IMG/VR virus record: IMGVR_UViG_3300021420_000019
Location: 1-64,000 of that record
DNA length: 64,000 bases
Direction: 5' to 3' (one strand)
Source of the DNA: a virus
The translations under genes were made by a program, and so were the position numbers. Position 1 is the stretch's first letter, and the number at the start of each line of letters is the position of its first letter. The notes beneath the pieces are model-generated. The model had not been told where the DNA came from and did not search any database. It saw nothing but the letters and a program-made list of their open reading frames with translations. Positions 1 through 64,000 of this stretch are shown in pieces.

Positions 1-1
1 T

Positions 2-3000
2 CATCGTTTAAATTACAACTTAACTGACCCGACCATCGAAGAAGCGGACACGATCCGTAAGCAGTTAAACGATGAGAACCGCGCTATCTTGAGAAAGAAT
101 ATGTGGGACGTTGATACCGCACTCGGTGTCGATCCCGCGTTCGCTGCCCGTTACGCGGCTGCGGACTCGCTTCGAAATGGTATCTATAATACGTTCGAAG
201 ATAAGGGCGTCACCGGAATCCGTGAGATGCGTCAAGATGAGAGATCGATCATCAACCTGCGCAATGCTGCTGAGAGACAGCTCGTACGCGGAGATGTCCG
301 TGTGCGTGGAAGCGGCGAGTCCGGTCCGATCCGTAAGATGCTCGCGAAGGGCGCAAGCTACGTTGGCGGTATGGCGGGCGCTGGAGTAGGCGCTGAGATC
401 GGTGGACCGCTCGGCGCGTCAGCCGGTGCGGAGGTCGGACAGCTAGCGGGGAAGAAGATCGGCGGATTGATCGCTCCCGGTGATCTAACGCGTAACGAAC
501 TTTTAGCTCGCTCTATGAAGGTCAAGGGCGGAGGGGTTCCGACTACTGAGATTCGAGGTGTGGGCGCTCCCAGCGGGGAGTTTGGACCGCCAGAGCCGGT
601 CAGTCCGAAGATGCAGTTGTATACACCGCAGCGCGAGCTGACCCCCCTGCACTCTGAACTTGCAACTCACTACGGCGAGAGTATAGATTCAAGTTACCTA
701 GACCTAGAAAAGAGATTTAAGGACGATCTAGCGGACAAGAAGGCGCACGGGGTCCCTCTAGAGCCAGCAGAGAAGACCCTACTAGGTAAGATCAACCAGG
801 CGGACGCTGTGGACAGACTAGCGGCTCAGAAGCAGATGCAGGAGACGCTCACGGCAGGGAAGAAGCCAGCGGGTCCGACTCTGCCTGATGAAGTTGAGCC
901 GTTGCTGCATCCGCCACAGTCGAAGTTAGCCGAGGGGATGGATACACAACGAGGTATCACGCACGATCTCGCGCACGTTGTCGTAGGATCGGAGCGCGGG
1001 ATTAACTTCGCGGACGGGATACAGAGCCACCTTCACCCGGAGGTAAGCTCAGCCGGTGCTTTGATGAGCGCACCGATTGACTGGGAACCGTATATCGATG
1101 ACGAAGGCAATGTTGATCCCGCGAAGCTCAAGTCAAAGATCGCCGATATCGCCGCTACGTATGTCGCTGGCGGCGTAGCAAACGATCTCTACCACGATAT
1201 CCCGTTCACAGAGAACCACCACCTGGGCGCGGACGTTCGTATATTGAAGAGCTTCATAAAGAACGTCGGCTTCACGGAAGCGGAAGCATCCAAGATGATC
1301 GCGCAGGCTGCGGACGACGCCGCGCAGGTTTTGTCGCGACCTGGCGTGCAGGATATATTAGAGCAGCACGCTGCGGTACGCGAGGCCGGACTAGATAGTA
1401 AGTACCATGTCTCTCCAGAGCGCATGGATCAAATATTACAGGACGTGAAAGATGCAAACTCAACAGGGAAGTCTACAGGAGCTATTCCAGCAAGCAACCG
1501 ACCAGGTGAAGAAGCTGGAGCCGAAGCAGAAGCTGAGCTTGAAGAAGGGAATCCAGCAGAGCTTCGACCAACGCGGAAGGGACCTACTGAAGGAGAAGGC
1601 GGCGGGGCTAGAGGAGATGAACAAGTTAAGCCCGGAGCCGAAGCAGGAACTGTAAAGTCGGAAAACCCGCAACTAGCCCTACCTAACCCAAGGGCGGCTA
1701 GCATGAAGGATGAGCCAGTCTATAAGTATAATCCGGATTTATTTAAGAGTCGGTATGGCACCGGACAAGAGTGGTATCACGGAACAACCGCAGACTTCAC
1801 TGACTTTAAACACGAAGGAATAAAAAGAGGAACCACTGATTGGAATAGCCAACTAGGAACTCATTTCGCCGCAGATGAGAACGTAGCTCATGAATTCGCT
1901 AACGGAAGATATAGCGGCGTAACAGAAGGTGGAAAAATTATTCCAGCTAAGCTCAATATCGACAACCCTAAATCGTATCAATTTGAGGGCGATATGGGTG
2001 ACGACGCATTGAAATCTGCTCTTAAGAATGGCGTTGTAACCTTAGATCAAGTTAAAAAAGTAAAGCCAGATTTCAACCCCAATCAAACATATCATGAAGG
2101 GAATGGTATCATCAATGCACTGCGCGGCAAGAGAAACGAAATTGCAACTAATTTCAAAGCAGATTTGAAATCACAAGGTCATGACGGGATTGTTTATGGG
2201 AATGTTGTTGAAGGCGGCTTCGGCAATCCCGCTGCGATAGCATTTGAGCCGAATCAGATAGAACGAACCGATATTAAGCCAGAAGAGCCGAAGCTCGGAA
2301 CAGGGACTCCCAAGTTAACTCACAAGGTAACTGAGACGGGCGGAGAGGTACGTCTCGATACCGATAAAGGCAACGAAGGAATGCTCAAGTACGCGCTTAA
2401 GGGCGACGAGGCGAGCGTGACCGGGGTACGCGCCGACGAGCCAGGTAAAGGGATCGGCACAGCGATGTACGAGCGTGCCGCTCAAGAGGTTAAGGCACGC
2501 GGCGCTAAGTCGATGACGAGCGACCTCGGTGGTCAAACCAGTATGGACGCGGCTAAGGTCTGGGACAGGCTATCAAAGGCACATCCTGGGGAGATCGAGA
2601 AGATCGACAGCAAGCCGGGATCGCCAGGGTACCGTTGGACGTTCCCAGAAGAGGTGAAGCCAGCGAACCCACAGCTATCGGTTCCGCCAGAGCGCACGAC
2701 AGGCAACTTAGAGCACGACCGTATCATCAAGGAGGGCGGCGGGATACCTGGTGGTGTATTCAAGGGTGATGCTAAAATTGGTGTTCCTGAATTAGCGATG
2801 TTTCATGATCCTCAAAGCGGGACCACACTAGCGCTAAAAACCGATGAGGGAATAACTCCTGAAAAGGTTCGCGAGAGGCTTGAAGAAAGCCGTGCGCAGT
2901 ATGCTGCGGCGAACGCTAAGAAAGCGGTTGCGAAACTGGACCAAGCTATTAAGCCGGAGAGTCCCGAACTCAGCGGCAAGAAAGTTCGGGGCGCAGCGGT

Positions 3001-3544
3001 ATCTCCGCAAACAAAAGCACAAATCTTAGCCAAAGATGTTACTGTCCCGACATTTGCTCGTGATAATGCGTATCAGTCTTTTCCGAAAGGGGCGGGGGCA
3101 ATTGATGAGGGAGATAAAAATTTTCTCCTAGCCGACGGAAGTTTGATTCATGCTGCGAGTGACCAAGAACACGATGCTATGATTGATGATATCGGGGCTA
3201 AAAGATTGCATGATGCCGGGGCTATTCGCATGACTTCGAATGGTCTGGAAATTTTTCAAAAACCGACAGATGACCAACTACAGGAAATAGGCCGCTTCGC
3301 AAAACAAAACTGGGGTGGCCACTTTTTTTGGGATTTTGCATCGAGAGATAATAAAAATTTTTACGGAAACCATCAAGGCGATGGAGAGGGGTCGATAGGA
3401 GATTTTCGAAGGGCGATAGATAACCAATACCCGTTAACGATGACCACTCCTCAGCCCGAAAAATTCGCATCCGTAGGCGGGAAGTTTGTAGGGAATACTC
3501 CGAAACCAGAGCATGCAGGAATAGCCGCACTCGAATCTAAGTAA
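2..3544 (+). CDS. Large polyvalent-type phage protein, 5'-truncated; HDLAH zincin-like, ADP-ribosyltransferase-like and GNAT-like segments
   Basis: Frame is open from position 2, so the start is outside the window. Motifs: THDLAHVVVG; WYHGT...GTHFA...GHDGIVY (ART-like); KGIGTAMYE...AAKVWDRL (GNAT-like). Confidence 0.65.
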   Translation, partial: HRLNYNLTDPTIEEADTIRKQLNDENRAILRKNMWDVDTALGVDPAFAARYAAADSLRNGIYNTFEDKGVTGIREMRQDERSIINLRNAAERQLVRGDVRVRGSGESGPIRKMLAKGASYVGGMAGAGVGAEIGGPLGASAGAEVGQLAGKKIGGLIAPGDLTRNELLARSMKVKGGGVPTTEIRGVGAPSGEFGPPEPVSPKMQLYTPQRELTPLHSELATHYGESIDSSYLDLEKRFKDDLADKKAHGVPLEPAEKTLLGKINQADAVDRLAAQKQMQETLTAGKKPAGPTLPDEVEPLLHPPQSKLAEGMDTQRGITHDLAHVVVGSERGINFADGIQSHLHPEVSSAGALMSAPIDWEPYIDDEGNVDPAKLKSKIADIAATYVAGGVANDLYHDIPFTENHHLGADVRILKSFIKNVGFTEAEASKMIAQAADDAAQVLSRPGVQDILEQHAAVREAGLDSKYHVSPERMDQILQDVKDANSTGKSTGAIPASNRPGEEAGAEAEAELEEGNPAELRPTRKGPTEGEGGGARGDEQVKPGAEAGTVKSENPQLALPNPRAASMKDEPVYKYNPDLFKSRYGTGQEWYHGTTADFTDFKHEGIKRGTTDWNSQLGTHFAADENVAHEFANGRYSGVTEGGKIIPAKLNIDNPKSYQFEGDMGDDALKSALKNGVVTLDQVKKVKPDFNPNQTYHEGNGIINALRGKRNEIATNFKADLKSQGHDGIVYGNVVEGGFGNPAAIAFEPNQIERTDIKPEEPKLGTGTPKLTHKVTETGGEVRLDTDKGNEGMLKYALKGDEASVTGVRADEPGKGIGTAMYERAAQEVKARGAKSMTSDLGGQTSMDAAKVWDRLSKAHPGEIEKIDSKPGSPGYRWTFPEEVKPANPQLSVPPERTTGNLEHDRIIKEGGGIPGGVFKGDAKIGVPELAMFHDPQSGTTLALKTDEGITPEKVRERLEESRAQYAAANAKKAVAKLDQAIKPESPELSGKKVRGAAVSPQTKAQILAKDVTVPTFARDNAYQSFPKGAGAIDEGDKNFLLADGSLIHAASDQEHDAMIDDIGAKRLHDAGAIRMTSNGLEIFQKPTDDQLQEIGRFAKQNWGGHFFWDFASRDNKNFYGNHQGDGEGSIGDFRRAIDNQYPLTMTTPQPEKFASVGGKFVGNTPKPEHAGIAALESK

Positions 3545-3739
3545 TTATTTTGTCCCTGACTTCAGCGCTAGCAAATCTGACATGCAGTCCGACATCTATC
3601 GCCTTGTTGTAAAGGTCCTTAAGGCTAGAGGCGTATGTTGTGTTTAGAAACGAGAATCCTGATTGCGATAAGTAGATAACTCCTCTGCTTGTAAATTCTA
3701 TATCGAAAAGTAACGACTTCATACTCCTCCTAGGAAATT

Positions 3740-3994
3740 ATGGCAAATAAACCTTCATACAGCGCGGCTCGGAAACTTCGCGGCACCGGGACGATGACTA
3801 TCGAGCCCGCGCCGAAGACCACCTTCACTGACAAAAATCTAGACCCTCGGTCAGAGCCTGCGGAAGGAAATCAGATATCCAAGGGCAACGCCGCACCCGG
3901 AGCCAGCATTTCGCCCGAGCTGAACGCTCCTAAACAAACCTCGCACGGCACGGGGGTCAACCGGCCTGACGCTGAAGGCCTAACTAAGACCTAG
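3740..3994 (+). CDS. Hypothetical protein
   Basis: 84 aa ORF with AGGA upstream; last + strand gene before the convergence point. Confidence 0.55.
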   Translation: MANKPSYSAARKLRGTGTMTIEPAPKTTFTDKNLDPRSEPAEGNQISKGNAAPGASISPELNAPKQTSHGTGVNRPDAEGLTKT

Positions 3995-4024
3995 CGCCAA
4001 TCAAATCTCTGATTTATGGCGCTA
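3992..4024. terminator. Hairpin at the convergence of the + and - gene blocks
   Basis: TAGCGCCA...TGGCGCTA inverted repeat between the stops at 3994 and 4022. Confidence 0.45.
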
Positions 4025-4228
4025 TTCATTGAAATTTGGATTCAGCGGGTCGCTCAGATAGACCACCCAACGCCCGCCAGTGTTGCACCAATCTTCAGAA
4101 TCATGAGATTGACACCGTAAGCAATCCCCGCAAGTGTCGCAGTAAAAACACTCTTTTGGTTCCGGTAGATCAATGGTCTTGTAACTTCCGTCTGTTTGTT
4201 CAACTTCGGCCAACATGATCCACTCCAC
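4022..4228 (-). CDS. Small Cys-rich (zinc-finger-like) protein
   Basis: CxxC motifs; packed - strand operon. Confidence 0.5.
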   Translation of the reverse strand: MEWIMLAEVEQTDGSYKTIDLPEPKECFYCDTCGDCLRCQSHDSEDWCNTGGRWVVYLSDPLNPNFNE

Positions 4229-4650
4229 TGCGGCTCATCTGCTGATTGACGCTTTAGATTTCTACTCAAAGGCTATCACAATCTCCCAAATTCTACGTTC
4301 CCTTTCTTCCCAGTCACAATCACTTTCGAGGGCCTTTTTTATCTGAATAATTGCGTATTGCTCTCTTGTTGTCGGAAGCGATTTCACGCCCCGAGGCAAA
4401 CCCATTGCCGCGCCTTCGTATTCCTCGTCGGTATGCATTTTTCCCTCCCCGCAGTTCATCTGCTGATTGATTGGCGATTATATGTGCCTCTCTATCTCAT
4501 CGCCGAAGTCCTGAGAGTACTCAGCTTTGTCCCTCCGGTTGCTGCACACCGGAGCGTGCTTCTTCACACAATCCTGGCACAGGATCATCCCGCAGTCCCT
4601 ACCGTTGCATACCACTATCTGTACCGTTCTCTGACACGCCTCGCATCGCA

Positions 4651-4893
4651 TTAGAAGTTCTCCTCTCCCTCCGGCTCTCTATCTTTAATCGGCTTGATCT
4701 CCCGGCAGACCGGGCAGCGCTTTGGTATCTCTGCGGTCAATAGCTCCATCTTGGGCTGCGCGGAGCACACAAAACCCATATACGATGTCTCTACACGGGT
4801 TATCGTGTGGTTCCAGCGCTGTGCCTTCTCCGTGTTCTGTGACTCTAGCTCGACACGGTCGCTATTCTTGAACGCTATCGTGTACTCTCTCAC
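4651..4893 (-). CDS. Hypothetical protein with CPVC motif
   Basis: 80 aa; start overlaps the stop of 4890..5744. Confidence 0.5.
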   Translation of the reverse strand: MREYTIAFKNSDRVELESQNTEKAQRWNHTITRVETSYMGFVCSAQPKMELLTAEIPKRCPVCREIKPIKDREPEGEENF

Positions 4894-5744
4894 TTGGTCC
4901 TCTTTTCTATTTGGTTTAGGATTGTAGGCATGGCCGGAATTTGTGTAAAGTTATCTACGTGCTTTGTTGCCAGGGTATAGAAGCTATCTGTTGTGTAGAT
5001 ATGCTCAAAGTGATCTAGCAGCGGGCGTAGCCCTTTAGAGAATATCCCGTGTGTCACGTACAGATACAGCGGGAGAGTATTTCCAGACTTCCGCAACGCC
5101 TCCGCTATCCCGATGAAGGTCCCGCCGCCGTCGCAGATGTCATCGATAATTAATATTTGATCGCATTCAGCGAATTCTTTTGCTGACGGAACACTGAATC
5201 CGGATAGCTTTCCTGTTATCTGATCTCGAACTTTCGCTGCTATAAAGCCTGTCTTATACCCATATCGTAACGCGCCTGCGTCCGGTAACAGAACAATAGT
5301 TCGACCGCCTATTTGATCGATAACCTGCTCAATAATCGGCAGCGGGCTCACATCTGTCAGATGGCGGATATACTTCCCGGCTTCGGAAGAATGCACGTCC
5401 AGGGTGACGATATCGTAGCTGATCGTATTCAGCAGTTGAGCGAAGACTTGCAAACCGAGTGTATCCCCGAGCACGAAACGACGGTCCGCACGGGCATACG
5501 GAAGGTAGGGCAGGATCAGCTTGACATCGGCTGACGTTGCGCCCTTTATCGCGTTCAAGAGTTGAGCCAGCGCGACGATCTCGCCGTCTGTGATCTTAGC
5601 GACGACATGAATCCGCTCGACCTTCGGGTGCTTCATCAGGTGAACTATTTCTTCAGTTAGACGGACCTGAACTTCACCGCCGGGATACCGGAACATCTTG
5701 ACCGGACCGTCTGCATCGCCTGGGAAATTGATTGTTAGATTCAT
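4890..5744 (-). CDS. prs: Ribose-phosphate pyrophosphokinase-like protein (Adps-like)
   Basis: YPGGEV, LPYLPYARADR, DVHS, PDAGA and IIDDICDGGGTF motifs of the PRPP synthetase family. Confidence 0.9.
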   Translation of the reverse strand: MNLTINFPGDADGPVKMFRYPGGEVQVRLTEEIVHLMKHPKVERIHVVAKITDGEIVALAQLLNAIKGATSADVKLILPYLPYARADRRFVLGDTLGLQVFAQLLNTISYDIVTLDVHSSEAGKYIRHLTDVSPLPIIEQVIDQIGGRTIVLLPDAGALRYGYKTGFIAAKVRDQITGKLSGFSVPSAKEFAECDQILIIDDICDGGGTFIGIAEALRKSGNTLPLYLYVTHGIFSKGLRPLLDHFEHIYTTDSFYTLATKHVDNFTQIPAMPTILNQIEKRTK

Positions 5745-7213
5745 GTTCGTACCTTCTTCCTGATCTCATCGAACGTTTGATCGATCAGCAGTCCGCCTTG
5801 CTTACCTGAGAATACCTTACGATATGCACAGTTGTCAAGGTCTTTCGGGGATTTCATATCTTGAACTACGTAGTTCGGCTGTCCGACCAGGCCGTCATAT
5901 ACCGCCGGAACTCCCTTCAAGCTGGTCTTCAATCCGTCATCTGTCACCGGCTTCTTGAAGATCGGGATTACCTCGCCCTTTGAATTGCGTACGGCGGTCG
6001 CCTTCATCGCGTGCCCGTAGGTGTCTCGTGTGACGTACTCGTAAGTATACGAACCGATTCCGAAGACCATATTGTACGGGCTCAACTTCAGATTGTCAAT
6101 AGTCTGAGTCAAGATTTCATCTGCACGTTCTAGTGTGATTGAGTCCCCGTAGATCGCTCCCGCCTTATTAATCATCGGCAAGCCTGGGCCATCAGTTGTA
6201 CCGAGTGCGTATGCCAGCAATCGCAATGTCCCGAGGTCTTCCGGAAGGTATCCGTGCAATCCGGACCTGTCGTCCGACTTCCCGCAAATGATCTCAACTG
6301 GATCACCGCTATCGGGACGAATAACAAGTTTCCCGTCGCGAGCAAGAATTATTTCTTTGAGACGTGGGACGTAGCTCGTTAGGACCTTCCACAGGTCCCA
6401 GGTATCGGATACAATGCTCACGATTCCCGTGGGATACACCTCGGTGATTAGCCGCTTGAACGTGTCAAACTCGCCGTCTTGACCGCCCGAGCACATCACG
6501 GAGTGCTCTGTCGCCGGGACCGATCCGCCGATTGAGTAGTCCGCGTGGTAGTACTCGTGCGCCGCTAAGATCGCCGGGATCGTATCGGTGCCGTTGAAAC
6601 TAGTCAGGTGGCCCATGCCAGATAAGATAGCGTCTTCGAGCCCGGACATCCCCCGGAAGCTAAAGTCGTGGCCTTGCCAGTCTATGAAACTCAAATCGGT
6701 CTCTCCTGAGCGTAGGGCGTGTTTTGTAAACAGCTTGCGGTACTCTTGTGCGGTCGTCGCGCTGGTAGACGGCTTCCACAATATCGCGGACATCACACTC
6801 TCAATATAATTCGGGAGCCAGTAACAGTTATCGTCTGTGTTTGTCACGACAATTGAAGGTATCTTTATCGGTACAGTGACGCCCTCGGGCAGAGCATAAA
6901 AGTCCAGCGGGAGATAGCCCAAGTTATGCAGATATTCGATATGATCGGTCTTTGGATTTTCGATTCCGAGAGTCTTCTTAATAACTTCTCGGTAGTTTGT
7001 GAGAACCATATCGATAGGTGTTCCAAAGAAATAATAATCAAATTCCTCAATCAGATACTTCTTGAGGAAGTACTGAAGGCCAAAGAACACGGTGCTATTT
7101 CGTCCGGTCCGCGAACTCCTGGCAGTCCAATTCGACCAGACCTGCTTCGTGCCGGGCGCGTACTGAATCACATGCCCTACCTTGTAGAAATCGATGTAGA
7201 AAATTGGGTTCAT
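5741..7213 (-). CDS. nadV: Nicotinamide phosphoribosyltransferase-like protein (Namat-like)
   Basis: DFYKVGH, HDFSFRG, PATEHSVM, VSDTWD, RPDSGDP, GDSIT, GIGSYTY motifs. Confidence 0.93.
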   Translation of the reverse strand: MNPIFYIDFYKVGHVIQYAPGTKQVWSNWTARSSRTGRNSTVFFGLQYFLKKYLIEEFDYYFFGTPIDMVLTNYREVIKKTLGIENPKTDHIEYLHNLGYLPLDFYALPEGVTVPIKIPSIVVTNTDDNCYWLPNYIESVMSAILWKPSTSATTAQEYRKLFTKHALRSGETDLSFIDWQGHDFSFRGMSGLEDAILSGMGHLTSFNGTDTIPAILAAHEYYHADYSIGGSVPATEHSVMCSGGQDGEFDTFKRLITEVYPTGIVSIVSDTWDLWKVLTSYVPRLKEIILARDGKLVIRPDSGDPVEIICGKSDDRSGLHGYLPEDLGTLRLLAYALGTTDGPGLPMINKAGAIYGDSITLERADEILTQTIDNLKLSPYNMVFGIGSYTYEYVTRDTYGHAMKATAVRNSKGEVIPIFKKPVTDDGLKTSLKGVPAVYDGLVGQPNYVVQDMKSPKDLDNCAYRKVFSGKQGGLLIDQTFDEIRKKVRT

Positions 7214-8206
7214 GATTTTTCCTCTTCATCCCGCAAGACATCTCTCGGGCTGATCGAACGAATCACGGGGATTACGTGCCCCTCGATGGCCGGGCCCTTT
7301 AGGTCGCTGTGGTCCGCAGGGACGCGAGCCAGCGGAATGGACCTCTGATGGATCGTAATCGTAACCTCGTCACCGACAAGTAATTGTTCGATGCCGGAGA
7401 TAGCGATTGTGGCGGTAGAACAGTATATACCTGTAACCTTTCCTTGAACGTTCATGATGCCTCCTATTTCATTATCTGTAAAACGTTTTTAATCTCGTCC
7501 CGTACTTCCTTCTTGCCTTGCTCAATAGCCGCCCAGAGTAGACTAGCTACGGCGGGCCCGACGTATATCTCTCGCTCGCCGTTATCGATATAGGTGACAA
7601 TAAACTTCCGGTCGTTCGCGTCACGCTGGGTGATCTTGATTGTGCCTAGTTTAATCATTAAAATAATCCAAATAGCTTCTTGCGTCTCTTTGAAAACTTC
7701 GGCTGAGCGCACATATGCAGCAGTTGAAGCAAGCCAATAGCGGAGCCCTCGATCATGCTCAGATGCATCTTGCCGCCCGTGATCTCACAGAAGTCCTCTA
7801 TCTTGGTGCCGGGCTTCGGTGTGACGATAAATTCCCAGGGCGCTAGTGCGTCCCGCTGAAAGATTTCCACGACCGCTTCGCACTCTAGACGCGCCTGAAT
7901 GTAAAACTTAGTTTCGCTCGGCTCGATCTGTAGATTATTCATTAACTTTCACCTCGAACTCCCGCGCTAAGGCGCGAAACATGCGGCCACGTCCCTTGTG
8001 GCCTCCCGCTTCGCATTGACTCGCTATCTTCAAAAGCTTGCTGACGAAAGGCACGCTGAACTTTTTATCGATCTTTTGAAAATCTTTCAGCAGACTACTA
8101 AGCAGTTCGCGCTCTCCCGCGTTCAAAGAGCGCAGCACACCGGCTCCGCAAGGGACGGTGAACTTGCCGTCTAATTTTCGCTCGACTGCTGAAATGTACG
8201 GGTTCT

Positions 8207-8662
8207 TCACTTTGCGATCTCCATCCACTCCGGGACCTTGACGTGACGCCGGAAAAACCAGCGGTCCGAGGATACCTCGGGCGGGGTACGGTGCTCGACT
8301 GATAGATTCCGGATCAAGAGTATGTCCCCGGGCTCTGGCCTAATAACAGTCTCGTCCGGCAACTTTATCTCGGTCTGCTCGCGGTTAGACCACAGCACCA
8401 TTCCGACATCAGAACTATTATTGTCTCGGTGCCACTTTGTGGATGTCCCATATGATACTATTTCAGGATGATTGTTAGGCGACCTGAGTTCTGCGGACAG
8501 TTTGTCATCGCCCCACGCTGACTTCCACCAATAGCCGTATCCACTTGTTTCCAAGCCCCGTTTGACACTAACGTCAGTGAGATACCTGCCCATCTCTTGA
8601 GCGTCAAAGTTGCTCGGCTCGTACCTTCCGATGACGAGTACTCCAGGGGCTAGCTGTCTCAT
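8207..8662 (-). CDS. Putative 2OG-Fe(II) oxygenase / cupin-fold protein
   Basis: WHRD...EHRTP...RWFFR gives the HxD...H...R pattern. Confidence 0.5.
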   Translation of the reverse strand: MRQLAPGVLVIGRYEPSNFDAQEMGRYLTDVSVKRGLETSGYGYWWKSAWGDDKLSAELRSPNNHPEIVSYGTSTKWHRDNNSSDVGMVLWSNREQTEIKLPDETVIRPEPGDILLIRNLSVEHRTPPEVSSDRWFFRRHVKVPEWMEIAK

Positions 8663-9450
8663 GGTCGTCGTCCACCTTTCCTTGCGATCCAGATAGTCAC
8701 AAACGGTACGAGGTTAATGCACGCCCGTCTGTTTGTCTTTGAATAGTGTACACCAATCCACGCGCTTGTCAAGCGAAATAATACGCCGATTGTAACTTTA
8801 TTCACGATTTTACAAACGTGAACGTCTAAGGCGTTATCGAGGGTGTACATCATCTGGCACCCCGTACAATACCACCCTGAATACTTTGGGTAGTCGGGCT
8901 CAGAAACATAGTTCATTTATTTTCTCCATGAAAAATTCCGTAGTGATCTTGAACCAAGCAGAACGCGCACCACGGTTCGCACATCCCGATCTTATGCCGA
9001 AACCAGTGCCAGAGGAAGCTCACGATCTCCTCCGGATAAACATCGGCGCTGTTCCGATAGCGACATAGTCTAGGATATCGTTGCAGTCGATAATCCCACC
9101 GGAATAAAGACGAGTGCAAAAATTATTATACTGATCCCATTCAGACTGTGGTCGTTCTCTCGGGACCCGCCAAACAAATCCCCACCGATATACATACGTG
9201 TACTCGCGGGTATCGGTCGTCCGAAACACGAAGCCCCACCGATACGTATAGCGCTCTTTCATACGCCCTTCAGGTAGTCTAGCGACGACTGATGATCCGA
9301 ATCCGGCACTTCGGGTACTTCAATCACAGTCACATCTTTTGGATCGTCGCAATCAATTATCATTCCCGGAACCCACGGACGAAGATGAATGGTTTCAAAG
9401 CCGTTATCATATTTTTGAATTACTCGAACCATCTTCATAATATCCTCTTT

Positions 9451-9831
9451 TTATCGAACCCACTCCGCTGAGATCAGTGCCTCGCCTCGGACCCCGGGCG
9501 GCGGGATCACGCCTATACCGACCGTGACACGGTCTGCCGCGTTAACCCCCGCGTGATTCATGACTAACCTTCGAATCAAATCTACGAAATTAAGGGCCAT
9601 CTTCTCGCAGCTCAGCGGACTACGAGGAGCCGGATAGAACTCTTCTTGGAAGACCTGGTTAACTTCCAACTGATCGATGATAAATCCGTCTCCGTCCAAG
9701 AATTCTGAATCAGACACAATTTCGCAGACAAAGAGGTATTCCTGGGCCCCGGGCTCGCCGTGTCCGCAGACCCCGTCCCCGGTACGCCAGTTAGCTTTGA
9801 AGGTGCCTGCTCGTCGCAGTGTTAGCTTCAT
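9451..9831 (-). CDS. Divergent QueD/PTPS-like T-fold protein
   Basis: Size and the motifs LDGDGFIID and SCEKMA resemble QueD GMVVDF and TAENLA; most metal-binding His residues are not evident. Confidence 0.4.
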   Translation of the reverse strand: MKLTLRRAGTFKANWRTGDGVCGHGEPGAQEYLFVCEIVSDSEFLDGDGFIIDQLEVNQVFQEEFYPAPRSPLSCEKMALNFVDLIRRLVMNHAGVNAADRVTVGIGVIPPPGVRGEALISAEWVR

Positions 9832-10727
9832 AGAACCTCCGGCAGCGCGAACCCGAGCCCGACCCGGGACGCCTCTGACTTCCTGGTTTCGATCTCGCTG
9901 CCAAAACGAATATACTTACTATGTACGTCACCCGCGCTATGCCCGGACCAGTAATGTTCCAATCCGGTGGGCGTGCTCATCTTATTTAGATGCGTGATCC
10001 GGAACCTACGGAACGAGTGAAATCCGGTAACTCTATTCTTTTCAAGACGATCACGGTAGCCGCTCTCCTTGCCAGGGAACAAAAATCCAACGACTTCGGG
10101 AGCGCTCTTCGCAAGAAACTCGTTGAGTTCGGGACTCAAATCCACTTCCCGTTGGCCCGCCTTGGTCTTGGTCGGGCCCAGGCCCGTTCTAGTCCTCTGC
10201 TGCCTTACGACAATTTTTGACTCCGAAGGAATCCAAACAGTGCTAACTCCATCATCTTCAATAACTTGTATAGCCAGAGCTTCGGCAATTCTCAATCCGG
10301 TTCCCGCCAGCAAGGCGTAGAGTGCCTTATCGTGGACGTTCGCCTTCTGTAGGGCGGTCTCTAGCGTTTCTAGGGCTATCATAGCGCCCTCTGAGACCGG
10401 CTCTGGCGCGTCAATGATATCCGCGCTCCAGGTTGTTGGGAAGAGCTGATTCCCGTCTTCATCGGCAGCACTTTTCTTGACCTTTTTAATCAACATCACG
10501 TTTAACGCGATTGACCTGGGCGAGTATCCTTGCTCGGAGAGCTTGGTCACGGTCTCGTTAAGTACTTTATTGCCTATATCTTGCAACGGCATTTTGCCTA
10601 TGATAGGGGCCAAAATGTTAATCGCAGTCTGGTAGGTCCTAACGGACGCCGGGCGGAGCGGGTTGCGCTTCCGATTCGCGCCCTCTTTCAGGAACCGCTC
10701 AGCCTGCTGTTCGAATGTGACTTTCAT
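9828..10727 (-). CDS. Tyrosine recombinase/integrase
   Basis: TGLRIAE, KT, HSFRR, GH and C-terminal Y catalytic pattern; start moved to 10727 because of a GGAGG RBS and upstream promoter. Confidence 0.9.
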   Translation of the reverse strand: MKVTFEQQAERFLKEGANRKRNPLRPASVRTYQTAINILAPIIGKMPLQDIGNKVLNETVTKLSEQGYSPRSIALNVMLIKKVKKSAADEDGNQLFPTTWSADIIDAPEPVSEGAMIALETLETALQKANVHDKALYALLAGTGLRIAEALAIQVIEDDGVSTVWIPSESKIVVRQQRTRTGLGPTKTKAGQREVDLSPELNEFLAKSAPEVVGFLFPGKESGYRDRLEKNRVTGFHSFRRFRITHLNKMSTPTGLEHYWSGHSAGDVHSKYIRFGSEIETRKSEASRVGLGFALPEVL

Positions 10728-10786
10728 CGGTCTTTCCTCCACACCGGCATAATAATCCGATACTTGCGATGTCAAGCCTTATTTTG

Positions 10787-10808
10787 GGGAATTATATAGA
10801 TGACTCCC
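10787..10808 (+). repeat. IS1595-type terminal inverted repeat (orphan left end, or outer end of a nested element)
   Basis: GGGAATTATATAGATGACTCCC matches the ends of 12127..13932. Confidence 0.8.
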
Positions 10809-11060
10809 TCAATCTTGTCCGCTACCGCTTGCCCTTTCAGGATCAACAGCGAGAATTTTTCCCGCCTGGAATATCACATCGAATTCATAAGCTAAGTCTT
10901 GTGCTATCATTTCTTGAGAGTCTTCGCCTTCGTGGGCGGACAGGAATTTTTGAGCCGCGTCTTTGCTTCTTTGTGACGGCGCAATTCCATATTGGTAAGA
11001 CCGAGCGAGAGTAAAAATTTCATCTATTTTCATAACATCTCCTTCAATTGTCGTGGACAT
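10809..11060 (-). CDS. Small hypothetical protein abutting the TIR
   Basis: Stop at 10809-10811 directly adjoins the TIR; GAAGGAG RBS before the internal Met; promoter at 11080. Confidence 0.55.
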   Translation of the reverse strand: MSTTIEGDVMKIDEIFTLARSYQYGIAPSQRSKDAAQKFLSAHEGEDSQEMIAQDLAYEFDVIFQAGKILAVDPERASGSGQD

Positions 11061-11096
11061 CTATTGAATATCCTCACTATGTCAAGCACTATTTTT

Positions 11097-11750
11097 GGGA
11101 ATTATATAGTTAGCTCCCGCGCTGCCGCCTGAATACATGCTTCGCAGGTATAGCAACTCCCGAAGCGTCCGTCCACTTTCGCCCGTTCAAGAACCATTCG
11201 CGCTCCTTTTGGTTGAGTCATCGGCCCTTTGTGCATAACGCTCACACATTTGTGGGAATGCCGCGTTATTACCCAAACCATTGAGCGGCATTCAATCGTT
11301 TCATCCCCGCCACCATACAAGTACTCAAGTGCTTCTTTTTCAAATTCTACCAATGATTTGCTCATGATTTCCCTTTTCATGTGTTGATTTACACGCATCA
11401 AAGCAGTGGACAGGACCGCCGTTCACACTTTGCCATTTGTATGTTAGAAATCCACATTTTTGGCACCGTTTACGCTTTATAGGCGGACCCCACACTCCTT
11501 CTGGCTTGGCATTCGGCATATATTCAGCTCGCTCCTTCTTGGAAATCTCGGAACTGGTCCAGTGGGATTATTGCTATACTGAAATTGGCTCCGATATCGC
11601 GCATTTTCTGGTGCTTTAAGCATAAAACCTGCCCAGCAGTAGGAATATCTAAGCATCGGGTACTCTCTACGGCCAAACATCTGTCAGTAAGCGGATACGT
11701 TTCATTCATAAGTCGTTGATTCCTTTCAGGGAGTTATCTATATAATTCCC
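11097..11750 (-). mobile_element. Non-autonomous IS1595-derived cassette with three small ORFs (11102-11401, 11340-11519, 11524-11709)
   Basis: TIRs at 11097-11118 and 11729-11750; flanks CTATTTTT and TTTATTTT are an imperfect duplication. Confidence 0.75.
11102..11401 (-). CDS. Cassette cargo, Cys/His-rich small protein
   Basis: HKC...CYTCEAC; TAA stop lies inside the left TIR. Confidence 0.6.
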   Translation of the reverse strand: MMRVNQHMKREIMSKSLVEFEKEALEYLYGGGDETIECRSMVWVITRHSHKCVSVMHKGPMTQPKGARMVLERAKVDGRFGSCYTCEACIQAAARELTI

Positions 11751-11764
11751 TTTATTTTTGGAAA

Positions 11765-12052
11765 TTATCCGCTTGACTCTCTCGGTGTACCGCTCCCTAA
11801 ACAAAATGGACAACCATCCCGGTCATAGTGCGTCCGATCATCACAACGATCACCGAAGCAGCACTCGCCGCACCCGGCTGATCCGTCTGATCTTTCAAAT
11901 ATGCGTCCGGGTGTAGGTTTATCTGCTGCTGTTTTTCCGTGTGCGTGCCAGTAACATGAGACGCCAGGATGATAAACGTAGCATCGCCTACAAGGGTGTG
12001 GGAACTTGCAAAACGCGCTGCCTCTCTCGATACACGTACACGCTGTGGTCAT
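11765..12052 (-). CDS. Cys-rich hypothetical protein
   Basis: 95 aa; GAGGG RBS; own TTGACA-17-TATTAT promoter. Confidence 0.55.
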   Translation of the reverse strand: MTTACTCIERGSAFCKFPHPCRRCYVYHPGVSCYWHAHGKTAADKPTPGRIFERSDGSAGCGECCFGDRCDDRTHYDRDGCPFCLGSGTPRESSG

Positions 12053-12086
12053 TGTTTACCCTCTTTGTTTTCGTTTTCTCGCCGAG

Positions 12087-12115
12087 ATAATACAACGATA
12101 TACTCACGATGTCAA
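12087..12115 (-). promoter_or_regulatory. Sigma70-like phage promoter
   Basis: TTGACA (12110-12115), 17 nt, TATTAT (12087-12092). Confidence 0.7.
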
Positions 12116-12271
12116 GCACTATTTAAGGGAATTATATAGTTCACTCCCTTGATTTGGGCTTACCCTTAGCCGACACCGCTCGGTTATTCCTTCGTGCTCT
12201 ACGCTTTGCGGCCTTCGTCTTTATTTTAGGACGGTACGCGAGCACGACATCGGTAATCTGATCTAGGATTT

Positions 12272-13189
12272 TCACTGTGTTAGCCTCTCGAATGTCAAAC
12301 GCTTGCCCGCTACGGCGTCCACAAAACTGTCCAGACGCTCCGTTGTGTGCCGAGATACGTTGCCTTGATTCAGCCGGAAGGTGAACTCATTCACGTATCG
12401 GCCTATGTGCTTCTTATCGGCGTGGTGGTAAACGCCGTGCATCCCGCGCTTCATTACGGCCCAAACGGATTCAATCCCATTTGTGTGAACGTCGCCACGG
12501 ACATACTCGCCTGTGACGTGCTTCACTGAATCGTGCTGGAAGCCTTCCTTTGGAAGCGCGGTATAGCTGCCGTAATCATCGGACAGGATGCGCGTACCGG
12601 GCGCGACGTTCTCATGGATCGCGCCACGAAGGGCTAACCCGCCAGTGCTGGCTACGACCTTAGCAACTGTGTTCCCTCCGCGCTGACGCATCCCTACAAC
12701 GATAGTCTTTTCGGCGCGTTCCCTTGGCTTGTGGATACGGTCGTACATATGCCGATTGCTTTCATCGCCACCGAAGAACGTCTCGTCAACCTCTACGGTT
12801 CCTTGAAGCAACTCCAGTTTGGTCCCGCAAGCCTCACGGAGTCTGTGTAGGACGAACCAAGCGGATTTCTGAGTAATGCCTATCTCTTTGCCCAATTGCA
12901 GGCTAGAGATGCCTTTGCGGGCCGTTACAAGCAAGTACATGGCGTAGAGCCATTTATGCAAGGGAACATGCGAACGCTCAAAGATAGTCTTGGTCCGCAC
13001 TGTGAAGTCCAGTTTGCAGGCATTGCAACGATAGAAGCCGTCCTTGCGCGTCGTGATCCGCTCTTTAGACTTGCACTCGGGACAGGTGACGCCATTCGGC
13101 CAGAGACGGCCTTCCAGATATTTGCGGGCGGAAGGTTCATCCGGGAACAGTTCAAAGAGTTTGAAAGTGCTGATCGTTGACCGACTCAT
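12272..13189 (-). CDS. IS1595-family (ISXO2-like) DDE transposase
   Basis: N-terminal CPEC...CNAC zinc ribbon, HTH, VEVDETFFGG, SDD, HTNGIESVW, YVNEFTFR. Confidence 0.95.
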   Translation of the reverse strand: MSRSTISTFKLFELFPDEPSARKYLEGRLWPNGVTCPECKSKERITTRKDGFYRCNACKLDFTVRTKTIFERSHVPLHKWLYAMYLLVTARKGISSLQLGKEIGITQKSAWFVLHRLREACGTKLELLQGTVEVDETFFGGDESNRHMYDRIHKPRERAEKTIVVGMRQRGGNTVAKVVASTGGLALRGAIHENVAPGTRILSDDYGSYTALPKEGFQHDSVKHVTGEYVRGDVHTNGIESVWAVMKRGMHGVYHHADKKHIGRYVNEFTFRLNQGNVSRHTTERLDSFVDAVAGKRLTFERLTQ

Positions 13190-13488
13190 AACGCATCCCT
13201 ATCATGTAAACCCTTGTGGCCTTTTGGGAGCCTGCACTGATCTTCATACAAGGTTGCTTCGCAGCGAGTTGATTCAATAACAGCATCAAGAAATTTTTCG
13301 GCGATGGGTTCGCTGAGTTCCGACTCAGGCAGTTTATTTTTACTCAACCCCTCAACAAATAGGTCAAGCAAGTCCTGATGATATGGCTGCCACGCGACCC
13401 CCGTTTCGGGATGATGACCTAAACGCTTCTGGATTCTAAGCTCTTGTATTCGTTTTTTAGCAAATTCAATTGCTTCAGGGAGGGTCAT
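13186..13488 (-). CDS. IS passenger, hypothetical protein
   Basis: 100 aa; its stop overlaps the transposase start. Confidence 0.6.
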   Translation of the reverse strand: MTLPEAIEFAKKRIQELRIQKRLGHHPETGVAWQPYHQDLLDLFVEGLSKNKLPESELSEPIAEKFLDAVIESTRCEATLYEDQCRLPKGHKGLHDRDAL

Positions 13489-13775
13489 TATCGGCTCCCA
13501 AAACTTCGATTTTGATCTCGGATAATAGTAGAGCGTGTGAAACCTCGAAGCTGTCCGCGAAAAGCCACTGCATTTGTGCGGCTGTCTCCCACAACCCTGT
13601 CTACGAAGCTGTCTGGAATGCGGCTAGGCGATGTGAATCGGAACACATCACACACATTAGAAAATACCCGAGCCACAACAACAAAGGCTGCGGGGTCACT
13701 TTGGCTCATGTCTTGAATGAAGGCAAGTGCCTGTTGCGTGTTATTAAATTGCCGTGTCCTGAAAGGTCGCATCAT
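13488..13775 (-). CDS. IS passenger, hypothetical protein
   Basis: AGGAG RBS; first gene after the IS promoter. Confidence 0.55.
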   Translation of the reverse strand: MMRPFRTRQFNNTQQALAFIQDMSQSDPAAFVVVARVFSNVCDVFRFTSPSRIPDSFVDRVVGDSRTNAVAFRGQLRGFTRSTIIRDQNRSFGSR

Positions 13776-13813
13776 TTTCGTTTCTCCTGTAGTCAGTATC
13801 AACTTACAGGACC

Positions 13814-13842
13814 ATTATACATAACTCCCTCGCGGTAGTCAA
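13814..13842 (-). promoter_or_regulatory. IS internal promoter overlapping a TIR-like box
   Basis: TTGACT-17-TATAAT; 13816-13829 TATACATAACTCCC matches the TIR core at 13/14 positions. Confidence 0.75.
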
Positions 13843-13944
13843 GTACATTCTGCAATTCAGGCGAAGATTTTTAACGCAAACACGGCACTTAAAGTCGTTT
13901 GTTTACTTGCGGGAGTTATCTATATAATTCCCCTATTTAACGAA

Positions 13945-14685
13945 TTAAAATCCTACACTTGCCTTCTCAATTCGGTCTTTGGCGATTTGAAAATACTTTG
14001 TGTCTTGTTCGATGCCGATGAATTTGCGGTTAAGGTTGACACAGGCAACGCCAGTGGTACCGCTGCCCATACAGTTGTCAAGCACCGTGTCCCCCTCGTT
14101 TGTGTAGGTGCGGATCAGATACTCCATAAGCGCGACGGGCTTTTGTGTGGGGTGTAGTCCGATTTCTCGGTCAAATCGCAAAACCGTTTTAGGGAAACGT
14201 CTCCCCTCGCTTACTGTATCGGTTCTTTTATTGATATTTCCGTAGTTAGACCCCGTATCGTCTTTTCCAGTGCGTTTGTTTTTATATGGCTTACCTTCAA
14301 CCATCTGCGGGTTATATGTAGAGGCCTTATCATAAAAAACGAGAATATTTTCGTGTATCTTCAAAGGCATCCTATTGGCATTCAGGAAGTTGGACGCCAC
14401 GTTCTTCTCCCAAATCCACTCGTATTTAAGAAGATTAAGTTGGGAAGACCCGAGCACTTTATCGAAGGGCGTTTGCGCCGTGAAAACCATCGCCCCCTTG
14501 CATATACCCTCTTGTTGCTTCATAAGGCGAAAGTATTGCGTCCATAGGAGCGGAAGAGAGATGCAGGAATCCCACTTATTTTGGGTCGTGCCGTAAGGCA
14601 AATCAACTAAGACCATATCTACAAACTCCGCAGGAATTTGTTTCATCACTTCTAAACAGTCGCCCTCAAACAGTTGAACGCTCAT
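13945..14685 (-). CDS. DNA N6-adenine/N4-cytosine methyltransferase (beta class)
   Basis: DLPY, HPTQKP, VLDNCMGSGTTG motifs. Confidence 0.93.
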   Translation of the reverse strand: MSVQLFEGDCLEVMKQIPAEFVDMVLVDLPYGTTQNKWDSCISLPLLWTQYFRLMKQQEGICKGAMVFTAQTPFDKVLGSSQLNLLKYEWIWEKNVASNFLNANRMPLKIHENILVFYDKASTYNPQMVEGKPYKNKRTGKDDTGSNYGNINKRTDTVSEGRRFPKTVLRFDREIGLHPTQKPVALMEYLIRTYTNEGDTVLDNCMGSGTTGVACVNLNRKFIGIEQDTKYFQIAKDRIEKASVGF

Positions 14686-14735
14686 GAGACTACCTCCTCT
14701 TCAGGTATAATTGATTACATATACCTTGAAAGATG

Positions 14736-15650
14736 TCAAGTTTTATTTTTCGCTGTAAACCCAAGGGTGAATCCCTCGACCGACTGTCCGACCTTCGATG
14801 CCTTGAACTCGTTCTTGGCGTTGCCCTTAAGACGCCGAAGGGTAGCGTCATAATCCAAATCAAAACAGACCAGAGAGACCACAAGCTCACGGATATGCGC
14901 CAGTCCGAGGCCATCGGTATCTGCGGCCATCTTTTGAATTGTAGATTCCGGCAGCAGGTCCTTTACCGTGTGCCTGATATACTTGATCCTCGCTTCAGCG
15001 ATAGGCGGATTCAGTCCGACAACTAGATCGAACCGGCCCGGGCGGCGTAGTAAACGGTCCTCTAAAACGTCCGGTTTGTTGGTCGTGGCCAAGTGGATGA
15101 TGTTGTCTAACTGTTTTTCGCCATCTAGGAACGACAGCACGTCCGATGCGGTAGCTTCGTCGTGCATCATCCCCTCGATATCCTCAAATATCGTCATCAG
15201 CGGTCTCTTGGGCTCGATCTCGCGGAGCTTTAAAAGTAACTCTTGAGCGTGTCGGATGTTTGTGATAGACACCACGACCCCGTCTCGTGCGATCACCTCG
15301 TCGCACAGTAGCCGGATGATGCTAGTCTTCCCGCACCCAGACGGACCATACAGTAAGACCCCGCGCTTATACAGCAGCCCGATCTTATCGAAAATTTCTT
15401 TCTTATTCCAGAAGTCCTTCATCTGCCCGACGATGTATTCGGTCGGGGTTCCCGGTATATGTATCAAATCGTCTGCGGGGAAGGCTATCTCGACCGCAAA
15501 TTTTTGATCCTCATTGTCGGCCTTTATCTCGTACACTCCGCCGAGAAGTTTCTCGTGAGTCGCATTTATCGGATAAAATCTTCCCCCGCGCTTCGACCAG
15601 TGCGAGAAGTTTTTATCAATATTCAGGTACTCCCAGTCTCTCTCAGACAT
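14736..15650 (-). CDS. AAA+ ATPase
   Basis: GPSGCGKT, IFEDIE, TTN, RRPGRFD. Confidence 0.9.
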   Translation of the reverse strand: MSERDWEYLNIDKNFSHWSKRGGRFYPINATHEKLLGGVYEIKADNEDQKFAVEIAFPADDLIHIPGTPTEYIVGQMKDFWNKKEIFDKIGLLYKRGVLLYGPSGCGKTSIIRLLCDEVIARDGVVVSITNIRHAQELLLKLREIEPKRPLMTIFEDIEGMMHDEATASDVLSFLDGEKQLDNIIHLATTNKPDVLEDRLLRRPGRFDLVVGLNPPIAEARIKYIRHTVKDLLPESTIQKMAADTDGLGLAHIRELVVSLVCFDLDYDATLRRLKGNAKNEFKASKVGQSVEGFTLGFTAKNKT

Positions 15651-15845
15651 ATCTAACCTCCCGAATAATTCTTCTTACATTCAGATACAGACCGAGATAC
15701 CAGATTTCAAAATCGATTCGAGCACGGTGAAACTCGTAGACCATCGGATTGACCAGCTTGCCGTCATGACCGTGGATATCTGTGCAAACCCACCGCTTCT
15801 CTTTTAGGTCTCTCAGATCGGCGTTCACGATAAATTCGAAAAAGT

Positions 15846-16208
15846 TCACTTTGCTTTCCTTTCGGCCTCGGCGTGAAGGGCGGCGAGACGCTTGACTGCC
15901 CAATCGATCCACATTCCCGGTACGACGGTATCATTGGATTTCTGATACCAGACCTCCGCTTCCTCTGCCCTCGCCTTGGCCAGCAACTTGTCGAGCGCGT
16001 GGGCAATTTCAGGAATGATGGACTTGCCGGATGATATTTCTTGCAGAATCAAATCCCGCTCGTTCGCACGCTCAAGCGCCTTCTCGGCTTCAAGCGTGTC
16101 GATCTCATCCAGGAGCTCCCTTTCTCTACCATACGTAACCCTGCAATCCCTGATCCGTTGGCGATCTTCCTTCGTCAACCTAGGCAGTGGTTCTTGCTTG
16201 ACTCTCAT
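15846..16208 (-). CDS. Hypothetical protein
   Basis: 120 aa with GGAGG RBS in an overlapping operon. Confidence 0.55.
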   Translation of the reverse strand: MRVKQEPLPRLTKEDRQRIRDCRVTYGRERELLDEIDTLEAEKALERANERDLILQEISSGKSIIPEIAHALDKLLAKARAEEAEVWYQKSNDTVVPGMWIDWAVKRLAALHAEAERKAK

Positions 16209-16373
16209 TCGACTCCTCCCTTCTCCGGCTCGTGGGCGTCAGCTTGGGGGATGAGGGCGAGGATAAAATCTACCACCTCATATGTTTCCTCAGACTCTCC
16301 AAACTTTTTCCCGTACCTGTCAGCCGCCTCTCTCAGCGCCGCCGCACGCTCAAGCTCCTTCTCGGATTCGAGT

Positions 16374-16853
16374 TCAAGAATTCGCTGCTTTAGCTTGTCG
16401 TTTTCTGTCATATCGCTCATTGGATTCCATCCTGTTACACGTTCGACATTTACGCTGTCCACTCGTTGATACAAGCTGCGTGTTTCCTTCTGTGAATTCA
16501 TGGCCTCGCTTGCAGTGTGTCTTTCGTGCATTCTCGGCACTCAATCCAACTCCACGGAGAATATTCTCCCGGTTCGTTACAGGCTCAACGTGCTTTGGAT
16601 TCCAACACGCCCGAACGCGGCACAGATGATCCAACTGCTTTCCTGGCGGAATTATGCCGCCATAGGCCTCATAGGCCACACGATGAACCTGCTGCGGCTT
16701 TGAATTAACACATATTCTCCCGTAGCCCTTTGTTGATTTTGGCCCGATCCAGACGTGGCAATCACCGACCAAACCGGGAACAGGACATGTCACGAAGATG
16801 GTCTTTTCGAGTAGCCGATCAACTATCGTCTTATTCTTCCCAACTCCGGTCAT
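16374..16853 (-). CDS. HNH endonuclease with C-terminal zinc finger
   Basis: CHVWIG, HRVAY, LDHLCRVRACWNPKH, THCKRGH...CRTC. Confidence 0.9.
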   Translation of the reverse strand: MTGVGKNKTIVDRLLEKTIFVTCPVPGLVGDCHVWIGPKSTKGYGRICVNSKPQQVHRVAYEAYGGIIPPGKQLDHLCRVRACWNPKHVEPVTNRENILRGVGLSAENARKTHCKRGHEFTEGNTQLVSTSGQRKCRTCNRMESNERYDRKRQAKAANS

Positions 16854-16964
16854 CGACTCCTCCCTTCTTCGGCTCATCTTTCTGACGATCTATAAGAAAT
16901 TTAAGTAAATGGACGCCGGGAATTAGTGACCAACACAGAACAAATACGACCCAATCGAGTGTGC

Positions 16965-17549
16965 TCATTCCCGCTCCTTCGTATCTTCATCGAGCGCGGC
17001 CAGTAGTTCGTCAACTAGTTCGTAAGTATCAGGATCGTGAATCTGCCCACCATGGTCTGCATCATCAGTACAGCAATCCAACTTTAGCTGTTCAAGTCGC
17101 ACCTTCGCCCGCTCGATGCGGGCCTGTAAGTCGGTAACTTGAGCGCGATACGCCTTCGTGAGCATATCCACTTGGGCTGAAACTAGCAGTTCATATTCCT
17201 TCCCGGTTTGGTAGCTCATGTGTACGTTGGCGATTTCTTCTTCTTTCGTCGCTTCCAGCACCCGAATTCGCTCTTCTCTTTCCTCAAGCCACGCTTTCAT
17301 GCACTCGATCGCCCCGGCCAGCGTTTCGGGAATAATGCCGAAATGCAACGTATCTTCGATGGCGTCAACCCATTCGCCGTCGCGTTGACGAATCCGCTCC
17401 TCCCGGTCGGCCAGTATTTCGTCTACCTCAGATTGCGAGTAGACGCGCTCAGGCTCAATCTCAGGCCCTTTCTTATCGTGGCACTTACAGGAGCAAGTCC
17501 ACGGCGCTTTGGCTCTCATATGTTCAATATAGCAAGTACAGTTGCTCAT
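16965..17549 (-). CDS. Hypothetical coiled-coil protein
   Basis: 194 aa; GGAGG RBS. Confidence 0.6.
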   Translation of the reverse strand: MSNCTCYIEHMRAKAPWTCSCKCHDKKGPEIEPERVYSQSEVDEILADREERIRQRDGEWVDAIEDTLHFGIIPETLAGAIECMKAWLEEREERIRVLEATKEEEIANVHMSYQTGKEYELLVSAQVDMLTKAYRAQVTDLQARIERAKVRLEQLKLDCCTDDADHGGQIHDPDTYELVDELLAALDEDTKERE

Positions 17550-17560
17550 AGTTCCTCCTA

Positions 17561-17583
17561 AAGAACGCCCGATTTCCCGGGCG
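17561..17583 (-). terminator. Probable intrinsic terminator
   Basis: CGCCCG-loop-CGGGCG followed by TTCTTT on the - strand. Confidence 0.45.
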
Positions 17584-17596
17584 CTCGAACGAAGAA

Positions 17597-18139
17597 CTAG
17601 TTCCCTAAGCGCAGGGTCTTGAAGAACTCATTTGCGTCTTGCTCTGTCGCGTGCAATGACCTGTCGAACACGACGACCCCGATATACGCACGGTAGCCGT
17701 AAGTTGAGACGATCAAGTACGATTCCTGGTTATCGCTCACAGCGTGCGCCTCGCGTGCGAAGATACTGTTAAAGGTCGAGTTCTCTCGGCTGCCCGGGAC
17801 GAGCACCATATTCATAGCTGATATCCCCCCGTCTACAGCGTGATCTAGTGTCGCGACATCGGTTCCGCGAACTGTCGAGTAATCGAAATATGCGATAACG
17901 AAGTCTGCCTTGCCGTCTTTCGTGACAGATTCGAAGGTGTGCTGTTTATACGATGCGTGATCTTCTGTGACGGTCTTGCCGTCTTGGATTGTCGCCGCTA
18001 CCGTGCCGCTGTCTGGCGTAGGAAAGGTGGCCGCGATAACGGAGTTAATCGGGGTGGTCAAAGGATAATCCTGAGTTGCCAAAACGGGAAGCACGAACAT
18101 TAGAACGGACATCACTGATACAACGATTTTATTTTTCAT
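17597..18139 (-). CDS. Exported protein of unknown function
   Basis: Signal peptide MKNKIVVSVMSVLMFVLPVLA. Confidence 0.7.
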   Translation of the reverse strand: MKNKIVVSVMSVLMFVLPVLATQDYPLTTPINSVIAATFPTPDSGTVAATIQDGKTVTEDHASYKQHTFESVTKDGKADFVIAYFDYSTVRGTDVATLDHAVDGGISAMNMVLVPGSRENSTFNSIFAREAHAVSDNQESYLIVSTYGYRAYIGVVVFDRSLHATEQDANEFFKTLRLGN

Positions 18140-18182
18140 AGTTTCTCCTAAGTTTGATTTTAATCTCTATTGCCAAAAATTA

Positions 18183-18764
18183 TTACTTACCGTCCGCCAA
18201 TCTGAGAATCTTCACAGTGTATAACCCGTCACATGATTGGCAACCCGTACCAGTCCCTTGATAGTGAAGGATTCCGTCCTCTCTGCCGTACGCTTTGATA
18301 TACCCGGCTAGAATCTTTGTACCTGTTTCAACATTTTCTTTCTCGTTGAACAAGTTCACCTTGTTCTGGAAATCGTACGTCGATTTGTGAACTGAAGCCA
18401 TAACCTGCATCAATCCGACCGCACCACGGCTAGATGTCGCGTACGGATTACAATCGGACTCCACTGATACTATCGCCGCCACGAGATTTGGCTCCTGGCC
18501 CTCGTTAACTGAAACTTCAGCGACCATCCGGCCTAGCTCTGGGGTCGCGTCCTTGCAGCCCGCGCCAGCTCGACCGAATACCTTGGCGACATCCCACATC
18601 GCCATACTAATCTTCTGTTCTCTCTTATCGGGCTCCGCGATCTTGATTACCTGAACAGGCGGAGGAACCGTATTGACCTTATATGGCTTAAGCGCGAAAA
18701 ACAGCACCGTGATTATGACAGCCGTGATCGACAAATTTATTCGTACCGCTTTTGGAATGTTCAT
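18183..18764 (-). CDS. Membrane-anchored lytic transglycosylase (SLT domain)
   Basis: AIVSVES, GAVGLMQV, N..GT.IL motifs; N-terminal transmembrane segment. Confidence 0.9.
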   Translation of the reverse strand: MNIPKAVRINLSITAVIITVLFFALKPYKVNTVPPPVQVIKIAEPDKREQKISMAMWDVAKVFGRAGAGCKDATPELGRMVAEVSVNEGQEPNLVAAIVSVESDCNPYATSSRGAVGLMQVMASVHKSTYDFQNKVNLFNEKENVETGTKILAGYIKAYGREDGILHYQGTGTGCQSCDGLYTVKILRLADGK

Positions 18765-18781
18765 GGAACCTCCTTAAGTAT

Positions 18782-19059
18782 GAGAATTATATAGTTACTT
18801 CCCGTACTGCTTTTCAAAGACTTGCAAATAATTTTGCACTGCATAATTCAATCGTGCCTGCTCTTGTCTAAGTCGTTTGATTTCTTGTATCAGAAGTTGT
18901 TGAATCACCCACTGCGTATCGTTAGAGCCCCATTGCCCCTGACCGTAACCAACCAATTCCGCAATTTCTTGCCTCGCCGCACTCGCGTTGAAAACTTCTT
19001 TGACCTTTTTCATTTCTTATCTCCTTTGTTTACTTATGGAAGTTAACTATATAATTCCT
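18782..19059 (-). mobile_element. 278-bp non-autonomous IS1595-derived single-gene cassette
   Basis: TIRs at 18782-18803 and 19038-19059; perfect duplication TTAAGTAT (18774-18781 and 19060-19067). Confidence 0.9.
18795..19013 (-). CDS. Cassette cargo, 72 aa helical protein
   Basis: AAAGGAG RBS; TAA stop inside the left TIR. Confidence 0.7.
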   Translation of the reverse strand: MKKVKEVFNASAARQEIAELVGYGQGQWGSNDTQWVIQQLLIQEIKRLRQEQARLNYAVQNYLQVFEKQYGK

Positions 19060-19065
19060 TTAAGT

Positions 19066-19094
19066 ATGGTCTCAGATCGAGTTCAGTTTGTCAA
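19066..19094 (-). promoter_or_regulatory. Sigma70-like phage promoter reading into the cassette and SLT gene
   Basis: TTGACA at 19089-19094, 17 nt, TGA-GACCAT. Confidence 0.55.
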
Positions 19095-19457
19095 GCTAAT
19101 TTTCCACTTACTTTTAACATTATCGCGTAGACCACGCCCATCACGGGCCAGACTAGCTCTCCGTAAATATCTCGTGTAAACCACCCGAGTAGAGAGAATA
19201 AGGAGAACGGGAACGCGGACAAGAACAGCCCGACGATATAATATTCGAGTACCTTCAGTACCTTGTTCATTAGTCTCCCTTCGGGTAGTCCCTGCACATG
19301 CACCGCTTAATCGCGAGTTCGAGTAAGTACGCTAAATGTTCAATTGCTTCCTCGGCCCGCTCTGGCGCGATAACGTGAGCGCAGGCTGCAACCAAAATCT
19401 CTGGTTTAGCGGCCAGTGCTCTAGCGGTCTGTATCGCAACTTTCTTTGGGCTCTCCG

Positions 19458-19784
19458 TCACTCGCCCTGCCAACGGCCAAGTATATCGCGAAAATCTAAC
19501 GGCAAAAACCACTCACCATCGATCAGAAAACCTGCGGTTTCGCGCTGCTCTCTTAAAGTCGCGTTAGTCGATTGATGGCTGATGATATCGCCCTCCTCGA
19601 CCTCGGAGTAGATCAGCATGCCCTCAAACGGGCGTGCAGCGCCTACCGCGACGACCTTGAACTTGTAAGGCTCCTCTGGCTTCAGCTTATCGGTCTTCCC
19701 TCCGAAACCCACCGCCGCCTTGTCTGACGGGATATCATCGACTGGGATGACGAACACGTAACCGCGTGCAGGATGTAATTTCAT
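19458..19784 (-). CDS. Divergent GroES-like co-chaperonin
   Basis: MKLHP..GYVFV, KVVAVG, EVEEGD, DILG; GGAGG RBS before 19784. Confidence 0.65.
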   Translation of the reverse strand: MKLHPARGYVFVIPVDDIPSDKAAVGFGGKTDKLKPEEPYKFKVVAVGAARPFEGMLIYSEVEEGDIISHQSTNATLREQRETAGFLIDGEWFLPLDFRDILGRWQGE

Positions 19785-20075
19785 TTTGCCTCCTAAGCAA
19801 AGACTGGCTCTGGTTCGGGTTCCGGCACCGGCTCTTGAACAGGTTCGGAGTTCGGTATCTCTTCCTCGAACGGCCACTTAAAACAGTTAAACATTATATC
19901 CTCCCAATTGGTCGCACGTCTTCAAATCGTTTGCGAGCTTCTTTCTTGCTCTTATAGATATTCAACGCTAGAATCAGAGGCTCACCGGGCTGCACATAAT
20001 CATCGCAAGTGTTTTCCCAATACGGTTTGTCATCTGTATACCCAACCCACCCGAGTATTTTCTTCTTCTTTGCCA

Positions 20076-20456
20076 TCATGATCTCCTATCTCTTTTAGTT
20101 CGTTCCGCTCTCTGATAGCCCTCTTGCGCCTTTAGCCTAAGATTATAACTGGCGTACCAGTCTATATCACAACAGCCACGCTTAGCAAATACCTGCTGAA
20201 GTCGTGCGGTCATTAAGTGATCGATCCTTCCGTCTAAGCCGGTAATCACTAGCGCCTCGGCCTTCTCGCGGAAGCCGTCCTGGACGGTCTTCAAGATCAG
20301 TTTCTGCTCGATGGTACGATCCGCTTCTGGAATCAGCATTACAGAGGGCACATCGTAGCACTCTTTCGGTTGCTTGCAGACCTCGCAGCGTTCGTTAGAT
20401 ACTACCGCCGAGTCCGGCCAGCCCTTCTTCTCTCGACAATCTTTACAGAAGTTCAT
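20076..20456 (-). CDS. Zinc-finger-containing hypothetical protein
   Basis: CKDC...CEVC; downstream of a promoter and a 12-bp hairpin. Confidence 0.6.
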   Translation of the reverse strand: MNFCKDCREKKGWPDSAVVSNERCEVCKQPKECYDVPSVMLIPEADRTIEQKLILKTVQDGFREKAEALVITGLDGRIDHLMTARLQQVFAKRGCCDIDWYASYNLRLKAQEGYQRAERTKRDRRS

Positions 20457-20519
20457 AATTAACCTTTCCTAGGTAGGGGCTAGATTTTATCCCCTACCTA
20501 GGCCTATCTGCGGGATTAA

Positions 20520-20548
20520 AGATTCTCATACTTTCGGTTCTTTGTCAA
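20520..20548 (-). promoter_or_regulatory. Sigma70-like phage promoter
   Basis: TTGACA at 20543-20548, 17 nt, TGA-GAATCT. Confidence 0.6.
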
Positions 20549-20559
20549 GATAAATCTTT

Positions 20560-20895
20560 GGGAATTATATACTTAACTCCCTGTTTGTCGAACGCGAACC
20601 CCACAATAAATCATTCCGCGAATAAAAATTGCCGCCAACTTCCGTAGAAAAGGCAACGACTCTTCGATGCCCACGTTATCGGACCAAGCGGCCTCCAAAC
20701 GACTTAGATACACACGACCCAGAGTAGCAAAGCCAGCGGGTTCTTTAGCTTCATCGTCAGTTCGACGCGGAAGACTGTTTTGGTATTCAATTTCAGTCCA
20801 AACCGCATCGCACGCCGCTTGAAACTCTGCTTTTGTAACTGTTTTACTCATACTATCTCCTTTGTTTACTTGTAGAAGTTAAATATATAATTCCC
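20560..20895 (-). mobile_element. 336-bp non-autonomous IS1595-derived single-gene cassette
   Basis: TIRs at 20560-20581 and 20874-20895; perfect duplication AAATCTTT (20552-20559 and 20896-20903). Confidence 0.9.
20573..20851 (-). CDS. Cassette cargo, 92 aa all-alpha protein (possibly MazG-like fold)
   Basis: AAAGGAG RBS; TAA inside the left TIR; E.EYQ...LRKLAAI pattern is weakly NTP-PPase-like. Confidence 0.6.
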   Translation of the reverse strand: MSKTVTKAEFQAACDAVWTEIEYQNSLPRRTDDEAKEPAGFATLGRVYLSRLEAAWSDNVGIEESLPFLRKLAAIFIRGMIYCGVRVRQTGS

Positions 20896-21869
20896 AAATC
20901 TTTGCTTCTCGTTCACAAAATACGCACTCTTCTTCGCGGGTCTTGCCGTGCTGACACGGATTGCAAGTGCAGCAGTTCGTGAAGCAATTTAAGCACTCAG
21001 AGCAAAGCCCGGTAACGATATCTTCGCAGCCCTGACAGTGTACCCTGTTAAAGGGATCGTGTGCTTCGGTCATCGCAGGTACGGCTCCATCCTGCCTAGT
21101 GGCTTTGTGTTATCGAGCACCTGGGCCAAGACAATAGCCCAGACCGCGTCCATATTGTGCTCGGATTCGCGGGCGATACGATTCACGCGCCTAGACATTT
21201 GATGGTTTGACATCTTTTGGACCTGGCGCTGGATCAGTTGATCGGGCGCTAGTTCCTTCTTCGGTACTGGTGTCTGTTCGTTCATCTCTATACCCAACGA
21301 AACTCTGGTAACGACGGCGGGACTACCCGCCCAACCGAAGCGTGAGATGCTCTGCCGTCTTGATCGACGGTGAATACCGTGAACACCCTTTGTTTTGGGC
21401 GTTCTACGCCCTCAACATAACGTTGGGCGTCACCAAGAAAATCGAACGGTCCGCGAATCCACGGGCTACGGTCGCTCAAGCCATCTGTAATCAGTACATA
21501 AAATTTCATAAATCCTCCTAAGTTTGTTTTAATCTTCCGTCGTTAATTACTGGCCGAAGTTTTCCGTCCGGGCAGCGCCACATCCATTTATTCGCTTCGT
21601 CCAAATAGACTGCGCGATGTTTACATATGTAACACTTCCCGCACCTGGAACAGATGTGAAGCAGCTCGCCATGGGTTCCAGTTAAGCGGCAGATGTGCGC
21701 GACCAGAAGCCACCTTCCTTGATCGAGCCCCCGACCCAGACCTGTTTCCCCCGGCTGCGATTTCGTTCTTCACGTTGCTTTTGATAGGCCTCTCGGCTTC
21801 GTGCATTTTTGCGATCTCTGTGTGTCTTTGTCCCAATCATAAATACCTCACTTGGTTAGTGTTTCATAT

Positions 21870-22388
21870 TTAGGCTTCTTTGTCAAGCTTTTCTTTTTGA
21901 ATCTTGTCGCAATATAAACAAATGTCGGTCAGATCAAACAGGTACAGAAAACTCCCACAGACGAAGCACGAGTACGGCGGGGGCGCAGGCGGTGTATAGG
22001 TCCAGTTAAAGACCTCCTCGATTGGCTTAACAACGAAACACGTTATGCCGGTATCCGGGTCTGTAAAAGTCTCCCACTTCGGCAAGAGATTTTCCTGAGC
22101 TTCTTTCTTAGCTTGTTCGAATAGCTTCTTTAATTCGAGCTTCTTGATGTGTTGTTGGGAGAGGAACTGAAATTTTTCGAGGGCTAACTCGGAGATTGTC
22201 AAACCAGTTTTTGATGGGGACTTACGAAGTTTGTTCAGTACTGCTAGTTGTGCTGTGCGCCATATCCACTCCGGCGGGGACGCCTTGAATCCCGCCGAGC
22301 GCACGGATTCCATGTCATCTCGCCACGCGTCGCCGGGCGAAATCTCTGCTTCAAACCAACTCTCCTTTTCATTCCAGACTATGCGCAT
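21870..22388 (-). CDS. Hypothetical protein with C-terminal zinc finger
   Basis: 172 aa; CFVC...CLYC. Confidence 0.6.
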   Translation of the reverse strand: MRIVWNEKESWFEAEISPGDAWRDDMESVRSAGFKASPPEWIWRTAQLAVLNKLRKSPSKTGLTISELALEKFQFLSQQHIKKLELKKLFEQAKKEAQENLLPKWETFTDPDTGITCFVVKPIEEVFNWTYTPPAPPPYSCFVCGSFLYLFDLTDICLYCDKIQKEKLDKEA

Positions 22389-22686
22389 TATTCGCTTTCG
22401 TGATGGTGCAGGTCTCTCTGGGTCTCAATTAGCAATCCGTCAACCTGCTGTCGCAATTCCTGGATAATCATCAGGTACTGTGACGAAAGGGCCGTCAAAT
22501 CGTTATATCGAGCTTGAAGGATTGCGTGGTCCTCTTGGGCCGCGAGGTACTTATTACGATACAGGGCGACACCGTCAACGACCGTCTTAAGGTGCTCCAT
22601 CACTTGGGCCGGGGAGCCCTTGATCCACTCCTCTATGAAGGCCCCCGAAAAACTGATATCAAGTTCGTTCTCACTTAACGGATTAA

Positions 22687-23067
22687 TCATTTCGTTTTAT
22701 CCTTCGGGGGCACAAGCTCCCATGCACTATGAAGTATTCTTGCCCATAAACGTTGGCCGAGGGCCAATTCGTCCTTCGACGGCTTTGGTTCAGATACCAA
22801 ATCTACTTCCATCTGATCGTCTATCTTTATCCCACGGGTCTTTAAAAAGCCCATATCGGTTGGTGTTACCCGGAGCACATTGTGATTTCTAGGGCCTCGA
22901 AATAAACTAACCGAGGCAGATAACATTCCCTGCTCCATATCCTCACGGCGGTGCTGCGCTAGGTGCTCCTCTATCAGCATCTTCATTCCGCTTTCGGTGT
23001 ACGCGGCGATAAACTTCTTGCAGGCGAGCCTGGTGCAGTCCCACTTGAATTGCGGGCCGTCAGACAT
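22687..23067 (-). CDS. Hypothetical protein
   Basis: 126 aa; overlaps both neighbours. Confidence 0.55.
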   Translation of the reverse strand: MSDGPQFKWDCTRLACKKFIAAYTESGMKMLIEEHLAQHRREDMEQGMLSASVSLFRGPRNHNVLRVTPTDMGFLKTRGIKIDDQMEVDLVSEPKPSKDELALGQRLWARILHSAWELVPPKDKTK

Positions 23068-23602
23068 ATATCCCCGGGATCGGAGACGGGAACGGGAAGT
23101 TCACCCGATTTAACCAGCCCGCAAGAAATTTCTCTTTTTCGGGGTTCAGAACAACGTCGCGCCTGTAGAAGTCTTCCCAAGACGCTCTGTACAAGCGAGC
23201 GAGCATCACTGAAGACACGCCGTTGACCTCTGCAAGTGTCTTCGGACCCATCGCGCCGTCCTCTTCTAGTTCAAATATGGCCTGGAGGGTTTTGACCGCC
23301 ACATGTATGGAGTCGTTGACGGCAAAGCTGAATAAGGGCGCTGCAATGATGTCTGAGTTAATTAAATCGCCCTCTAAAACGTTCCAGTACAGCTTGCGGT
23401 AGGCTGTTTTTGCAGCCGCGACCGCCTGTTGAAATCCCATCGTGGAAAAGAAATCCGAGGGAACGTCCGCAGAGTGCCAACGGCTTGTTAAACCGAGACG
23501 AGTCAATCCCGCTCCATCGTGCAGATCGATAATCTCACCGGGAACCCGGCGTGAATCCTCTTGATAAATTAGCCACGCACAAATCGAATTGAAGTCAGAC
23601 AT
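23060..23602 (-). CDS. Glycoside hydrolase 108-like endolysin
   Basis: DGAGLTRLGLT, YRKLYW, FAVN, DGAMGPKT, KFLAGWLNR. Confidence 0.85.
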   Translation of the reverse strand: MSDFNSICAWLIYQEDSRRVPGEIIDLHDGAGLTRLGLTSRWHSADVPSDFFSTMGFQQAVAAAKTAYRKLYWNVLEGDLINSDIIAAPLFSFAVNDSIHVAVKTLQAIFELEEDGAMGPKTLAEVNGVSSVMLARLYRASWEDFYRRDVVLNPEKEKFLAGWLNRVNFPFPSPIPGIYV

Positions 23603-23604
23603 CG

Positions 23605-23982
23605 TTAGTCCTCGTATGTTGAGTACTTCTTATAAGCCTTGGAAAAGTCTGGCAGAGCGCTCTTCAGAAACAAAGCGACCCTATCGTGAGCCTCGCCTAG
23701 TTGATTGTGAGTCATAAAGAACATAAAGTCTGATGACTCGTTCGACAGACTCGGCTGTAGCTCGTACCGGGTACTTAAATCGATCAATGTCGCCTCGTAA
23801 AGTTCGTGCAACAGAGTTCCGAGGCTAGTGGCCCAGGGCGAATCTATGCCGACGTTGATCTTTTGGCTGCCCTTGTCATCTGGCATCAGTCGCACCGAGC
23901 CGCTGGCGCTGTCAGTTTGTACGAACAGACGGACGTACTTGAATCCCAGTTTGTAGTTGCCAATAAAGTGTTCGGTCTTCAT
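23605..23982 (-). CDS. Hypothetical protein with LLHELYE motif
   Basis: Zincin-like HExxE variant. Confidence 0.5.
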   Translation of the reverse strand: MKTEHFIGNYKLGFKYVRLFVQTDSASGSVRLMPDDKGSQKINVGIDSPWATSLGTLLHELYEATLIDLSTRYELQPSLSNESSDFMFFMTHNQLGEAHDRVALFLKSALPDFSKAYKKYSTYED

Positions 23983-24653
23983 TTAGTATCCAGTTCGTAC
24001 GTGTGCGGTTGCTCTCCGTCATTCATGATACCACCGATACAGATAAACTCCGTGCTGTATCCGGGGACGTGAAAGTGCTTGTCAACATGATAATGCCCAA
24101 AAATATGAATCTCTGGCTGGTGAAGGTCTAACATCGCCTGTAGCGCTTGAGACGTTCTGCTCATAGCGCAATCTAACTTTGCAGCGAAGTATGGACCTTG
24201 TAAATCGTACAGCAGGACCTTCGCCGCCTTCTCCGGCGCCTCGTGAGATAATACAAAGCGCGGCTTCGATTGTACGTACAGATCGATTGCCTTATTCAGT
24301 TCTTCCTGGCTTAACTCTTCGTCTCTCCACCAGGAGACCCCTTCGATTCGGAACATCCGGTCGATTGAGAAGGCTCCAGCGACCCAAAATAGTTTGTCCT
24401 CCGGAAGATACCCGAAGTCTCCCAAATAATTCTTATGTACGCGGCATTTTGCAGGAGAGTCATGGTTCCCCCTAAAGAATTTGTGATTTTCTGGCAGCGG
24501 CGGTTGCCCCGGCGCGGGAAGACCTACGCCAGCGAACCCTAATCCCATATCTCCGATTTGCACGCTTCGCTGCGAGGGGTCTAAATTGTCGCGCAACCAT
24601 TTCTGGTAAGTCTTTGTACTGCCGTGGATGTCACCTATAACAACGAGACTCAT
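23979..24653 (-). CDS. Calcineurin-like metallophosphoesterase
   Basis: GDIHG, GDMG, GNHD, SHEAP, GHYH. Confidence 0.9.
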   Translation of the reverse strand: MSLVVIGDIHGSTKTYQKWLRDNLDPSQRSVQIGDMGLGFAGVGLPAPGQPPLPENHKFFRGNHDSPAKCRVHKNYLGDFGYLPEDKLFWVAGAFSIDRMFRIEGVSWWRDEELSQEELNKAIDLYVQSKPRFVLSHEAPEKAAKVLLYDLQGPYFAAKLDCAMSRTSQALQAMLDLHQPEIHIFGHYHVDKHFHVPGYSTEFICIGGIMNDGEQPHTYELDTK

Positions 24654-24655
24654 TT

Positions 24656-25507
24656 TTATCTCCCGAGAATATTGTCCACCAAATCTCTGCCTTTGTCAAG
24701 CGGTAACTGGAATCCCGCCGCGTTCGCGTGACCCCCACCACCAAATGCCTTCGCGACAAGTGACACGTCAATGTCGCCCATGCTCCTCGCCGAAAATTGA
24801 ATCATACCGTCTGCGCGTTCAAAATAGCCTAGGCCTATGTCGTATCGATGAGCCAGGGCGTGCCCGACCTCGCTAGTGTTTAAGTAAGGGACATTGACTA
24901 CGCCGACAGTGTACCGCTTGCCCGCCAAATTTAGTGTGCCTGGCTGCGCTAACTTCACAGCCTCTCGAACGTATTTATTGATGTGAAGTAAGATAGCCTC
25001 GCCAGCGGTGACCATATACAGAAATTGGGACCTTGCCATTCTATCCCAGGCTTCGATCTCATACGGAAACGTCATGATATAGGCGTTCACCTCTTCAGAC
25101 TTCGGGAGCGAGAACTTCCATAAATCTCTATCTTCGACGTAATCAATCCAAAACGGGCGGCCTTGGTAATAGTCAGATGGCAGAAAATCTTTCCCGAACA
25201 GATAATCCCATGCGAGCCCCGCTCCAGACCTAGTGACATCGTACGTAACGTATGGTTTACCGATGATGTCGGTCTCGGACTTGTGGTGATCGTATATGTG
25301 ATATGACTTAGCGATTGCGGCTACCTCGTCGTTCTTCCCGCGAAGGTTGATATCGACACACAGAACATCTTTGTCGCGGAACATCTCTATATCGATTGGC
25401 TCGCCGTGATTCCTAGGCAGGAGCTTCGCCTCGGGATATCTCATTTTTGCTATAAATGCTGCGGACCAACCATCTGTACACTGGGCGTGATAGATCACAT
25501 AGTCCAT
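24656..25507 (-). CDS. DHH/DHHA1 phosphoesterase
   Basis: YH..C.DG, DHH, EDRDLW, GGGGHANAAG. Confidence 0.9.
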   Translation of the reverse strand: MDYVIYHAQCTDGWSAAFIAKMRYPEAKLLPRNHGEPIDIEMFRDKDVLCVDINLRGKNDEVAAIAKSYHIYDHHKSETDIIGKPYVTYDVTRSGAGLAWDYLFGKDFLPSDYYQGRPFWIDYVEDRDLWKFSLPKSEEVNAYIMTFPYEIEAWDRMARSQFLYMVTAGEAILLHINKYVREAVKLAQPGTLNLAGKRYTVGVVNVPYLNTSEVGHALAHRYDIGLGYFERADGMIQFSARSMGDIDVSLVAKAFGGGGHANAAGFQLPLDKGRDLVDNILGR

Positions 25508-25872
25508 TAGATTTCCTTCCTCTTTTGTGCTTCCGCTAGTACTCTCTCCCACTTAGTAATGGGATTCTTTGGCCTGCGGCGCGGTACCGCCCGCCCCTTG
25601 AACCTTGCCTTGCCGATTATCTGATTCTTGGTTAGGTGGGTCAGGCCTTCGGGCGGCTTGAGTTCTCCATAAACTACCCCATCTTTTTCGGCGAACTTCT
25701 GCTCGCACTTGCGGACCCAGTTCTCGCGGTGGCGCAGCCCGCACAGGGCGCAATTTATCATGCGACCAAGCTCGGGGTGCCTTCCAGCGTAGGAGCGATC
25801 ATGAATCTCGGCTAGGGCAGCTTCGGCTGCCTTTTGTCCGGCTTCATTCGGTTGTAAGGTTTCTTCGGTCAC
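25507..25872 (-). CDS. Hypothetical protein
   Basis: 121 aa; CALC..H..C. Confidence 0.55.
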   Translation of the reverse strand: MTEETLQPNEAGQKAAEAALAEIHDRSYAGRHPELGRMINCALCGLRHRENWVRKCEQKFAEKDGVVYGELKPPEGLTHLTKNQIIGKARFKGRAVPRRRPKNPITKWERVLAEAQKRKEI

Positions 25873-26056
25873 TGTCGCTCCATCATGTCGGCTATCTGCC
25901 AGAGACGGGTCATAGCTTCGGGCGGCTCCATAAATGTTCCGTCAGCCTTCTGGATAAGATTTCTAAACGAAGACGACGGTAAATTATCTATAACGAGCTT
26001 AACAAGCTTCGCTGTCTTCTTTAGCTGTCGTTTCGCTTTCCATTTAGTATACCACA

Positions 26057-26602
26057 TCATATTGATCTCCCATAGTCATAATCTCTTCCAGTTGCGGTCT
26101 TCGGATCGTTCTTAGGCTCGGGGTTCCCCTCGACAACGATCTCTCCCGTACGTCCGTCTATTAAAGCCGCGCCGAGTTGCGCTAACGACAGTTGAGTCAA
26201 GTCGTTGTAGAGTTCGATTCGCCTAGCCGCGTCCTTATCGTTTTTGATGTAAGCGTATTCGATGTGCTCCTCTTCAACGGTCGCCGTACGAGGGGTCTTC
26301 TGAAAGGGGGTCATGTATACGTCTGTTCCATACTCAAATACGTGTTTTTCTTTAATAAGTTGCCCCGTTTTTCCGCACAGCTTGCAGGACTTCTTCAAGT
26401 TAGAGTCATTAATGCAGATAGGGCAAACTTCCTCCACCTTAATGGTCTTGAACGAAACGATGACGTTCGCGGCAAAACCTGTATTCTTTAACTCTTCCGC
26501 TTTCGCAACGCTGATGAACTTTCTGCACCGGCACCGTTCTGCGATGTAGCCTTCAATCTTCTGATTCGCGCAAGTATGGACTCGCACCTTATGTATCTGC
26601 AT
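26057..26602 (-). CDS. Zinc-finger hypothetical protein
   Basis: CPIC...CKLCGKTG; AAGGGAG RBS. Confidence 0.6.
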   Translation of the reverse strand: MQIHKVRVHTCANQKIEGYIAERCRCRKFISVAKAEELKNTGFAANVIVSFKTIKVEEVCPICINDSNLKKSCKLCGKTGQLIKEKHVFEYGTDVYMTPFQKTPRTATVEEEHIEYAYIKNDKDAARRIELYNDLTQLSLAQLGAALIDGRTGEIVVEGNPEPKNDPKTATGRDYDYGRSI

Positions 26603-26611
26603 ATCTCCCTT

Positions 26612-27223
26612 CTAACTTAATGGACTGCCTTCATTTGCGGTTCGTATCCCCACGGCATTTATTTTCTTAGGTCTGTGAGATGGCTTTAACGGCCCGGACA
26701 TCTGTTTATTTAGCCTACGGAGCATCAGATCGACAGCGTTAGCGGTCATATGAAGCTCCTGCGCTACAACGTTCATAGTCGCGCCGACCTCGTAGTATAG
26801 GTGTATAAGGCGGATCATCCTGGCGGCTGACTTTCTTTGTTTAAGGTCGGTCGCTGCCTTCGGAAACCTGGTCTTGATTAACTCTTTAATCTTCTCGTTA
26901 TCTAGCACCCACGGCGGGATTGTTAATAATCTTCGTGAGTGTTTTTCTTTTCCGATTCGCGACCAACCCGCTAAGAAACTCTCGTCATATTTTGGTTTTA
27001 GGTCCCGAGTCATTCGTTTTTCAACTGTTCTCGACTCTTCTATACTAGATACTTGGTAGATATCCGTATGAGTTATCTCATTTTTATGATTCCACATCTT
27101 ATGAGATTTTTCAAACGGACGAGTTAACCCGAATCCGCTACGTCCGACATAGAGGCATATATCATACCTCCAGTGCACATAGACGATAGAACTAAACGGA
27201 TTCTGAATTGTTATTTTCTGCAT
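26612..27223 (-). CDS. GIY-YIG-like domain fused to an HTH domain paralogous to 27192..27590
   Basis: VYVH...LYVGRS..R...E..LKPKY, then IPPWVLDNEKIKELIK... Confidence 0.6.
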   Translation of the reverse strand: MQKITIQNPFSSIVYVHWRYDICLYVGRSGFGLTRPFEKSHKMWNHKNEITHTDIYQVSSIEESRTVEKRMTRDLKPKYDESFLAGWSRIGKEKHSRRLLTIPPWVLDNEKIKELIKTRFPKAATDLKQRKSAARMIRLIHLYYEVGATMNVVAQELHMTANAVDLMLRRLNKQMSGPLKPSHRPKKINAVGIRTANEGSPLS

Positions 27224-27590
27224 TTTTCCTCGGCCTTCCCCGTGGCTTTATTGGTCGATTCATGGTCTTGTTGATCCTTCGCAGGGACTCTTCTACGGCC
27301 CGGACCGATATCTTCAGCTCTTCCGCTATCGCGCCCGCCGTACTTCCGGCCCTATAATAGAGGTAGATTATGCGAAGCATGCGTAGGGCACTTTTCCTCT
27401 GCTTCGGACTAGGGAAGCACCGCTTAATCAGTTCCTTTAGTTTTTCATCGTCTAGCGCCCACAGCGGTATCCTCTTCATTCTGTCGGCATGTAAGGTCGC
27501 CCCGGCAGTCTTCATGATCTGATGACTTCCGACGTAATTATCTTTGCCGTCTAGGGTGTTTCTTAAGAACGCAAATGAATCGTTGTCCAA
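27192..27590 (-). CDS. HTH (sigma region 4-like) DNA-binding protein
   Basis: IYLYY...STAGAIAEELKISVRAVEESLRR. Confidence 0.65.
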   Translation of the reverse strand: MDNDSFAFLRNTLDGKDNYVGSHQIMKTAGATLHADRMKRIPLWALDDEKLKELIKRCFPSPKQRKSALRMLRIIYLYYRAGSTAGAIAEELKISVRAVEESLRRINKTMNRPIKPRGRPRKNAENNNSESV

Positions 27591-27841
27591 CTACACCTCT
27601 GTAAATTCTTCTTTGATCCTGAGTTGCTCGTCTACCGGAAGTTCTAGCAGTTTTTTCATCGTGAGCCTGCGATTGCCAAGAAATTTCAAAAATCGCCTCG
27701 CTAGAATCTGTTCCGGGGACATCTCTTGCTCGTCTATGCTATTGATAAGCTCATCTTCCAGGAGCTGATCTGTATGAAACTCCTCCTGTAGACCGATAGC
27801 CCGAAACGCGCCTGACTCTGTTTCTACAAATACGTTGTATT

Positions 27842-29032
27842 TCATTCTGTGTCCCCTTCTTCGAATAGCGCGTCGAAGCTCTCTTCATCAGATTTTTTGA
27901 AGCTCTGTTGTTTGAAATTTTCGTCCCCTAGAATAAAGGCACGGAAGTACGGATTGTTTCGATCATCTCTGGGATATCTGATTCCAAAATTCTGAGTGTA
28001 TATCCCGGTCTTGTGAGCGTTCACGATCTCTATGATCTGTCTAGCCGCCGTGCGTCCCGCATCTTCTGCGGACCGTTCACTCACCAAACCTGAACCGAAC
28101 TGGAGCTTCTGCTTCGTGATCGCGGTTAGGGGTACCTTGGTTCCGTATTGTTGAAGCCAATTAAACGCCCTCTGTTTCGTCTCGTCCGTTTGATCGGTCT
28201 TCTCTCCCTTCTTGCCTTGAACTCGGTCCATCTCTTCCAGCATGAAGTCGGTCTTTAAAATCCACGCGCTATCATCCTCTAACTTCGCTATTACACCGTC
28301 TTCGCCCGCTTCGAACGCGCCGACTGACTCTAGAGTCGTAATAGAATAGCCCTTCTTATAACCGAGCGCCTTCTTGACGAACCAGAGCAAAGCGACAGTT
28401 CTGATTCCACTCAGCCAGGAGTACCGCCTTAATTGAGCGTCGAAGGCAACAATCCCTGGTTGTTCCGCTAGCTCCTGCGCCGCTGTCTTCAAATCGATGA
28501 TAACGGGCCTGTACGGTCCCTGTGTCCACTCCACTTTAGGCAACATGGGGTGATTCGGATCGGCGTACGAGACTAGATCGAGACGACCCGCGTCGAAAAT
28601 TCCTCCGTAGTTAGGGTCCCCAACGAAAACTTCCTTCTCGTACTCCCGCTGCCATACTGACCGACCTCCTGGGTATATCGGTAGTTTGGGGAGCTTAGCC
28701 TGAAAGAGACGCACATGATCTTGTCCGATCTGATTCAGAGTTGACCAGTCCTTCTCGACCGTGGTGTAACTCAAGTTGCCATCAGATTGATAGACGGACC
28801 ACCTTCGAATGAAGTCCTCAACCCCGCCGTCGCCGTGTTCTGTCTGGAACTGTATTGATTCTTCGAGCGCTTTGCCGTACGCGAACCGCGCTTTCGAATC
28901 CTTTTCCTTATACCCGAGCACCTTTTGAAGGTACCAAAAATATTGACAGTTGTCCCAGGTGTTGCCGCTCGAATACGAGTGACGGCGGTGAGGATTTCCC
29001 TTGGAATTAATATATAAGCACGGACTAGTCAT
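27842..29032 (-). CDS. PD-(D/E)XK (RecB/Cas4-like) nuclease
   Basis: HSYS, GRLDL, IIDLKT, QLRRYSW. Confidence 0.85.
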   Translation of the reverse strand: MTSPCLYINSKGNPHRRHSYSSGNTWDNCQYFWYLQKVLGYKEKDSKARFAYGKALEESIQFQTEHGDGGVEDFIRRWSVYQSDGNLSYTTVEKDWSTLNQIGQDHVRLFQAKLPKLPIYPGGRSVWQREYEKEVFVGDPNYGGIFDAGRLDLVSYADPNHPMLPKVEWTQGPYRPVIIDLKTAAQELAEQPGIVAFDAQLRRYSWLSGIRTVALLWFVKKALGYKKGYSITTLESVGAFEAGEDGVIAKLEDDSAWILKTDFMLEEMDRVQGKKGEKTDQTDETKQRAFNWLQQYGTKVPLTAITKQKLQFGSGLVSERSAEDAGRTAARQIIEIVNAHKTGIYTQNFGIRYPRDDRNNPYFRAFILGDENFKQQSFKKSDEESFDALFEEGDTE

Positions 29033-30602
29033 TCCTTTCTCCTAATTCAGGTTCGTAGTCTTCAATTTTATCAATATAATCATTCAAAAACTCACTACGC
29101 GGACCGTAAAAACTTATATTCAGGGTCTTAGCGGCCCTGGAACATGCCGTGAACCATATCCTTTTTTCTTCGCCTATCTCTCCGTCGCGATGGGGCATAC
29201 GGTTTTGATCCACACCCACAACAAATACGTGATCTGCCTGCTTCCCCTTCATTTGATGAACTGTAGACAGGGTTAGGCCCTTAGCCGACTTCCTGGCGTA
29301 CGTCAGCTTACGGAGACGTTCTAAGAACTCGGGAACAGTTCCCTTCCCTTGAGCCATGCGAACGACGGAATTTAAATTTTCAGCGGGGTCGCTCTCCATA
29401 GGGTCTCCGCTGCCACGATAGATGTTCAAAAGATTGTGTTCATAAATAAGGCTCGACAACACTTGATCTGCGGATCGCATGTCCTTGGATTCCTTGGCCA
29501 ACTGAAGGAGCTTTTTGACCTCGCTGGTTTCGAAAAAATCTTTTTTACCCAAGATTCTGTACTTAATTCCCCGACTGACGCACAGCCGCTGAAATACAAA
29601 CAGTTGACGGTTGGTCCTAGCCATGATAACGGTATTGACCGGATCAGTTATCTGTAGAAGAGTTTGAACGGCCTCTTCTTGATCGTCTTGGTACCGTGTT
29701 ATAGCGGGATCAATCCCTGCCTCATTTGTGGTCATCATGCGGCTAGAAATCCCGTTGTCTTCTGGTGTAATTTCCTTGACGAAGGAAACTATTTTTTGGC
29801 TAGACCTGTAATTTTGCCCCAAGTAAAGAGTCTTCACGTTAGGAAACTTCTGCTGAATGTGCTTAAAAACATCCGGGTGCGCCCCTCTCCAGGTATAAAT
29901 TCCCTGGTTCGTGTCGCCCACGCACATTAGGTTGCCATCGAATAAAAGTTCAAGCATGCGAAGTTGACGGGTATCGGTATCCTGAAATTCGTCTACTGCT
30001 ATGTACCGTTTCTTCCATCTGTTTCTGACTTCCTCATTCGTTTCTAGTAGCTTAACTGTTTCAAAGATAAGTGAATCGAAGTCCAACCAACCATCCGCCC
30101 GGCATCGATCTTCGTACTCGCGATACGCACATCCGAGATAATATTCCCTCCCGATCGCTTCCGCAATTGCTTGTTCGGGCTCTATATTAGATCGCTTCCA
30201 TTCCGAGAGCTTCCCCTGAAGAACACGAAATGATGAAATTGCTGGGTACGCCTTGACCAAGTCAAACAATAGCAAGTAGTCTTCACCTTTTACGGGAATC
30301 ACGGTCTCGCCTAATTTGAACGGCAGGTGCTCCCGCTCTCGCTTAATCAATTCTAGTGCGAACGAGTGGAAGGTGCGAAACACAGCTTCAGCGTTAAGCA
30401 GGCCGACACGCTCTGCGGCCTCTTTTGCAGCGCTATTTGTAAAAGTCAAGTTCAAGATATCGCTGACAGGGATACCCCGCGTTACCATTGCCAGGAAGCG
30501 CTCAACCATACAGGCCGTTTTTCCGCTTCCTGGCCCACTTATTACTACGAACGCCCCCTCAATCGAATTGACGACCGCTTGTTGTTCTGCGTTTAGCTGC
30601 AT
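29025..30602 (-). CDS. uvrD: UvrD/Rep-type SF1 helicase
   Basis: GPGSGKT, DEFQD, GDTNQGIY, NYRS, TVHQMKG, ACSRA; start at MQLNAEQQ. Confidence 0.92.
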   Translation of the reverse strand: MQLNAEQQAVVNSIEGAFVVISGPGSGKTACMVERFLAMVTRGIPVSDILNLTFTNSAAKEAAERVGLLNAEAVFRTFHSFALELIKREREHLPFKLGETVIPVKGEDYLLLFDLVKAYPAISSFRVLQGKLSEWKRSNIEPEQAIAEAIGREYYLGCAYREYEDRCRADGWLDFDSLIFETVKLLETNEEVRNRWKKRYIAVDEFQDTDTRQLRMLELLFDGNLMCVGDTNQGIYTWRGAHPDVFKHIQQKFPNVKTLYLGQNYRSSQKIVSFVKEITPEDNGISSRMMTTNEAGIDPAITRYQDDQEEAVQTLLQITDPVNTVIMARTNRQLFVFQRLCVSRGIKYRILGKKDFFETSEVKKLLQLAKESKDMRSADQVLSSLIYEHNLLNIYRGSGDPMESDPAENLNSVVRMAQGKGTVPEFLERLRKLTYARKSAKGLTLSTVHQMKGKQADHVFVVGVDQNRMPHRDGEIGEEKRIWFTACSRAAKTLNISFYGPRSEFLNDYIDKIEDYEPELGERND

Positions 30603-31402
30603 TAGAATGCGGCGTTCTCTGTGGCCTTCCGGCGCAGGAACTCGAAACTGATTCCCATAGACGCGCCGCCGCTGACCGTGCCCGTACGTGGGCAAGAGCC
30701 GTTCGGTCCGTTGCCGCCCGTGACGCCGAAGGTTCCGTCGCAGACCGGATTTCCTTGAGTCAAGAGGTGAGCCACGTTGGTAGAAAAGGTCATACGAATC
30801 ACAGCGGGACCCACGGCCCCCATACGAGACACGAAGCCGAACTCCCCGCCTTGCACATGGTCTGTCTCGGTGCCGTTAGCGCCTGGTAGAGCACACGCGA
30901 CGGCGGTGCCACAGGCGATCCCGTTAGCAAGCTGCTGGAAGTAGCCGAAAGTAAATCGTGTCGGGATTCCCCACGCGATCTTGCGCCACGTTAGGCCGCC
31001 GTGGACGTAGTAGCTGCCCTTGTGTATGTTCGTGCTGTAAGTCGAATAATCGGCGCTGCCGCTCAAGCCGAGGCTCTTGCCTGGTGTGATCCAGACGGTG
31101 CCGCCAGCGGTGGTGATATTCGCCGATCCCGTGCCAAGGTTGATGTGCGACTCAAACGGAATGACAACACTGTACACTTTGAACACCGGAGAGAACCCAT
31201 CGCTGAAGTCGAACTCGAACCGCTTCGCGAACGGAACTTCTATGCCCGCGTCCAAAGACGCAAAATAGTTGCCGAGGTCGCCGCCACCGTGCGTACCGAC
31301 GAGAAATCGGAAATGGTCGTCGTAAGTCGGACTCGTCTGGGCGTTTGCTTTAACAGCGAATAGCGACATCAAAAACATGACTGCGATCATTAACTTTTTC
31401 AT
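30602..31402 (-). CDS. Exported beta-rich protein (possible outer-membrane barrel)
   Basis: Signal peptide ending ANA; alternating aromatic/Gly strands; C-terminal Phe. Confidence 0.55.
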   Translation of the reverse strand: MKKLMIAVMFLMSLFAVKANAQTSPTYDDHFRFLVGTHGGGDLGNYFASLDAGIEVPFAKRFEFDFSDGFSPVFKVYSVVIPFESHINLGTGSANITTAGGTVWITPGKSLGLSGSADYSTYSTNIHKGSYYVHGGLTWRKIAWGIPTRFTFGYFQQLANGIACGTAVACALPGANGTETDHVQGGEFGFVSRMGAVGPAVIRMTFSTNVAHLLTQGNPVCDGTFGVTGGNGPNGSCPRTGTVSGGASMGISFEFLRRKATENAAF

Positions 31403-31410
31403 ATTTTCTC

Positions 31411-32652
31411 CTATAGACCTATCGAATCTTCGATGTACTTGACTGTTGCCACTGGCCCCTCGTTCTGGACTTTATATTCGAGTGTAGATAAATATTTTTC
31501 CCAATTTTCTACTGAAAGTTCGTTCATTGACTGTAATCCGGGGAACATCATGATCGCAAGATTTCTAAGCTTATCTGCGTTACCCATACCCTCTCGGGGA
31601 ACCATTCCGGCAGGCTCAAAATAATCGTTAACCAAATGGAATAATCGCTGCCGAAATGGGCGAACTTGCTCGGGTGTTAATCTCGGTTTAGAAGGCGCTA
31701 CAGAAGCTATCGGGACACCCAGGGCGGTTCCAGACACCTGAAGCGTAATAGGGGCTGTAATAGGCTGCGGGGGCGGTTCTGGGGCTATTACAGGCTGTGG
31801 TTCAGCTTGCTTGGGCGGCTCAGATGGCCCTAGATCGACCTTCTTTTTGTTCGGGCCGCGTGGCTTGCGGGTCTTCTTAGGGGCTTCAACAGATATAGCG
31901 GCACGTACCTTCCCAGCGTCAAGAAATGGTTCGTGATGCGTTGGCTCTACACCCGCTTCTTGATTTAACTGCGCGATAGCGTCAGCGCGAAGTTGGGCCT
32001 GTTCTTTTTCAAATTGTTCCTGAGCGTCAGATAAGATGGGTTCTTTTGATAACCCTAACCCGATGGAAAATTCGCCGAGGACATAATTAGCCTTTAGATT
32101 AGGAATATTTGGTTCTGGAGTTACATCTTTACCGGGCTCGCTACTCGGCGCTACCGTAGGTTGCGGCGCGGTCCACTGGGATACTTGCTGTTGAACGTGC
32201 ACGGTCTTGCGCTGATTAACTTCGCTTTCGTCCAGGACACCGGATGCGGCGAACTGAAGTGCTAATCTCCGCAAGGCCCGGGTACTGGCCGTCATAACCG
32301 AGTCGTCCAGTTGGCTGCCCGTGAGTCCGTCGATGTACTTTGAGCCGATGGCGATCTCTTGCCTCCCGCTCTTATCAATCCCGACAGCGGTGAAAACGAT
32401 TGAACCGCCGACCATCTGATTGGTGAGCGATTTCACATCGAGTTTTAGATTGTTGCGTATGGCCTCGGCTCCGCCGCGCTTTACGTAGGCCACAAGGCGA
32501 GCGGGTCCCTCCCCGTCATCTAGGCGGGTCAGTGCGACCAGATTGAGGTTATCTGGTACCCCTAGGTGATGGCATAGCGCCTTTAAATACGCTTGGCGCT
32601 GCGGTTCGGTTAAACTTTCGAGATCGTACATTGGTGTATAGGATTCGGTCAT
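31411..32652 (-). CDS. Putative single-strand annealing recombinase (RecT/Bet-like) with Pro-rich tail
   Basis: LVAYV...MTASTRALRR pattern; lies near the nuclease and helicase genes. Confidence 0.5.
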   Translation of the reverse strand: MTESYTPMYDLESLTEPQRQAYLKALCHHLGVPDNLNLVALTRLDDGEGPARLVAYVKRGGAEAIRNNLKLDVKSLTNQMVGGSIVFTAVGIDKSGRQEIAIGSKYIDGLTGSQLDDSVMTASTRALRRLALQFAASGVLDESEVNQRKTVHVQQQVSQWTAPQPTVAPSSEPGKDVTPEPNIPNLKANYVLGEFSIGLGLSKEPILSDAQEQFEKEQAQLRADAIAQLNQEAGVEPTHHEPFLDAGKVRAAISVEAPKKTRKPRGPNKKKVDLGPSEPPKQAEPQPVIAPEPPPQPITAPITLQVSGTALGVPIASVAPSKPRLTPEQVRPFRQRLFHLVNDYFEPAGMVPREGMGNADKLRNLAIMMFPGLQSMNELSVENWEKYLSTLEYKVQNEGPVATVKYIEDSIGL

Positions 32653-32669
32653 ATTGTCTCCCTAAGTGC

Positions 32670-32698
32670 ATGGTAACAGATTGTAAAAGTCTTGTCAA
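32670..32698 (-). promoter_or_regulatory. Sigma70-like phage promoter
   Basis: TTGACA-17-TACCAT with extended TG. Confidence 0.65.
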
Positions 32699-32711
32699 GC
32701 CCTATTTCAAA

Positions 32712-34916
32712 CTATTTATGGTAGAAAAAATCTTCATGCCCATCGGCTCCTAGAGGCAAAGTCGGGGCCCAATATACAGGCCGAGACATTATCGCCGTCA
32801 TCTGAATTATCCCGGGCGCGAATGGATCGTCTAGGGACAGGCAGCCGCCCTCGTCATGTACGTGGATTACTGTCTCTAGTCCGATTTCTTCAAATTCTAG
32901 GAGCTTATCCGCCAGCGCGTCCCGCGCAATCCCTTGCACTATGTTCTCAAAGTTATGACCGCCGTGACTGACCACCTCAACCCATTGATGGGTATCTTGG
33001 TCCGTGCTGTAATAAATAAACACAGGACGATAAACGTCTTCCATCTCCCCGGTCTCGAAATTCTTACGCTGCCACGGCATCTTTCGGCTTTCGATTGCCG
33101 CGTCCATGTAGTGAAGGTATCGGCCAGAGGGGAGTTGAATCCTTAACATCGGATTACGACCGTCGATGCTAATTTTATCTATCGTGACGCAGCCCCCCGG
33201 GCCGATCTTACGAATCGTGCGATCTCCCTTGAGTACGTCTGCGACCGCCTCTTCGAGCTGGACCCAAATCCCTTTCATCTGGCCGCTGTAGCCGTTTCCA
33301 CAAATCTCGGGATAGGACTCACGGAAAATCTTCGTAGCCTCGTACGCCTGTTCTTGGGACATATCGATGCCCATGCCTTCAGCGTATCCCCACAGTCCGG
33401 TTTTATAGCGATCTCCGTTTTCATCGAAGGCCCACTGACCCCCGCCCATACGATAGATAGAACCTAGGACAGCGGGCTTTGCGACCTGACGCATACGCTT
33501 AGCAGCGATCTGTCTCTCTTTACCGTTCTTACCTTTATAGTCATCCCATAAATTTTCATACGGAATACCGTACATCTTGCTAGCAAAATCGAGGTACGGG
33601 TCTCTATTTTTCTCGAATACATCTAGCAGTGGCTGGCACTGCGAAATCCATGCGCCAACACGGGTCTCTATGGCGTTCAAATCGCACACATTCATCCTTT
33701 GACCTTCAGGAGCTACGAAGACCGTGCGAATAATATTCTTCGTAATAATCAGCGGAGAGTAATACTTCTCGTTTTTATCTACAAATGCGGTCTTCAAACC
33801 TTCATAATCTTCGGCGTATACCAAACTTCGCGCTTTGCGAACGTTGTCTAGGTCTTCAAATGTCGCGTCTGGGCGGGCCATGTTGTGGAGCTGTGCTGCC
33901 GCTGAAGCCCACCGTCCGCACCTGCTACTACCCATAAAGACAAACTGATTCCGCAAGCGATCATCTGGACTGATATGTTTTAAGATGGTCTCTAGCTTTT
34001 TATAGCTGGTCGAGCTTGCCTCTAAACGTGCGGTCAATACTTGACGGCACTCCTCGGTCATCTTGACTTCGGGGTCTTTCAATACCAGTTCAATGTTCGG
34101 CTTACGAAGGTTACCAAGTAAATAGCCCCTAGCTTTAAGCCAAGGTAGTAGTTGATTACGAGAGTTCGCATTTTCAAGTCCTGTCTTTAGATTTTGCAAG
34201 TCTTTCTTTTCTTTCTTGTTCTTGCTGCCTATCGCAAATAGCTTTTTGACAAATCCTCGGTCAGTTGGCATCCCACGGTCATTAACACGCTGGTCAAAAA
34301 GCCAAATTTTACGCTCTCGATCCGGCAGAGGAAACACCCCGAGCAACATCTCTCTACGGGCGACCTCCTGTTCGGCGATACAATCTTGTTTGCAATAGTC
34401 TAGAAGCAGGACCCACTCTGCCGGATGCGAGTTCCAGTCATTGAAATATGTTCCGCCGCCTTCCTTCTTCTTCCTGGTCTTCGGATACGAGAACAGGTCC
34501 AGCAACTGCTCGCCGCGCTTATCCTTGCGCATCTCCCGAGGTAATCCGAGGACCATCCCGACATCCTCCAAATTTGCAGGCAGTGATAGGTACCTGGCGC
34601 TTGCCTGCGGGTCTTGAAATCGGGATGCCGGAATTATGATGCCGAGTACATATTGGAAAATGTACCGTTCGAAGGCACTATTGAACGCAATGATCTGGAC
34701 GGTCGGGTCTTCAAGTGCTGTAGCTAGCCGCGCCGGAACCGGACCGAGGTGTGGTTGCCATATCTCGACCGAGGTCACCTTGTCTACATCTAAGTTCTTG
34801 ACGAGCCTCCACGCCAGGCAGAGAACTTTAGTTGTTGGGCTAATCGAATAATTGTGGAGCCCAACTTCAGTAAGTTCCGCTTCGCTTTGAGTTTCAAAAT
34901 CGAGAACAAGATACAC
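32712..34916 (-). CDS. polA: Family A DNA polymerase with 3'-5' exonuclease
   Basis: DFET, FNSAFE, YCKQD, DLNAIETR, RQVAK, ENIVQG, HVHDE. Confidence 0.95.
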   Translation of the reverse strand: MYLVLDFETQSEAELTEVGLHNYSISPTTKVLCLAWRLVKNLDVDKVTSVEIWQPHLGPVPARLATALEDPTVQIIAFNSAFERYIFQYVLGIIIPASRFQDPQASARYLSLPANLEDVGMVLGLPREMRKDKRGEQLLDLFSYPKTRKKKEGGGTYFNDWNSHPAEWVLLLDYCKQDCIAEQEVARREMLLGVFPLPDRERKIWLFDQRVNDRGMPTDRGFVKKLFAIGSKNKKEKKDLQNLKTGLENANSRNQLLPWLKARGYLLGNLRKPNIELVLKDPEVKMTEECRQVLTARLEASSTSYKKLETILKHISPDDRLRNQFVFMGSSRCGRWASAAAQLHNMARPDATFEDLDNVRKARSLVYAEDYEGLKTAFVDKNEKYYSPLIITKNIIRTVFVAPEGQRMNVCDLNAIETRVGAWISQCQPLLDVFEKNRDPYLDFASKMYGIPYENLWDDYKGKNGKERQIAAKRMRQVAKPAVLGSIYRMGGGQWAFDENGDRYKTGLWGYAEGMGIDMSQEQAYEATKIFRESYPEICGNGYSGQMKGIWVQLEEAVADVLKGDRTIRKIGPGGCVTIDKISIDGRNPMLRIQLPSGRYLHYMDAAIESRKMPWQRKNFETGEMEDVYRPVFIYYSTDQDTHQWVEVVSHGGHNFENIVQGIARDALADKLLEFEEIGLETVIHVHDEGGCLSLDDPFAPGIIQMTAIMSRPVYWAPTLPLGADGHEDFFYHK

Positions 34917-35818
34917 TATCGGTTATCTCCGTTTCCTTTTAAAACTTTTCGCTTCTTTCTGTCCTCTAACTTCTTGAGATTCGCCCGCATAATATCTTCA
35001 AGAGAAATATCTAGTTCATGCGCCAATTGACTAAGGTACCACGCTACGTCTCCGGCTTCTTTAATCATTTCTTTTCTAACATCTGCCGTCAGTTCCGTGC
35101 CGTTGTCTCCCCTAATCAATTTCTTAAACTTCTCGGCAACTTCTCCGGCCTCTCCTGCCAATCCTAATATAACATACATAAGACCGCCGAGTTCTCCTCG
35201 GTGTGGGTATACTGCGGTTTTTGAAGCCTTGTGCTGGTATGCTCGAATTGTCATATATCGCCACTTGCGATTAACTTGTTGCTCTAGCGGGGTGGCCCAG
35301 CGACAATTTAGTGGTTCGTAGTTGCCGTCGGAATCTATTCTATCGAGTGAATACTCAGGGGCTGGTTTTGCCCCCATATCCGCTATGAAATTCTCAAACG
35401 TGTGCCAGCGCTCACAAACTTTAATACCCCTGCCGCCATAATACGGGTAGCCTGTAGAAGACGGGGTCTCACACCTAGAAAGCATTCCCGCCCACACCTT
35501 GTATCCTAGGGATTTTGATTTACCGTGGCTCTTTTGTCCTAAATACTTCTTACACCCGCAACTAACTTTATCTGACTTTCTAACATCTGCTGCTCCCCGA
35601 GAAAACTCTTTTCCACAGTCACATTTAAAATAATAAGTTCCGCCACTTGTTTGCTTAACAAATTTAATAACAGTGGCGTACCCGATCTTAACACCCACGT
35701 TTATCGATTCCGGCACGACACGCCCCTTTACGCGCTTTCTTTCTAAACAAGGCGAGCAAGTCTTAAAACCAGCCTGCGCTTCATTTTTATTACAAGTTGA
35801 GCATATCACGAGCCACAC
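34916..35818 (-). CDS. HNH endonuclease fused in frame to a MazG-like NTP pyrophosphohydrolase
   Basis: YYGGRGIKVCERW...SLDRIDSDGNYEPLNCRWAT, then GLAGEAGEVAEK...EAGDVAWY...N..KL.DR. Confidence 0.88.
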   Translation of the reverse strand: MWLVICSTCNKNEAQAGFKTCSPCLERKRVKGRVVPESINVGVKIGYATVIKFVKQTSGGTYYFKCDCGKEFSRGAADVRKSDKVSCGCKKYLGQKSHGKSKSLGYKVWAGMLSRCETPSSTGYPYYGGRGIKVCERWHTFENFIADMGAKPAPEYSLDRIDSDGNYEPLNCRWATPLEQQVNRKWRYMTIRAYQHKASKTAVYPHRGELGGLMYVILGLAGEAGEVAEKFKKLIRGDNGTELTADVRKEMIKEAGDVAWYLSQLAHELDISLEDIMRANLKKLEDRKKRKVLKGNGDNR

Positions 35819-37449
35819 TCTCCTCCGCGACTAACGTCGCAAATCGTAGTTCCTGACTCTTCGTATACGTGACCCTCGTTAGCCAACGCTTCGCTAAGAG
35901 GCACTGGATTCAAAGGCTGCCCTGGGCGAGCCCCATCCGGGTAGCAAGTCAAGCCCCTCAGTCGAGGCAGATACCGAATCAAAATATTTCCAAAGTCTCT
36001 AACTTTGCTATCATTATTCAATTCTGATCCCCACGCGGGAAGATTAATCGTACTACTAATGCTGTGATCTACATACTGTTGAACCCACGCTTGAAAGGCC
36101 AACCTGCGCTCAACGTCTCCCGCTAAAGTATACGCGTCCTCGATCTTTTCCGCTGGTACGCCCAGCTCCATGAGACGTTTTGCTGTAGGATCAACTACGA
36201 ATTGGTAGTTCCACACAGAGCCCTTCAGATATCTACGCTTATATGCGGCGCAGAATAAAGGTTCGATACCTGTGGAAGTTTCTGCTAAAATTCCGATACT
36301 TCCTACTGGGGCAACCGCACGAGTTTTAACAGGAACAGTTAGTTCCCACCTCTTTGCGTATTGCTTTGCTATCATACCAGATTTTGCATAAACTTTCAAA
36401 TATTCTTCTAACTCTGTGTCCGGCTCGTATCGTTTTCCGTGGACTAATAGCCACTCGTGCAGGCCCATCAACCCGAGGCCTAGACGGCGGTTCTTATTTC
36501 TAACCTTATCTATTCCGGGGAACGGTATATCAGAGTAAACTGTCCCAGCTAAAAGGAACGCCGTAGCCAGTTCCGTAACTTCACGCATATCCTCCAGGGA
36601 CGTGATCCTGGCAAGATTAATAGAACCCAGATTACAGACATCACTATCATCAGCGCTGGTAACTTCTGTGCAAGCATTTCTCAGTGTCTCCTTCGAATTT
36701 TCCCCGAGATCGATAGAAAATCCTGGCTCTCCGGTCTTCAGCATCTGTCTAACGGTAGCCCAGTACACGCCCTGAGCGTGACTGTATAGCTCGTGCTTAT
36801 CATTACCGTAGGCTTCAAAAAACTCGTCGTCCAATAATACAGAAATATTTGTTCCGTCCATTGTCGCGGGAAAATTATAGTCCGCCGCTTTAAGTTGTCG
36901 AACCTCTGGAATCCAATTCTTCAAAGTAATAAACTTGTGAATATCTGGATGCGACCACTTCAGCCCCGCCCAGATGGCGGATCGACGGGAGCCCCCCTGC
37001 ATAATGAATCTTCCGAGTTCGTTCAACATTTGGGCAGCGGCCAGAGGCCCCGTAGAAGTGCCTCCTGTCTTACGGATGGCCTTACCTTCTCCGCGTACAT
37101 CGCTGTAGTCAACGCCTATGCCGCCCCCGGTCATCAAGGCCAGGGTTCCCTTATGCATCAGGTCGGCCCACCCCTCGCGACTATCCTCTGCGCGAAATAA
37201 AAAGCAATTATTTGTTTGATGGAATAAGCGACCTGTGGCAGCCAAGTAGCGACCGCCTGGAATAAACTTACGATCTCGAATAATCTCATGCGTTCGCTTA
37301 ACTTGGTCTGCGGGCGCGTGAACCGCTTTCAGTACGTTCTTGCTTACGCGGTAAGCGACGTTGTTCCAATCTTCAAGCGTTCCGTCTTTCTTAGTGTGCG
37401 CATATTTCTGCTTTAAAATTGTTTCCGCGAACTTTGACATCTCGGTCAT
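35806..37449 (-). CDS. nrdJ: Class II (B12-dependent) ribonucleotide reductase
   Basis: PGGR, NCF, GEPG, NACTE, CNLGSINL, APVGS, ISSTIN; no small subunit nearby. Confidence 0.9.
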   Translation of the reverse strand: MTEMSKFAETILKQKYAHTKKDGTLEDWNNVAYRVSKNVLKAVHAPADQVKRTHEIIRDRKFIPGGRYLAATGRLFHQTNNCFLFRAEDSREGWADLMHKGTLALMTGGGIGVDYSDVRGEGKAIRKTGGTSTGPLAAAQMLNELGRFIMQGGSRRSAIWAGLKWSHPDIHKFITLKNWIPEVRQLKAADYNFPATMDGTNISVLLDDEFFEAYGNDKHELYSHAQGVYWATVRQMLKTGEPGFSIDLGENSKETLRNACTEVTSADDSDVCNLGSINLARITSLEDMREVTELATAFLLAGTVYSDIPFPGIDKVRNKNRRLGLGLMGLHEWLLVHGKRYEPDTELEEYLKVYAKSGMIAKQYAKRWELTVPVKTRAVAPVGSIGILAETSTGIEPLFCAAYKRRYLKGSVWNYQFVVDPTAKRLMELGVPAEKIEDAYTLAGDVERRLAFQAWVQQYVDHSISSTINLPAWGSELNNDSKVRDFGNILIRYLPRLRGLTCYPDGARPGQPLNPVPLSEALANEGHVYEESGTTICDVSRGGECGS

Positions 37450-38129
37450 GGGGCCACCCTATCGTTCTCAATAAAATACTTATACGTCACTGGCATCTTC
37501 TCCTCAAATAACGACTCTAGCGCCTTCGCGTACTCTCTAATCTCAAATTGAGCTTTCTCTGCGTTTCTCAGCGCCAGAAAGTTCATAAGAGACCGAGCGT
37601 TGCAGGACCAGTACATTTCGCTATAGATATTAACAGGTAGAAAGAAACGGGCCTGCTCTTTTGCTACCCCCAAGTCCAAAGCCCATTGATAGTTTTCATA
37701 AGCATCATCACAAAAGTCCTGTAATACTTCATCAAATACCAAAGCTTTATCCGGATCAAAGGATTGATAAGTATAGTGTCCTGGCCTCCCTACTTGTGTC
37801 CTGACATTCTCAATTTCTGGAATATAAAATTCACCTTTCAATTCAGAATACCTAGCGCTCCACTCGTTAATAGAAACGCCTATCCTATGCCGGTGCCACT
37901 CCCGAAACACGAAGATCGGGGCCTTGACTCTAAACCGAAAGAAGTTCTGTTCAAACGGAGTGCCGTGACGGTTCTTCATCAGGAATGCGATCAGCTTATC
38001 GTCCCCGACTTCCATTATATCATGGTGAGCGTTGAACGATACCCGGGCACTGTTCACTACGCTTAAGTCGTCGGCGCAATAGTTTTCGAGGTCTACGAAT
38101 CCCTTGTCAAGGACTTTAATTTCGCTCAC
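37446..38129 (-). CDS. thyX: Flavin-dependent thymidylate synthase
   Basis: HGTPFE, RHR...NEWSARY, EQARFFLP, AQFEIR. Confidence 0.96.
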   Translation of the reverse strand: MSEIKVLDKGFVDLENYCADDLSVVNSARVSFNAHHDIMEVGDDKLIAFLMKNRHGTPFEQNFFRFRVKAPIFVFREWHRHRIGVSINEWSARYSELKGEFYIPEIENVRTQVGRPGHYTYQSFDPDKALVFDEVLQDFCDDAYENYQWALDLGVAKEQARFFLPVNIYSEMYWSCNARSLMNFLALRNAEKAQFEIREYAKALESLFEEKMPVTYKYFIENDRVAP

Positions 38130-40162
38130 TCATCCTCCTCTGGTAAACGAAGTAACACCACCTGCTTCGGGCTGCTCTTTGTCCCCTGCCCATCCTCCGC
38201 TATCCACCCGCCTTGGATCAGTCCCACGTACACCTGCCTCCACAAACTTGTTCCGTGTCTCTCGGGATGCAAGACCCGGTTAAGGTCTCGCTGTAGCATA
38301 GCGCCGCCGTTCCTTTGAAGCAATTGAATAATTTCTGCTTGAATGGAGCCCTCTCGCGTGGTCGTCTCGGGCACATATAGATAGCGCTTCACCGCTAGCT
38401 CATATTTTGCAATCGCGTACGCCCTTTCAAGAATATCGTCGTCTATACTGTCTCGTCCGATATCTATAGCAAGGGCCAGGGCCCACTTTTCCGCTCTCTG
38501 TTCGACCCTATTGTTAATTTCTGACAGGTGATCCAATCTAGTCGTATCCCCATCGATAGAGTAAACTGACTTTTGCACAGCTTTGTCAATCCGTTGCCTT
38601 GTGATTACCGCAGCGTCCTTTGTATTCACCAAAACTTGAGGCACGGACTTCGGGAGAATCTCTGGCTGAAAAATGTATACGAACCGCTCATCGTTGCCTT
38701 GGGCCGAAGTGATAATCGGGCTCATGGTCTGCACGAAGTTCTTATCCGTTGTCGCGGCTATCAAGCTCGCGCAGTATGTCTTCGGCTGGTGAGAGTACTG
38801 CTCCTTCTTCGATTTAACTGTGTTAGCGAATAGCCCGCTCTCGTACATGGTAGACAGTGCCTGCCCTAAACTGCTCCCCTCGATTGACGCCTTCTTAGAC
38901 AGCGTCGCTAGCTCATCGAAAAACAAGATAGAGTTTTTGCAATTTGTTCTGGACATTTCTATTCCGATCCCCTCGGGCGATCCCGCCGTCCAGATCAAAC
39001 TTTTGCCTTCCGCGTTCCTGGTTCCCTGGTGCGCGTAGTCCACGATACCCGCGTGATTCAAGTACTCCACAGCGTCTTGGATAGACGAACTCTTGAACAG
39101 CCTTCCCTTTCTAGCAACCAGGACGAGATACATAGACGGAATCAAACCCTTGTACTCAATGCGTACTTTGGTTCCGACGTAATTAAGAAGGATAGTTAGC
39201 GCGGGGAGCATCATAAATTCTGCCCTGCGGCTCGGATTCTTCTCACAGATCGGACGAGCGAAGCCCTCGTACATAGAACATCCCGAAAATAACCACTTTG
39301 AATCAGGGAACGTAGGGTATGGGACTGCCTTGACGATTGGCCTCTCTATCGGCTCTGGCTGTGGTGCGGGCTGGCCGAGAGGAACGCCGCCCATGATTAC
39401 CGGAGCTGGTTCTTTAACCTCGTATCGGCAGACTGAGTGCGCAATCTTTCTGGCCATCTCTCGATAGTCAGAACCGTAATTCTCGCAGCGCTTCTCACAT
39501 ACTTCCACAAGCGCACTATAGATAGCTTCCTCTTCTAATCCGTCTTGACGAAGTTTTCCACCGATGCGGGTAAGAGTGATATCATGTGACCCACGGGGGA
39601 TTTTAGGGCCGTCTGTACTCGCGGTAATCTTTTCTTCCGCGTTCTTTCGCGACAGGCACCACTGAACCAACCACGGCGGAGTATCCGCTACCTCTGCCGC
39701 TGATACTATCTCGTATTTTCTACCGGATGTTGGGTGCTCGGAGCCAGCGCTGACGGCGTACCTTGCATCGGCCCGTGCGCTCCACAACTCTCCTTGATCG
39801 TCCTTAGCTTGACAGTTCCCCATAGCTATAGATAATTCGCTATGCTTGAACCAAAAGTGCCCTTTTCCCGGGGAACTTCGAACCACTAAAGTGTTCGGAA
39901 AAGTTTGCCCTGTTTGCTGTTCGATCTCTTTGTGCAGATTAGGGCGGTCCACCTCGAAGACCCAAAACCCACCGAGTTTAGCTAATGCGACGGACGCAGC
40001 GTTCGCATCTGGCATCTCTTCAGACCACTTTTGAAGGGTTTGTAAATCCGTGGTAGCTCGGGTGGGCCAATCAGTTTCGAAGGCGATCTTAGTCTTAGGG
40101 CGTAGGCGTATCTGTGGTATTCCACGCTCTGCTAAAGGTTTCGCGATGTCGAAGAATGTCAT
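38126..40162 (-). CDS. Bifunctional primase-polymerase with C-terminal helicase-like domain
   Basis: EVD...GHFWF...SEHP.SG..Y prim-pol domain, PriCT-like helices, FFDEL. Confidence 0.8.
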   Translation of the reverse strand: MTFFDIAKPLAERGIPQIRLRPKTKIAFETDWPTRATTDLQTLQKWSEEMPDANAASVALAKLGGFWVFEVDRPNLHKEIEQQTGQTFPNTLVVRSSPGKGHFWFKHSELSIAMGNCQAKDDQGELWSARADARYAVSAGSEHPTSGRKYEIVSAAEVADTPPWLVQWCLSRKNAEEKITASTDGPKIPRGSHDITLTRIGGKLRQDGLEEEAIYSALVEVCEKRCENYGSDYREMARKIAHSVCRYEVKEPAPVIMGGVPLGQPAPQPEPIERPIVKAVPYPTFPDSKWLFSGCSMYEGFARPICEKNPSRRAEFMMLPALTILLNYVGTKVRIEYKGLIPSMYLVLVARKGRLFKSSSIQDAVEYLNHAGIVDYAHQGTRNAEGKSLIWTAGSPEGIGIEMSRTNCKNSILFFDELATLSKKASIEGSSLGQALSTMYESGLFANTVKSKKEQYSHQPKTYCASLIAATTDKNFVQTMSPIITSAQGNDERFVYIFQPEILPKSVPQVLVNTKDAAVITRQRIDKAVQKSVYSIDGDTTRLDHLSEINNRVEQRAEKWALALAIDIGRDSIDDDILERAYAIAKYELAVKRYLYVPETTTREGSIQAEIIQLLQRNGGAMLQRDLNRVLHPERHGTSLWRQVYVGLIQGGWIAEDGQGTKSSPKQVVLLRLPEEDE

Positions 40163-40233
40163 TAGTCCTCTAGAAAGGTAGAATAGCAGGTCTCTCCCTG
40201 CTAGTCACGCCTAATCGTGGCGTTCCGGTTAAA

Positions 40234-40803
40234 TTAGAACTTAATCGTTCCGCCTTGCGCGTTCGCGGGCTGAAACTGCGTGGTCTGTGCCTGTTGCGCT
40301 GTCTGGGGCGGCTGTGCGTAGGTCTGTACGGGCTGGCCCTGTGGGCCCGCTGTGGTCTGTGTGCGAAACTTCACGCGAACGTAGTCCGCCGGAACAGGCA
40401 GAACAAAGCCTGCGGGAGCGGGGACGATCCCCATGATATTCGCGTAGTCCTTCAGCCCGTCCGGGCTCTTCTCGCGACTAATGAAGAGTTGACGAACTTG
40501 ACCGATCAAAGTCTCGGGATCAAGTGTCGGCAGCGGAGGATTTCCAAGGATCATCTTTACAGTCTTGTACAGATTTCCCTTCTCGTGCCATGAGGACGCG
40601 TTGAGCTTCTGACTCCAGACTTGAAGCGGCTTCCCGTCTTTGCCCACTGTTGCTAGGCTCCAGATGAATCGAATAGCCGGGTACGACTTTGCTTGACCGT
40701 TGAACGTGCTGGTAATAATACCAAGATCGACCACATCGACAATTACACCGATATGGGGTCCGGCCTCCGGTTTTTCAAATTGCTTTGCTTGAGGTATTAA
40801 CAT
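40234..40803 (-). CDS. Putative ssDNA-binding protein
   Basis: PEAGPH...VVDLG...YANI with Gln-rich tail ending in Phe; replication context. Confidence 0.55.
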   Translation of the reverse strand: MLIPQAKQFEKPEAGPHIGVIVDVVDLGIITSTFNGQAKSYPAIRFIWSLATVGKDGKPLQVWSQKLNASSWHEKGNLYKTVKMILGNPPLPTLDPETLIGQVRQLFISREKSPDGLKDYANIMGIVPAPAGFVLPVPADYVRVKFRTQTTAGPQGQPVQTYAQPPQTAQQAQTTQFQPANAQGGTIKF

Positions 40804-40824
40804 TGTTTTTCTCCTTTTTAGTTT

Positions 40825-41334
40825 TTAGTTTTGAACTTCTACTTCTGTTTCCACGCCAAAAATGTCGTCCTCACGAAGGACAAGGTAGTGAGTTAGTCCC
40901 ACCAAAACCTCGGCTCCTGAGAACTTTCCGAACACTACTTTGTCTCCTACATTGATCCCTGGTTTCTGTAAAGTCCCATTGACCCACTTGCCTGGCCCAA
41001 CTGCCTTGACTATTCCCTTCGCTGGCTTCTCTTTTCCTTCATCGGGAATGAATAAGCCGTTGACTTGGTCTAACTCTTCATATCTAGTTACCCAGATACG
41101 ATCTTGAACCGCTCGAACTCCTACAGATTCAGGCTCGAGCTTCACATCTAGCTTTGCAACTTCAGCTAGAGCCTGCTCCTGCAACGCGAGACGATCTGCT
41201 TCGGACATCGCATTAAGTTTACGGAGACTCTCTTCACCAAACATCTCGATCCATTTGGCATCACTTACTGTTGCCGGATTAAATTGGGCACTTGACGCGC
41301 CCCTTGCGAGCTTATCGCCACCACCTAGGCTCAT
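40825..41334 (-). CDS. groES: GroES co-chaperonin with N-terminal extension
   Basis: GLFIPD..KEKP..GIVKAVGPG...VGDKVVFGKFSG.EV...LREDDI. Confidence 0.9.
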   Translation of the reverse strand: MSLGGGDKLARGASSAQFNPATVSDAKWIEMFGEESLRKLNAMSEADRLALQEQALAEVAKLDVKLEPESVGVRAVQDRIWVTRYEELDQVNGLFIPDEGKEKPAKGIVKAVGPGKWVNGTLQKPGINVGDKVVFGKFSGAEVLVGLTHYLVLREDDIFGVETEVEVQN

Positions 41335-41518
41335 GATTTGTAAACTCCCGTAATTTCAAAATTGCCGTCGAGATATTCGCCATCTATGGTTATAAAATCT
41401 TGTTCTTTAAGAGAAGACGATTTTTGAATGGCCTCTTCTAGGCTCGTGGCTTGAACTTCTATAGATACATCTACTTCGACCTTCGCCATCACTTGATAAG
41501 TTTTTATCTTTGTTGACA

Positions 41519-42235
41519 TTAGTTTAACTCCTCCTCGTTTAGGTCTTTGTCAATTGCTACCGGAAACTGAAACTGCTGCATAACTTCGTCCACATCTATC
41601 GACTTCACAGGTCTCCACCAAACTTTAAAATTGGGATTCCACCTGAAACGTGCCCGTTTTACTATATCGTTCTGGCTACGATCCGCCAGGCTACGCAAGA
41701 CTACCACAGGTGACTGCGATCTGTCAAGCAGTAATTGTGGATCATACTTCTCCGCGATAGCGAGCACGGTCTGGGCATCCGCAAGGGCGCTATGCGGGAA
41801 CAGGTTCAAGATGCCGTGATCTGCCGCCGTATGACTCAATTTGCCTACAGGCACGGCCCAGGGCAGGTCTGCGTAGAGATCGATCCACGGTCTCACGGGT
41901 AGTTCACGTCCCGCACGCTTAGCCCAGTTGTCTAAAATCTTCTTGTCGAAGCGTCTTGTGTTGTAACCCAACGTGGCATCACAATTTTCTAGCATGTCGA
42001 TAACGATATCCAGAATAGCATCGGACTCGTATCCAAATCTGTCTACTGCCGCTTGATGGATACCTGTTATCTTCGTTATCTCTGGCGTGATCGGGACATC
42101 CGCCTTAACGAGCACGCCGATATTGTCTAGACATTTCTTTTGCGATGTACTATAGAGCACCCCGCCAAATTCGATGACGCGATCATTGATCGTATCGAGG
42201 CCCGTTGTTTCGCAGTCCAGTGAGCAAAAAATCAT
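41519..42235 (-). CDS. DEDDh 3'-5' exonuclease (Pol III epsilon-like)
   Basis: DCETTG, YN..FD, HSALAD. Confidence 0.9.
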   Translation of the reverse strand: MIFCSLDCETTGLDTINDRVIEFGGVLYSTSQKKCLDNIGVLVKADVPITPEITKITGIHQAAVDRFGYESDAILDIVIDMLENCDATLGYNTRRFDKKILDNWAKRAGRELPVRPWIDLYADLPWAVPVGKLSHTAADHGILNLFPHSALADAQTVLAIAEKYDPQLLLDRSQSPVVVLRSLADRSQNDIVKRARFRWNPNFKVWWRPVKSIDVDEVMQQFQFPVAIDKDLNEEELN

Positions 42236-42601
42236 CTAGTTCACCACATCCGTTGACTTCACGGGCTTACGGTCGATTGGAATCAAATTATCTTGAGTAG
42301 TTACCAGTGGGTCCGCGATCAATTTAACGGAAACAGACATGTGCGTTAGCAGAGACCAATTGACAAAAATTCTCCGATCAAACGTAACAACCCCGCTTGG
42401 TAGCGGCTCATCCGGGTCCTTAAGTACAATGAGTCCGGCGCTGCTAACTAACTTGATAAATTTATCGTTCACAAGATACTGTAGCTGGGCTATGCTCTCC
42501 ACGTTCTCGAAGGTCTCCTGCACATGAACTTCATGCGGGAAGTTCTCGGGACGCCTGCGCTCGTCTACGTAAGCCGTGAAATCCACAAAATAACTAGACA
42601 T
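42236..42601 (-). CDS. Hypothetical protein
   Basis: 121 aa in a packed operon. Confidence 0.55.
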   Translation of the reverse strand: MSSYFVDFTAYVDERRRPENFPHEVHVQETFENVESIAQLQYLVNDKFIKLVSSAGLIVLKDPDEPLPSGVVTFDRRIFVNWSLLTHMSVSVKLIADPLVTTQDNLIPIDRKPVKSTDVVN

Positions 42602-43074
42602 CGGTCACCTTTTCTATCCTTGGAAGTGCTTCATCTTGAGTCATCAACATTAATTGAATAGAACCAAAAGCGGGTATCTCATGAATCTGTTGCTTCTTAT
42701 CGAACTGATACACCCGCACTGTGCTATCACTGAAGCTACGTATGGTCAACATACGTTGTGCTATGTATGGGTTCCCTGGATTCGGACGGGCCTGAATCTG
42801 CACCTCGACTTGGTTCTCGACGCACATCTGGTTGAACTCTTCCGATACCAGGGTCTTCCCGTTGGGGCCGTCGAATAGCATTAAATATTCTCGGATAAAT
42901 CAGTTATCTTAGTAACCTTTTCTTGCACCGGCACCAACTTCAAGGTCGGTCCGAATGAATTAGCTATTACTCGAAACTGCTGCGCCACCGCTGGACATTC
43001 AAGCATAGGATCATCAAGACTGAAGTCCAGCCTTACAATAACGAGCAAATCGTCTCCGTCTTTTACGTAGACTT

Positions 43075-43413
43075 TCATGATAGTGTCACTGGTCCGCCGG
43101 ACTTCAGTGCTGCGGTAGCCTGCTGAGCCTTTAACGCTGCCTCTGCCGCTAGCTGTGCGGCATTAGGACCTGTCGCCTGGACGATGACCTGCTTGTTAAA
43201 TACACCGCTCCCTACCGCCTTCGCGTTGCACTCATCTCCGCAGTATACAAACTTGCGGTCGTCCATAGTCTGGACAGTTCGAAGCGAGTTAAGCCAAGGG
43301 TTGGCTTGAAAGGCCTCTACCTGGCCCTCTTGGGTCTGCGGGAACGTGGCGGTCTTTCCACATCCCGGGTTATCACAGCTTAAAGTTACGAACGAAGAAA
43401 TTATGGCGCTCAA
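43075..43413 (-). CDS. Hypothetical zinc-binding protein
   Basis: CDNPGC...CGDEC. Confidence 0.55.
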   Translation of the reverse strand: MSAIISSFVTLSCDNPGCGKTATFPQTQEGQVEAFQANPWLNSLRTVQTMDDRKFVYCGDECNAKAVGSGVFNKQVIVQATGPNAAQLAAEAALKAQQATAALKSGGPVTLS

Positions 43414-43979
43414 TTGATTCTCCTTTTATACAACTTTTCAAAACGGTTTAGGAACATTTCCTTTGCTTGGGCCGGGGTCCACTGCTCGATCTTAATACCG
43501 TTGCTCTTAAAGCCTTCCCACTCCTCTGCTTCTTCAAATGTACAGTTCATTATCTGGCGCTTCTCCTCGAAAAGCATGCTGTTGTCCGCTAACTTTACTG
43601 ATTCGGGTTCCACAACTGAAAAACCAAATCGATCCGCAATCGCTCCCTGTACTACAGATTCTAGCTTCCGATAGATACTTCCAGCTTCTGTGAAGTGCTT
43701 CAACGGCCTAGAAAGATCAGAGAGGTAGGACTCCGAGGCGTCGTGCATTAAGCGATCAAAGGCCTCGGAATCGGGACCTAAGAAACTACAATAATAACTA
43801 TGCTGCGAAATTGAATAAAAATGTTTTGCGTGGCCTGTCCACCTGCATTGATTTGACAAAGAATGCGCTATGTCAATAATGTCAATGTCCTCAAGTCGAG
43901 GCTCTAGTAAGAAAAACTTCTTACCTGTATATGTACAGATGTAGGCCTTCTCAATATCGTTGCCTTTTTTATCTATCAT
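43410..43979 (-). CDS. HD-domain 5'-deoxynucleotidase-like protein
   Basis: DIAHSLS..CRW.GH, YSISQHS, LMHDASESY. Confidence 0.88.
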   Translation of the reverse strand: MIDKKGNDIEKAYICTYTGKKFFLLEPRLEDIDIIDIAHSLSNQCRWTGHAKHFYSISQHSYYCSFLGPDSEAFDRLMHDASESYLSDLSRPLKHFTEAGSIYRKLESVVQGAIADRFGFSVVEPESVKLADNSMLFEEKRQIMNCTFEEAEEWEGFKSNGIKIEQWTPAQAKEMFLNRFEKLYKRRIN

Positions 43980-44347
43980 TTCTTTTCCAATCCGCCGCTA
44001 ATTCCGCTCATTCCTGCACATATCGGACAAGGCACCGACTTGCGCTCTGGGTTCAAATCGACTACGTCCCAGTAGTGTTCGCGGTCACAGTGCATAACCC
44101 CGTTGACTGATGCCTGCGGCTTGTAGTCCTTGCGTTTCTTGGGCTCAGTCATCTTCTGTAGCCTCTCGAATAAATTCGATCTCCTCGAATGGGACAAACA
44201 CTTCCTTAGTTCTATATACGGTTGGATATCCACCGAGTCCGCGAATATGACTTAAAATTAATAATAAAGCGTTTGGGCCAACTGCGCCTGGGTTCATCTT
44301 ATAAATAGTGTTAAAGTCCCCGGATTTTGATTGAATATAGATATTCA

Positions 44348-45031
44348 TCATTTGCTGAGTCCTCTTAAGTACTCCGCCAGCGTGATAGCTTGTTCGCCGA
44401 GTAGTGCCTCGTGTCCCTCTGAATTAATCAATCGGAAATCAAAATTATAAAAATCTAGCGCGGTCTCTGATGGGTGATTGCTAGGGCGATCTGTTGCGTG
44501 ATACTGTGTTCCGTCTTCTTGTATTCTGGTCACCTTGACGTTATAACCGCCGCGTTGCTTGATACCGGCTGCCTCATTAGGAAAACGAACGTCGGTCACC
44601 AGCGCTATATCTAAGTTAGACGAGATGCTCGCGAATAACTTCTTGACCCAATAGTCTGGGTCCTGGGCTCTCCTGAATTCAGTTCCCCACCATTGAAGCA
44701 ACTTCGGATGCTTGCCGTATGGCGCTAGCTCTGAGACCTCTGGGTTCGGATCGGGCTGAACCCATTCTGGCAAATTAAGAATGTGCGCGAATGTCTCTCT
44801 GCGATTCTCTCGGGCTAACCAACGCTTACCTGTATCGGATACGAGAAACTCGTTCACTTCCTGGTATAGCGCGGTTGCGAACTTAAAGACTCCTACATTA
44901 ACCCCGCGCCATACTCGCTGATAACTGTGAGGCCTGCAACGTTCATTGAGTCGATCATAATGGTCAAGGATCGCTTCCGCAGCGGTATCCTTGCCCTGGC
45001 GTGCGCGATTTCCTAGCCCGATTAATAGCAT
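44348..45031 (-). CDS. Deoxynucleoside monophosphate kinase
   Basis: G.RARQGKDT, LLQWWGTE, TDVRFPNE, HPSE. Confidence 0.9.
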   Translation of the reverse strand: MLLIGLGNRARQGKDTAAEAILDHYDRLNERCRPHSYQRVWRGVNVGVFKFATALYQEVNEFLVSDTGKRWLARENRRETFAHILNLPEWVQPDPNPEVSELAPYGKHPKLLQWWGTEFRRAQDPDYWVKKLFASISSNLDIALVTDVRFPNEAAGIKQRGGYNVKVTRIQEDGTQYHATDRPSNHPSETALDFYNFDFRLINSEGHEALLGEQAITLAEYLRGLSK

Positions 45032-45774
45032 TAGTCTATCACCTTTGCCGGGCCGCTATACCACCCAAAACAACTGAGACACTGCCAGCGCTGTTTCTGT
45101 CGAAGGGCTGTATACTCGAATCCACGGCGCTGTACTTTGTCTGAGCCGCACTTTGGGCACGCTTGGCGCTCTCCGCGATTAACGTTAGCGTGATTTGTTG
45201 CCCAGGGACGCAAGGCATAGTACACTTTTTCAAGAAGCGCCGTATCTTGCGCGTTATAGCGGCACATTAATTTCCAAGCCTTCGGGTCTCCCGCCATGCA
45301 ACTCAACCAGAGGTGTATGCCTGTGTTAGGGAGTTTTCTGCCTACGCCCAAATAATTTCCGAGATCATCCAATTTATTTGAATCGAAGCGAAATGCCTTA
45401 CGGGCTATCCTCAATGTATCAACGGTTTTAAACGGACTGGGCGGAGGGAGCCCGTGAGTTACAAATCGTGTAAAGGCCTTGCGAACGTCAAAGGAATTTC
45501 CATTATGAGCTACCAAAATATCAGCTTCATCAAATATTTTCCAAAGATCATTAACAAGTAGCTCATCATTTTCTAAATCTTTCTTATATCCTGGGTAGTC
45601 CGCGAGACACTTAGTGTGAATTTTGGATTCGCCCATAACTTTATAAGCATAGCTAAGAAGGAACCAATCCTTTTTATATGCCACGATTGACGTTTCCCAC
45701 TTGGGTCCCCAAGAAAATCCTAGCGAGGGGGCCGTCTCCAAATCGACAAAAATTATTTTTGCTTTCTCAGTCAT
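45031..45774 (-). CDS. RNase H-like (DEDD) exonuclease with C-terminal zinc ribbon
   Basis: DLET, AHNG..FD, SNKLD, YNAQD, CPKC...CLSC. Confidence 0.85.
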   Translation of the reverse strand: MTEKAKIIFVDLETAPSLGFSWGPKWETSIVAYKKDWFLLSYAYKVMGESKIHTKCLADYPGYKKDLENDELLVNDLWKIFDEADILVAHNGNSFDVRKAFTRFVTHGLPPPSPFKTVDTLRIARKAFRFDSNKLDDLGNYLGVGRKLPNTGIHLWLSCMAGDPKAWKLMCRYNAQDTALLEKVYYALRPWATNHANVNRGERQACPKCGSDKVQRRGFEYTALRQKQRWQCLSCFGWYSGPAKVID

Positions 45775-46217
45775 GGTATCCTCAAATCTTTCGCTGGATT
45801 ATGCGGACAAAATCCGCCATTAATTCTCTTACCCCACTGGCAATTAAAGCACAAAGTTTGTAATCCGATAGGAAAACCATCCTTAACTATTGTTCTATAT
45901 TGCAAATTCTTAATTCCGCCCCTTCTCTTTTTATCTTCTGTTGCATCATCTTTGATGTGGTCTAGAGACAAAAAACTTAACTCTTTAGTTCCGCAACAAA
46001 CACAACCACTGTCCACACCGTAGTGCTCGATGCAAATTCTTTTCAATTCGAGCCGCCTACTCTTGATGTGGTCCGCATGAGTCGCGGCATACCTCGCGGA
46101 GATTTCCTTCTTCTTATCCGCATTATTTCTATACCACTCTTTAGAACGCCTATCGTGTTCTTCTTTATTGTCTTGATAATACTTAGCCCTATAAGCCTTC
46201 TTCTCTTCCTTTGTCAT
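45771..46217 (-). CDS. HNH-like endonuclease
   Basis: CVCC...LSLDHI...LQTLCFNC. Confidence 0.8.
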   Translation of the reverse strand: MTKEEKKAYRAKYYQDNKEEHDRRSKEWYRNNADKKKEISARYAATHADHIKSRRLELKRICIEHYGVDSGCVCCGTKELSFLSLDHIKDDATEDKKRRGGIKNLQYRTIVKDGFPIGLQTLCFNCQWGKRINGGFCPHNPAKDLRIP

Positions 46218-46901
46218 CTATGGTTTACCCGCCCACACTCTTATTGCCTCTGTGCCGACTGAGCCGACAATAATACCGACTTTAAATCCGCGGAACCAGG
46301 AACGCTTTGCTTTCGCTTTTTCAAGTTTAACATCGGCCTCGCGGCTCGCTTTCTCGTCAACAATCTGTTTATTCAATCCTACAATCAGACTATCTTGTGC
46401 GCCGATTATACCGTCGTCTGTTATCAGTTTCGCGCTTAAATCTGACACTTGAAGCTTCAATGCGGGAATCTCTTCCAGTGCCTGCACGGTCTGAGTCGCG
46501 GCCTCTGGAGTGATCGTGTCCGTGTTTCCGTTCGACTGTACCGCTCCCGGCTTCAAAGGCAGCAGCAACTTCCAGCGATCTAATATCTGCTGCTGTGTAG
46601 CTTGAGAGTCTATCTGTTGTTGCTTCGCTAAACCAGAGATAGCTGTCTTGATCTCTTGATCTATCACCAAATTATGTTGCTCGCTGTCCGCTTTTAACTG
46701 CGCGATCTGGTCCGTTAAGGTCTTATTCGCGTTGGTATCTGTTACAACCTGACTGGCGGCCTGCTGCGCTTTATGGTCATCGTAGCGAACGAACATATTC
46801 TCGATGCCCTGCCCGGCGCGGAACAGAACGAACGCGACAATGCAGATGACAATTAAGCGCTCATGAGCCTTGATAAACGTGATCCATTTTTCTAGTGTCA
46901 T
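46218..46901 (-). CDS. Membrane-anchored coiled-coil protein (spanin-like)
   Basis: N-terminal transmembrane segment, long coiled coil, C-terminal hydrophobic segment. Confidence 0.5.
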   Translation of the reverse strand: MTLEKWITFIKAHERLIVICIVAFVLFRAGQGIENMFVRYDDHKAQQAASQVVTDTNANKTLTDQIAQLKADSEQHNLVIDQEIKTAISGLAKQQQIDSQATQQQILDRWKLLLPLKPGAVQSNGNTDTITPEAATQTVQALEEIPALKLQVSDLSAKLITDDGIIGAQDSLIVGLNKQIVDEKASREADVKLEKAKAKRSWFRGFKVGIIVGSVGTEAIRVWAGKP

Positions 46902-46906
46902 ATTCC

Positions 46907-47584
46907 TCAATTGTAGTCCGGATACTGCCGAAGTTTCTTCTTGGCCCACTTTCGATATTCTATAGTTCCGATTCTGCCAGCGTATCCGAATGCCTCACGT
47001 CCTAGGGCTTTAACCGCTGGCGGGCTATCCAAGTACAACGCAAGTTGAGTCAGCACGCGAATTATACTCAGCCCTTCAACCTTATGGAGACCATACCGGG
47101 TAAATGCGTTCTCTATCTTTCCTAAAAGAGAATTACAAGAGGCGCATAAAAGACCTCGAAATAGGCCGCTAGCATGGTCATGTTCAGTTGCCAGCCTCTT
47201 TCCAGTAGACTTTCTGCCGCAGCAAAAACATACGCCGCCCTGATAATTAAACACCTTACCCCACTCTGCGGGGGTTATATCAAATGCTACCCAAAGGTGC
47301 TTCTCTCTTCGTTTCTCAGTCGCGCTAACCATCAAATTCGTCATTTCTCTTAAATACCCCTCAAGAGTAGGCCGTATCCCCACGGCAATAAACGCTATTT
47401 GATAGTTGAGACCTTGACCAGGTGGCCATATCCATCGAACATTCTGTATCCGCGCATGCCCTTTGTCTGCCACAGTAGCGGCATACCTGGCTCGATAGTG
47501 TACCAGGTCCTGCCAATCAAAACCTGATATACAGAATACTGATTGCCTTCGGCTAACGGTGATAGGGTCATTTGACCTCCGCAT
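46907..47584 (-). CDS. Recombination endonuclease VII-domain protein
   Basis: Q.G.C..C...EHDH.SG.FRGLLC..CN..LG. Confidence 0.85.
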   Translation of the reverse strand: MRRSNDPITVSRRQSVFCISGFDWQDLVHYRARYAATVADKGHARIQNVRWIWPPGQGLNYQIAFIAVGIRPTLEGYLREMTNLMVSATEKRREKHLWVAFDITPAEWGKVFNYQGGVCFCCGRKSTGKRLATEHDHASGLFRGLLCASCNSLLGKIENAFTRYGLHKVEGLSIIRVLTQLALYLDSPPAVKALGREAFGYAGRIGTIEYRKWAKKKLRQYPDYN

Positions 47585-47981
47585 ACGATAGGATAGGCGA
47601 CGATTTCAAATCATACTTAGACTCGTAATGTTCTAGGCACTCTCGGCGGTCGATATCAAAGTTAAGCGCTAGCGCACCGAGGTCCCAGGCCTCTCTTTCG
47701 GACTTCATGACGAGTTCACCGAATGTCTCTTTTCCTGTGTGCTCCCGTCGGGGGTGCCTAGGATCATATTTCATGCCGGGTAGTCCGAATATCTCCGAGA
47801 TCATGTGCCCACACTCGTGCGCGAGTGTATTCACACTGGAATACTTAACCGGGATAGAGGTGATCTCTTTACGTACGACTATGCGGAATTTGTTTCTATC
47901 GCCGTCTACATCGCCTTCAAAATACGAATACCCGGGCTCGTCCTCATCGATATCTATCTCTACCACTACCGATCTTTTCAT
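47568..47981 (-). CDS. HExxH metallopeptidase-like protein
   Basis: LAHECGH...EREAW. Confidence 0.65.
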   Translation of the reverse strand: MKRSVVVEIDIDEDEPGYSYFEGDVDGDRNKFRIVVRKEITSIPVKYSSVNTLAHECGHMISEIFGLPGMKYDPRHPRREHTGKETFGELVMKSEREAWDLGALALNFDIDRRECLEHYESKYDLKSSPILSYAEVK

Positions 47982-48209
47982 TGCCTGTCCCTCAGAAACT
48001 CAGTGCCTGACGTGCGCAGAGCTTCCCTAGTGTCCTGATCGGACTCTTGTCTGCGTTCGCGGTCGATCTTGACTCGCATAGTGTGTAACTCGGTCGCTGC
48101 GAAGCGTTCTGTGTTGTCCTTATATTCTGAACGGGCCATGACTCCTCCTATGTTAGTATATCGATCTTCGTCCATTCTGAAATTGTTCGACTATTCATCA
48201 TCAGCGCAT

Positions 48210-48677
48210 CTAACACAGCCATATACGCCAACAGTGACGGCTGACGCCTCCAATACTTGCGGTCGGTGCGTACGCGGTCTGGACAGGGATAATAGGCGCT
48301 TGTACATTAGTGGTCGTATTGTTAGAATTGTTACCGCCTGTCGCTGAATTGCTGTTAGTGTTAGCACTGGTAGCACTTGATGTGCTGTTCGCAGTGCTGG
48401 TTGTGCTCTGATTCTGTACCTGAGTCTGGGTTTGATTTTGTGTTTGATTCTGCAATTGACTCTGATTCTGCGGGGCCACTGTGGGGATAGCTTCACAGAT
48501 GAATGTCAGACCGTTATCGACTACAACTTGACCGTTGCCGTCGCCTGTGCCATTGCCTAGTGTGCCAGCGGGAACCTGTACCCTGACTTGACCTGGGGTT
48601 GCGCAGGTCCAACAAAATGCGCTAGTCGGAATAAGACTGAGAACAGATAGTGCTAGTGCCGCGATGAATGTTTTCAT
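48210..48677 (-). CDS. Exported Q/N/T-rich low-complexity protein
   Basis: Signal peptide; QNQT repeats; own promoter at 48730. Confidence 0.65.
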   Translation of the reverse strand: MKTFIAALALSVLSLIPTSAFCWTCATPGQVRVQVPAGTLGNGTGDGNGQVVVDNGLTFICEAIPTVAPQNQSQLQNQTQNQTQTQVQNQSTTSTANSTSSATSANTNSNSATGGNNSNNTTTNVQAPIIPVQTAYAPTASIGGVSRHCWRIWLC

Positions 48678-48707
48678 TTGGTCTCCTTATGTTCTAATTA
48701 CGCTATC

Positions 48708-48735
48708 AGTATAACAGAGCCTGTAAGGATGTCAA
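48708..48735 (-). promoter_or_regulatory. Sigma70-like phage promoter
   Basis: TTGACA-16-TATACT with extended TG. Confidence 0.65.
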
Positions 48736-48901
48736 GCTTTATTTTCAGAAATCTTTAAGCGCTCTTGGGCCATAACCCAATCGATAGCATCTCGCTTGGA
48801 GTCGAAGGTCTTGGCCAAGGTCCCGTCAATATAGACCTCCCACTCAATCTTGTCTTGGCGTGGGCGCTCGTAGTTTCGGTTGCGTTTGATGATCTTGTGC
48901 A

Positions 48902-49375
48902 TTACTCGTCCTTGTTTTGGTTTAAGTGACTTGCAATCTCTGTATTTTCAAATACATGGCGAGCAACTGATTCAATATACGCTCTCGGATATGGTTTAGG
49001 CATGGGCCATTGCGAGCAAGACAGCGTTAACTCTAAGATGATCTCAGATAAGGACTTATTGTCCAAAAACATGCTATTTGCACACGCAATCATAGATTCG
49101 GTGTTCATGCGAATCGTGTCTTCCTCTTCAGGCTCGTCAACCACTTGGACTATTGGCTTTGTATTTGGATAAACCCAAAGCCAACCGTTTGGTGTTTTCG
49201 CACTGACGAGACCGAGTGCTTTTTTAGCCTTTCGCATGGTCCGCCAACCTACTGGCGCGATCGTTCGGGCTTCCTTAGATGAAACTGAGCCCTTGGTCAA
49301 TTTGATCTTGAGCCAAGTTAGCGCTGCCTCCATTTCTTTTGGTTGTCTTCCTCGCATAATTCCTCCTGTTTCCAA
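48902..49375 (-). CDS. Winged-helix-like DNA-binding protein
   Basis: A..WL...L..G.V.S.E...RTMRKAKKALG...W.W pattern, as at the C-termini of RepA-type helicases; start may be the second Met. Confidence 0.5.
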   Translation of the reverse strand: METGGIMRGRQPKEMEAALTWLKIKLTKGSVSSKEARTIAPVGWRTMRKAKKALGLVSAKTPNGWLWVYPNTKPIVQVVDEPEEEDTIRMNTESMIACANSMFLDNKSLSEIILELTLSCSQWPMPKPYPRAYIESVARHVFENTEIASHLNQNKDE

Positions 49376-49446
49376 GATAGCAAACTACGAATAACTTGTC
49401 AAGAGAATTCTTGCCACCTTGTGCTTAATTGTTGCCTCCTTGACCT

Positions 49447-49688
49447 CGAATTCTTGCCTTCTTGCCAACATGGCAACAAGAAGTCTGCCTCAGAGGGAGA
49501 GAGAGAGCAAGTAAACCAATATATAAGTATAAATAACTATAAGACCCCTTGGTATTGATAATAAAAGACTTATTATAATCACGTCCGAATTTGTAAAAAG
49601 TTATATGACTATTTTAATTAAATATAGTGGTCTCTGTGTCTCTGAGGCGAACGACTTGTTGCCAACATGGCAAGAAGGCAACAATTCG
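49447..49688. repeat. About 50-bp imperfect inverted repeat around an AT-rich core (candidate replication origin)
   Basis: Arms 49447-49495 and 49640-49688, each containing TTGCCAACATGGCAA; lies at the strand-divergence point. Confidence 0.7.
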
Positions 49689-50388
49689 TTTTTGACCTAA
49701 ACTACTATGTAAAAATTACTGTCACCAACTGTTGGTGTCAGCATTTTAGTCCCAATGGCTCGCCTCGCATTGTGTCACCAGATAATGCCGTGGGGATACA
49801 GACATCATATAGGAGACCATGCGAAGCACATCAGACCAGGGATTTCAGCATTAAGCTGGAAGTGACCCAAGCTGATTAAGCGCTAACTCTTCGACAACAT
49901 AAACGCTTAAGCCATAAAGCCAAAGGTCAGCGATGCATTAGAGCAGCCTGGAAATATTCTGGTTCAGAAATTTTCAGGAAATTTGACGCACAAAATGACA
50001 AAAACGGCGAAAATCGGCGCAATAAGTATATTAAAGCAATATGTTTGCAACGATAAGTGCAACAAAACAAAGGTATTTGCTGCAAAACGCAACAAAATGA
50101 GCCGATTAACGACCGTCAGGACGCTAATCGAGGAATAATAAGAGCGGATGGAAGAGACTCCTTTCTATATAGCTGAAAACAAAAGAGATACCCGGGTGGA
50201 GTCCAGGAGTCCGCATCGCCCCCGGCACCCGTCGATGCCCGATGACGAATACGAAGGCGTCAAAAGTCCCACTAGTACGCAGTAATAACGTAAGGCACTC
50301 TAAGTACTTCATTTTAAAGATGTTACGTCAAAACTGAGTTTGTTTATTGGTCTGAGAAAGCTTTTAAGACCGTTTTTAAGAATGGGAA

Positions 50389-50467
50389 CACCCCGACATC
50401 GAATCGGGAGTGCGCTGGGAAGAGTCTCATAGCTCTTCCCGGCACCCTACTATGAGAGGGGTATATG
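50389..50467 (+). promoter_or_regulatory. Kissing-loop leader RNA, copy A
   Basis: Stem 50414-50424/50433-50443; loop TCTCATAG complements CTATGAGA (50450-50457) at the RBS. Confidence 0.75.
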
Positions 50468-51034
50468 AAAAGAGTTAGAGATAGTTTGTTGTCTCCGGAG
50501 GACTTTGCTCGTCTTAGGGCAATGTCCCCTAAAGTACCTAAAGAAGCCATAGCGTTAAAACAGCGGAAAGAGTCCTCTCCCTTTAGGAAGAGGTTGAAGG
50601 TTTCTCCTGTTGTAGTCCTAGAAAGGGTAGAAAAGCCCGAACTCAGTAAAGACTATCTATCTTTGAGGGCTGCCATATCCGATCCTAGGTTACCTGTTGC
50701 AAAAGCCTCTTCGAACATCAAAGATGTGTTGTTTATTGGAGACGGTCAGCATATTTGGAAAAGCCAGTGGGTGGCGCTAGCGTGGGCGGAGAAGCATAAG
50801 AGTTCCAAAACCCGAGTCCGTTGGGCTAGTAGTTTTTATTCTATTAAAGGCTACATATTTGCAAGGAACGGTCATAACGAAGCGGAACAGATGTTGAAGT
50901 GGTGGGACGGGTTGTTGAATATCGTACCATATGAGATTCCACTCCCCCCTCCTCCATCAGATGAAGAATTGTTAGCCTGGTGGAAAGAGTTAGAAGCAAA
51001 AATGGCAGAAGTAGGTATGAAGGACAAACAATGA
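50465..51034 (+). CDS. Hypothetical protein
   Basis: 189 aa; GAGGGG RBS. Confidence 0.65.
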   Translation: MKRVRDSLLSPEDFARLRAMSPKVPKEAIALKQRKESSPFRKRLKVSPVVVLERVEKPELSKDYLSLRAAISDPRLPVAKASSNIKDVLFIGDGQHIWKSQWVALAWAEKHKSSKTRVRWASSFYSIKGYIFARNGHNEAEQMLKWWDGLLNIVPYEIPLPPPPSDEELLAWWKELEAKMAEVGMKDKQ

Positions 51035-51456
51035 CCGAAACCAACTACGTTAACCGAGTAGACCAGACGCGTCTCCAGAAGATAGACGGCAGCAAGCTGG
51101 CCGAATCCGTGGACGAGGAACTCTACCCCCGACGGGACAGAAAGATCGGAACTGATCCAGTACCCGTGGCCCCTCTTGTTCCTACGAGCATATATCCGTC
51201 CCTTTGGGCTAGCGCTAACCAAGACCCGCCGAAAGCGGGCGACACCATAACCACGGACCTGGATTGGGTAAATTCTACCGAACCGGACGAGCTTCCTGAC
51301 GATGGTATTGGGAACGTGGCACCGACTCCAGCACCCGAACCACCCTTTGCACTTTACTTTGGTCCCAGTCGAGAAGAGTTTGAAACGTTTAAGAAACAAG
51401 TTGTCGCGGCTTTGCGCCATATAGGCGTAGATGTAAGAAAGTACTTCGAAGTATAA
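51031..51456 (+). CDS. Hypothetical Pro/Asp-rich protein
   Basis: ATGA overlap with the previous stop. Confidence 0.6.
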   Translation: MTETNYVNRVDQTRLQKIDGSKLAESVDEELYPRRDRKIGTDPVPVAPLVPTSIYPSLWASANQDPPKAGDTITTDLDWVNSTEPDELPDDGIGNVAPTPAPEPPFALYFGPSREEFETFKKQVVAALRHIGVDVRKYFEV

Positions 51457-51465
51457 ATTGGGAAA

Positions 51466-51540
51466 CGTCCCTCCTGATCCGAGGGTACGAGTCGGGGTGG
51501 CTCACTCCACCCCGGCATCCCTAGTGAGAGGGAATAAATG
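51466..51540 (+). promoter_or_regulatory. Kissing-loop leader RNA, copy B
   Basis: Loop CTCACT (51501-51506) complements loop AGTGAG (51523-51528). Confidence 0.8.
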
Positions 51541-52353
51541 CACATCAGCGAGAAACAAGTTCCTGGGAAGGAACACACATTTGTAGCTGTGAATGGAAAG
51601 ACCGAGACTGGGACTTTACCCGCTCTTCGTGGGCAAAGCAACTCTTTTGCGTTTTGGGTTAAAGACGAAGCTTGCATAAACGGTGGGTACTGGCGATCCC
51701 AGCTATATTTAACTCAGCGTAGAAAGGATTGGTCTACCGGAAAGAATGGCTTATTAGGGAGAATGAGGAACCTAATGAATAGCCAGAAGCAACAAGCTCA
51801 AAGAAACGGGCACAAGCCACCACTTGTTACTGCCGAACAGATGTCATCAATGTGGGTGTCCCAGAACGGTTTATGCGCTGCTTGCGGTGGTCAGTTGAGT
51901 TTATTAGGTGCTGCTTTTGACCACAATCATGAAACTGGCGAACCACGCGGCTTCCTTCATCAATATTGCAATATCGCTGAAGGATGTACAACGCGGATGA
52001 CGGAAGAAGAATTCAGAAAATTTGTAGAGTTTATCGGGAGTATTAAGATGAAGCATGATAAAGCGTACGATCAGCCAACCAACATGGCTAACGCTGGCAC
52101 GACCACACCGGCGGCTAAGGTATCTGGCGATATCAAGAATGATGCCCTAGGCAACCCGAGCCGGTTCGCACGTAACGCGAGCACCTCGGTGACCGAAGAC
52201 ACTAACTCTGAGATCGATACCCTCCGCGAGCTTCAACTCGGTTCAAACGGATATCAGGCAAATGGGTACCACCCCAGGGTGGCGAACTCCCCAGTTCCTA
52301 CGAGAGGTTTCGGAGAAAGTAAGGCAGATGTAGGCGGGTACCAAGGCGAGTAA
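51538..52353 (+). CDS. Endonuclease VII-like domain fused to an unrelated low-complexity C-terminal protein
   Basis: QNGLCAAC...FDHNHETGEPRGFLH..CN; internal GGGAG-ATG at MKHDK. Confidence 0.75.
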   Translation: MHISEKQVPGKEHTFVAVNGKTETGTLPALRGQSNSFAFWVKDEACINGGYWRSQLYLTQRRKDWSTGKNGLLGRMRNLMNSQKQQAQRNGHKPPLVTAEQMSSMWVSQNGLCAACGGQLSLLGAAFDHNHETGEPRGFLHQYCNIAEGCTTRMTEEEFRKFVEFIGSIKMKHDKAYDQPTNMANAGTTTPAAKVSGDIKNDALGNPSRFARNASTSVTEDTNSEIDTLRELQLGSNGYQANGYHPRVANSPVPTRGFGESKADVGGYQGE

Positions 52354-52563
52354 CGTGACGGTGAAAGAGTTAATCTCGGAACTCCAAAAGAGAGACCCAG
52401 AGAGTCGGGTCTTTATGGGCTACGACGGAAACGTAGTAGTATCTGAATCAGATTCGGTTGTATCGCCTTCAGAAGAGGAGATCGAAGTCTGCTGGTGGTC
52501 TGTAAGGCCGGGCGATACAGTTATTTTGTGTAACGAGTAAATAAAGCTTGACAGGAGACTAAA

Positions 52564-52734
52564 ATGATTGTAGGATTAGCACTAATCGCAGTAGCAAGTT
52601 TCGCGTACGCGGTCTACAAGCACATGACCTTGTCTTCGGTCAAGGCCGCCGTTCTAGCGGAAGTTACAAAGGTCGAAGCGTCGGTTGTGCCCGAGGTTAA
52701 GGCACTCGCGGCAGCCATAAAGGCAAAACTGTAG
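52564..52734 (+). CDS. Small membrane protein
   Basis: 56 aa; AGGAG RBS; N-terminal hydrophobic helix; not in the ORF track. Confidence 0.55.
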   Translation: MIVGLALIAVASFAYAVYKHMTLSSVKAAVLAEVTKVEASVVPEVKALAAAIKAKL

Positions 52735-52741
52735 ATTCAAT

Positions 52742-52818
52742 GGCGGACGGGGCGATACAGGTGACGCCCCAGACTGTGAATCTGGGTATAGTGGGTTCAA
52801 GGCCCATCGTCCGCCCCA
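52742..52818 (+). tRNA. trnH: tRNA-His(GTG) with encoded G-1 and CCA
   Basis: CCAGA-CT-GTG-AA-TCTGG. Confidence 0.9.
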
Positions 52819-52830
52819 AAAATTGTTACG

Positions 52831-52912
52831 CAGGTCCAAATCCTAGCGTGATGACCTGATCGGGGAGTGCCAGTAACACTCCCTGATTTGACTCTTTACT
52901 GGAGGGTCTATG
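52831..52912 (+). promoter_or_regulatory. Kissing-loop leader RNA, copy C
   Basis: Loop CCAGTAA (52870-52876) complements loop TTACTGG (52896-52902). Confidence 0.8.
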
Positions 52913-53410
52913 AGCAGTGCAAAAGATATGCGAGCGCAGTTGGGGATGTATCCTACAACCGCCAGGCATAAGTTAAATAGATTGATAATGTTTTCTTTAG
53001 TTCAGAAGTCCGGATTGGATTTGTGCTTTCGATGCGGAGAGAAGATACTGACGCCGAAAGAATTATCGGTAGACCATAAGTTGCCTTGGTTTCGTATTTC
53101 CACGGAGCTGTTTTGGGATTTAGAGAACATAGCCTTCTCACATTTCTCCTGTAACTCGGAAGAGGGCCGGTCGAGAAATCCGAGCAATACTAGGAATCCG
53201 AATTTAATAGCTCCTGACGGGATGCTATGGTGCAGTAGATGTAAGGATTATAGACATATTGAAGATTTTAGTCCATCTAGACGAAAGTCTAATGTTGGGC
53301 ACGTCTGTAGAAAATGCGTATCAGATAAAGAGAAAACACGCTATTCTAAAGCTGTAAATCGTCCGGTTAGAGGCTACCGACAAACTATGAAAGCCTCAAA
53401 AGATTTTTGA
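52910..53410 (+). CDS. HNH endonuclease (paralog of 56423..56860)
   Basis: CFRCGE...SVDHKLPW...FWDLENIAFSH..CN. Confidence 0.85.
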   Translation: MSSAKDMRAQLGMYPTTARHKLNRLIMFSLVQKSGLDLCFRCGEKILTPKELSVDHKLPWFRISTELFWDLENIAFSHFSCNSEEGRSRNPSNTRNPNLIAPDGMLWCSRCKDYRHIEDFSPSRRKSNVGHVCRKCVSDKEKTRYSKAVNRPVRGYRQTMKASKDF

Positions 53411-53419
53411 AAATAAGTG

Positions 53420-53448
53420 TTGACAAACAAAACGGTTTGTGAGACACT
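53420..53448 (+). promoter_or_regulatory. Promoter of the main tRNA array
   Basis: TTGACA, 17 nt, TGA-GACACT. Confidence 0.6.
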
Positions 53449-53671
53449 ATGAAAGTCGAGAACGGAGATACCCACCGACTAATGTCACGGGCTTCGCTCG
53501 ACAAAGTTTGATACTGTTTCATGCCGGAGAGATGCTAAAGCCGTGCACGGCTAATCTGGTGTGATGACATCGACCGGAGTCACTCCCTTTAGGGCGTGAA
53601 CTCCTTAGCCTGGTCAGCCGTTGACGCGAAGGCATCCGGTCTAGAACGTTTTCGTCGGCGAATATTTTTAT

Positions 53672-53746
53672 CCTTGTCTGATGTTAATGGTAGCATTCCT
53701 GTTTGAAGCACAGGCTGTAACCGTTCGAGCCGGTTGGCAAGGACCA
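53672..53746 (+). tRNA. trnF: tRNA-Phe(GAA)
   Basis: CCTGT-TT-GAA-GC-ACAGG; CCA. Confidence 0.85.
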
Positions 53747-53828
53747 GTTAGAGACATGCGGAGTCCGCGACGGATAGAAACGGCGCGGAATCCTACAGCG
53801 AGACGCAAGTCACCATGTCCACGTTTAT

Positions 53829-53916
53829 GCGTCTGTGGATGGAATAGGCAGACACGTCGGTCTCAAAAACCGATGACAGAGATGGCGTGGGAGTTCGAGT
53901 CTCCCCGGACGCACCA
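53829..53916 (+). tRNA. trnL: tRNA-Leu(CAA)
   Basis: TCGGT-CT-CAA-AA-ACCGA; variable arm; CCA. Confidence 0.9.
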
Positions 53917-53923
53917 ATTTTAT

Positions 53924-54013
53924 TGTGGGCAGCATTGGATGCAGCGGACACTTATAAAGTCCGAATCAGCAGATCGCTGAGCCGATAGGGTCCGATTCCC
54001 TAGTCCACAACCA
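53924..54013 (+). tRNA. trnI: Atypical tRNA with TAT anticodon (Ile), long variable arm, short D-arm
   Basis: GGAC-A-CT-TAT-AA-A-GTCC; TCAGC/GCTGA arm; CCA. Confidence 0.7.
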
Positions 54014-54018
54014 AGTTT

Positions 54019-54104
54019 GCCGTTGTGACGGAATGGTATACGAGGGAGTCTTAAAAACTCCTGTGCTCACGCACATGCTGGTTCGAGTCCAGTCAACGGC
54101 ACCA
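54019..54104 (+). tRNA. trnL: tRNA-Leu(TAA)
   Basis: GGAGT-CT-TAA-AA-ACTCC; CCA. Confidence 0.9.
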
Positions 54105-54108
54105 ATCT

Positions 54109-54176
54109 GGCGGAGACAGAGGTTCGATTCCTCTCTTAGGTCACTGACCCGAGTCGTCTAGCGGCAGGATACCGCC
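54109..54176 (+). ncRNA. Circularly permuted tRNA-like element (Y RNA/YrlA-like topology)
   Basis: Order: GGCGG, variable loop, T-arm, loop-closed acceptor-like stem, D-arm, CCGCC. Confidence 0.7.
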
Positions 54177-54431
54177 TAACAAGATCGCAAGTCCTACGGG
54201 GCGAACGATAGAACACGGCAGGGCGAACTCGGGTGGAAACACTTTAGAGCATCTGTGCTCCGTGGGCTCGGGGAACGCGACATCCCCAGAATTTGATATT
54301 CCAGAGACCTGTAAGTCCCTGATACGGCAAGGTCCCGGATTGCCAGGACGGTGCTACGCGCCACGATGGGGCCGCTTTGATGCTACTGGGCCAAGTTAAC
54401 CAGTCAGTCCTGGCATAGGTATTCAAGTTTT

Positions 54432-54507
54432 GAATTCGTAGCTCAATTGCTAGAGCAATCGACTCTTACTCGATGGGTTGTGGGTTGGACTCCCACCGGA
54501 TTCACCA
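54432..54507 (+). tRNA. trnK: tRNA-Lys(CTT)
   Basis: ATCGA-CT-CTT-AC-TCGAT; CCA. Confidence 0.88.
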
Positions 54508-54577
54508 AGTTTGACGTTCACTTAACAGTGAGATAACGACCGTAGCGGTTTCGCGTGACTCCGCCGTCAAAAGATTC

Positions 54578-54652
54578 GGATCGCTAATTCAAAGGCTAGA
54601 AGCGCTCTCTTTTAAAGAGTTAATCTCCGTTCGAGTCGGAGGCGATCCACCA
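54578..54652 (+). tRNA. trnK: tRNA-Lys(TTT)
   Basis: GCTCT-CT-TTT-AA-AGAGT; CCA. Confidence 0.88.
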
Positions 54653-54660
54653 AGTTCTAT

Positions 54661-54748
54661 TGAGCCCATGACACAATGGTGTGTCCCTTCTCTGTAAAAG
54701 AAGCGGTCCTTGCGACCACGGTCAGTTCGATCCTGACGGGCTCAACCA
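54661..54748 (+). tRNA. trnY: tRNA-Tyr(GTA)
   Basis: CTTCT-CT-GTA-AA-AGAAG; variable arm; CCA. Confidence 0.85.
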
Positions 54749-54749
54749 T

Positions 54750-54824
54750 AGTCGAGTAGCACAATGGCGGTGCAGACTCTTGATAGGAGTAAGGCTGTCC
54801 GTTCAAGTCGGACCTCGACTACCA
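54750..54824 (+). tRNA. trnI: tRNA-Ile(GAT)
   Basis: ACTC-TT-GAT-AG-GAGT; CCA. Confidence 0.85.
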
Positions 54825-54900
54825 ATATTGATATCCGGGGGACTAACTAGGAGCCGTATAGCAGCCTAGTTCAATGCTGTACGGGAAACCTCCCCGGCGT

Positions 54901-54975
54901 GGGCGATGAGTAGGACGGGAATATTCCTGCTTTGCAAGCAGCGAGAAATCGGTTCGACTCCGATATTGTCCACCA
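54901..54975 (+). tRNA. trnA: tRNA-Ala(TGC)
   Basis: CTGC-TT-TGC-AA-GCAG; G3:U70 pair; CCA. Confidence 0.8.
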
Positions 54976-54982
54976 AATTTAC

Positions 54983-55054
54983 ACCCTGTTCGCCAAGCGG
55001 CTAAGGCATCTGGTTTACACCCAGACATTCGGGAGTTCAAATCTCTCACGGGGT
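54983..55054 (+). tRNA. trnV: tRNA-Val(TAC), irregular acceptor stem, no encoded CCA
   Basis: TCTGG-TT-TAC-AC-CCAGA. Confidence 0.7.
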
Positions 55055-55055
55055 A

Positions 55056-55132
55056 CGGGCTGTTCGTTCACCGGAATAGGACACGACGCTACGAACGTCG
55101 AAAAAAGAGTTCGATTCTCTTACGGCCCTCCA
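55056..55132 (+). tRNA. trnR: tRNA-Arg(ACG)
   Basis: CGACG-CT-ACG-AA-CGTCG; CCA. Confidence 0.88.
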
Positions 55133-55136
55133 TCTT

Positions 55137-55212
55137 GACCCTGTAACTCAGCGCACAGAGTGTCCGCCTTCGAAGCGGTTCGCCGGGGGTTGGAATCCCT
55201 CCAGGGTCTCCA
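55137..55212 (+). tRNA. trnR: tRNA-Arg(TCG)
   Basis: CCGC-CT-TCG-AA-GCGG; CCA. Confidence 0.85.
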
Positions 55213-55321
55213 GTATGTTGTAATACGAAGCGTAACACAACAGAAGGCGGCTACCAGTTGTGGGTAGGTCGCAAGTGAAATCCAAAGCACGTTCGGTGAT
55301 AGCCCGGACAACATTTTCTGT

Positions 55322-55409
55322 TAAGGCGTAGGGGAATTGGTAGACCCGCTCGGCTGTTACCCGAGAGTCGTAAAGACACCTGTAGGTTCGAAACCTACCG
55401 CCTTAGCCA
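55322..55409 (+). tRNA. trnN: tRNA with GTT (Asn) anticodon and long variable arm
   Basis: CTCGG-CT-GTT-AC-CCGAG; GTC-GTAAA-GAC arm; G73; CCA. Confidence 0.8.
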
Positions 55410-55417
55410 CTTTCAAA

Positions 55418-55492
55418 GGACGATTAGTTTAATCGGTAGAACTGCTGTCTTGTAAACAGCGGGAAATGGTTCGAGACCATTATCGTCCTCCA
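55418..55492 (+). tRNA. trnT: tRNA-Thr(TGT)
   Basis: GCTGT-CT-TGT-AA-ACAGC; CCA. Confidence 0.88.
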
Positions 55493-55564
55493 AGTTTTGT
55501 CTCTCGGTCATTATGGCCAAGCCGAGAAAATCTCTGTGGCGCAGAGTAAAGACAAAAAGTTTAA

Positions 55565-55639
55565 GCAGGGCTAGTATAATCGGTAGTACGCGCCCCTCGT
55601 AAGGTCGTAATGCGTGTTCGAGTCACGCGCCCTGCTCCA
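55565..55639 (+). tRNA. trnT: tRNA-Thr(CGT)
   Basis: CT-CGT-AA loop; CCA. Confidence 0.85.
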
Positions 55640-55700
55640 AGTTAAGCGGTGCCTCACTCTGATGTCCAGGTTAAATGTTCAGACAGCCGCTCTTGATTTT

Positions 55701-55774
55701 GCTGGCATAGCTCAATGGAAGAGCTTCCGCTTGGTAAGCGGAGGACTTGAGTCCGATTCTCAATGCTAGCTCCA
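55701..55774 (+). tRNA. trnT: tRNA-Thr(GGT)
   Basis: TCCGC-TT-GGT-AA-GCGGA; CCA. Confidence 0.88.
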
Positions 55775-55781
55775 ATTTTAC

Positions 55782-55859
55782 GGCCTGTTGGTCCAGCCTG
55801 GAGTGGACGCGTCCTTGTCACGGACGAGATCGTGGGTCCGAATCCCACACGGGTCGCCA
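55782..55859 (+). tRNA. trnD: tRNA-Asp(GTC)
   Basis: CGTCC-TT-GTC-AC-GGACG; G73; CCA. Confidence 0.9.
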
Positions 55860-55864
55860 TTTAC

Positions 55865-55938
55865 GGCCCTGTCGATTAGTGTCAGGTCATTCGCTTCTCA
55901 AGCGAACAGCAGCGGTTAGATTCCGCTCAGGGCCACCA
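55865..55938 (+). tRNA. trnE: tRNA-Glu(CTC)
   Basis: TTCGC-TT-CTC-AA-GCGAA; CCA. Confidence 0.85.
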
Positions 55939-55943
55939 AGTTT

Positions 55944-56020
55944 GAGGACATGGTCCAATCGGTAGCGATGCTGGCCTTTCAAGCCATGCGGTGCGGGTTC
56001 GAGTCCCGCTGTCCTTACCA
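55944..56020 (+). tRNA. trnE: tRNA-Glu(TTC)
   Basis: TGGC-CT-TTC-AA-GCCA; CCA. Confidence 0.85.
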
Positions 56021-56032
56021 AATCGAGGAACT

Positions 56033-56293
56033 ATGAGCTGGGTGATGGTTAACGACTTCACCGTCGTGGAAAGAAAAGAAGACGGCACGGTAACACAGCA
56101 GGTGTTCACCTCGCACGCCCAGGCCCGTCAGTTCATGGAGAAGTACGCGGGACAAAAACCTATGAGGCCGCACAAGCCCACGATGCCTAGTCACGCTCGC
56201 GCTAGGTCCGGTAGTTCAAAGCCTATCATCCCGCAGACAGCGGAACAGATAGCGCTGAGAGAAGCGGCGCTGAAACAGTTTAACGGTTTGTAA
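56033..56293 (+). CDS. Hypothetical protein inside the tRNA array
   Basis: GAGGA RBS, start MSWVMVNDF; fills the gap between tRNAs. Confidence 0.6.
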   Translation: MSWVMVNDFTVVERKEDGTVTQQVFTSHAQARQFMEKYAGQKPMRPHKPTMPSHARARSGSSKPIIPQTAEQIALREAALKQFNGL

Positions 56294-56300
56294 GTTTAAT

Positions 56301-56387
56301 CCGCTGGTGATGGAATTACCAGACATGCGAATCTTAGAAATTCGTGCCCTATGTGGCGTGGGAGTGGAAGCCTCCCCCGGCGGACCA
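56301..56387 (+). tRNA. trnL: tRNA-Leu(TAG)
   Basis: CGAAT-CT-TAG-AA-ATTCG; variable arm; atypical T-loop; CCA. Confidence 0.85.
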
Positions 56388-56422
56388 ATTTAAATCTTAT
56401 CAACGACCGGGAGGTCAACGAT

Positions 56423-56860
56423 ATGAAACTGAAAGACGAATCTAAGTCAGAGCGTCGCGCTAATCAATTAGGAATGTCTTACGGTACAGCATCCGGTAGA
56501 CTTCGTAAGATGATACTATTTGATGTATTGAGAAAGCACAGCGAGAATAAATGTTTTAAGTGCGGCGAATTGATAGAGTCCGAAAAAGACTTAAGCATCG
56601 AGCATAAACAGCCCTGGGAAAATAAAAATCCCGATCTGTTTTGGGATTTAAATAACATCGCTTTTTCTCACATGTGCTGCAACATACCGCATGTTTATAA
56701 GGGCAGCGGAGCGTCACTTAGAAAGATCGGTCCGGAAGGAACTTCGTGGTGCTGGCAGCATAAAGAATTTTTACCAATTGGAGAATTTTATACGGATTCT
56801 TCAAATTGGAACGGTCTACACAGCAGATGTAAATCTTGTCATAAGTCTAGACCTAGATAG
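56423..56860 (+). CDS. HNH endonuclease (paralog of 52910..53410)
   Basis: CFKCGE...SIEHKQPW...FWDLNNIAFSH..CN; GGAGG RBS inside a GACC/GGTC hairpin. Confidence 0.85.
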   Translation: MKLKDESKSERRANQLGMSYGTASGRLRKMILFDVLRKHSENKCFKCGELIESEKDLSIEHKQPWENKNPDLFWDLNNIAFSHMCCNIPHVYKGSGASLRKIGPEGTSWCWQHKEFLPIGEFYTDSSNWNGLHSRCKSCHKSRPR

Positions 56861-56867
56861 TTTCTAC

Positions 56868-56942
56868 TGCCCGTTATAGTTCTGTTGAACTTCGAGGTCT
56901 CATAAGCCTTGCAGGTTGGTTAGATTCCAACACGGGCTACCA
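56868..56942 (+). tRNA. trnM: tRNA with CAT anticodon (Met, fMet or Ile2 unresolved)
   Basis: GAGGT-CT-CAT-AA-GCCTT; 1:72 mismatch; CCA. Confidence 0.75.
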
Positions 56943-56948
56943 CTTTAA

Positions 56949-57022
56949 GCGTCTGTGATGTAACGGTAGCATATTTGACTGCCAGTCAAATCGTCTCGAT
57001 TCGAATTCGAGTAGACGCCCCA
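56949..57022 (+). tRNA. trnG: tRNA-Gly(GCC)
   Basis: TTTGA-CT-GCC-AG-TCAAA; CCA. Confidence 0.85.
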
Positions 57023-57240
57023 CATTGATGTTCGCCTGTCCGTGGCGCGAGTAATTACCGCAGCCGCCCAGGCCGGAGCCCGATCCCGAGAGTGTAAAAC
57101 GTCATAGTCGGAAAAATTTATGAGTGAACAAAAACAGTGTTTAGAGTGCAAAGTTCCGATACACGAGGGTCCATTCGGCCCGTACATAGTGTATCTAAAC
57201 GAAGACGGAACTCCACATATTTGCGATAAGAAATAGTTTT

Positions 57241-57314
57241 GCAAGCATGGTATATAGATTGTGCCCCGGCCTTCCAAGTCGGAGAATCGAGTTTGAGTCT
57301 CGATGCTTGCTCCA
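57241..57314 (+). tRNA. trnG: tRNA-Gly(TCC)
   Basis: CCGGC-CT-TCC-AA-GTCGG; CCA. Confidence 0.85.
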
Positions 57315-57321
57315 AGTTTAT

Positions 57322-57396
57322 ATGAGAGTCGTCCAGCGGCCAGGACTGCGGTCTCCAAAACCGCGTACGGTGGTTCGAGTCCATCCTCTCATGCCA
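57322..57396 (+). tRNA. trnW: tRNA-Trp(CCA)
   Basis: GCGGT-CT-CCA-AA-ACCGC; CCA. Confidence 0.9.
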
Positions 57397-57401
57397 ATTT
57401 T

Positions 57402-57478
57402 GTCTCTATAGCTTAACGGATAAAGCGCCGAGCTTCTACCTCGGGACCACGCGGGTTCAATTCCTGCTAGAGACTCCA
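57402..57478 (+). tRNA. trnR: tRNA-Arg(TCT)
   Basis: CCGAG-CT-TCT-AC-CTCGG; CCA. Confidence 0.9.
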
Positions 57479-57554
57479 ATTTTCGTGGCCGCCCTAACGG
57501 GTATAAAACTATCGGGACGATATAGACGGCGAAAATTCCCGAGCGGAAGATTAC

Positions 57555-57630
57555 GGACGCGTAGCACAGCGGACAATGCGGCTCTCCCCTAAAGAGTCAG
57601 GCCCAGGTTCAACTCCTGGCGCGTCCCCCA
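57555..57630 (+). tRNA. trnR: tRNA-Arg(CCT)
   Basis: GCTCT-CC-CCT-AA-AGAGT; CCA. Confidence 0.85.
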
Positions 57631-57874
57631 GTTCTACCGAGGTCTCATGTGGACCGCAGTCGTTGATGGCTACATCATAACACAAAGAATGTCCGATGAC
57701 GACGTGTGGTTCAGATGTAACTTGTTCGGAAGGGAGCCGTTGATAGACGCACTTGAGAGGTTCCTGAAAGATACCGAAGACAATGGACACAAAGACTAAG
57801 AACGGGCTCCTGCGGCTCTCGATACTGTGGGGCCCGATAGCGATCTTGGTTATCTCGATTTTGACGAATTAGTT

Positions 57875-58164
57875 TGGCAGTCTAGACAATCGCGGGGAAC
57901 CGAGGAAAGTCAGGACACAACTAAGTACAGTGCCGTGGGAGATGCGGGCCGGGCAACCGGACGGGTAAGCCTCCGTATCGCATTGCGAGTTAACACTCTC
58001 GTTGCGTTCATTGGAGCGGAGACAGTCCACACTGGTGCAATCGAAAATAGGACCTGAGCGTTTACTTAGCGTGTTGAGGGTCGGGTTTCGAGCAAAGAGG
58101 AATGATTGTCGCCGCGACTTGTGTAGTATCGTTCGCGGAACAAAATCCTGCTTATTGACTGCCA
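57875..58164 (+). ncRNA. rnpB: Compact RNase P RNA
   Basis: GAGGAAAGTCAGGAC (57902-57916) and AACAAAATCCTGCTTAT (58139-58155) form P4; P1 TGGCAGTC/GACTGCCA; P2 GACAATC/GATTGTC. Confidence 0.88.
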
Positions 58165-58178
58165 CACTTTAGGATCAT

Positions 58179-58391
58179 ATGCCGCAATCAGTTGACGAAA
58201 TTCTAGCAGGCGCAAAGGAAACATTGGCGAACGCCAACAAGGCCTTCCCGAGTTCTTCTCCAGCGCCCCCGCAACCGCAGAAGCCCTCTTACACTGCGGC
58301 GCACGCAGCGAGAAAGGCCGTCCCGAGTATGGGCGATGAGCTAGCGGCTAAGGGCACGATGGTCGATAAAGCGAAACAGGCGTTGAAGTAA
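58179..58391 (+). CDS. Hypothetical protein
   Basis: 70 aa; AGGA RBS; PSY.AA motif also seen in 3740..3994. Confidence 0.55.
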   Translation: MPQSVDEILAGAKETLANANKAFPSSSPAPPQPQKPSYTAAHAARKAVPSMGDELAAKGTMVDKAKQALK

Positions 58392-58395
58392 TTAC

Positions 58396-58481
58396 GGAGC
58401 GGTGCCGAAACGGTAGCCGGATATGTTTGCTAAACATACGTCCGAAAGGACGTGGGAGTTCGAGTCTCTCCCGCTCCGCCA
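58396..58481 (+). tRNA. trnS: tRNA-Ser(GCT)
   Basis: TATGT-TT-GCT-AA-ACATA; variable arm; CCA. Confidence 0.9.
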
Positions 58482-58617
58482 GATTGAATACTTGTCCGAA
58501 AGGGCATAGGGAACCTTAAACGGTAAAGACGCGAGAATATCTAAAAGCTATTCGAAGCGGACCTTGCAGTCGAAAGACGAAACTGAGAATCTTAGCAAGG
58601 GGTTCCCGAGCATTTAT

Positions 58618-58701
58618 GGAAAGCAGTCGGCAATGGTGCCTCACAGTCTTGAAAACTGTACCACCCGCAAGGGTGACGGAGTTCGATTCTCCGGCTTTCC
58701 T
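58618..58701 (+). tRNA. trnS: tRNA-Ser(TGA), no intact CCA
   Basis: ACAGT-CT-TGA-AA-ACTGT; variable arm. Confidence 0.8.
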
Positions 58702-58703
58702 CC

Positions 58704-58777
58704 GTCCGAGTCGGCAAATGATAAGCTAGTCGTCCGCAAAACGACAATCGCTGGTTTGATTCCAGCCTCGGACTCCA
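58704..58777 (+). tRNA. trnC: tRNA-Cys(GCA)
   Basis: GTCGT-CC-GCA-AA-ACGAC; U73; CCA. Confidence 0.85.
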
Positions 58778-58786
58778 AATTTCTAT

Positions 58787-58860
58787 TCCCTTGTCGGCTA
58801 AAGGCAGGCCACGAGTCTTTGAAACTCGTTACGGACGTTCGACCCGTCCCGAGGGAACCA
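58787..58860 (+). tRNA. trnQ: tRNA-Gln(TTG)
   Basis: CGAGT-CT-TTG-AA-ACTCG; CCA. Confidence 0.88.
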
Positions 58861-58867
58861 TTTCTAC

Positions 58868-58942
58868 TCCCGTGTCGGCTAACTGGAAGGCCAGCGCCCT
58901 CTGAAGGCGTTAATTTTCGTTCGAATCGAAACGTGGGAACCA
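58868..58942 (+). tRNA. trnQ: tRNA-Gln(CTG)
   Basis: GCGCC-CT-CTG-AA-GGCGT; CCA. Confidence 0.85.
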
Positions 58943-58946
58943 TTTC

Positions 58947-59372
58947 ATGAAGAAACTGTTACTCGCTCTCGTGTTAATTTTGGCTCTCGCGACACCAGCG
59001 CAGCCGAGGCACCACGCGAGCCAAGGTATCATCATCGAGATTCACGCGAGCACCACGTACGAGACCGGCAGGTTGAAGCGGTTATCAGATAAGCTCAACT
59101 TCGACGGACAGCATATGGTCCCTTGGTGGAGAATCGTAGTTCTGAACAAAGCCGATTGGACAGATGCTCTCATTAAGTATAACCTCGAAGGGCAAACTGA
59201 TAGCGCGTTCACCGTCCTAGGTCAGAACGTGACATTCGTGAACGAAGACTATATCGGCTTTGCCGATGACGCTAGGTTAGAACACACGCTAGCCCACGAA
59301 AGTGCTCATTTGATTTGTTCATGCACTAGTGAAGATACCGCGAATAAGATCGCGAAGATTCTAGAGAAGTAA
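58947..59372 (+). CDS. Exported HExxH metallopeptidase-like protein
   Basis: Signal peptide; LAHESAH...SE..AN. Confidence 0.7.
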   Translation: MKKLLLALVLILALATPAQPRHHASQGIIIEIHASTTYETGRLKRLSDKLNFDGQHMVPWWRIVVLNKADWTDALIKYNLEGQTDSAFTVLGQNVTFVNEDYIGFADDARLEHTLAHESAHLICSCTSEDTANKIAKILEK

Positions 59373-59449
59373 GCCGAGCAGAGGCTCCGAATTCGGAACG
59401 GTACGTTCTCGTTAGATGCTCTGTAAAGGATACGAGATCAGGTACTACA

Positions 59450-60205
59450 GTGAGAAAGTTTCTCGCATTGGCTCTATCGTTGGTCCTACTTATCTCCGGA
59501 TCAGCCGTACTCATTACGGGCGCACCAAGATCGTTTGAACCCCAGGCTCGCGCAGCCACGGGCGCTATCTTCGTTGATGCTGACCGTAGATTCGAATGTT
59601 CCGGAACTGAAATAGCTCACACGAAAGACGGTGACGGAATATTTTTGACGGCTCGTCATTGCGTTGCTTCTGTCGAAACAAACAAGATCACTCGGCGCAT
59701 GCAACTGTCCTTTTCAGACAACATGGGCGGACCTTACTACGATGCCGTACCGATTGCGATTTCAACCAGTGATGATCTAGCTCTTCTGCTTGTTAGAAAT
59801 GGTGCGAGCATTCCAGAGGTGAAGATCAAGGACGAGCGTAGGCTACGCGGCGGTGATCCGATCTTTAACGTTAGCTACCCTCTCGGAGCAGGTAAGTTAA
59901 TTTTTCATGGGGAATATTTAGCTCCCAGGTTCCCGATGTTTCCTGGCATACTTGCGGATTACCCCATGTGGCAGTTCGCGATGCCAGCAAATATTACGTG
60001 GGCTCACGGGTCCAGTGGTAGTGGGGTCTTCAGTAGCGGGCAGCGTGCTTTGATCGCGGTCTGTGTCGGAACGTTTTCTGAGGGCAGTTTCAACGTGGCA
60101 ATCCCCGCAGATAGAGTACTTGACTTTCTTGCGGATTTATCGGATAATACAGTTGAACGGTTTGCTTTGCAAAACCCTGAGAAGGAAGAAGTAGAAGTCT
60201 TTTAA
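59450..60205 (+). CDS. Exported trypsin-like serine protease
   Basis: CSG, LTARHC, DLALL, GSSGSG; N-terminal hydrophobic segment. Confidence 0.88.
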   Translation: MRKFLALALSLVLLISGSAVLITGAPRSFEPQARAATGAIFVDADRRFECSGTEIAHTKDGDGIFLTARHCVASVETNKITRRMQLSFSDNMGGPYYDAVPIAISTSDDLALLLVRNGASIPEVKIKDERRLRGGDPIFNVSYPLGAGKLIFHGEYLAPRFPMFPGILADYPMWQFAMPANITWAHGSSGSGVFSSGQRALIAVCVGTFSEGSFNVAIPADRVLDFLADLSDNTVERFALQNPEKEEVEVF

Positions 60206-60218
60206 TTTAATCAGATAC

Positions 60219-60294
60219 GTTCCGCATAATTAACGGAACCAGGCTTGGGAGAGCCCCTACTCTCCCAGGCCGACTCTTAAGGGAGAGACAAATG
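60219..60294 (+). promoter_or_regulatory. Kissing-loop leader RNA, copy D
   Basis: 12-bp stem 60242-60253/60260-60271; loop CCCCTA pairs with TAAGGG at 5/6 positions. Confidence 0.65.
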
Positions 60295-60942
60295 AAAGGA
60301 CATCTTTACAGATATCCGCATCCGTATAGTTCAGATAAGTTTATTTACGCCGGGCAGGGCGAGAAACGCGATAATGAGCATCGCGGTGGCCGAACTAGTT
60401 TCGGTCGTAGATTCGAGAAACTATTTCCCGGCATTGAATTGCCGAATCCGGTAAGAGAGACGATTGAAGTCCGAGATTATTTAGAGCTAAATGAACTAGA
60501 AATAATCTGGATGTTTCAATATCATACTTGGCGTGGATATCCTGGCGGAATGAATTTAACTTTACCCGGGTCAATCGATTATAGGAGTATGGGTTTAATC
60601 GGCGGACGTGTTCAGGGCCCTAAGAACGTAGAATCGGGGGCGCTAGCAAAAATCCAAAGTGCAGGCGGGCGTGTTAGCGGTCGAATGAATTCTGAGTCCG
60701 GACGTATTCAAGAACTCGGTCACACGCAGGGTCGTAAGAATGTTGAAAGCGGGCAACTTGCCAGTATACAAAGTATGGCCGGTCGTGCCGGTGGGCGCAT
60801 AGCTTTAGAAAGCGGACAATTTTCTGGAATCAGAAGCAGAGGTAATCATAGTCGTTGGCACATAGCCCGTGGTATTTCTAGACCGAGTGTTTGTTCGTTG
60901 TGTGCAGAAACAGAAAATTTAACGAGAACTAGCTTAACGTAG
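60292..60942 (+). CDS. GIY-YIG-like homing endonuclease with repeated (N)VESG C-terminal units
   Basis: HLY...IYAGQ..R...LNELE...GMNLT. Confidence 0.75.
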   Translation: MKGHLYRYPHPYSSDKFIYAGQGEKRDNEHRGGRTSFGRRFEKLFPGIELPNPVRETIEVRDYLELNELEIIWMFQYHTWRGYPGGMNLTLPGSIDYRSMGLIGGRVQGPKNVESGALAKIQSAGGRVSGRMNSESGRIQELGHTQGRKNVESGQLASIQSMAGRAGGRIALESGQFSGIRSRGNHSRWHIARGISRPSVCSLCAETENLTRTSLT

Positions 60943-60996
60943 AGCACGTGCTTTGGAAGCACGGGGGTGAAGTTTCGAGCACTTCGTTCTCGACCA
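60923..60996 (+). tRNA. trnP: tRNA-Pro(TGG), overlapping the end of the upstream ORF
   Basis: CGTGC-TT-TGG-AA-GCACG; CCA. Confidence 0.82.
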
Positions 60997-61004
60997 GTTT
61001 AAAA

Positions 61005-61078
61005 CGGAAATTCTGATAATGGTAGTCTCTACGTTTCGGATACGTAGGGCGGACGTTCGATTCGTCCATTTCCGACCA
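61005..61078 (+). tRNA. trnP: tRNA-Pro(CGG)
   Basis: TACGT-TT-CGG-AT-ACGTA; CCA. Confidence 0.82.
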
Positions 61079-61087
61079 CATTAAAGT

Positions 61088-61117
61088 GAGCTTCCAGAAA
61101 TGGGGGCTCTTGTATTT
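61088..61117 (+). terminator. Possible terminator after the tRNA array
   Basis: GAGCTTCC-loop-GGGGGCTC followed by TTGTATTT. Confidence 0.45.
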
Positions 61118-61128
61118 CTAGGAGTGTC

Positions 61129-62661
61129 ATGGCTACAGTAACTCAGCAGTTAGGCAGAGCAGCGGCGTATGATCTATTGGCGGCAGCGGGCATTACGAAC
61201 ACAGGTTCAAGTATTATTGCCGGGGGAAACGTAGGAAGCTTTCCCACAGCAACCTACACTCTTGATGGAATGATCTTTATTCCTCCCGCAGCATTAGATT
61301 CAGCAGACGCTCAGAACGCCCAGATCGACAACAATGCCGCCTTCCTCTTCTTCCAAGCTCTGCCTCAGACAATGGCCCTCTCAACAGCCGACATCGGCGC
61401 GACCGGCATTCAACACAGCCCCGGTGCCCCCAATGGCACCTACTATCCTGGCGTATATGTTTCCCCAAGTTCAATTGCAATTTCTACTCCAGTCACTCTA
61501 GATGCGCAGGGCAATCCTAACGCGGTGTTCGTATTTTATTCTACGGGTTCAACTATCACTCAGGCTATAGCTGGCACAATTAACTTGGTCAACGGAGCAA
61601 AGGCCGCTAACGTAGTGTGGCTCGTGGGTAGCTCTTGGACTAGTATCGGCCCCGGCGCTTTGACACAGGGCAACATTATTGCGGCCACCTCTATCACTTT
61701 AGGTGGGGGAGTACTCAATGGTAGGGCACTCGCGGGAGCGGTAAACTCCAGCGGAGCGATCACGATAGCTGCGGCAGAAAGTATCACTGCTCCGGCCAGC
61801 GTCGGTACTCCAACTACAGCGGGCGGTCAAGCTCAAGCTTTGATCGCTACACAACCTGGGGTTTCGGTTCCCACGGCTTATCCTCAAGTTACAGGCCAAG
61901 GAATTATTCCTCCTCAAGATTTGGATATGCTTCAGATCATCGGAGAGGGCGGAGATATTTTAGTATCTGTAGATTATCTTGGAACAGTTCATAACGTTAC
62001 AACTAGCCAGTCATCTACGTCTCCATTGACCTCAGTTGCGATCTCTTCGTTCCCAATTACCTCTGTCACATCAGCGGGAGTATACACCGGAACATTTCCT
62101 GCGGGCACGAATACAGTAGCCGGTCAGACTGCGGTCATCTCTGGCTTCACGAACGGCGGCAATAATGGAACGTTCACGATCACCGCATCTACAGCGACAA
62201 CTATCACCGTGACCCCGAACACGCAAGTTAACGAGAGCGCTTCGGCTCAAGCGTTAATTACGGGCTTTAGTCAAAGTACCTATAACGGAACTATCACAAA
62301 CGGCGCGGCCAGCGGGCTCGCCGGACGCTTTGTTTCGGTCACTGGCTTCACGAACTCGGGTAACAACATCTCTAACACCTTGGTTATCTCAAGCACCGCG
62401 ACAACTATCGTGACATCTTACACCGCGCAGGTCGCTGAGACACACGCGGCTACCGCCACTGTGTCTGCGTCGTTCACGCCGTCTAACGGCTGCCGATTGG
62501 GCCAGTATTTCACGAGGCTCCTACCCGGTGCAACTATCGCTCAGTTATTTACCGACGCTTTTGCTAACCCCAGTCTCTTGGACATCGTCCATGTGTATGT
62601 ACCGAATAGTGGGGCCATCGTCTACATTTTGGATCACAACGGCGTGGCTAGTGGCAGCTAA
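61129..62661 (+). CDS. DUF3494 ice-binding-like beta-solenoid fused to Thr-rich beta repeats (probable virion protein)
   Basis: LA..GITNTG, PGVY, VTLDAQGNPNAVFVF, LVNGAKAANVVW.VGSS, GNIIA..SITL, GRALA; no signal peptide. Confidence 0.85.
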   Translation: MATVTQQLGRAAAYDLLAAAGITNTGSSIIAGGNVGSFPTATYTLDGMIFIPPAALDSADAQNAQIDNNAAFLFFQALPQTMALSTADIGATGIQHSPGAPNGTYYPGVYVSPSSIAISTPVTLDAQGNPNAVFVFYSTGSTITQAIAGTINLVNGAKAANVVWLVGSSWTSIGPGALTQGNIIAATSITLGGGVLNGRALAGAVNSSGAITIAAAESITAPASVGTPTTAGGQAQALIATQPGVSVPTAYPQVTGQGIIPPQDLDMLQIIGEGGDILVSVDYLGTVHNVTTSQSSTSPLTSVAISSFPITSVTSAGVYTGTFPAGTNTVAGQTAVISGFTNGGNNGTFTITASTATTITVTPNTQVNESASAQALITGFSQSTYNGTITNGAASGLAGRFVSVTGFTNSGNNISNTLVISSTATTIVTSYTAQVAETHAATATVSASFTPSNGCRLGQYFTRLLPGATIAQLFTDAFANPSLLDIVHVYVPNSGAIVYILDHNGVASGS

Positions 62662-62696
62662 AGTTTTGTTTTAAAATCTACCAATAAGGAAATACA

Positions 62697-62864
62697 ATGA
62701 CAATCGAAATTTTGCTAGCAAGGAAACAGGAACTACAAAATCAATTAAGCCAACTGATTGCGAATTCAAACGCGATCAACGGCGCGATTCAGAACTGCGA
62801 CTGGGCAATCGAGCAGTTGAAAGCACCAGCCGCTCCCGCTACAACAGAACCAGCAGCTTCGTAA
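62697..62864 (+). CDS. Small coiled-coil protein
   Basis: 55 aa; AAGGA RBS; not in the ORF track. Confidence 0.55.
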   Translation: MTIEILLARKQELQNQLSQLIANSNAINGAIQNCDWAIEQLKAPAAPATTEPAAS

Positions 62865-62980
62865 GTAACGACTGAGGTACACCATGTGGACTAGAACATG
62901 CCCGTGGTGTAAACGTCTCTTGGAGAAAGTAAATCCGTGGGATGTTGTGAGATGTGTTTGCGGATTTATTTGGAGATAGC

Positions 62981-64000
62981 GTGACTCAGAATCAAGATCA
63001 GTACAACTCATCCGGAAATATAACTGCTGCGGGAACTGGTTGTACTCTGGTCAACACTTCAAGCTCGGTCGTTCTACCTCTAATTAACGCTCCATCTATT
63101 AGTTCTGTTGTTGTAACAGTATCGGGAACCTTCTCCGGAACCTTAAATTTCGCGGCTACGAACGCCGGACTTCCTTTCTCTAATCCCCTATCGATGACTC
63201 CAGTCGGCGGAGGAGCTGCGGTTACCAGTGCCACCGCTCCCGGCGCATGGACCGCTCAGGTGGCGGGATTAACTGTAATCGGGGTTTACGGGTCTCCGTT
63301 TGCTTCCGGTGACGCGCTAGTCACGATCACATCATCAACAGCGGTGATATCTGGCGGCGGTGGCGGAACTATATCCGGAACTATTGCCACGAATCAAGTG
63401 GCGGTTGGCTCCGGGGCGAACACAATTGCCGGGAGTAGCAATTTTACGTTCGTTAACAGCAATCAGACGTTGAATATAGGTAACAGCGCTAACCCCACCA
63501 TTACGATGGGCCCTACGGCAGCCGCAGGAAGCCCGGGGACTACGCTAACCGCAGGGTTATTTAATGCTAATATTGTTTTAAGTAGCATTGTAGGTGTCAT
63601 CCTAGCTGTGGCCTCGGGCGAAAGTGTGATGGTCAACGGACCTAGTGGCACGGATAGTTGGTCTTATAGCGGCACGACGGGCTACACTTCTTGGAACGGC
63701 GGCACTAGCGGCTCTGCTGCAATTGGCGTGGCTCTTGTAGCAGGAACCCCGAATCCGATGCTGCTGCCGACCACATCCCCCTCCTCCGTTACGCAGGTTT
63801 TGGGACTCAGTTCTATTACCGGCGGTCTTTCTCAGCTAGCGTGGGTTACGCCTAGCGGCGGCGTTTCGCTTATCGCCTCCGGCACAGCCGCAATGGGAAC
63901 AACAGGAATTTCAACACTTACTTCTGGTACGGTAACGACGGTTCCTGCCGCCGGAGTAGCAACAACTGATTCAATTGAGTGGGCATTTAACGCCGCGCCT
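62981..64000 (+). CDS. Gly/Thr/Ser-rich tail-fibre-like structural protein, 3'-truncated
   Basis: GGAG-GTG start; frame appears open to the window end; GGGGG linker and beta-rich composition. Confidence 0.7.
   Translation, partial: MTQNQDQYNSSGNITAAGTGCTLVNTSSSVVLPLINAPSISSVVVTVSGTFSGTLNFAATNAGLPFSNPLSMTPVGGGAAVTSATAPGAWTAQVAGLTVIGVYGSPFASGDALVTITSSTAVISGGGGGTISGTIATNQVAVGSGANTIAGSSNFTFVNSNQTLNIGNSANPTITMGPTAAAGSPGTTLTAGLFNANIVLSSIVGVILAVASGESVMVNGPSGTDSWSYSGTTGYTSWNGGTSGSAAIGVALVAGTPNPMLLPTTSPSSVTQVLGLSSITGGLSQLAWVTPSGGVSLIASGTAAMGTTGISTLTSGTVTTVPAAGVATTDSIEWAFNAAP

Follow-up and report, generated by a model that had tools for sequence, protein, structure and literature searches.

Mobile elements of the IS1595 family in this phage genome end a fixed 11 nt upstream of the -35 boxes of predicted promoters, and insertions in the same register recur in unrelated contigs. 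The family is a known one. In the account that we propose, integration would produce an 8-bp duplication whose 8-mer stops 3 bp upstream of TTGAC(A), i.e., at about -46 to -39 (our own numbering) in the proximal A-rich block, with the end on the transposase 3' side oriented toward the promoter, and the transposition complex would most likely read the -35/A-tract DNA itself, via sequence or shape. Since the duplication would regenerate the 11 bp upstream of the -35 box, the promoter should survive; the cargo would be transcribed by read-through from upstream, and the phage genes downstream would be left undisturbed. Taken as a whole (IS1595 ends and cassettes, a register fixed by the -35 box in this phage lineage, and direct reading of the DNA), we give this account about an even chance of being correct.

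Elements and promoters in the phage genome

A preliminary description of the 64,000-nt stretch analysed here (the window) had placed TGTCAA, which is TTGACA on the - strand, at 10770-75, 11080-85, 12110-15 and 20543-48, in each case exactly 11 nt before a repeat. We found the hexamers at these positions, the repeat GGGAATTATATAG starting at 10787, 11097, 12127 and 20560, and a gap of exactly 11 nt at four of four sites (allowing ≤1 mismatch in GGGAATTATATAG). This gap equals the 8-bp target duplication plus 3 bp. The GGGAATTATATAG motif occurred nine times in the window versus 1.2 expected, a count reached by none of 100 shuffles, and a scan of the whole 101,523-bp genome found no further copies outside the window. 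The repeat had been named the left TIR; its position held, and we prefer to call it the downstream end, as it lies on the transposase 3' side. The target 8-mers differ, as had been noted, and the duplications are perfect for three elements (CTATTTAA, TTAAGTAT and AAATCTTT, + strand). Coordinates are given in Table 1.

Table 1. Elements, genes and predicted promoters in and around the array
Feature	Position	Strand	Remarks
IS1595-family element with passenger genes, autonomous	12127..13932	-	TIRs; perfect 8-bp duplication
TIRs of autonomous element	12127-12148 (downstream), 13911-13932 (upstream)		
Target duplications of autonomous element	12119-12126, 13933-13940		CTATTTAA, + strand
Transposase, intact, 305 aa	12272..13189	-	Pfam PF12762 + PF12760
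Small basic ORF, 44 aa, after transposase gene	12141..12275	-	Ends within downstream TIR
Two passenger ORFs, ~100 and 104 aa	13186..13802	-	Between upstream TIR and transposase gene
Cassette, both ends, 3 small ORFs (61, 59, 99 aa)	11097..11750	-	No transposase
Unit: perfect downstream TIR (10787-10808), 83-aa ORF (10809-11060) with leader	10787..11079	-	
Unit: degenerate downstream TIR (11760-11781), 95-aa ORF (11765-12052) with leader	11760..12109	-	
278-bp cassette, one 72-aa ORF (18795-19013)	18782..19059	-	Duplications 18774-18781, 19060-19067
336-bp cassette, one 92-aa ORF (20573-20851)	20560..20895	-	Duplications 20552-20559, 20896-20903
-35 TTGACA	12110..12115	-	Predicted promoter of 95-aa ORF; -10 TATTAT at 12087-12092
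-35 TTGACA	11080..11085	-	11 nt from element end at 11097
-35 TTGACA	10770..10775	-	Predicted promoter of integrase-like gene (9828-10727); 11 nt from 10787
-35 TTGACA	20543..20548	-	11 nt from element end at 20560
Unoccupied promoter, A-rich block, 3 nt, TTGACA	14734..14739	-	Same type as targets

The targets have the layout of predicted sigma-70-type promoters, i.e., a -35 box, a spacer of 16-18 nt, a -10 TANNNT, a ribosome-binding site and a start codon. The one at 12110 matches the consensus at 11 of 12 positions, and those at 10770, 11080 and 20543 have a perfect -35 box, with a ribosome-binding site and ATG downstream, and weaker -10 boxes; we treat their promoter activity as putative. 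Similar promoters had been listed as unoccupied at 14734, 21881, 32693, 48730 and 49397, and we located all of these on the - strand, as well as additional ones at 52548 and 53420 (+ strand) and, past the window, at 71466 and 92061. The promoters of this phage are very uniform, with a conserved A-rich block at a constant distance from TTGACA.

The element at 12127-13932 belongs to the IS1595 family, having a DDE domain, a zinc ribbon, 22-bp TIRs and 8-bp duplications. Its transposase matched DDE_Tnp_IS1595 (PF12762) at 1.1e-40 over residues 128-274 (profile positions 2-153 of 153) and the zinc ribbon of PF12760 at 2.4e-10 over N-terminal residues 16-59, and its dN/dS was 0.02-0.03 against copies at 94-97% amino-acid identity. 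The element ends read GGGAATTAT, which resembles ggnnatTAT, presumably the ISNwi1-group end consensus of the ISfinder table, and on sequence grounds the repeats are the 22-bp ends of an IS1595-family element, probably an ISNwi1-like one. The duplication begins 4 nt past the stop codon of the upstream gene. The 44-aa basic ORF is conserved at 86% in the elements of loci L225 and L078. For the two passenger ORFs there was no match in Pfam or PHROG, and their segment showed no DNA-level sharing with related elements. A promoter-like site (TTGACT, 17 nt, TATAAT) lies inside the element at 13814-13842.

The elements at 18782-19059 and 20560-20895 have the make-up of mobile cassettes, with ends showing ≤1 mismatch in the 13-mer, perfect duplications and one ORF each; in cassettes of this size (280-340 bp), the single gene comes with a ribosome-binding site of its own. 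Judging from the shared ends, the parent transposase presumably mobilises them in trans, and deletion derivatives of the transposase gene in loci L087 and L116, in which residues 1-134 are joined to residues 282-305, show how cassettes can arise. The cargo of 20560-20895 has a 72% homologue in a related phage, where it is an ordinary operon gene without TIRs, and none of ten small ORFs searched, including the cassette cargo, had a match in Pfam or PHROG. The cassette at 18782-19059 differs in placement: as the preliminary description had put it, it sits between the -10 box and the ribosome-binding site of a promoter (-35 at 19089-19094), just past the -10. Its duplication ATACTTAA overlaps the final 2 nt of the -10 GACCAT, and directly after this junction come GGAGG and the start codon (ATG) of the following gene.

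The cassette at 11097-11750 has an imperfect duplication, which from the sequence we read as AAAAATAG versus AAAAATAA plus 1 nt. The unit at 10787-11079 has no upstream TIR of its own, nor does that at 11760-12109, whose downstream TIR retains 16 of 22 matches; the repeat family to which it was assigned stands at 71%. Removing 11097-11750, or 10787-11750, together with one duplication copy would once more place the end at 11760 at 11 nt from a TTGACA. Additional similarity in the promoter spacer links the junctions at 10770, 11080 and 12110. As these also form part of a nested or tandem array, they are perhaps not three fully independent events. An alternative is that promoter-plus-TIR junctions in the window had spread by duplication or recombination, in the manner of T4-type promoter/stem-loop cassettes, instead of by independent insertion. 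Consistent with such copying, 11068-11118 and 12098-12148 share 88% identity across 51 nt (29 nt beyond the TIR), and the units at 10787-11079 and 11760-12109 each combine a downstream end and a promoter and lack an upstream end. Against it, the elements at 12127-13932 and 20560-20895 are flanked on both sides by perfect and different 8-bp duplications; the 11-nt spacers, inner TIR parts and cargo all differ; and at least 17 insertions in unrelated contigs share the register. These external data largely refute copying as a general account, which we regard as highly improbable, though it could cover one or two of the four window junctions. The worry about the independence of the three array junctions is likewise removed by the data from other contigs.

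The register in independent samples

The preliminary description had proposed plotting the distance to TTGACA in a larger set of insertions. Three separately drawn samples each gave a single sharp peak, at 11 nt. Among 166 unique ends selected by TIR alone, GTCAA lay at gap 11 in 10, versus 0.16 expected (Poisson P = 3e-15), and no other gap between 0 and 55 had more than two. A scan requiring GTCAA at 0-30 nt found seven ends at gap 11 and three or fewer at any other, and among 170 ends from bacterial genome bins three were at gap 11 (P = 7e-4). Finally, in 99 unique, complete elements with perfect 8-bp duplications, taken from public contigs and this genome, TTGAC lay 3 bp from the duplication in 18, and no other offset between 0 and 29 was represented more than twice. 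A TANNNT -10 followed a further 16-18 nt on at 12 of 23 sites with such a TTGAC, compared to 4 of 175 control flanks, and nearly all hit sites have a plausible -10. At least 17 insertions in this register are in unrelated contigs with unrelated flanks. In the wider family, judged from the TIR-selected ends and the genome-bin ends, most insertions lie away from promoters.

The register was also prominent among close relatives of the transposase. In loci selected by transposase (≥71% identity), seven of eight copies had a -35-like hexamer at offset 3 (TTGACn in four, and TTGATA, TTGCAG with TATAAT, and TGGACA in one each) and one of eight was at offset 5; among ~52 more distant transposase copies none was at offset 3 from such a hexamer. 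This difference between clades cannot be separated from the phage lineage, whose promoters are very uniform. Orientation was strongly biased, the transposase 3' end facing the promoter in 12-14 cases versus one doubtful opposite, and element genes and phage genes share direction. Together with the 11 bp regenerated by the duplication, this co-direction of cargo and phage genes makes the anatomy fit the safe-harbour reading of the preliminary description.

What sets the register

The family has a general target, an 8-mer of the form H-W-W-N-N-W-W-D with G/C on both sides; A/T makes up 98% at duplication positions 2 and 7, and the flanks are rich in G/C. The preliminary description had offered, as its alternative, simple AT preference plus purifying selection. 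In our version of this alternative there is no anchor at all, and in dense phage genomes the general preference and selection together would leave only insertions in the A-rich block beside the -35 box. The general preference is real, the A-rich block is conserved at a fixed distance from TTGACA in these promoters, and the other recurrent landing places, directly before the Shine-Dalgarno sequence (~10 of 99) and beside terminator-like hairpins (~5 of 99), fit this preference as well. All insertions that we see are, moreover, survivors of selection in compact genomes. However, a weight matrix trained on 76 non-promoter sites, a crude model of the general preference, predicted offset 3 for only 6.9 of 22 promoter-side insertions, about one third, where 17 of 22 were observed (P = 7e-9), so AT preference in this test fails to reproduce the register. 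The top-scoring site of the matrix mostly fell no more than 1-2 bp from the site actually used, and offsets next to 3 frequently scored as well as or better than offset 3 itself. Several offset-3 duplications break the general rule yet hold the register (G at position 1, GAAAATAA, GAAGAAAA and GGAAAAAC). Selection could penalise insertions closer than 3 bp, but those 4-7 bp away, which keep more of the native promoter, are almost absent. We therefore consider an explanation with no anchor unlikely; the promoter, beyond AT-rich sequence alone, appears to determine where the elements land, and the comparison supports anchoring to the -35 box. AT-richness by itself was also rejected as a predictor, several sites having adjoining 8-mers whose AT content equals or exceeds that of the 8-mer actually duplicated.

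With the -35 box as the probable anchor, we think that its reader is most likely the transposition complex in contact with the DNA. The preliminary description had proposed that promoter architecture or bound RNA polymerase selects the target. On the latter view, the complex would dock on promoter-bound RNA polymerase holoenzyme and cut at its upstream edge, as in Ty3, with sigma region 4 or the alpha C-terminal domain as candidate contacts. Such tethering would suit a register sharp to a single base pair, the strongly polar orientation, the plausible -10 at nearly all hits and the tolerance of altered -35 boxes at sites that still look like promoters (TTGATA, TTGCAG next to an intact TATAAT, and TGGACA); indeed, for these three hexamers at offset 3, reading of the promoter as such is no worse a fit than a strict DNA word. 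However, the promoter-like setting of the hits is uninformative here, as TTGAC outside promoters is mostly in coding sequence, and insertions there would be eliminated. Going by UP elements, the alpha C-terminal domain would be expected to sit where the duplicated 8 bp lie, and there it should hinder access and not help it. We find tethering doubtful on balance, and give a similarly low probability to the broader idea that this phage-borne IS1595 clade recognises promoters as such, through -35-bound holoenzyme or sigma, and integrates gene cassettes at a fixed base pair on the upstream edge of the polymerase. Were holoenzyme or sigma recognition true, bacteria would have an equivalent of Ty3-type tethered integration, and phages a general way of gaining genes with the transcription programme unbroken.

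We also rejected two candidate roles for the TIR. A hybrid promoter, in which 11 nt plus 6 nt of TIR would give a 17-nt spacer to TATATA in the TIR, fails as the hexamer is on the opposite strand, facing away. Mimicry between the TIR and the -35 box was suggested by WTGAC at TIR positions 14-18 in many members, on the idea that the transposase could bind a target TTGAC like its own end. This idea is weak; the promoter-targeting clade has TTCAC or ATAAC there, the TTGAC-bearing clade is not promoter-targeted, and the spacing is 13 versus 11 nt.

Comparison with known systems and distribution

Most bacterial insertion sequences choose targets loosely or by a short word. If the reading presented here is true, a DDE family inserting at one base pair from the -35 box, in one orientation and with the promoter unharmed, would represent a new target-selection mode in bacteria and phages. 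It would also explain concretely how phages acquire additional small genes in their early regions, and, should the register be a property of the transposase itself, the system could become a tool for safe-harbour insertion beside promoters. Siguier, Gagnevin and Chandler reportedly described in 2009 an ISNwi1 group of IS1595 with passenger genes, termed 'transporter IS'. The element here is like this group in its DDE_Tnp_IS1595 domain and zinc ribbon, short TIRs (here with a start that fits GGnnATTAT, presumably as in the group), 8-bp duplications and extra genes, and differs in residing in phage genomes. We know of no described base-pair-precise placement of the IS1595 family 3 bp upstream of -35 hexamers, and full-text searches, covering literature outside subscription journals, found no description of promoter-register insertion. 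Ty3, a eukaryotic retroelement with a demonstrated TFIIIB tether, integrates at Pol III start sites; like it and other tethered integrators, the present element keeps a fixed, near-base-pair-precise distance from a promoter element and spares coding sequence, whereas it is a bacterial-type DDE transposon. The lon promoter of E. coli is a hot spot for IS186, whose target is a G/C-rich palindromic word and whose insertion disrupts or alters the promoter. IS186 and the present element both have a recurrent landing site within a promoter region; IS186 is not known to follow a general rule across many promoters, whereas the register here recurs at many.

Mobile insertion cassettes such as MIC231 of IS231 (Bacillus cereus) and the qnrD cassettes (PMC3913671) similarly have parent-IS ends around non-transposase gene(s), target duplications and presumed mobilisation in trans. 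The cassettes here differ in being very compact (278-336 bp), with small phage ORFs as cargo, a conserved leader and ribosome-binding site just inside one end, a stop codon within the other end, and landing at promoters. In T4-type phages, promoter-early/stem-loop cassettes recombine between repeated promoters (Arbiol et al. 2010, PMC2839356), and there too small novel ORFs in a plastic early region are bordered by regulatory repeats, which accounts for the gene shuffling in that region. Those cassettes lack transposase, TIRs and duplications, all three of which are present here, and their promoter is part of the mobile unit, whereas here it is the target.

Among GenBank phages there was no megablast match to 10000-22000, and as the transposase found no homolog above 37% identity in that collection, the element has probably not been studied. 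The integrase-like gene below the array had no relatives among viral contigs. Five ~100-kb relatives with the same transposase clade gave no DNA-level alignment to this region, and neither they nor the viral contigs compared yielded an orthologous empty site. The element itself is very widespread in viral contigs and genome bins from soil and peat.

Elements sharing a terminal repeat

The window, which is the first 64 kb of a viral record (101,523 bp, 50% GC), has genes for a DNA polymerase, helicase, primase, ribonucleotide reductase and nicotinamide phosphoribosyltransferase, with genes running on the - strand from ~4 to 49 kb. Allowing at most one mismatch, we found nine copies of GGGAATTATATAG in the window, relative to 1.2 expected by chance, and zero copies in the remainder of the 101,523-bp genome. 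This sequence forms the outer tip of a terminal inverted repeat 22 bp long (TIR; consensus GGGAATTATATAGwTnACTCCC).

Repeat copies, elements and promoter-like sites in the window (array units numbered in gene-strand order)
Feature	Position	Strand	Details
GGGAATTATATAG copies	10787, 11097, 12127, 18782, 20560	+	
GGGAATTATATAG copies, ending at	11750, 13932, 19059, 20895	-	
Array 1	12127-13932		autonomous element
Array 2	12110		promoter
Array 3	11760-11781		degenerate downstream end (16/22 matches) in which a 95-aa ORF ends
Array 4			9 nt
Array 5	11750 to 11097		cassette with both ends
Array 6	11080		promoter
Array 7	10787-10808		perfect downstream end in which an 83-aa ORF ends
Array 8	10770		promoter
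Array 9	9828-10727	-	tyrosine-integrase-like gene (PHROG 1, 4e-21), directly downstream of the cassettes
Cassette	18782-19059		278 bp; TIR ends as autonomous element, perfect duplications, single ORF
Cassette	20560-20895		336 bp; TIR ends as autonomous element, perfect duplications, single ORF
Conserved leader (AAGTAAACAAAGGAGATA)	19018-19058, 20854-20894		directly inside upstream TIR
Internal promoter-like site, autonomous element	13814-13842	-	TTGACT, 17 nt, TATAAT
Outward promoter-like site	20564-20591	-	TCGACA, 16 nt, TATAAT (11/12 matches); -10 within downstream TIR of 336-bp cassette
Self-folding TIR	11728-11751	+	10-pair hairpin including G-T pairs, picked up by terminator scan

The autonomous element, flanked on both sides by perfect 8-bp duplications, encodes a 305-aa product in which a DDE_Tnp_IS1595 domain, at full length (1e-40), and the IS1595 zinc ribbon were recognized; a conserved basic 44-aa ORF follows the transposase gene, and an internal promoter-like site precedes two passenger ORFs. 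Its ends (GGGAATTAT...) and 8-bp duplication are consistent with ISNwi1, an IS1595-family group in which some members carry passenger genes. Relative to three copies with 94–97% amino-acid identity, transposase dN/dS was 0.02–0.03 at dS 0.76–1.76, indicating strong purifying selection. The -10 of the internal promoter-like site falls in a degenerate internal TIR copy (GGGAGTTATGTATAAT), and this copy hints that the passenger module may have arisen by element fusion.

A TIR had been reported 11 bp from TTGACA at four of the five elements, and we recovered this spacing: exactly 11 nt separate TGTCAA at 10770, 11080, 12110 and 20543 from the repeat that follows it, the gene-strand order being element end, 8 nt, 3 nt, TTGACA, spacer, -10-like box, ribosome-binding site and ATG. 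The predicted promoter at 12110 matches the sigma-70 consensus at 11 of 12 positions. As the preliminary description stated, the fifth element (18782-19059) lies between a -10 and a ribosome-binding site; its duplication (ATACTTAA) overlaps the final 2 nt of a -10 (GACCAT) whose promoter has its -35 at 19089-94, and the GGAGG and ATG of the next gene directly abut the second duplication copy. The unoccupied promoters listed in that description are present, with further ones on the + strand, and all unoccupied predicted promoters have an extended form in common, comprising an A-rich block (AAAATAag), ~3 nt ending in C, and TTGACA.

Spacing to the -35 hexamer in public contigs

The TIR is abundant in public data: a TIR-only pattern matched at least 120 loci in viral contigs and at least 120 in species-representative genomes; duplicates were removed by flank identity, and promoters are predictions. 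Among the matches listed for viral contigs (166 unique ends), GTCAA occurred at a gap of 11 nt in 10 cases and no more than twice at any other gap from 0 to 55 (0.16 expected at gap 11; P = 3e-15). A second viral sample, in which GTCAA was required within 0–30 nt and which is neutral to gap length, held 51 unique ends among the matches listed, with seven at gap 11 and at most three at any other gap; for genome bins (170 unique ends among the matches listed) the counts were three and at most one (P = 7e-4). The TTGACA distance in a larger set, the check proposed earlier, thus gave a single peak at gap 11 and no broad distribution in the three samples. Of 99 unique complete elements flanked by perfect duplications, 18 had TTGAC 3 bp past the duplication (offset 3), versus at most two at any other offset to 29, and TTG was at offset 3 in 23 of the 99 versus ~3 at other offsets. 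TANNNT was found 16–18 nt on at 12 of these 23 TTG sites versus 4 of 175 control flanks. Because the flanks, duplications and cargo of offset-3 sites are unrelated, we regard them as independent events at real, if predicted, promoters. Bins with the TIR among the matches listed (L330-L449) included Acidobacteriota, Alpha-, Beta-, Gamma- and Deltaproteobacteria, Planctomycetota, Patescibacteria, Dehalococcoidia and others; most came from soil or peat projects, and in these matches the 22-bp TIR was nearly invariant.

Selection solely by transposase similarity gave 80 loci among the matches listed, with eight copies of at least 71% identity, all on contigs between 38 and 111 kb in length. A -35-like hexamer lay at offset 3 in seven of the eight: TTGACn in four of them, TTGATA in one, TTGCAG with a perfect TATAAT downstream in another, and TGGACA in the last. 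The eighth was at offset 5. The predicted promoter of the TGGACA copy resembles that at 20543. None of the more distant copies (~52 among the matches listed) was in register (Fisher P = 2e-8; some of the counting was by eye); in other samples, three copies of this more distant kind (loci L135, L331 and L370) keep it. Clade and phage lineage are confounded here, and either may carry the register. The transposase 3' end was toward the promoter, with gene and promoter co-directional, in 12–14 cases of known polarity (from the gene or a remnant); one case was reversed, with an unconvincing -10.

Target preference and the -35 element

The general target, derived from 76 sites without nearby TTGAC, was H-W-W-N-N-W-W-D; A/T made up 98% at positions 2 and 7, and three flanking bases on either side were G/C-rich. 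This AT-rich target explains landings directly before Shine-Dalgarno sequences, such as that of 18782-19059, as well as those beside terminator-like hairpins. AT preference plus selection had been offered as the alternative to promoter targeting; the AT preference is real, but it does not account for offset 3. When a weight matrix from the 76 sites scored offsets 0 to 8 at 22 sites with TTGAC nearby, 17 were observed at offset 3 versus 6.9 expected (Poisson-binomial P = 7e-9). Matrix scores at adjacent offsets often equaled or exceeded that of offset 3, and several offset-3 duplications violated the general rule (G at position 1 or 2) with the register kept. Selection could purge insertions less than 3 bp from the -35; however, insertions 4–7 bp away preserve more of the native promoter and yet are nearly absent, for which selection gives no reason, and we consider it unlikely that the register arises without a true anchor. 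Because of the matrix excess and this near-absence, we attribute the register to the -35 element.

The duplicated 8 bp would lie at about -46 to -39 of the target promoter, which we take to be the proximal A-rich block by UP-element subsites. After insertion the 11 bp before the -35 would still be the promoter's own, and the AT-rich TIR tip would take the place of the distal block. We favor, at roughly even confidence, direct reading of the -35 by the transposition complex, as DNA sequence or shape. Docking of the complex on promoter-bound RNA polymerase seems doubtful to us: the toleration of hexamer variants leans slightly toward recognition of promoters as such, but the target overlaps the presumed alpha-subunit site. 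The insertion pattern is consistent with a safe-harbor strategy. Both the IS1595 family and mobile insertion cassettes, to which the element and its cassettes respectively belong, are known; what appears to be new is the base-pair-precise, polar placement beside -35 boxes, together with an apparent specialization for phage genomes, and in the full-text literature searched we found no description of such placement by such elements.

Cassette cargo and the array

The two transposase-less one-gene cassettes match what is defined as a mobile insertion cassette. Immediately within the upstream end both have a leader with a ribosome-binding site (93% identical, family D3), which would supply that site to any cargo behind it, and the stop codon is within the downstream end. 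With no promoter of their own at the upstream end, the cassettes must be transcribed by read-through from upstream; each runs in the direction of the phage genes. Of the downstream ends, only that of the 336-bp cassette has a -35 matching its outward -10. A related 97-kb phage carries a homologue of this cassette's cargo (72% identity) as an ordinary operon gene, translationally coupled and without any repeats; the cassettes therefore carry phage genes. Elements at L087:1806-2260 and L116:1632-2015, in public contigs, have transposase genes with internal deletions that fuse residues 1-134 to 282-305 or leave just 1-128; both elements keep offset 3 from TTGAC, and they are likely intermediates towards transposase-less cassettes.

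Two array units consist of a downstream end and promoter without an upstream end. The end at 11750 pairs ambiguously with 11097 or 10787, both giving a 7/8 duplication that is shifted by 1 nt within an A-run; with the inserted segment removed under either pairing, the degenerate end is again 11 nt from TTGACA, which suggests, without being proof, that one 8-bp target may have been hit more than once. We found no relatives of the integrase-like gene in the viral contigs searched; in other respects the phage resembles a large virulent type. In an Alphaproteobacteria genome bin, a chromosome-sized contig has three ends in one orientation at 355-bp spacing (L372:1465-2196), a tandem array of cassette ends, and at L092:9394-9430 a full TIR is directly abutted by a partial TIR.

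Follow-up and report, generated by a model that had tools for sequence, protein, structure and literature searches.

Insertion sequence and cassettes in the window

The window, the 64,000-nucleotide stretch of viral DNA that was analyzed, contains an autonomous IS1595-family insertion sequence (IS), two one-gene cassettes (MIC1 and MIC2), and further units that form an array with the IS beside an integrase gene (Table 1). All ORFs of these elements are on the minus strand, as are their neighbors, and the elements are co-oriented with transcription. The first-pass annotation had defined the elements by nine copies of a quasi-palindromic 22-mer. All nine were recovered at their reported positions with at most 3 mismatches, and 100 shuffles gave none. 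At the same threshold the whole virus record (101,523 bp) holds no further copy, and a tenth, diverged end at 11760-11781 has 3 mismatches to the end of a second IS lineage in a related phage. The ends at 10787 and 11760 are solo ends.

Table 1. Positions and strands of the features discussed in the text
Feature	Coordinates	Strand	Details
Promoter -35 of integrase gene 9828-10775	10770..10786	-	CTTGACA at 10776
Unit A	10787..11096	-	Solo IRR-type end 10787-10808; ORF 10809-11060 (83 aa); promoter-like CTTGACA at 11086
Cassette B, 654 bp	11097..11750	-	No transposase; serial small ORFs 11524-11709, 11340-11519, 11102-11401
Unit C	11760..12126	-	Diverged solo end 11760-11781 (second IS lineage); ORF 11765-12052; promoter 12087-12115
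Autonomous transporter IS, IS1595 family, 1,806 bp	12127..13932	-	CTATTTAA on both flanks; assigned from ends, duplication, Pfam and relatives
IRR of IS	12127..12148	+	CTTGACA of the following promoter is 10 nt from the outer end
Small basic ORF, 44 aa	12141..12275	-	Overlaps transposase stop, ends inside IRR
Transposase, 305 aa	12272..13189	-	N-terminal zinc ribbon and DDE_Tnp_IS1595 (Pfam)
Variable passenger slot of IS	13186..13802	-	Two ORFs, 13488-13775 (~95 aa) and 13186-13488 (100 aa)
Internal promoter-like site of IS	13814..13842	-	TTGACT-17-TATAAT, consensus match only
IRL of IS	13911..13932	-	Followed by subterminal GCAAGTAAACAAA
MIC1, one-gene cassette, 278 bp	18782..19059	-	Duplication TTAAGTAT
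MIC1 cargo ORF, 72 aa	18795..19013	-	Last residues GK and stop encoded by the transposon end
MIC2, one-gene cassette, 336 bp	20560..20895	-	Duplication AAATCTTT; 10 nt upstream of CTTGACA
MIC2 cargo ORF, 92 aa	20573..20851	-	Member of a widespread phage gene family

The 8-bp duplications that had been reported were also found. Those flanking the IS (CTATTTAA), MIC1 (TTAAGTAT), and MIC2 (AAATCTTT) are perfect, and the flanks of cassette B (CTATTTTT and TTTATTTT) match at 6 of 8 positions. Target-site duplications of 8 bp are a trait of the IS1595 family, with three perfect examples in the window and 72 in related viral loci. Because each cassette has its own target duplication, each is the product of an independent transposition. 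Relative to the IS ends, those of MIC1 and MIC2 have 2-4 differences. As described earlier, both small cassettes have the leader AAGTAAACAAAGGAGATA after their right-hand end, where the autonomous IS has AAGTAAACAAA; stop codons at 11102, 12141, 18795, and 20573 fall inside left ends, and that at 10809 is immediately next to such an end. The earlier proposal that the transposon end supplies both the RBS and the stop codon holds in part. The ends do supply the stop, since TAA occurs in two of the three frames of the end sequence, and much of a Shine-Dalgarno sequence is supplied in one leader lineage.

In agreement with the initial reading, 12127-13932 is an intact IS1595-family IS with passenger genes. 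The product of 12272-13189 matched PF12762 (DDE_Tnp_IS1595, E = 1.1e-40, profile positions 2-153 of 153), which identifies it as an IS1595-family transposase, and residues 16-59 matched the zinc finger PF12760 (Zn_ribbon_IS1595, E = 2.4e-10). This gene and two unrelated upstream passenger ORFs lie within one pair of ends, the arrangement of a transporter IS (tIS); neither passenger ORF had a family match in Pfam or PHROGs. Other viral contigs encode relatives 96-97% identical to the transposase, and the small basic ORF is kept in relatives (82-84% identity in L129 and L299). Comparison of five copies (the window, L129, L130, L131, and L133) showed a modular IS, in which positions 1-120 and the entire part that starts with the transposase ATG are conserved, and the content of the passenger slot is unrelated in every copy. 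The internal promoter-like site lies within this 120-bp 5' module, which is ~90% identical among clade members. The ends in the window read GGGAATTATATA, which fits ggnnatTAT, the putative end motif of the ISNwi1-type subgroup in the ISfinder table; by its GG..AT.TAT ends the family may thus be of the ISNwi1 type.

MIC1 and MIC2 are, as annotated, transposase-less and carry one gene each. Both consist of IS ends that flank a passenger gene, with a target duplication and no transposase, and therefore qualify as mobile insertion cassettes (MICs). The cargo proteins of the window are mutually unrelated by BLASTP, as had been stated, and the cargo ORFs had no match in Pfam or PHROGs. MIC1 is located between a promoter-like site (~19095) and the RBS of a transglycosylase-like gene (18183-18764). 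Homologs of its cargo (85-86% identity) terminate in GKLTI or GKLSI, which is translated end sequence, so the MIC1 cassette also exists on other contigs. The cargo of MIC2 belongs to a family with at least 84 homolog clusters. Its homologs in L297, L298, and L134 (72-74% identity) are ordinary, tightly packed genes at which no end sequence was found within 6 mismatches, and the existence of these homologs without transposon ends supports cargo capture. The MIC2 cargo has a confident predicted fold (pLDDT 89). A profile search against PDB sequences was empty, Foldseek gave no match at E ≤0.001, and VIA-align gave Z scores of 8.4 to AF_0060 and ~6 to PRA-PH/RS21-C6; the VIA-align result and an Atlas lead are a weak hint of an all-alpha NTP-pyrophosphohydrolase-like fold.

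In the array, the IRL of cassette B is identical to that of the IS, and its leader, GGAATCAACGACTTATG, is common to cassettes in L105 and L114. The solo end of unit A is 10 nt upstream of the CTTGACA of the integrase gene, and a second end is absent from this unit. The ORF of unit C encodes 95 aa and is Cys-rich, and the promoter of the unit was assigned by consensus (TTGACA-17-TATTAT). The neighboring recombinase is a phage-type tyrosine integrase (phrog_1) whose gene is co-directional with the cassettes. Because units A and C are single-ended and the duplication of cassette B is imperfect, part of the array reflects rearrangement. It is possible that unit A and cassette B form one composite element (10787-11750), the flanks of which match at 7 of 8 positions.

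Relatives of the elements and their cargo

When related contigs were searched for the ends and their cargo was listed, as the first-pass annotation had proposed, the fetched IMG/VR loci yielded 99 distinct elements with mostly unrelated cargo. Perfect 8-bp duplications (85% A+T) flank 72 of the 99. The short elements typically contain one ORF, which starts 11-25 nt past one end and whose stop has fixed positions, either within the opposite end or immediately ahead of it, and in three cassettes the same 42-nt 5' end precedes different ORFs. Six cassettes carry divergent PF01555 (N6/N4 DNA) methylases, and close relatives of the IS carry one C5 methylase and a Mom-family protein. The cargo that can be named is thus mostly DNA-modifying, which suggests a role in protection against restriction. 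The transposase family is not specific to phages, because bacterial MAG contigs, mainly from Acidobacteriota, commonly carry it as well.

Exact empty sites for the window insertions were absent from the fetched loci and relatives, and reconstructed empty-site queries for 72 family members gave no genuine match in these loci. The closest phage found (G001) is without cassettes, and at 50-65% protein identity it is too diverged for base-level comparison. In INPHARED, a set of curated phage genomes, no DNA match to the region or the IS was obtained. For the flanking protein 18183-18764, no relatives were found in viral contigs and those in metagenome contigs reach only 35-39% identity; relatives of the methyltransferase 13945-14685 are at most 64% identical.

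Insertion upstream of promoters

Most elements of the window's clade have a TTGACA -35 box 10-11 bp downstream and are oriented like that promoter. With promoters called by consensus match only, TTGACA (at most 1 mismatch) was present at offset 11 after the IRR in 8 of 10 elements of the window transposase clade (at least 70% identity), compared with 2 of 97 more distant elements (Fisher p = 6e-9). Among 144 flanks, CTTGACA peaked at offset 10 (8 flanks), with 0-1 occurrences at each other offset. The target consensus of the clade is AAAATAG-TG-CTTGACA, and small cassettes of one leader lineage, in L054, G004, and G005, are phased to promoters in the same way. MIC1 is an exception to this rule, because it is placed between a -10-like site and an RBS. 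A general promoter scan of the region gave no enrichment over shuffles, and this phage also has promoters of the same type without an upstream element (14740, 21887, 32699, and 48736).

Two accounts of the phasing were set aside. The promoter is not part of the mobile unit, since it lies beyond the 8-bp duplications, which directly adjoin the ends. Mimicry of the transposon end by the target is a weak proposal: the family-consensus end contains CTTGAC, but clade ends read GATAAC, GTTAAC, or GTGAAC at that position. A preference for AT-rich 8-mers could be partly behind the phasing, as the 8-mer itself falls within the promoter consensus. Because promoter targeting tracks transposase phylogeny, we lean somewhat toward element-encoded recognition of an upstream-element-plus--35 architecture over selection alone.

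Interpretation and comparison with known systems

Based on these results, the elements are of a known kind, MICs and a tIS, which here are phage-borne and land just upstream of promoters. We consider it highly probable that the region is the work of one IS1595-family DDE transposon family, made up of the autonomous element 12127-13932 and mobile insertion cassettes, and that insertion is promoter-phased in the window's clade; the earlier claim of one autonomous IS1595 element with non-autonomous one-gene derivatives is retained. In the proposed model, an autonomous member would be laid out as IRL, a conserved 120-bp leader with a promoter-like site, an exchangeable passenger slot, the transposase, the small basic ORF, and IRR. 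MICs would retain the two ends and, in one lineage, ~16 nt of the IRL side ending in an RBS-like AAGGAG, and would hold one to three tightly packed small ORFs, with a stop codon usually within the end sequence. Since the cassettes are without a transposase, we infer that they are moved in trans by one such as that encoded by 12272-13189; the promoter-phased target that cassettes of one leader lineage have in common with the transposase clade lends this indirect support. Insertion would duplicate 8 AT-rich bases; in this clade, 10-11 bp would separate the IRR end from a sigma-70-type -35 box downstream of it, and element and promoter would point the same way. The promoterless cargo, presumably drawn from the phage accessory-gene pool, would thereby become the last part of the preceding transcription unit, without damage to the promoter that follows. 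Phage genomes are generally considered to contain few insertion sequences and to be harmed by them; the evident solution of this family would be minimal size, tolerated sites between a transcription unit and the next promoter, and cargo useful to the phage, DNA-modification enzymes included.

The first-pass annotation had gone further and proposed that the phage uses the transposase as an integron-like system. An extended form of this reading, in which transposase and repeats form a dedicated platform, maintained by the phage, that collects promoterless ORFs in an array next to the integrase gene, would account for the four abutting units directly upstream of that gene (10787-13932), for promoterless, mostly single-ORF cassettes with a leader and stop in common, for the 42-nt 5' end that three cassettes share with different ORFs, and for turnover of the passenger slot between near-identical transposases. 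We nevertheless regard such a platform as unlikely. The complete units are each flanked by an 8-bp duplication of their own, a signature of independent transposition; two cassettes are found 5-7 kb from the array, and these elements also occur as single copies dispersed over many unrelated phages and bacterial MAGs. Targeting of similar promoters explains the clustering. The integrase is of the ordinary phage type, its gene points away from the array, in the direction of the cassettes, no attC or attI, nor any attC-like folded site, is present, and there is no sign of capture by a site-specific recombinase. The integron claim as worded is thus not supported, and "integron-like" is only an analogy.

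Improbable too, in our estimate, is the proposal that the short elements are dead relics, that is, internally deleted, immobile IS copies with incidental ORFs. The lack of empty sites for this phage, the 2-4 positions at which MIC1 and MIC2 ends differ from IS ends, the clearly broken units A and C, and the imperfect duplication of cassette B would fit such decay. However, MIC1 and MIC2 have perfect duplications and are filled by intact ORFs, and the MIC2 cargo, with its many homolog clusters and confident fold, does not derive from any IS gene. In addition, cassettes of the same leader lineage occupy canonical promoter targets in more than one phage, where their duplications differ, and the MIC1 cassette recurs on other contigs with its end-encoded tail intact. 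A third proposal treats the 22-mers as phage regulatory repeats (promoter or terminator palindromes, compare the T4-type promoter-stem-loop cassettes), given that the 22-mer is quasi-palindromic, contains TATAAT, and often adjoins promoters. Its chance of being right is negligible, since the 22-mers form inverted pairs with 8-bp direct duplications that bound an IS1595 transposase gene, the same ends and duplications recur at ~100 unrelated loci, and the duplications are not part of a longer conserved repeat.

Under the transposon-family reading, the nearest counterpart of the cassettes is MIC231, which we take to be a mobile insertion cassette derived from IS231 in the Bacillus cereus group. 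Like known MICs, the window cassettes have the inverted repeats of a resident IS, passenger gene(s), target duplications, and no transposase, and are presumed to be mobilized in trans. They differ from MIC231 in having an IS1595 rather than an IS4/IS231 parent, in being phage-borne, in being stripped to an end, an RBS, and one ORF with its stop in the end, and in the fixed promoter distance of one clade. The term mobile insertion cassette is in use (PMC6199540, PMC6542083). MITEs are likewise short, non-autonomous, and bounded by IS-derived ends and target duplications, but they are non-coding by definition; this reading was rejected because each window element is filled by an intact ORF with homologs elsewhere.

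Transporter ISs of the IS1595 family are attributed to Siguier, Gagnevin and Chandler 2009, as cited in PMC8101967, which places the N-terminal zinc finger (Zn_Tnp_IS1595) in all IS1595 groups except IS1016. The window IS resembles such elements (putatively those of the ISNwi1-type subgroup) in its zinc ribbon and DDE_Tnp_IS1595 domain, 8-bp duplications, GG-initial ends, and passenger genes. It differs in the sharp borders of its slot (its own promoter-like site and the transposase ATG), in slot content that changes with each close relative, and in the conserved small basic ORF after the transposase. The literature searched did not describe IS1595 cassettes in phages or promoter-phased, oriented insertion of the kind found in the window's clade. 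IS1202-family elements, which target dif/pdif sites (PMC10132070), also insert at a fixed distance and orientation beside a functional DNA site, but they belong to another IS family, use XerC/D sites instead of promoters, and are not cassette carriers. Integron cassettes are likewise small, mostly promoterless, very diverse single-ORF units that depend on outside transcription. Integrons, however, consist of a tyrosine recombinase (IntI), attI, and attC-bounded cassettes in a single array behind Pc, whereas the window has a DDE transposase and scattered units with 8-bp duplications, bounded by inverted transposon ends.

It is possible, although less likely than not, that the window's transposase clade truly targets promoters through recognition of the upstream-element-plus--35 architecture and, with its one-gene derivatives, acts as a plug-in system that spreads accessory, often anti-restriction, genes among unrelated phages; a specific mechanism, rather than random deletion, would then swap ORFs behind a constant leader. 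If the targeting is element-encoded, it would provide a simple protein-based means of positioning genes at a set distance from bacterial promoters, and accessory genes, those against restriction included, could in this way pass from one environmental phage to an unrelated one. Cargo residues encoded by the transposon end, such as GKLTI, offer a cheap handle for finding such cassettes in protein databases.

Structure of the elements in the window

The first-pass annotation had reported nine copies of a 22-mer and read them as the ends of one autonomous IS1595 element and of smaller elements lacking a transposase. All nine copies were confirmed with ≤3 mismatches (0 expected from 100 shuffles), and no more were found at this threshold in the remainder of the 101,523-bp virus record, of which the window is the first 64 kb and which is estimated to be 95% complete. 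A looser scan of the window revealed a tenth copy, the solo end of unit C, which has 5 mismatches to the family consensus and was taken as real because a related phage contains a second IS lineage whose end sequence (GGGAATTATCCACTTGACTCCC) differs from it at just 3 positions. The 8-bp duplications of the autonomous element (hereafter the IS) and of two mobile insertion cassettes, MIC1 and MIC2, are perfect, and the reportedly imperfect one at cassette B matches at 6/8 positions. The common leader, the stop codons within the ends, and the single orientation are also as first described, so the feature is real and was correctly observed. Read from the inside to the outside, an end has TAA in two frames, and stops therefore fall at a fixed 5 or 13 nt from its outer edge. 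The proposed likeness to an integron was not borne out, as there is no attC or attI and every unit has its own duplication.

Coordinates of the elements and associated features in the window
Feature	Position	Strand	8-bp duplication
Autonomous IS1595-family element (IS)	12127-13932	-	CTATTTAA
Transposase ORF	12272-13189	-	
Cassette B	11097-11750		imperfect
Unit A (solo end)	10787-11096 (10787-10808)		
Unit C (solo end)	11760-12126 (11760-11781)		
Composite	10787-11750		
MIC1 (278 bp)	18782-19059		TTAAGTAT
MIC2 (336 bp)	20560-20895		AAATCTTT
Promoter-like match at MIC2 end	20564-20591	-	
ORF upstream of MIC2	20879-21073	-	
DNA methyltransferase gene	13945-14685	-	
HNH endonuclease gene	16374-16877	-	
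Array promoters	10760-10786, 11070-11096, 12100-12126		
CTTGACA exactly 10 nt from outer end of an IRR	10776, 11086, 12116, 20549	-	
Unoccupied promoters of same type	14740, 21887, 32699, 48736	-	

The family assignment of the IS held, since its transposase ORF contains a full-length DDE_Tnp_IS1595 domain and an IS1595 zinc ribbon; with 8-bp duplications, these are the defining features of the IS1595 family (PMC8101967). Its modules were defined against the closest relatives in other viral contigs (transposases 83-97% identical). Positions 1-120, containing the left 22-mer end (IRL), a AAGTAAACAAA leader, and a TTGACT-17-TATAAT promoter-like site, are ∼90% identical across the window copy and four relatives (L129, L130, L131, and L133), and the sequence from the transposase start codon to the right end (IRR) is conserved throughout. 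An ORF of 44 aa, rich in Lys/Arg and 82-84% identical in L129 and L299, runs from an overlap with the transposase stop into IRR, where it terminates. The stretch between the 5' module and the transposase start codon is unrelated in each copy compared, and it contains one to three small ORFs (two in the window copy) or, in one element of the related ∼100-kb phage G004 (L134:3069-5093), a C5 cytosine methylase (PF00145, 5e-15). The conserved flanking modules and the unrelated middle thus identify the IS as a transporter IS in which the passenger slot has sharp borders and turns over quickly. In G001, another related ∼100-kb phage (L295:4601-6483), the passenger of a more distant relative is a Mom-family protein (PF25680, 5e-11).

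Outside the IS, 13 bp from its IRL, is a DNA methyltransferase gene (phrog_67, E = 6e-73); another viral contig (L025/L254) has a 903-bp cassette whose cargo is a methylase 56% identical to the product of this gene. No end sequence was found beyond this gene in the window.

MIC1 and MIC2 share one layout: IRL is followed by two variable bases, AAGTAAACAAAGGAGATA, and a few more bases, then by the ATG of a single ORF, and last by IRR. Over the first ∼38 nt both match the IS (in relatives including L299, L046, and L048, from IRL through AAACAAAGGA), so that the Shine-Dalgarno sequence of both is largely the IS's own subterminal sequence. Both are without the promoter module of the IS, and they are thus predicted to rely on external transcription. 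Cassettes in L054 and G005 have the same leader with different ORFs, and one in G004 has a related, more diverged leader (ACAAGAAAAGAAAGGG). In cassette B (654 bp), IRL does not differ from that of the IS, and three small ORFs lie in series; its leader is of a second type (GGAATCA..GAGTTATG), which places the ATG 19 nt from the end and is common to cassettes in L105 and L114 with other genes, one of them a methylase.

The window elements match the definitions of both a transporter IS and a mobile insertion cassette. Classification as MITEs was rejected because the elements are coding. A literature search found no publication that describes phage-borne IS1595 cassettes or promoter-phased insertion for the IS1595 family, and the main interest of these elements lies in their phage-adapted minimal design, cargo turnover, and promoter targeting.

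Insertion sites and the array beside the integrase gene

In the minus-strand promoters of the phage, an AT-rich stretch is followed by CTTGACA (AAAATAGTG-CTTGACA in the promoter region), and promoters of this type are found both unoccupied and at a fixed distance from an IRR (table). Family-wide, among the matches listed, CTTGACA is present at offset 10 in 8/144 flanks and in 0-1 at any other offset, and the flank concerned is invariably the one downstream of the cargo or transposase. When elements were divided by transposase, TTGACA (≤1 mismatch) was at offset 11 in 8/10 of those with a transposase ≥70% identical to that of the window versus 2/97 of the more distant ones (Fisher p = 6e-9), showing that phasing tracks the transposase. 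The duplications and flanks differ between the phased sites, which indicates independent insertions. The phasing could come from promoter recognition by the element or from a preference for an AT-rich word within the promoter consensus; the restriction to one clade favours the former. Among published systems, the nearest parallel for such oriented targeting at a fixed distance is the IS1202 family, which inserts at dif sites (PMC10132070).

The cassettes of the MIC leader lineage in L054, G004, and G005 also follow the promoter-phasing rule, an indirect sign that the same kind of transposase may move them. MIC1 is an exception, having inserted downstream of a -10-like site and ahead of the RBS of a transglycosylase-like gene, where its cargo would be the first gene transcribed from a putative promoter near 19095. 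When MIC2 inserted, the ORF upstream lost its final eight codons and gained five end-encoded ones in their place. This ORF encodes a Cys-rich protein of 64 aa and ends inside the cassette IRL (...KIWELYI); an uninterrupted version would read ...KIYLDKEPKV and extend into the next promoter.

In family ends in general, TATAAT is found 5 nt from the tip, reading outward. At one MIC2 end, TCGACA 16 nt upstream of TATAAT yields an 11/12 promoter-like match pointing out of the cassette. The ends might substitute for the upstream element of a promoter or provide additional transcription outward.

Listed in transcriptional order, the array beside the integrase gene consists of the IS; a promoter, ORF95, and the diverged solo end; cassette B; a promoter, ORF83, and a solo end; and a promoter and the integrase gene. 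Units A and C have one end each, on the stop side, for which nested insertion followed by deletion and recombination between elements are both candidate origins. The flanks of the composite match at 7/8 positions. In the syntenic relative G001, which is too diverged from this phage for exact empty sites to be defined, 1.3 kb separates the integrase gene from the next shared gene versus 5.4 kb here, and both MIC1 and MIC2 are missing, so the region is variable.

The three array promoters share ∼25 nt (AAATAGTGCTTGACATCGTGAGTAT type), far exceeding the sharing among other promoters of the phage, and they resemble promoters just inside IRL of some distant family members (L096, L161, and L181). 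They may be paralogous copies linked to elements. A free-standing HNH endonuclease gene (phrog_826, 7e-45), also a mobile-type gene, lies between the two cassette groups in the same early region.

Distribution of the family and origin of the cargo

At least 120 stretches of viral contigs match the end motif, and 160 stretches encode transposase relatives. The fetched loci contain at least 99 distinct end-bounded elements of 263-3,509 bp. Among the matches listed, 72/99 have perfect 8-bp duplications (85% A+T) and 30/99 are <1.3 kb; most of the latter contain just one ORF, which begins 11-25 nt past one end and terminates within or shortly ahead of the other. The cargo proteins among these matches are mostly unrelated to each other, and the one clear cluster comprises six divergent N6/N4 DNA methylases.

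The ends, transposase, and duplications were also found in MAG contigs of bacteria, mainly Acidobacteriota, so the family is not phage-specific; the phage host may itself be an acidobacterium. On a Nitrospirales chromosome (OZ253473.1, L368-L375), a 1,692-bp relative with 60% transposase identity is present in at least 8 copies with differing 8-bp duplications and no promoter phasing, a pattern that resembles the usual expansion of an IS within a bacterial chromosome.

No cargo of the window had a family match in Pfam or PHROGs. The 92-aa MIC2 protein, confidently modeled as three helices (pLDDT 89) with weak similarity only, to all-alpha NTP pyrophosphohydrolases, has at least 84 homolog clusters from environmental contigs, mostly phage-like ones. 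In a phage contig of 332 kb (L297), a contig of 19.5 kb (L298), and G004 (L134), a homolog (72-74% identity) is encoded by an ordinary, closely packed gene, and a search tolerating 6 mismatches found no end sequence in its vicinity. These three loci indicate that the MIC2 cargo is a normal phage accessory gene that has been taken in between transposon ends.

The two closest homologs of the 72-aa MIC1 cargo (P0087 and P0088; 85-86% identity, on 0.9-1.1-kb contigs) terminate in GKLTI and GKLSI, the exact translation of GGGAAGTTAACTATATAA or GGGAAGTTAAGTATATAA, from which it follows that the MIC1 cassette occurs, end included, on other contigs; in the window copy, the end has lost 1 nt, which shifts the stop earlier. 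Such end-encoded C-terminal tails (GKLTI, GKLSI, and ELTI) mark cassette-borne proteins and could serve to mine protein databases for the family.

Follow-up and report, generated by a model that had tools for sequence, protein, structure and literature searches.

RNA leaders with complementary loops precede endonuclease genes

A structured mRNA leader in ~100-kb soil phages is tied to endonuclease genes and moves along with them. Its three helices exist, and we conclude with moderate confidence that it is a cis-acting translational lock of free-standing homing-endonuclease cassettes in these phages. We analyzed positions 1 to 64,000 of IMG/VR record IMGVR_UViG_3300021420_000019 (the window). 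The 101.5-kb phage genome contains seven copies of the leader, four inside the window and three outside it (starting at genome positions 71513, 78750, and 82431), and related ~100-kb soil phage contigs contain ~90 further copies.

All seven genome copies have the same architecture and differ in primary sequence. A G-rich hairpin (H2) has a 6-8-nt loop with CC at its start. A short hairpin (H3) follows, whose loop includes the exact complement of the H2 loop (segment K), and the Shine-Dalgarno sequence (SD) GGAG, located 7-9 nt 5' of the start codon, runs from the end of that loop into the 3' arm of H3. The earlier note had placed four such leaders before the ATGs at 50465, 51538, 52910, and 60292. 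We verified every helix of these copies by coordinates, and all four leaders are there; the count of four holds for the window but not for the genome. The features in the window, all on the + strand, are:

50389..50412, +, copy 1 H1, core arms 50392-50396 and 50404-50408; 5/5 pairs, in the MFE fold, promoter-like site absent
50414..50443, +, copy 1 H2, 11-bp G-rich stem, loop 50425-50432; 11/11 pairs, in the MFE fold
50445..50461, +, copy 1 H3, K 50450-50457 complementary to the H2 loop, 3' arm 50458-50461 part of the SD; loop-loop 8/8, H3 4/4
50465..51034, +, gene after copy 1; 189-aa ORFan
51469..51485, +, copy 2 H1; 5/5 pairs
51491..51516, +, copy 2 H2, 10 bp, loop 51501-51506; 10/10 pairs, model R1 13.1 bits with filters off
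51518..51533, +, copy 2 H3, K 51523-51528, 3' arm = SD; loop-loop 6/6, H3 5/5
51538..52353, +, gene after copy 2; EndoVII-type nuclease, 271 aa (Pfam PF02945, E 7.5e-11; PHROG endonuclease VII families)
52831..52858, +, copy 3 H1, directly 3' of tRNA-His; 6/6 pairs
52858..52888, +, copy 3 H2, 12 bp, loop 52870-52876; 12/12 pairs including G-U, model R1 34.4 bits
52890..52908, +, copy 3 H3, K 52896-52902, 3' arm = SD; loop-loop 7/7, H3 6/6
52910..53410, +, gene after copy 3; HNH endonuclease, 166 aa (Pfam PF01844, E 1.4e-5; PHROG 23251 HNH endonuclease, E 3e-20)
60219..60239, +, copy 4 H1; 6/6 pairs, in the MFE fold
60242..60271, +, copy 4 H2, 12 bp, loop 60254-60259; 12/12 pairs, model R1 21.5 bits
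60274..60287, +, copy 4 H3, K 60278-60283, 3' arm = SD; loop-loop 5/6, H3 4/4
60292..60942, +, gene after copy 4; probable divergent GIY-YIG nuclease, 216 aa, C-terminal half with repeats

As had been proposed, the last two loops are complementary and different in each copy (8/8, 6/6, 7/7, and 5/6 pairs in copies 1-4), with a single internal C-A mismatch in the loop-loop helix of copy 4. The H3 stems of the four window copies are 4-6 bp long, and in each the purine half of the SD forms the 3' arm. The proposed three-hairpin architecture stands in that H2, H3, and an upstream hairpin (H1, 5-6 bp) are present in 4/4 window copies, but H1 is not conserved in sequence or position. The tRNA-His gene just upstream of copy 3 is at 52743-52818.

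The three helices covary

The pairing between the two loops is maintained across the related phages. The covariance model R1 encodes H2 and H3 only and leaves out the loop-loop pairing; a search with it gave 67 matches (50 distinct) in 934 kb. In the resulting alignment, 100% of the cells of the loop-loop helix were paired, and both sides changed at five of the seven positions, with 3-4 pair types each. Overall, 99.7% of cells were paired, compared to 76% in shuffles and 36-65% with the partners slid, and there were 16 G-U cells versus three unpaired cells. The sole invariant pairs are those of the loop CC with the GG of the SD, and the CU-AG pairs of H3 hardly vary. The earlier note had made its proposal depend on covariation in homologs, and all three helices covary, including the loop-loop helix and the SD hairpin.

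A pattern scan in which the five variable loop positions were left free gave the same picture. Among viral contigs, 39/39 matches with a full H2 stem were complementary at 5/5 positions, with ~19 loop sequences, compared to 0/120 matches in cellular genomes. A descriptor scan of the coding strand of the genome had seven matches (six leaders and an unrelated-looking site at 61088). The same scan of 40 dinucleotide shuffles averaged 0.4 matches and never gave more than 2, indicating that the leaders exceed chance.

Predicted folds also pointed to structure. The MFE folds contained H2 in 4/4 window copies and a short SD-containing hairpin in 3/4, with a different fold around H2 in copy 2, and the fold z-scores of the window copies were -2.1 to -4.5. 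The mean fold energy of six of the seven leader-bearing starts was -24.8 kcal/mol, in contrast to -11.2 +/- 5.6 kcal/mol for 76 other gene starts. We believe that the comparative sequence evidence for a loop-paired leader is very strong.

It had also been suggested that the element might be an RNA component of a mobile endonuclease unit. A role of this kind, such as that of a guide RNA, has no support, as every variable nucleotide is engaged in internal pairing.

The leader is associated with nucleases of unrelated families

Almost all genes downstream of the leader encode homing endonucleases (GIY-YIG, HNH, or EndoVII-like), and these belong to different families. Among 57 distinct downstream proteins, Pfam identified 23 EndoVII, 14 GIY-YIG, and a few HNH proteins, PHROG identified 34 endonuclease VII proteins and 14 GIY-YIG homing endonucleases, and a second set of 27 downstream proteins gave the same family picture. 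Approximately 78 of 103 endonuclease-like ORFs in the loci had a leader; about a fifth of the endonuclease-like genes in these phages are without one. The leader and endonuclease gene were gained and lost jointly across relatives, and leaders have also been exchanged among genes. These results bear out the view that a shared, structure-conserved leader is tied to mobile endonuclease genes of unrelated families, and that it moves with the cassette.

Within the window, three endonuclease families and one unknown had been proposed. The EndoVII (51538) and HNH (52910) assignments were confirmed, but the product of 60292 is only weakly GIY-YIG-like. The 216-aa product of 60292 had no match in Pfam, PHROG, or NCBIfam; its profile aligned in matching register to the leader-associated GIY-YIG set (hhalign, 45% probability, E 2e-4), and a 60%-identical homologue in another contig is likewise behind a leader. 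Judging from this profile comparison, it is probably a divergent GIY-YIG nuclease. The 189-aa product of 50465 had no match in Pfam, PHROG, or NCBIfam, its only match among 5.8 billion proteins was itself, and its single-sequence fold was unusable (pLDDT 40).

The mobility of the leader raises the question of whether it serves recombination. The PeSL (promoter-early stem-loop) cassettes of T4-type phages are small portable modules with a sigma-70-like promoter and a G-run/C-run stem-loop; they border accessory genes and act as sites of exchange (PMC2839356; PMC4122927). By analogy, the leader could chiefly be a DNA-level junction for swapping endonuclease ORFs, with the RNA fold a by-product. 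Several arrangements fit this reading: in some relatives the portal-proximal leader is shared as far as the start codon but a different endonuclease ORF comes after it, one ORF family is also found behind a different leader class elsewhere, two near-identical leaders in this genome precede unrelated nucleases, and PeSLs also link a promoter to a stem-loop in which C runs follow G runs (PMC2839356). However, recombination requires sequence identity, yet the leaders diverge while pairing persists, and covariation between loops has no rationale at the level of DNA. Furthermore, G-U pairs occur often, unlike the mirror A-C pairs, which are rare, indicating selection on the sense-strand RNA. We consider it very unlikely that recombination is the explanation; a recombination role is compatible with a translational lock.

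Promoter-like sites are upstream of the fold

H1 is variable. In many relatives the spacer of a sigma-70-like promoter contains it, and the cassette's own transcript may thus lack it. In many relatives and in three genome copies, the sigma-70-like promoter is followed by a G-run/C-run stem-loop. In two copies outside the window, promoter-like sites were found 5' of H2, ahead of the whole structure. There was no such site at window copies 1-3 in a scan limited to sigma-70-type sites, with phage-specific late promoters outside its reach, and the sigma-70-type scan saw none between H2 and the SD. The T4 mechanism, in which a late promoter within the hairpin frees the ribosome binding site, is therefore a misfit. 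A terminator-like flag, and a weak one, was found for only one copy (genome 78750), and the terminator check flagged no window copy.

Where a promoter-like site is present, the predicted start coincides with the base of H2 or precedes it by a few nucleotides. H2 would then be 5'-terminal, and it is very stable (-12 to -23 kcal/mol); these properties would suit a guard against 5'-end-dependent decay. Alternatively, the stacked helices could be a processing site at which the endonuclease message is cut out of read-through transcripts. The cassettes are located within operons of essential genes, e.g., portal and capsid. In both versions the leader would mainly affect mRNA fate and not ribosome access, and SD pairing would be secondary. 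However, a protective hairpin needs neither an SD-complementary loop nor H3, the sole invariant pairs involve the SD itself, and H2 would be internal in the window copies, which have no promoter-like site. An effect on mRNA fate is thus an unlikely primary function.

A model for a translational lock

The mRNA leader first forms the very stable, G-rich H2. The H2 loop pairs with the stretch that ends in the GG of GGAG, and the rest of the SD, AG(AG), pairs with the pyrimidine run just upstream to make H3. Jointly, the two pairings span the entire ribosome binding site at 7-9 nt from the start codon. We propose that they exclude the 30S subunit and so keep the nuclease at a low or conditional level. 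The fold may be an H-type pseudoknot (formed by the inner 7 bp of H2 and the loop helix) that alternates with H2 and H3, or a strained kissing fold; in either, the full SD would never be free. Relief, if any, would come from a trans factor or from structural breathing, and not from an internal promoter as in T4.

The spacing of the helices bears on which fold is formed. H2 and H3 are separated by 0-10 nt, and the H2 and H3 loops had no unpaired nucleotide in the 54 copies measured. A cis kissing complex is doubtful because both loops are fully complementary and, in 22 of 54 copies, only 0-1 nt lies between the hairpins, and a coaxial one looks sterically impossible where H2 and H3 abut. The kissing loop of the earlier note thus survives as a loop-loop pairing backed by covariation, but not readily as a single simultaneous cis fold. 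We consider a pseudoknot or alternating folds to be as likely as a true cis kissing complex, and the two SD-covering helices may never coexist. In all copies, 6-17 nt connect the inner 7-bp H2 stem to K, which by general pseudoknot rules should be sufficient to cross stem 1 of an H-type pseudoknot. In all copies, one part of the SD belongs to the loop-loop helix and the other to the 3' arm of H3, and the end of K is 7-9 nt from the start codon in 46 of 54 copies.

Where the hairpins abut, the fully complementary loops would be unable to meet in cis, whereas in trans their fit would be perfect. Two copies of one message might form a symmetric dimer in which the H2 loop of each pairs with the H3 loop of its partner, although we think this quite improbable. 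If it were so, endonuclease translation would shut off as the concentration of its own mRNA rises, and the cassette-specific loop would be an address that prevents cross-talk among the cassettes of one genome. In a related version, a bistable pseudoknot/hairpin switch could be read by a shared phage factor.

The near-consensus SD is odd if weak expression were the sole aim. That a strong SD is also strongly sequestered points to toggling, and the leader might be a regulated operator, an on/off switch rather than a constitutive brake, that a phage or host RNA-binding protein, helicase, or nuclease opens or cleaves at a set time. One common fold before unrelated nucleases would imply a shared regulator and not the nuclease itself, and the GGAG at the loop-stem junction is nearly invariant. 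However, outside the SD and the CC no unpaired nucleotide is conserved from which a protein or ligand pocket could be made, and no candidate factor was identified; such an operator seems unlikely.

The leader differs from known regulatory RNAs

We found no description of the loop-pairing leader in the databases and literature searched. Using Rfam 15, tRNAs were the sole matches in the whole window at the gathering threshold, and tRNA-His was the sole match in 50300-53000 at E up to 5. The earlier note could not match the leader to a named motif, and indeed no Rfam family matched, including HEARO/omega RNA and the riboswitches.

In several known RNAs, including the guanidine-II (mini-ykkC), preQ1, and SAM-II riboswitches, tandem small hairpins or a hairpin with a 3' tail are at the SD, and loop tertiary pairing controls ribosome access. 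These riboswitches keep invariant ligand-binding loop nucleotides, whereas the leader loops vary freely if complementary, indicating that there is no ligand pocket. The guanidine-II riboswitch was rejected as a candidate: its conserved ACGR tetraloops are absent from the leader, in which the loops are 6-8 nt with CC invariant and the rest covarying. [quoted passage not shown] That pseudoknot activates translation and is blocked by a loop-binding antisense RNA, whereas the pairing in the phage leader includes part of the SD and has no known antisense partner.

Homing endonucleases are selfish genes, and their expression must spare the carrier phage. To our knowledge, such restraint has been described for just a few genes of T-even phages. 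In these phages, sequestration of the RBS by RNA structure is established for endonuclease genes, both intron-encoded and free-standing and from several nuclease families (PMC2988022; PMC3014915). Like the T-even hairpins (I-TevI, I-TevII, I-TevIII, segB, and Aeh1 mobE), the leader is a cis RNA structure before a homing endonuclease gene, and a good SD is buried in its stable helix just 5' of the start codon. The T-even hairpins are single, with a late or middle promoter in the 5' arm from which late transcripts escape the structure. In contrast, the leader has two hairpins with covarying complementary loops, any promoter-like site is upstream of the fold, and the sigma-70-type scan found none in the 5' half. 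There was no sequence or model similarity between the two. In the odd hairpin of phage 25 seg43, mentioned in a review, loop-RBS complementarity was looked for and was absent.

The leader resembles the PeSLs as a small portable regulatory module. A sigma-70-like promoter and a G-run/C-run stem-loop occur together in many relatives and in three genome copies, in the reverse of the PeSL order, and window copies 1-4 lack the promoter. The PeSL stem-loop is a terminator upstream of the promoter and is unrelated to the ribosome binding site, whereas that of the leader was, with one weak exception, not terminator-like; it comes after the promoter-like site and engages the ribosome binding site in pairing. 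PeSLs go with ORFans in general and the leader goes with endonucleases specifically.

With roughly a hundred examples and near-perfect covariation, this RNA family would restrain homing endonucleases by a different architecture, traveling with the gene as a ready-made expression module that appears to be unregistered in Rfam. In large soil phages whose relationship to a cultured Acidobacteriota phage is only distant, it gives an initial view of gene regulation, and it is a test case for the coexistence of loop-loop pairing with an abutting hairpin. As a compact natural SD lock with specificity set by five free base pairs, it could be a tunable part. The leader may also mark new endonuclease-like genes, such as the ORFan at 50465.

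Leader copies in the phage genome

Four copies of the leader lie at the positions reported in the earlier note, ahead of the genes that start at 50465, 51538, 52910 and 60292 (copies 1 to 4). In all four, the G-rich hairpin (H2) has 10-12 perfect pairs including G-U, as checked by coordinates, and the short hairpin next to the gene (H3) has 4-6 pairs, with the purine run ahead of the start codon as its 3' arm. Complementarity between the H2 and H3 loops is complete in copies 1 to 3 (8/8, 6/6 and 7/7); in copy 4 it stops at 5/6, as had been noted. The upstream hairpin (hairpin 1) is also present in each of these copies, with 5-6 pairs, but it is not a conserved part of the core, since the upstream sequence varies by class (see below) and the copies in the window show only a simple hairpin with no promoter-like site. 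Minimum free energy folds contain H2 in 4/4 of these copies and a short hairpin that includes the Shine-Dalgarno sequence in three; copy 2 folds otherwise around H2. Z-scores of the folds range from -2.1 to -4.5.

We scanned the whole genome with a descriptor that called for a stem (≥7 bp), a loop (5-9 nt), a perfect complement (≥6 nt, no more than 12 nt away) and an ATG shortly downstream. It gave 7 matches, on the coding strand; 40 dinucleotide shuffles averaged 0.4 and never exceeded 2. Beyond the window there are three more true copies (genome positions 71513, 78750 and 82431), bringing the total in the genome to seven. Two of the genes behind them are nuclease-like without a family match and related to each other; the third is EndoVII-like. 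At 61088-61131 lies a hairpin of 8 bp, two of them G-U, whose 6-nt loop perfectly complements the 6 nt immediately next to the AGGAG of the gene at 61129. This site has no H3 and no match to the covariance model described below, and its gene (61129-62661) encodes not an endonuclease but a protein of 510 aa with an ice-binding-like domain (Pfam PF11999, E 8e-29). Chance matches are expected ~0.4 times per genome, and this site may be one.

The virus is a single contig of 101,523 bp, the first 64 kb of which form the window, and encodes a family A DNA polymerase, a primase-polymerase, a ribonucleotide reductase, a terminase and an SU10-type portal. Its 31 tRNA genes (window 52743-61078) are interleaved with endonuclease genes, and leader copy 3 begins about a dozen bases past tRNA-His. 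T4 segB is likewise located in a tRNA region. The closest cultured relative by portal protein, and the sole match in that search, is Tunturiibacter phage Tunturi_3 (soil, Acidobacteriota host), at only 37% identity; the leader is absent from the first 50 kb of Tunturi_3. A blastn search of the whole region against GenBank phages gave no match. The stretch was found complete in one soil metagenome, possibly its source. A soil metatranscriptome has three short contigs that match 51575-51895 and 52314-52513 at ≥99% identity; these could reflect DNA carry-over, and they carry no transcript-start information.

Covariation in related viruses

The loop-loop helix covaries across related viruses. A portal protein search yielded 72 related viral contigs (809 kb in total); a single-protein search of viral contigs with the EndoVII gene gave no relatives. 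Across these contigs and the genome, the descriptor matched 70 times, with 55 distinct instances, with more than 35 different loop sequences and including one false positive inside a portal gene. Because the descriptor requires complementarity, it cannot test loop-loop pairing, so we built a covariance model (R1) without that pairing, encoding H2 and H3 only. As MAFFT aligned the copies out of structural register, which made that alignment unusable for a model, R1 was seeded from eight copies that share one geometry. Searching 934 kb gave 67 matches (50 distinct), all in the same orientation as the gene behind them. R1 scored copy 2 weakly (13 bits) and mis-aligned copy 1 (9 bits); the case for these two copies is direct inspection.

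Pairs were counted on the R1 alignment with the loop-loop helix entered as a pseudoknot. Standard pairs filled 99.7% of 878 cells, compared to 76% after column shuffling and 36-65% after sliding of the partners, and 16 of 18 pairs changed on both sides. The loop-loop helix was paired in every sequence, bearing out the covariation proposed earlier. Its two invariant pairs are CC-GG, and each of the other five positions has three or four pair types. H3 covaries too. G-U pairs fill 16 cells of the alignment, and just 3 cells are unpaired, indicating folding of sense-strand RNA rather than a DNA cruciform.

A second, independent test was a pattern search. We fixed the commonest inner stem and the GGAG and left the five variable loop positions free. 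Among 55 matches in viral contigs, the 39 with the outer G run of H2 were all complementary at 5/5 free positions, and the remaining 16 looked random. None of 120 matches in cellular genomes was complementary at 5/5.

Endonuclease genes behind the leader

The genes behind the leader are mostly endonucleases. By Pfam, the 57 distinct proteins include 23 EndoVII, 14 GIY-YIG and a few HNH, and 12 have NUMOD3 repeats; by PHROG, 34 fall in an endonuclease VII family, 14 are GIY-YIG homing endonucleases and 10 fall in a further endonuclease family. The pattern scan yielded 27 distinct proteins with a similar mix. Conversely, of 103 endonuclease-like ORFs at these loci, ~78 follow a leader after inspection of near-misses. 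About 20 lack it, four of them in this genome, one within the tRNA array:

Window 56351-56860, leaderless endonuclease-like gene
Genome 92083-92779, leaderless endonuclease-like gene
Near window 45.8-47.6 kb, minus strand, two leaderless endonuclease-like ORFs

Of the families proposed for the window genes, EndoVII at 51538 and HNH at 52910 held up. The GIY-YIG assignment at 60292 is weak: the product is weakly GIY-YIG-like, in matching register, and has no library match. The gene at 50465-51034, behind a divergent leader copy, is an ORFan of 189 aa (pLDDT of 40 in a single-sequence structure prediction) that, by association with the leader, may be a new nuclease or other selfish gene.

The leader belongs to a mobile cassette. 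Downstream of the portal gene, where this genome has a leader and a gene, three relatives are empty (20-30 nt), and two others keep the leader up to the start codon, followed by a different endonuclease. Another relative carries the homologue of this genome's portal-downstream gene at a different site, preceded by a leader of a different class, and on another contig a homologue of one endonuclease also follows a leader, with new stems and new loops. Two leaders of this genome are nearly identical, yet precede unrelated nucleases; their loop difference is compensatory. At related locus L003 (1867-2440), the endonuclease homologue behind the leader looks frameshifted, its start at 1917 being out of frame with the homology at 2001-2396. 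This cassette may be decaying while its leader stays intact.

Fold and proposed function

Maximal H2 and H3 directly abut (linker of 0 nt) in 15 of 54 copies, and no more than 1 nt separates them in 22 of 54; every loop nucleotide is complementary. In a coaxial kissing complex, the stem bases would lie at opposite ends of at least ~19 stacked pairs, and a linker of 0-1 nt would be too short. An H-type pseudoknot (the inner 7 bp of H2 plus the loop helix) appears feasible, as its connecting strand measures 6-17 nt in all copies, but the 5' arm of H3 would itself serve as this strand. Most simply, the leader would alternate between two folds, either of which covers one half of the Shine-Dalgarno sequence; a dimer in trans is the other possibility. 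The energies are comparable (H3, -1 to -6 kcal/mol; loop duplex, -5 to -9 kcal/mol).

The invariant pairs are those that include the Shine-Dalgarno sequence, and their spacing to the start codon varies little. Gene starts that carry a leader rank among the genome's most structured, at a mean fold energy of -24.8 kcal/mol versus -11.2 kcal/mol for other starts. Sequestration of the ribosome binding site is an established control of T-even endonuclease genes (PMC2988022; PMC3014915). Based on these features, we infer that the leader probably works as a translational lock on the downstream endonuclease gene. The way T4 relieves such a block, a promoter inside the structure, does not apply, because no promoter-like site was seen inside the leader. 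The suggestion of an RNA component, taken as a guide RNA (HEARO-like), was rejected: Rfam gave no match, and the leader has no variable segment that is left unpaired. A reading of H2 as an intrinsic terminator was also rejected, as a U tract is generally absent.

That the leader matches no named motif in Rfam agrees with the earlier note, and a literature search for this architecture returned nothing relevant. PeSL cassettes (PMC2839356; PMC4122927) are the nearest modular analogue but are built differently. Aeromonas phage 25 seg43 has a stable hairpin before the ribosome binding site, described as unusual (PMC2988022); unlike in the leader, its loop is not complementary to the ribosome binding site, so the architecture does not extend there.

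Promoters and hairpins upstream of H2

The sequence upstream of H2 sorts into several classes. Copies 1 to 4 retain just a simple hairpin; a promoter scan found no promoter-like site in copies 1 to 3, and none was seen by eye in copy 4. Many relatives and the three copies outside the window have a sigma-70-like promoter there, two of which scored 10/12 and 9/12 matches, each with an extended -10. In promoter-bearing copies, hairpin 1 is an inverted repeat inside the spacer, and transcription would begin at the base of H2 or slightly ahead of it. These repeats contain 47 G-U pairs but 14 A-C pairs, a hint of additional RNA folding when transcripts read through them. In class A leaders (L010:14880-14945, L014:12660-12725 and ~15 other loci), the promoter-like -35 and -10 hexamers are mutually complementary via G-U pairs and, with the palindromic spacer, make an 11-13-bp hairpin; this DNA may thus have two roles, one as a promoter and one as a hairpin in RNA from read-through.

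Follow-up and report, generated by a model that had tools for sequence, protein, structure and literature searches.

A phage tRNA array encodes a reduced type A RNase P RNA with relatives in other viruses

We report that a phage encodes a genuine, reduced RNase P RNA of the bacterial type A whose fold is under selection. RNase P RNA genes are widespread in phages, and the copy described here is among the more reduced ones. The gene lies within a tRNA array in a 64,000-nucleotide stretch of DNA (here called the window), which comprises positions 1 to 64,000 of a 101,523-bp IMG/VR virus record that is 95% complete. RNase P RNA, one of the few universal ribozymes, has been considered a gene of cells and organelles. 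A search of about 8.4 million full-text papers and preprints, a body of literature outside which most subscription journals lie, turned up no description of a viral RNase P RNA gene. Viral RNase P RNA is absent from a 2024 review of RNase P, and RNase P is nowhere mentioned in a survey of huge phages (PMC7162821).

Identification of the RNA by covariance-model search

A sequence-only reading of the window had proposed a phage-borne RNase P RNA, about 290 nt long and located in the tRNA array, and had named a covariance-model search as a check. The Rfam model of bacterial type A RNase P RNA (RF00010), searched with an E-value threshold, matched the plus strand of the window from end to end (model positions 1 to 367) with a score of 86.1 bits and an E value of 1.4e-26. 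Other members of the Rfam clan scored lower on the element. The element measures 290 nt between the ends of P1, as proposed, and 296 nt over the Rfam extent (Table 1). The curated gathering score of RF00010 is 100 bits, and because 86.1 bits falls short of this cut-off, the element escapes default Rfam scanning of the window; at the Rfam gathering thresholds, tRNAs alone were reported. Despite its sub-threshold score, the match is far beyond chance. The RF00010 match, the covariation described below, and the position in the array agree on a phage RNase P RNA inside a tRNA array. Plain MFE folding of the element gave z = -2.2 and did not recover the pseudoknotted native structure.

Anatomy of the element

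The CR-I strand GAGGAAAGUC, with its bulged U, pairs with the CR-V strand to form P4. Both P4 strands had been recognized in the sequence-only reading, and both are present, at 57902-57916 and 58140-58155, with 8/8 pairs around the bulged U. Compensatory changes had also been claimed for this helix, and two are confirmed, the usual CCGGG/CCCGG having become CAGGA/UCCUG. P1, P2, and the tiny P3 of the same reading are all paired, P3 consisting of 3 bp with a GGAA loop. P3 is a known protein-contact region; among the relatives, its site ranges from 3 bp up to inserts of ~70 nt.

The P7-P8-P9-P10 cruciform of the specificity domain is present, and L9 is a GNRA loop. In the alignment of the relatives, all pairs of P7 (5/5) and P9 (4/4) covary and P8 is nearly invariant. 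P10 is weak in the window element (2/3 pairs, judged by eye). Two conserved single-stranded joiners, GGGUAAG and UCAUU, flank P11 and P12. In the alignment to RF00010, P13, P14, and the canonical J11/12 and J12/13 modules (CR-II and CR-III), which read the tRNA elbow, were not found in the window element, nor was P18 with its GNRA loop. The P15-P16-P17 arm and the P6 pseudoknot, the mark that separates type A from type B, were both found. The L15 GGU of type A RNAs docks the 3'-CCA of tRNA, and this motif is kept. At the P19 site, 10 of 11 distinct relatives have a hairpin, which differs in sequence and is often GNRA capped.

Table 1. Features of the phage RNase P RNA and its tRNA array (window coordinates)
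Feature	Position	Strand	Remarks
Whole RNase P RNA-like gene	57874..58169	+	Rfam extent; P1-to-P1 core, 57875-58164
P1, 5' strand	57875..57882	+	Pairs with 58157-58164; 8/8 pairs; 5/8 covary in relatives
P2, 5' strand	57885..57891	+	Pairs with 58104-58110; 7/7 pairs in 13/13 sequences; 5 double-changed
Minimal P3, 3 bp, GGAA loop	57893..57902	+	Rfam alignment: 9-bp model P3 cut to 3 bp
CR-I and P4 5' strand, bulged U at 57910	57902..57916	+	Pairs with 58146-58153; invariant in relatives
P6 pseudoknot, 5' strand	57921..57926	+	Pairs with 58064-58069 in L17; 6/6 pairs; 5/6 compensatory
P7 5' strand, P8 hairpin, P9 hairpin with GNRA (GCAA) loop	57928..57960	+	Covariation
Reduced specificity arm	57963..58021	+	105 Rfam model positions reduced to 62 nt; without P13 and P14
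P11, 5 bp	57971-57975 with 58017-58021	+	Covaries in relatives
P12 hairpin	57979-58006	+	Length differs between relatives
P7 and P5 3' strands, J5/15 GCAA	58030..58040	+	GCAA invariant in relatives
P15-P16-P17 arm with L17 (P6 3' strand)	58041..58091	+	P15: 4/4 pairs covary
Loop CGGGU with CCA-binding GGU	58082-58086	+	CGGG invariant in relatives
J18/2 (CR-IV), intact	58094..58105	+	P18 deleted: 24 Rfam model positions reduced to 0 nt
P19-like hairpin, ~27 nt, added between P2 and P4 3' strands	58112..58138	+	Relatives' alignment
CR-V and P4 3' strand	58140..58154	+	Pairs with CR-I strand
Same-strand array of 32 tRNA genes	52743..61078	+	31 from ARAGORN, one tRNA-Cys from Rfam

The P4 variant of the window also occurs in at least four ordinary bacterial rnpB loci, which are chromosomal and belong to Bdellovibrionales and Bacteroidales. 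Since ordinary bacterial rnpB has it too, the variant fits a working enzyme and is not a hallmark of phages. These cellular loci have no tRNA within 8 kb. One cellular Bdellovibrionales rnpB likewise lacks P18.

The fold is under selection

The fold was evaluated in an alignment (A2) of 13 sequences, 59 to 82% identical to the window element, with an explicit structure in which P4 and P6 were entered as pseudoknots. Of the pair cells, 94.7% were paired, compared with 30 to 43% when partners were slid by 1 to 3 columns, and 38 of the 65 pairs had changes on both sides. The covariation score was 0.518, against at most 0.088 in the slid versions, and was reached by 0 of 500 shuffles. Compensatory changes were densest in P2, P7, P9, P15, and P6, and P1, P2, and P3 all covaried; in P1, P16, and P17, a few cells are unpaired because of MAFFT register slips. 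CR-I, CR-IV, CR-V, the GCAA of J5/15, and the GGU of L15 were invariant in the 13 sequences. The invariance of P4 is uninformative, as P4 served to retrieve the aligned sequences.

Since the fold covaries across relatives, the element is explained neither as a decaying relic nor by overlapping ORFs. Two such ORFs (98 aa on the minus strand and 76 aa on the plus strand) were rejected because the relatives show helix-preserving changes together with length changes in P3, P12, and P19.

The host phage and its tRNA array

Upstream of the tRNA array lie genes for a prim-pol, a family A DNA polymerase (PolA), a helicase, and ribonucleotide reductase. The DNA polymerases of the nearest cultured phages are at most 37.5% identical to that of the window phage. 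Elsewhere in the window are a polyvalent protein of ~1150 aa with an ART-PolyVal ADP-ribosyltransferase domain (89-3544, plus strand) and a 510-aa protein with an N-terminal ice-binding-like domain (PF11999, 8e-29; 61129-62661, plus strand).

The 32 tRNAs of the array serve all 20 amino acids. The sequence-only reading had called them atypical, a description that the data do not support, as the tRNAs look ordinary: 31 were called by ARAGORN, 27 (tRNA-Cys included) exceed the Rfam tRNA cut-off of 29 bits in two Rfam scans, and a 3'-CCA is encoded in at least 29 of the 32. The tRNA-Cys(GCA) (58704-58777, plus strand), which has an encoded CCA and adjoins tRNA-Ser(UGA), was missed by ARAGORN and scored 49.4 bits with Rfam. 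A sub-threshold Rfam match to Plastid-ycf2 (58.1 bits versus a cut-off of 65.7) on the minus strand at 57402-57476, antisense to tRNA-Arg(UCU), is almost certainly a tRNA-derived artifact.

Many spacers in the array are just 5 to 8 nt long. Two tRNA pairs, Val-Arg(ACG) (54983-55132) and Ser(UGA)-Cys (58618-58777), have no spacer at all, and the upstream tRNA of each lacks a full encoded CCA. In these pairs, a single RNase P cut would yield both the 5' end of the downstream tRNA and the 3' end of the upstream one. Endonuclease VII and HNH endonuclease genes also lie within the array (51538-52353, 52910-53410, and 56351-56860, all plus strand), probably as mobile genes of the homing type.

The RNase P RNA is separated from tRNA-Arg(CCU) by 243 nt (57631-57873) with two small ORFs of 50 and 29 aa. 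This segment looks inserted, because the RNase P RNA begins 3 to 6 nt past tRNA-Arg(CCU) in the nearest relative (G018, described below) and in most other relatives. A 70-aa ORF without a Pfam match (58179-58391, plus strand) begins 15 nt past the RNA. Homologues of 68 to 80 aa trail the element in G018, L431, L435, and L437; in G014, G023, L438, L440, and L441, the ORF is missing and a tRNA follows directly, so that it is kept in about half of the subtype.

The sequence-only reading had seen no RnpA-like protein in the window, and no RnpA-family ORF (PF00825) was found in the whole 101.5-kb record. A CCA-adding enzyme (PF01743) and peptidyl-tRNA hydrolase (PF01195) were likewise not found in the window phage. 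A promoter and terminator scan gave no private promoter or terminator for the RNase P RNA above chance; the sole promoter-like site on the plus strand lies across P1 and P2 of the RNA itself and is likely spurious.

Relatives in other viruses

The exact P4 15-mer of the window occurs in 59 viral contigs, 21 of which have the matching 3' strand as well. RF00010 confirmed homologues in 20 of the 31 viral records searched, over the whole model and with one copy per record. Their lengths are 158, 164 to 166, 191, 198 to 233, 249, 276, 308, 349 to 351, and 363 nt, and almost every one is in, or adjoins, a tRNA array on the same strand. At the upper end, little of a type A RNA is missing from the 363-nt copy (267 bits); the copy of G015 has the full set of P13/P14 and canonical J11/12 and J12/13 modules. 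At the other extreme, the 191-nt copy of G013 has 142 model positions of the specificity domain reduced to 4 nt.

The nearest relative, G018 (101,668 bp, 98% complete), carries a 308-nt copy that scores 102.6 bits with RF00010. Its locus is syntenic with that of the window: Arg(CCU), the P RNA, the small ORF, Ser(GCU), Gln, Gln, Pro, and Pro. A metagenome scan added ten further copies of exactly the window's subtype, and several copies of this subtype start 3 to 6 nt after the CCA of the upstream tRNA.

A second search, in which two covarying P4 positions were left open, found 24 further compact copies on viral contigs, 22 of them in same-strand tRNA arrays. Their P4 strands differ yet are always complementary (CCGGA/UCCGG, CGGGG/CCCCG, CGGGA/UCCCG, and the canonical form). 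RF00010 confirmed 22 of the 23 searchable records of this set. Since 18 of these 23 other compact viral copies pass the curated cut-off, phage RNase P RNA is discoverable with standard tools; pipelines that apply the Rfam cut-off overlook more reduced members such as the window element. In total, 42 other viral records carry RF00010-confirmed homologues of 158 to 363 nt, one copy each. RnpA was found in none of the 43 element-bearing viral records searched, 8 of which are at least 90% complete.

Copies of 158 nt that comprise the catalytic domain only occur in jumbo phages (L306, L307, and L308, from G010, G016, and G007, and also L028 and L046), and one carrier is a complete 328-kb genome. 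Each lies directly upstream of a tRNA, and two of them follow a phage tmRNA at a distance of ~1.5 kb. A structured module of ~60 nt, with a hairpin capped by a GAAA loop and a conserved three-way shape, is shared by two related phage P RNAs. It sits at P12 in one (L303:1501-1851, G014) and at P3 in the other (L304:1501-1849, G023) and seems to be a peripheral RNA module that can move.

The window element had no blastn match among 50,697 cultured-phage records, and blastn of four other family members against phage records returned just uncultured gut fragments or misfiled bacterial contigs. The window DNA polymerase, used as a query for related loci, gave no confirmed relatives. Two further search patterns, one of P8 only and one that combined P4 with CCGTGG across a variable gap, were dropped, as the matches listed for them were chance ones in coding DNA.

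Proposed function

A function of the window RNA as a ribozyme subunit is probable. As an explanation of the whole, we favor with some confidence a conserved RNase P RNA that works with the host's RnpA and matures the phage tRNAs. We infer catalysis and use of the host protein from the conserved core, the retained CCA-binding GGU, and the absence of rnpA from 43 of 43 records. With no private promoter or terminator above chance, the RNA would be transcribed together with the surrounding tRNA array, and cuts made in tRNA processing would free it from that transcript. Folded into a complete catalytic domain and a trimmed specificity domain, it would then assemble with host RnpA. The predicted holoenzyme would remove the 5' leaders of the 32 densely packed pre-tRNAs of the phage, recognizing their encoded 3'-CCA via the conserved GGU loop. 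In this way, the phage could gain its own supply of a ribozyme that limits tRNA maturation in infection. Host RNase P RNA is a stable RNA, which counts against the need for an extra phage copy.

Activity of the RNA alone and affinity for substrates may be weak, because P13, P14, P18, and the canonical J11/12 and J12/13 are missing; an RNA without P13, P14, and P18 should depend strongly on protein. Extending the proposal to the family, we lean slightly toward a scheme in which tailed phages with tRNA arrays keep RNase P RNA lineages that have been pared from ~360 nt through 290 nt, an active intermediate, to ~158 nt and that depend on host RnpA.

Alternative explanations

Two alternatives accept a functional RNA and dispute its partner or its task. 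An active ribozyme might dispense with host RnpA, acting alone or with a phage protein such as the product of the 58179-58391 ORF. The lack of RnpA in all 43 viral records, the small ORF that follows the element in the window and four relatives, and a minimal P3 that may weaken RnpA contacts are consistent with such an enzyme, but the ORF has no Pfam match and is missing in five relatives, and the J18/2 and P4 region, which binds RnpA, is invariant. Reduced bacterial P RNAs also depend more, not less, on protein in vivo, and we regard independence from RnpA as unlikely. The RNA might instead be a decoy or hijacker that binds host RnpA or competes with host P RNA, thereby redirecting or throttling host tRNA maturation. 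A phage that encodes no protein partner and an RNA that keeps protein-contact and core motifs while its substrate-reading domain is eroded could be read in this way. A pure sponge, however, needs neither the invariant catalysis and CCA-docking blocks nor the covarying P6 and P15-P17, and the gene sits among its presumed substrates, which makes a decoy improbable.

The remaining alternatives deny the phage a functional gene. The sub-threshold Rfam score and the loss of P13, P14, and P18 might suggest a decaying, functionless relic of a captured host rnpB. This idea is effectively refuted by the compensatory pairs (38/65) and paired cells (94.7%) among relatives 59 to 82% identical, since random drift would have broken the helices; it also runs against the invariant core, the synteny with the 98%-complete G018, and the single copy per record in 42 viral records. 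Misassembly or mis-binning of host DNA into a viral contig is a general concern, as some IMG/VR contigs are proviral or host contaminated, and G049, a provirus in which the match lies at the contig edge with no tRNAs nearby, may be such a case. For the window this is very unlikely: the gene is 57.9 kb from the start of a record of 101.5 kb, phage replication genes precede it and further phage-type ORFs follow it, and it sits inside a same-strand array of 32 tRNAs interrupted by HNH and endonuclease VII genes, whereas the cellular rnpB loci with the same P4 stand apart from tRNAs.

Implications and comparison with known systems

Active phage copies would add tRNA maturation to the known phage translation toolkit of tRNAs, tmRNA, and synthetases and would mark RNase P capacity as a bottleneck of infection. 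If the proposal is true, they would also be the smallest bacterial-type RNase P RNAs in nature and a natural set of deletions that shows what the ribozyme needs, and the gradation from 363 nt down to 158 nt would test, in nature, which parts it can spare.

The window element resembles the bacterial type A RNAs, such as E. coli M1 RNA (rnpB) and the Thermotoga maritima P RNA, in its helix order (P1-P5, P7-P12, and P15-P17), in the bulged U of P4, the P6 pseudoknot between J5/7 and L17, the GCAA of J5/15, and the GGU of L15, and in keeping CR-I, CR-IV, and CR-V. It differs from them in length (~290 nt versus ~350 to 400 nt), in lacking P13, P14, and P18, in a P3 of 3 bp, in the replacement of the canonical J11/12 and J12/13 by other conserved joiners, and in the added P19-like hairpin. 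It is also phage encoded, within a tRNA array and with no rnpA alongside.

Small or minimal bacterial P RNAs include that of Mycoplasma fermentans (~276 nt), the "Micro P" and Min1 constructs, and the type A RNA of Chlorobium, which lacks P18. In these RNAs, peripheral helices (P12-P14 and P18) are dispensable and activity with protein is kept. They are cellular or synthetic, whereas the window element is viral and stands in a graded series that reaches down to 158 nt. The type T RNase P RNA of Pyrobaculum (RF02357), which is archaeal and has archaeal protein partners, has nearly lost its specificity domain; it resembles the smallest viral relatives, such as the 191-nt copy of G013, whereas the window copy still has P7-P12. 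The RNase P RNAs of plastids, cyanelles, and mitochondria are reduced, type A-derived RNAs of small genomes that lie beside tRNA genes and rely on proteins encoded elsewhere. Their evolutionary setting differs from that of the window element, and no relation is implied.

Large phages are known to carry translation-related RNAs in the form of tRNA arrays and tmRNA (Al-Shayeb et al. 2020, PMC7162821). The window element occupies the same genomic niche and presumably follows the same logic of translational autonomy.
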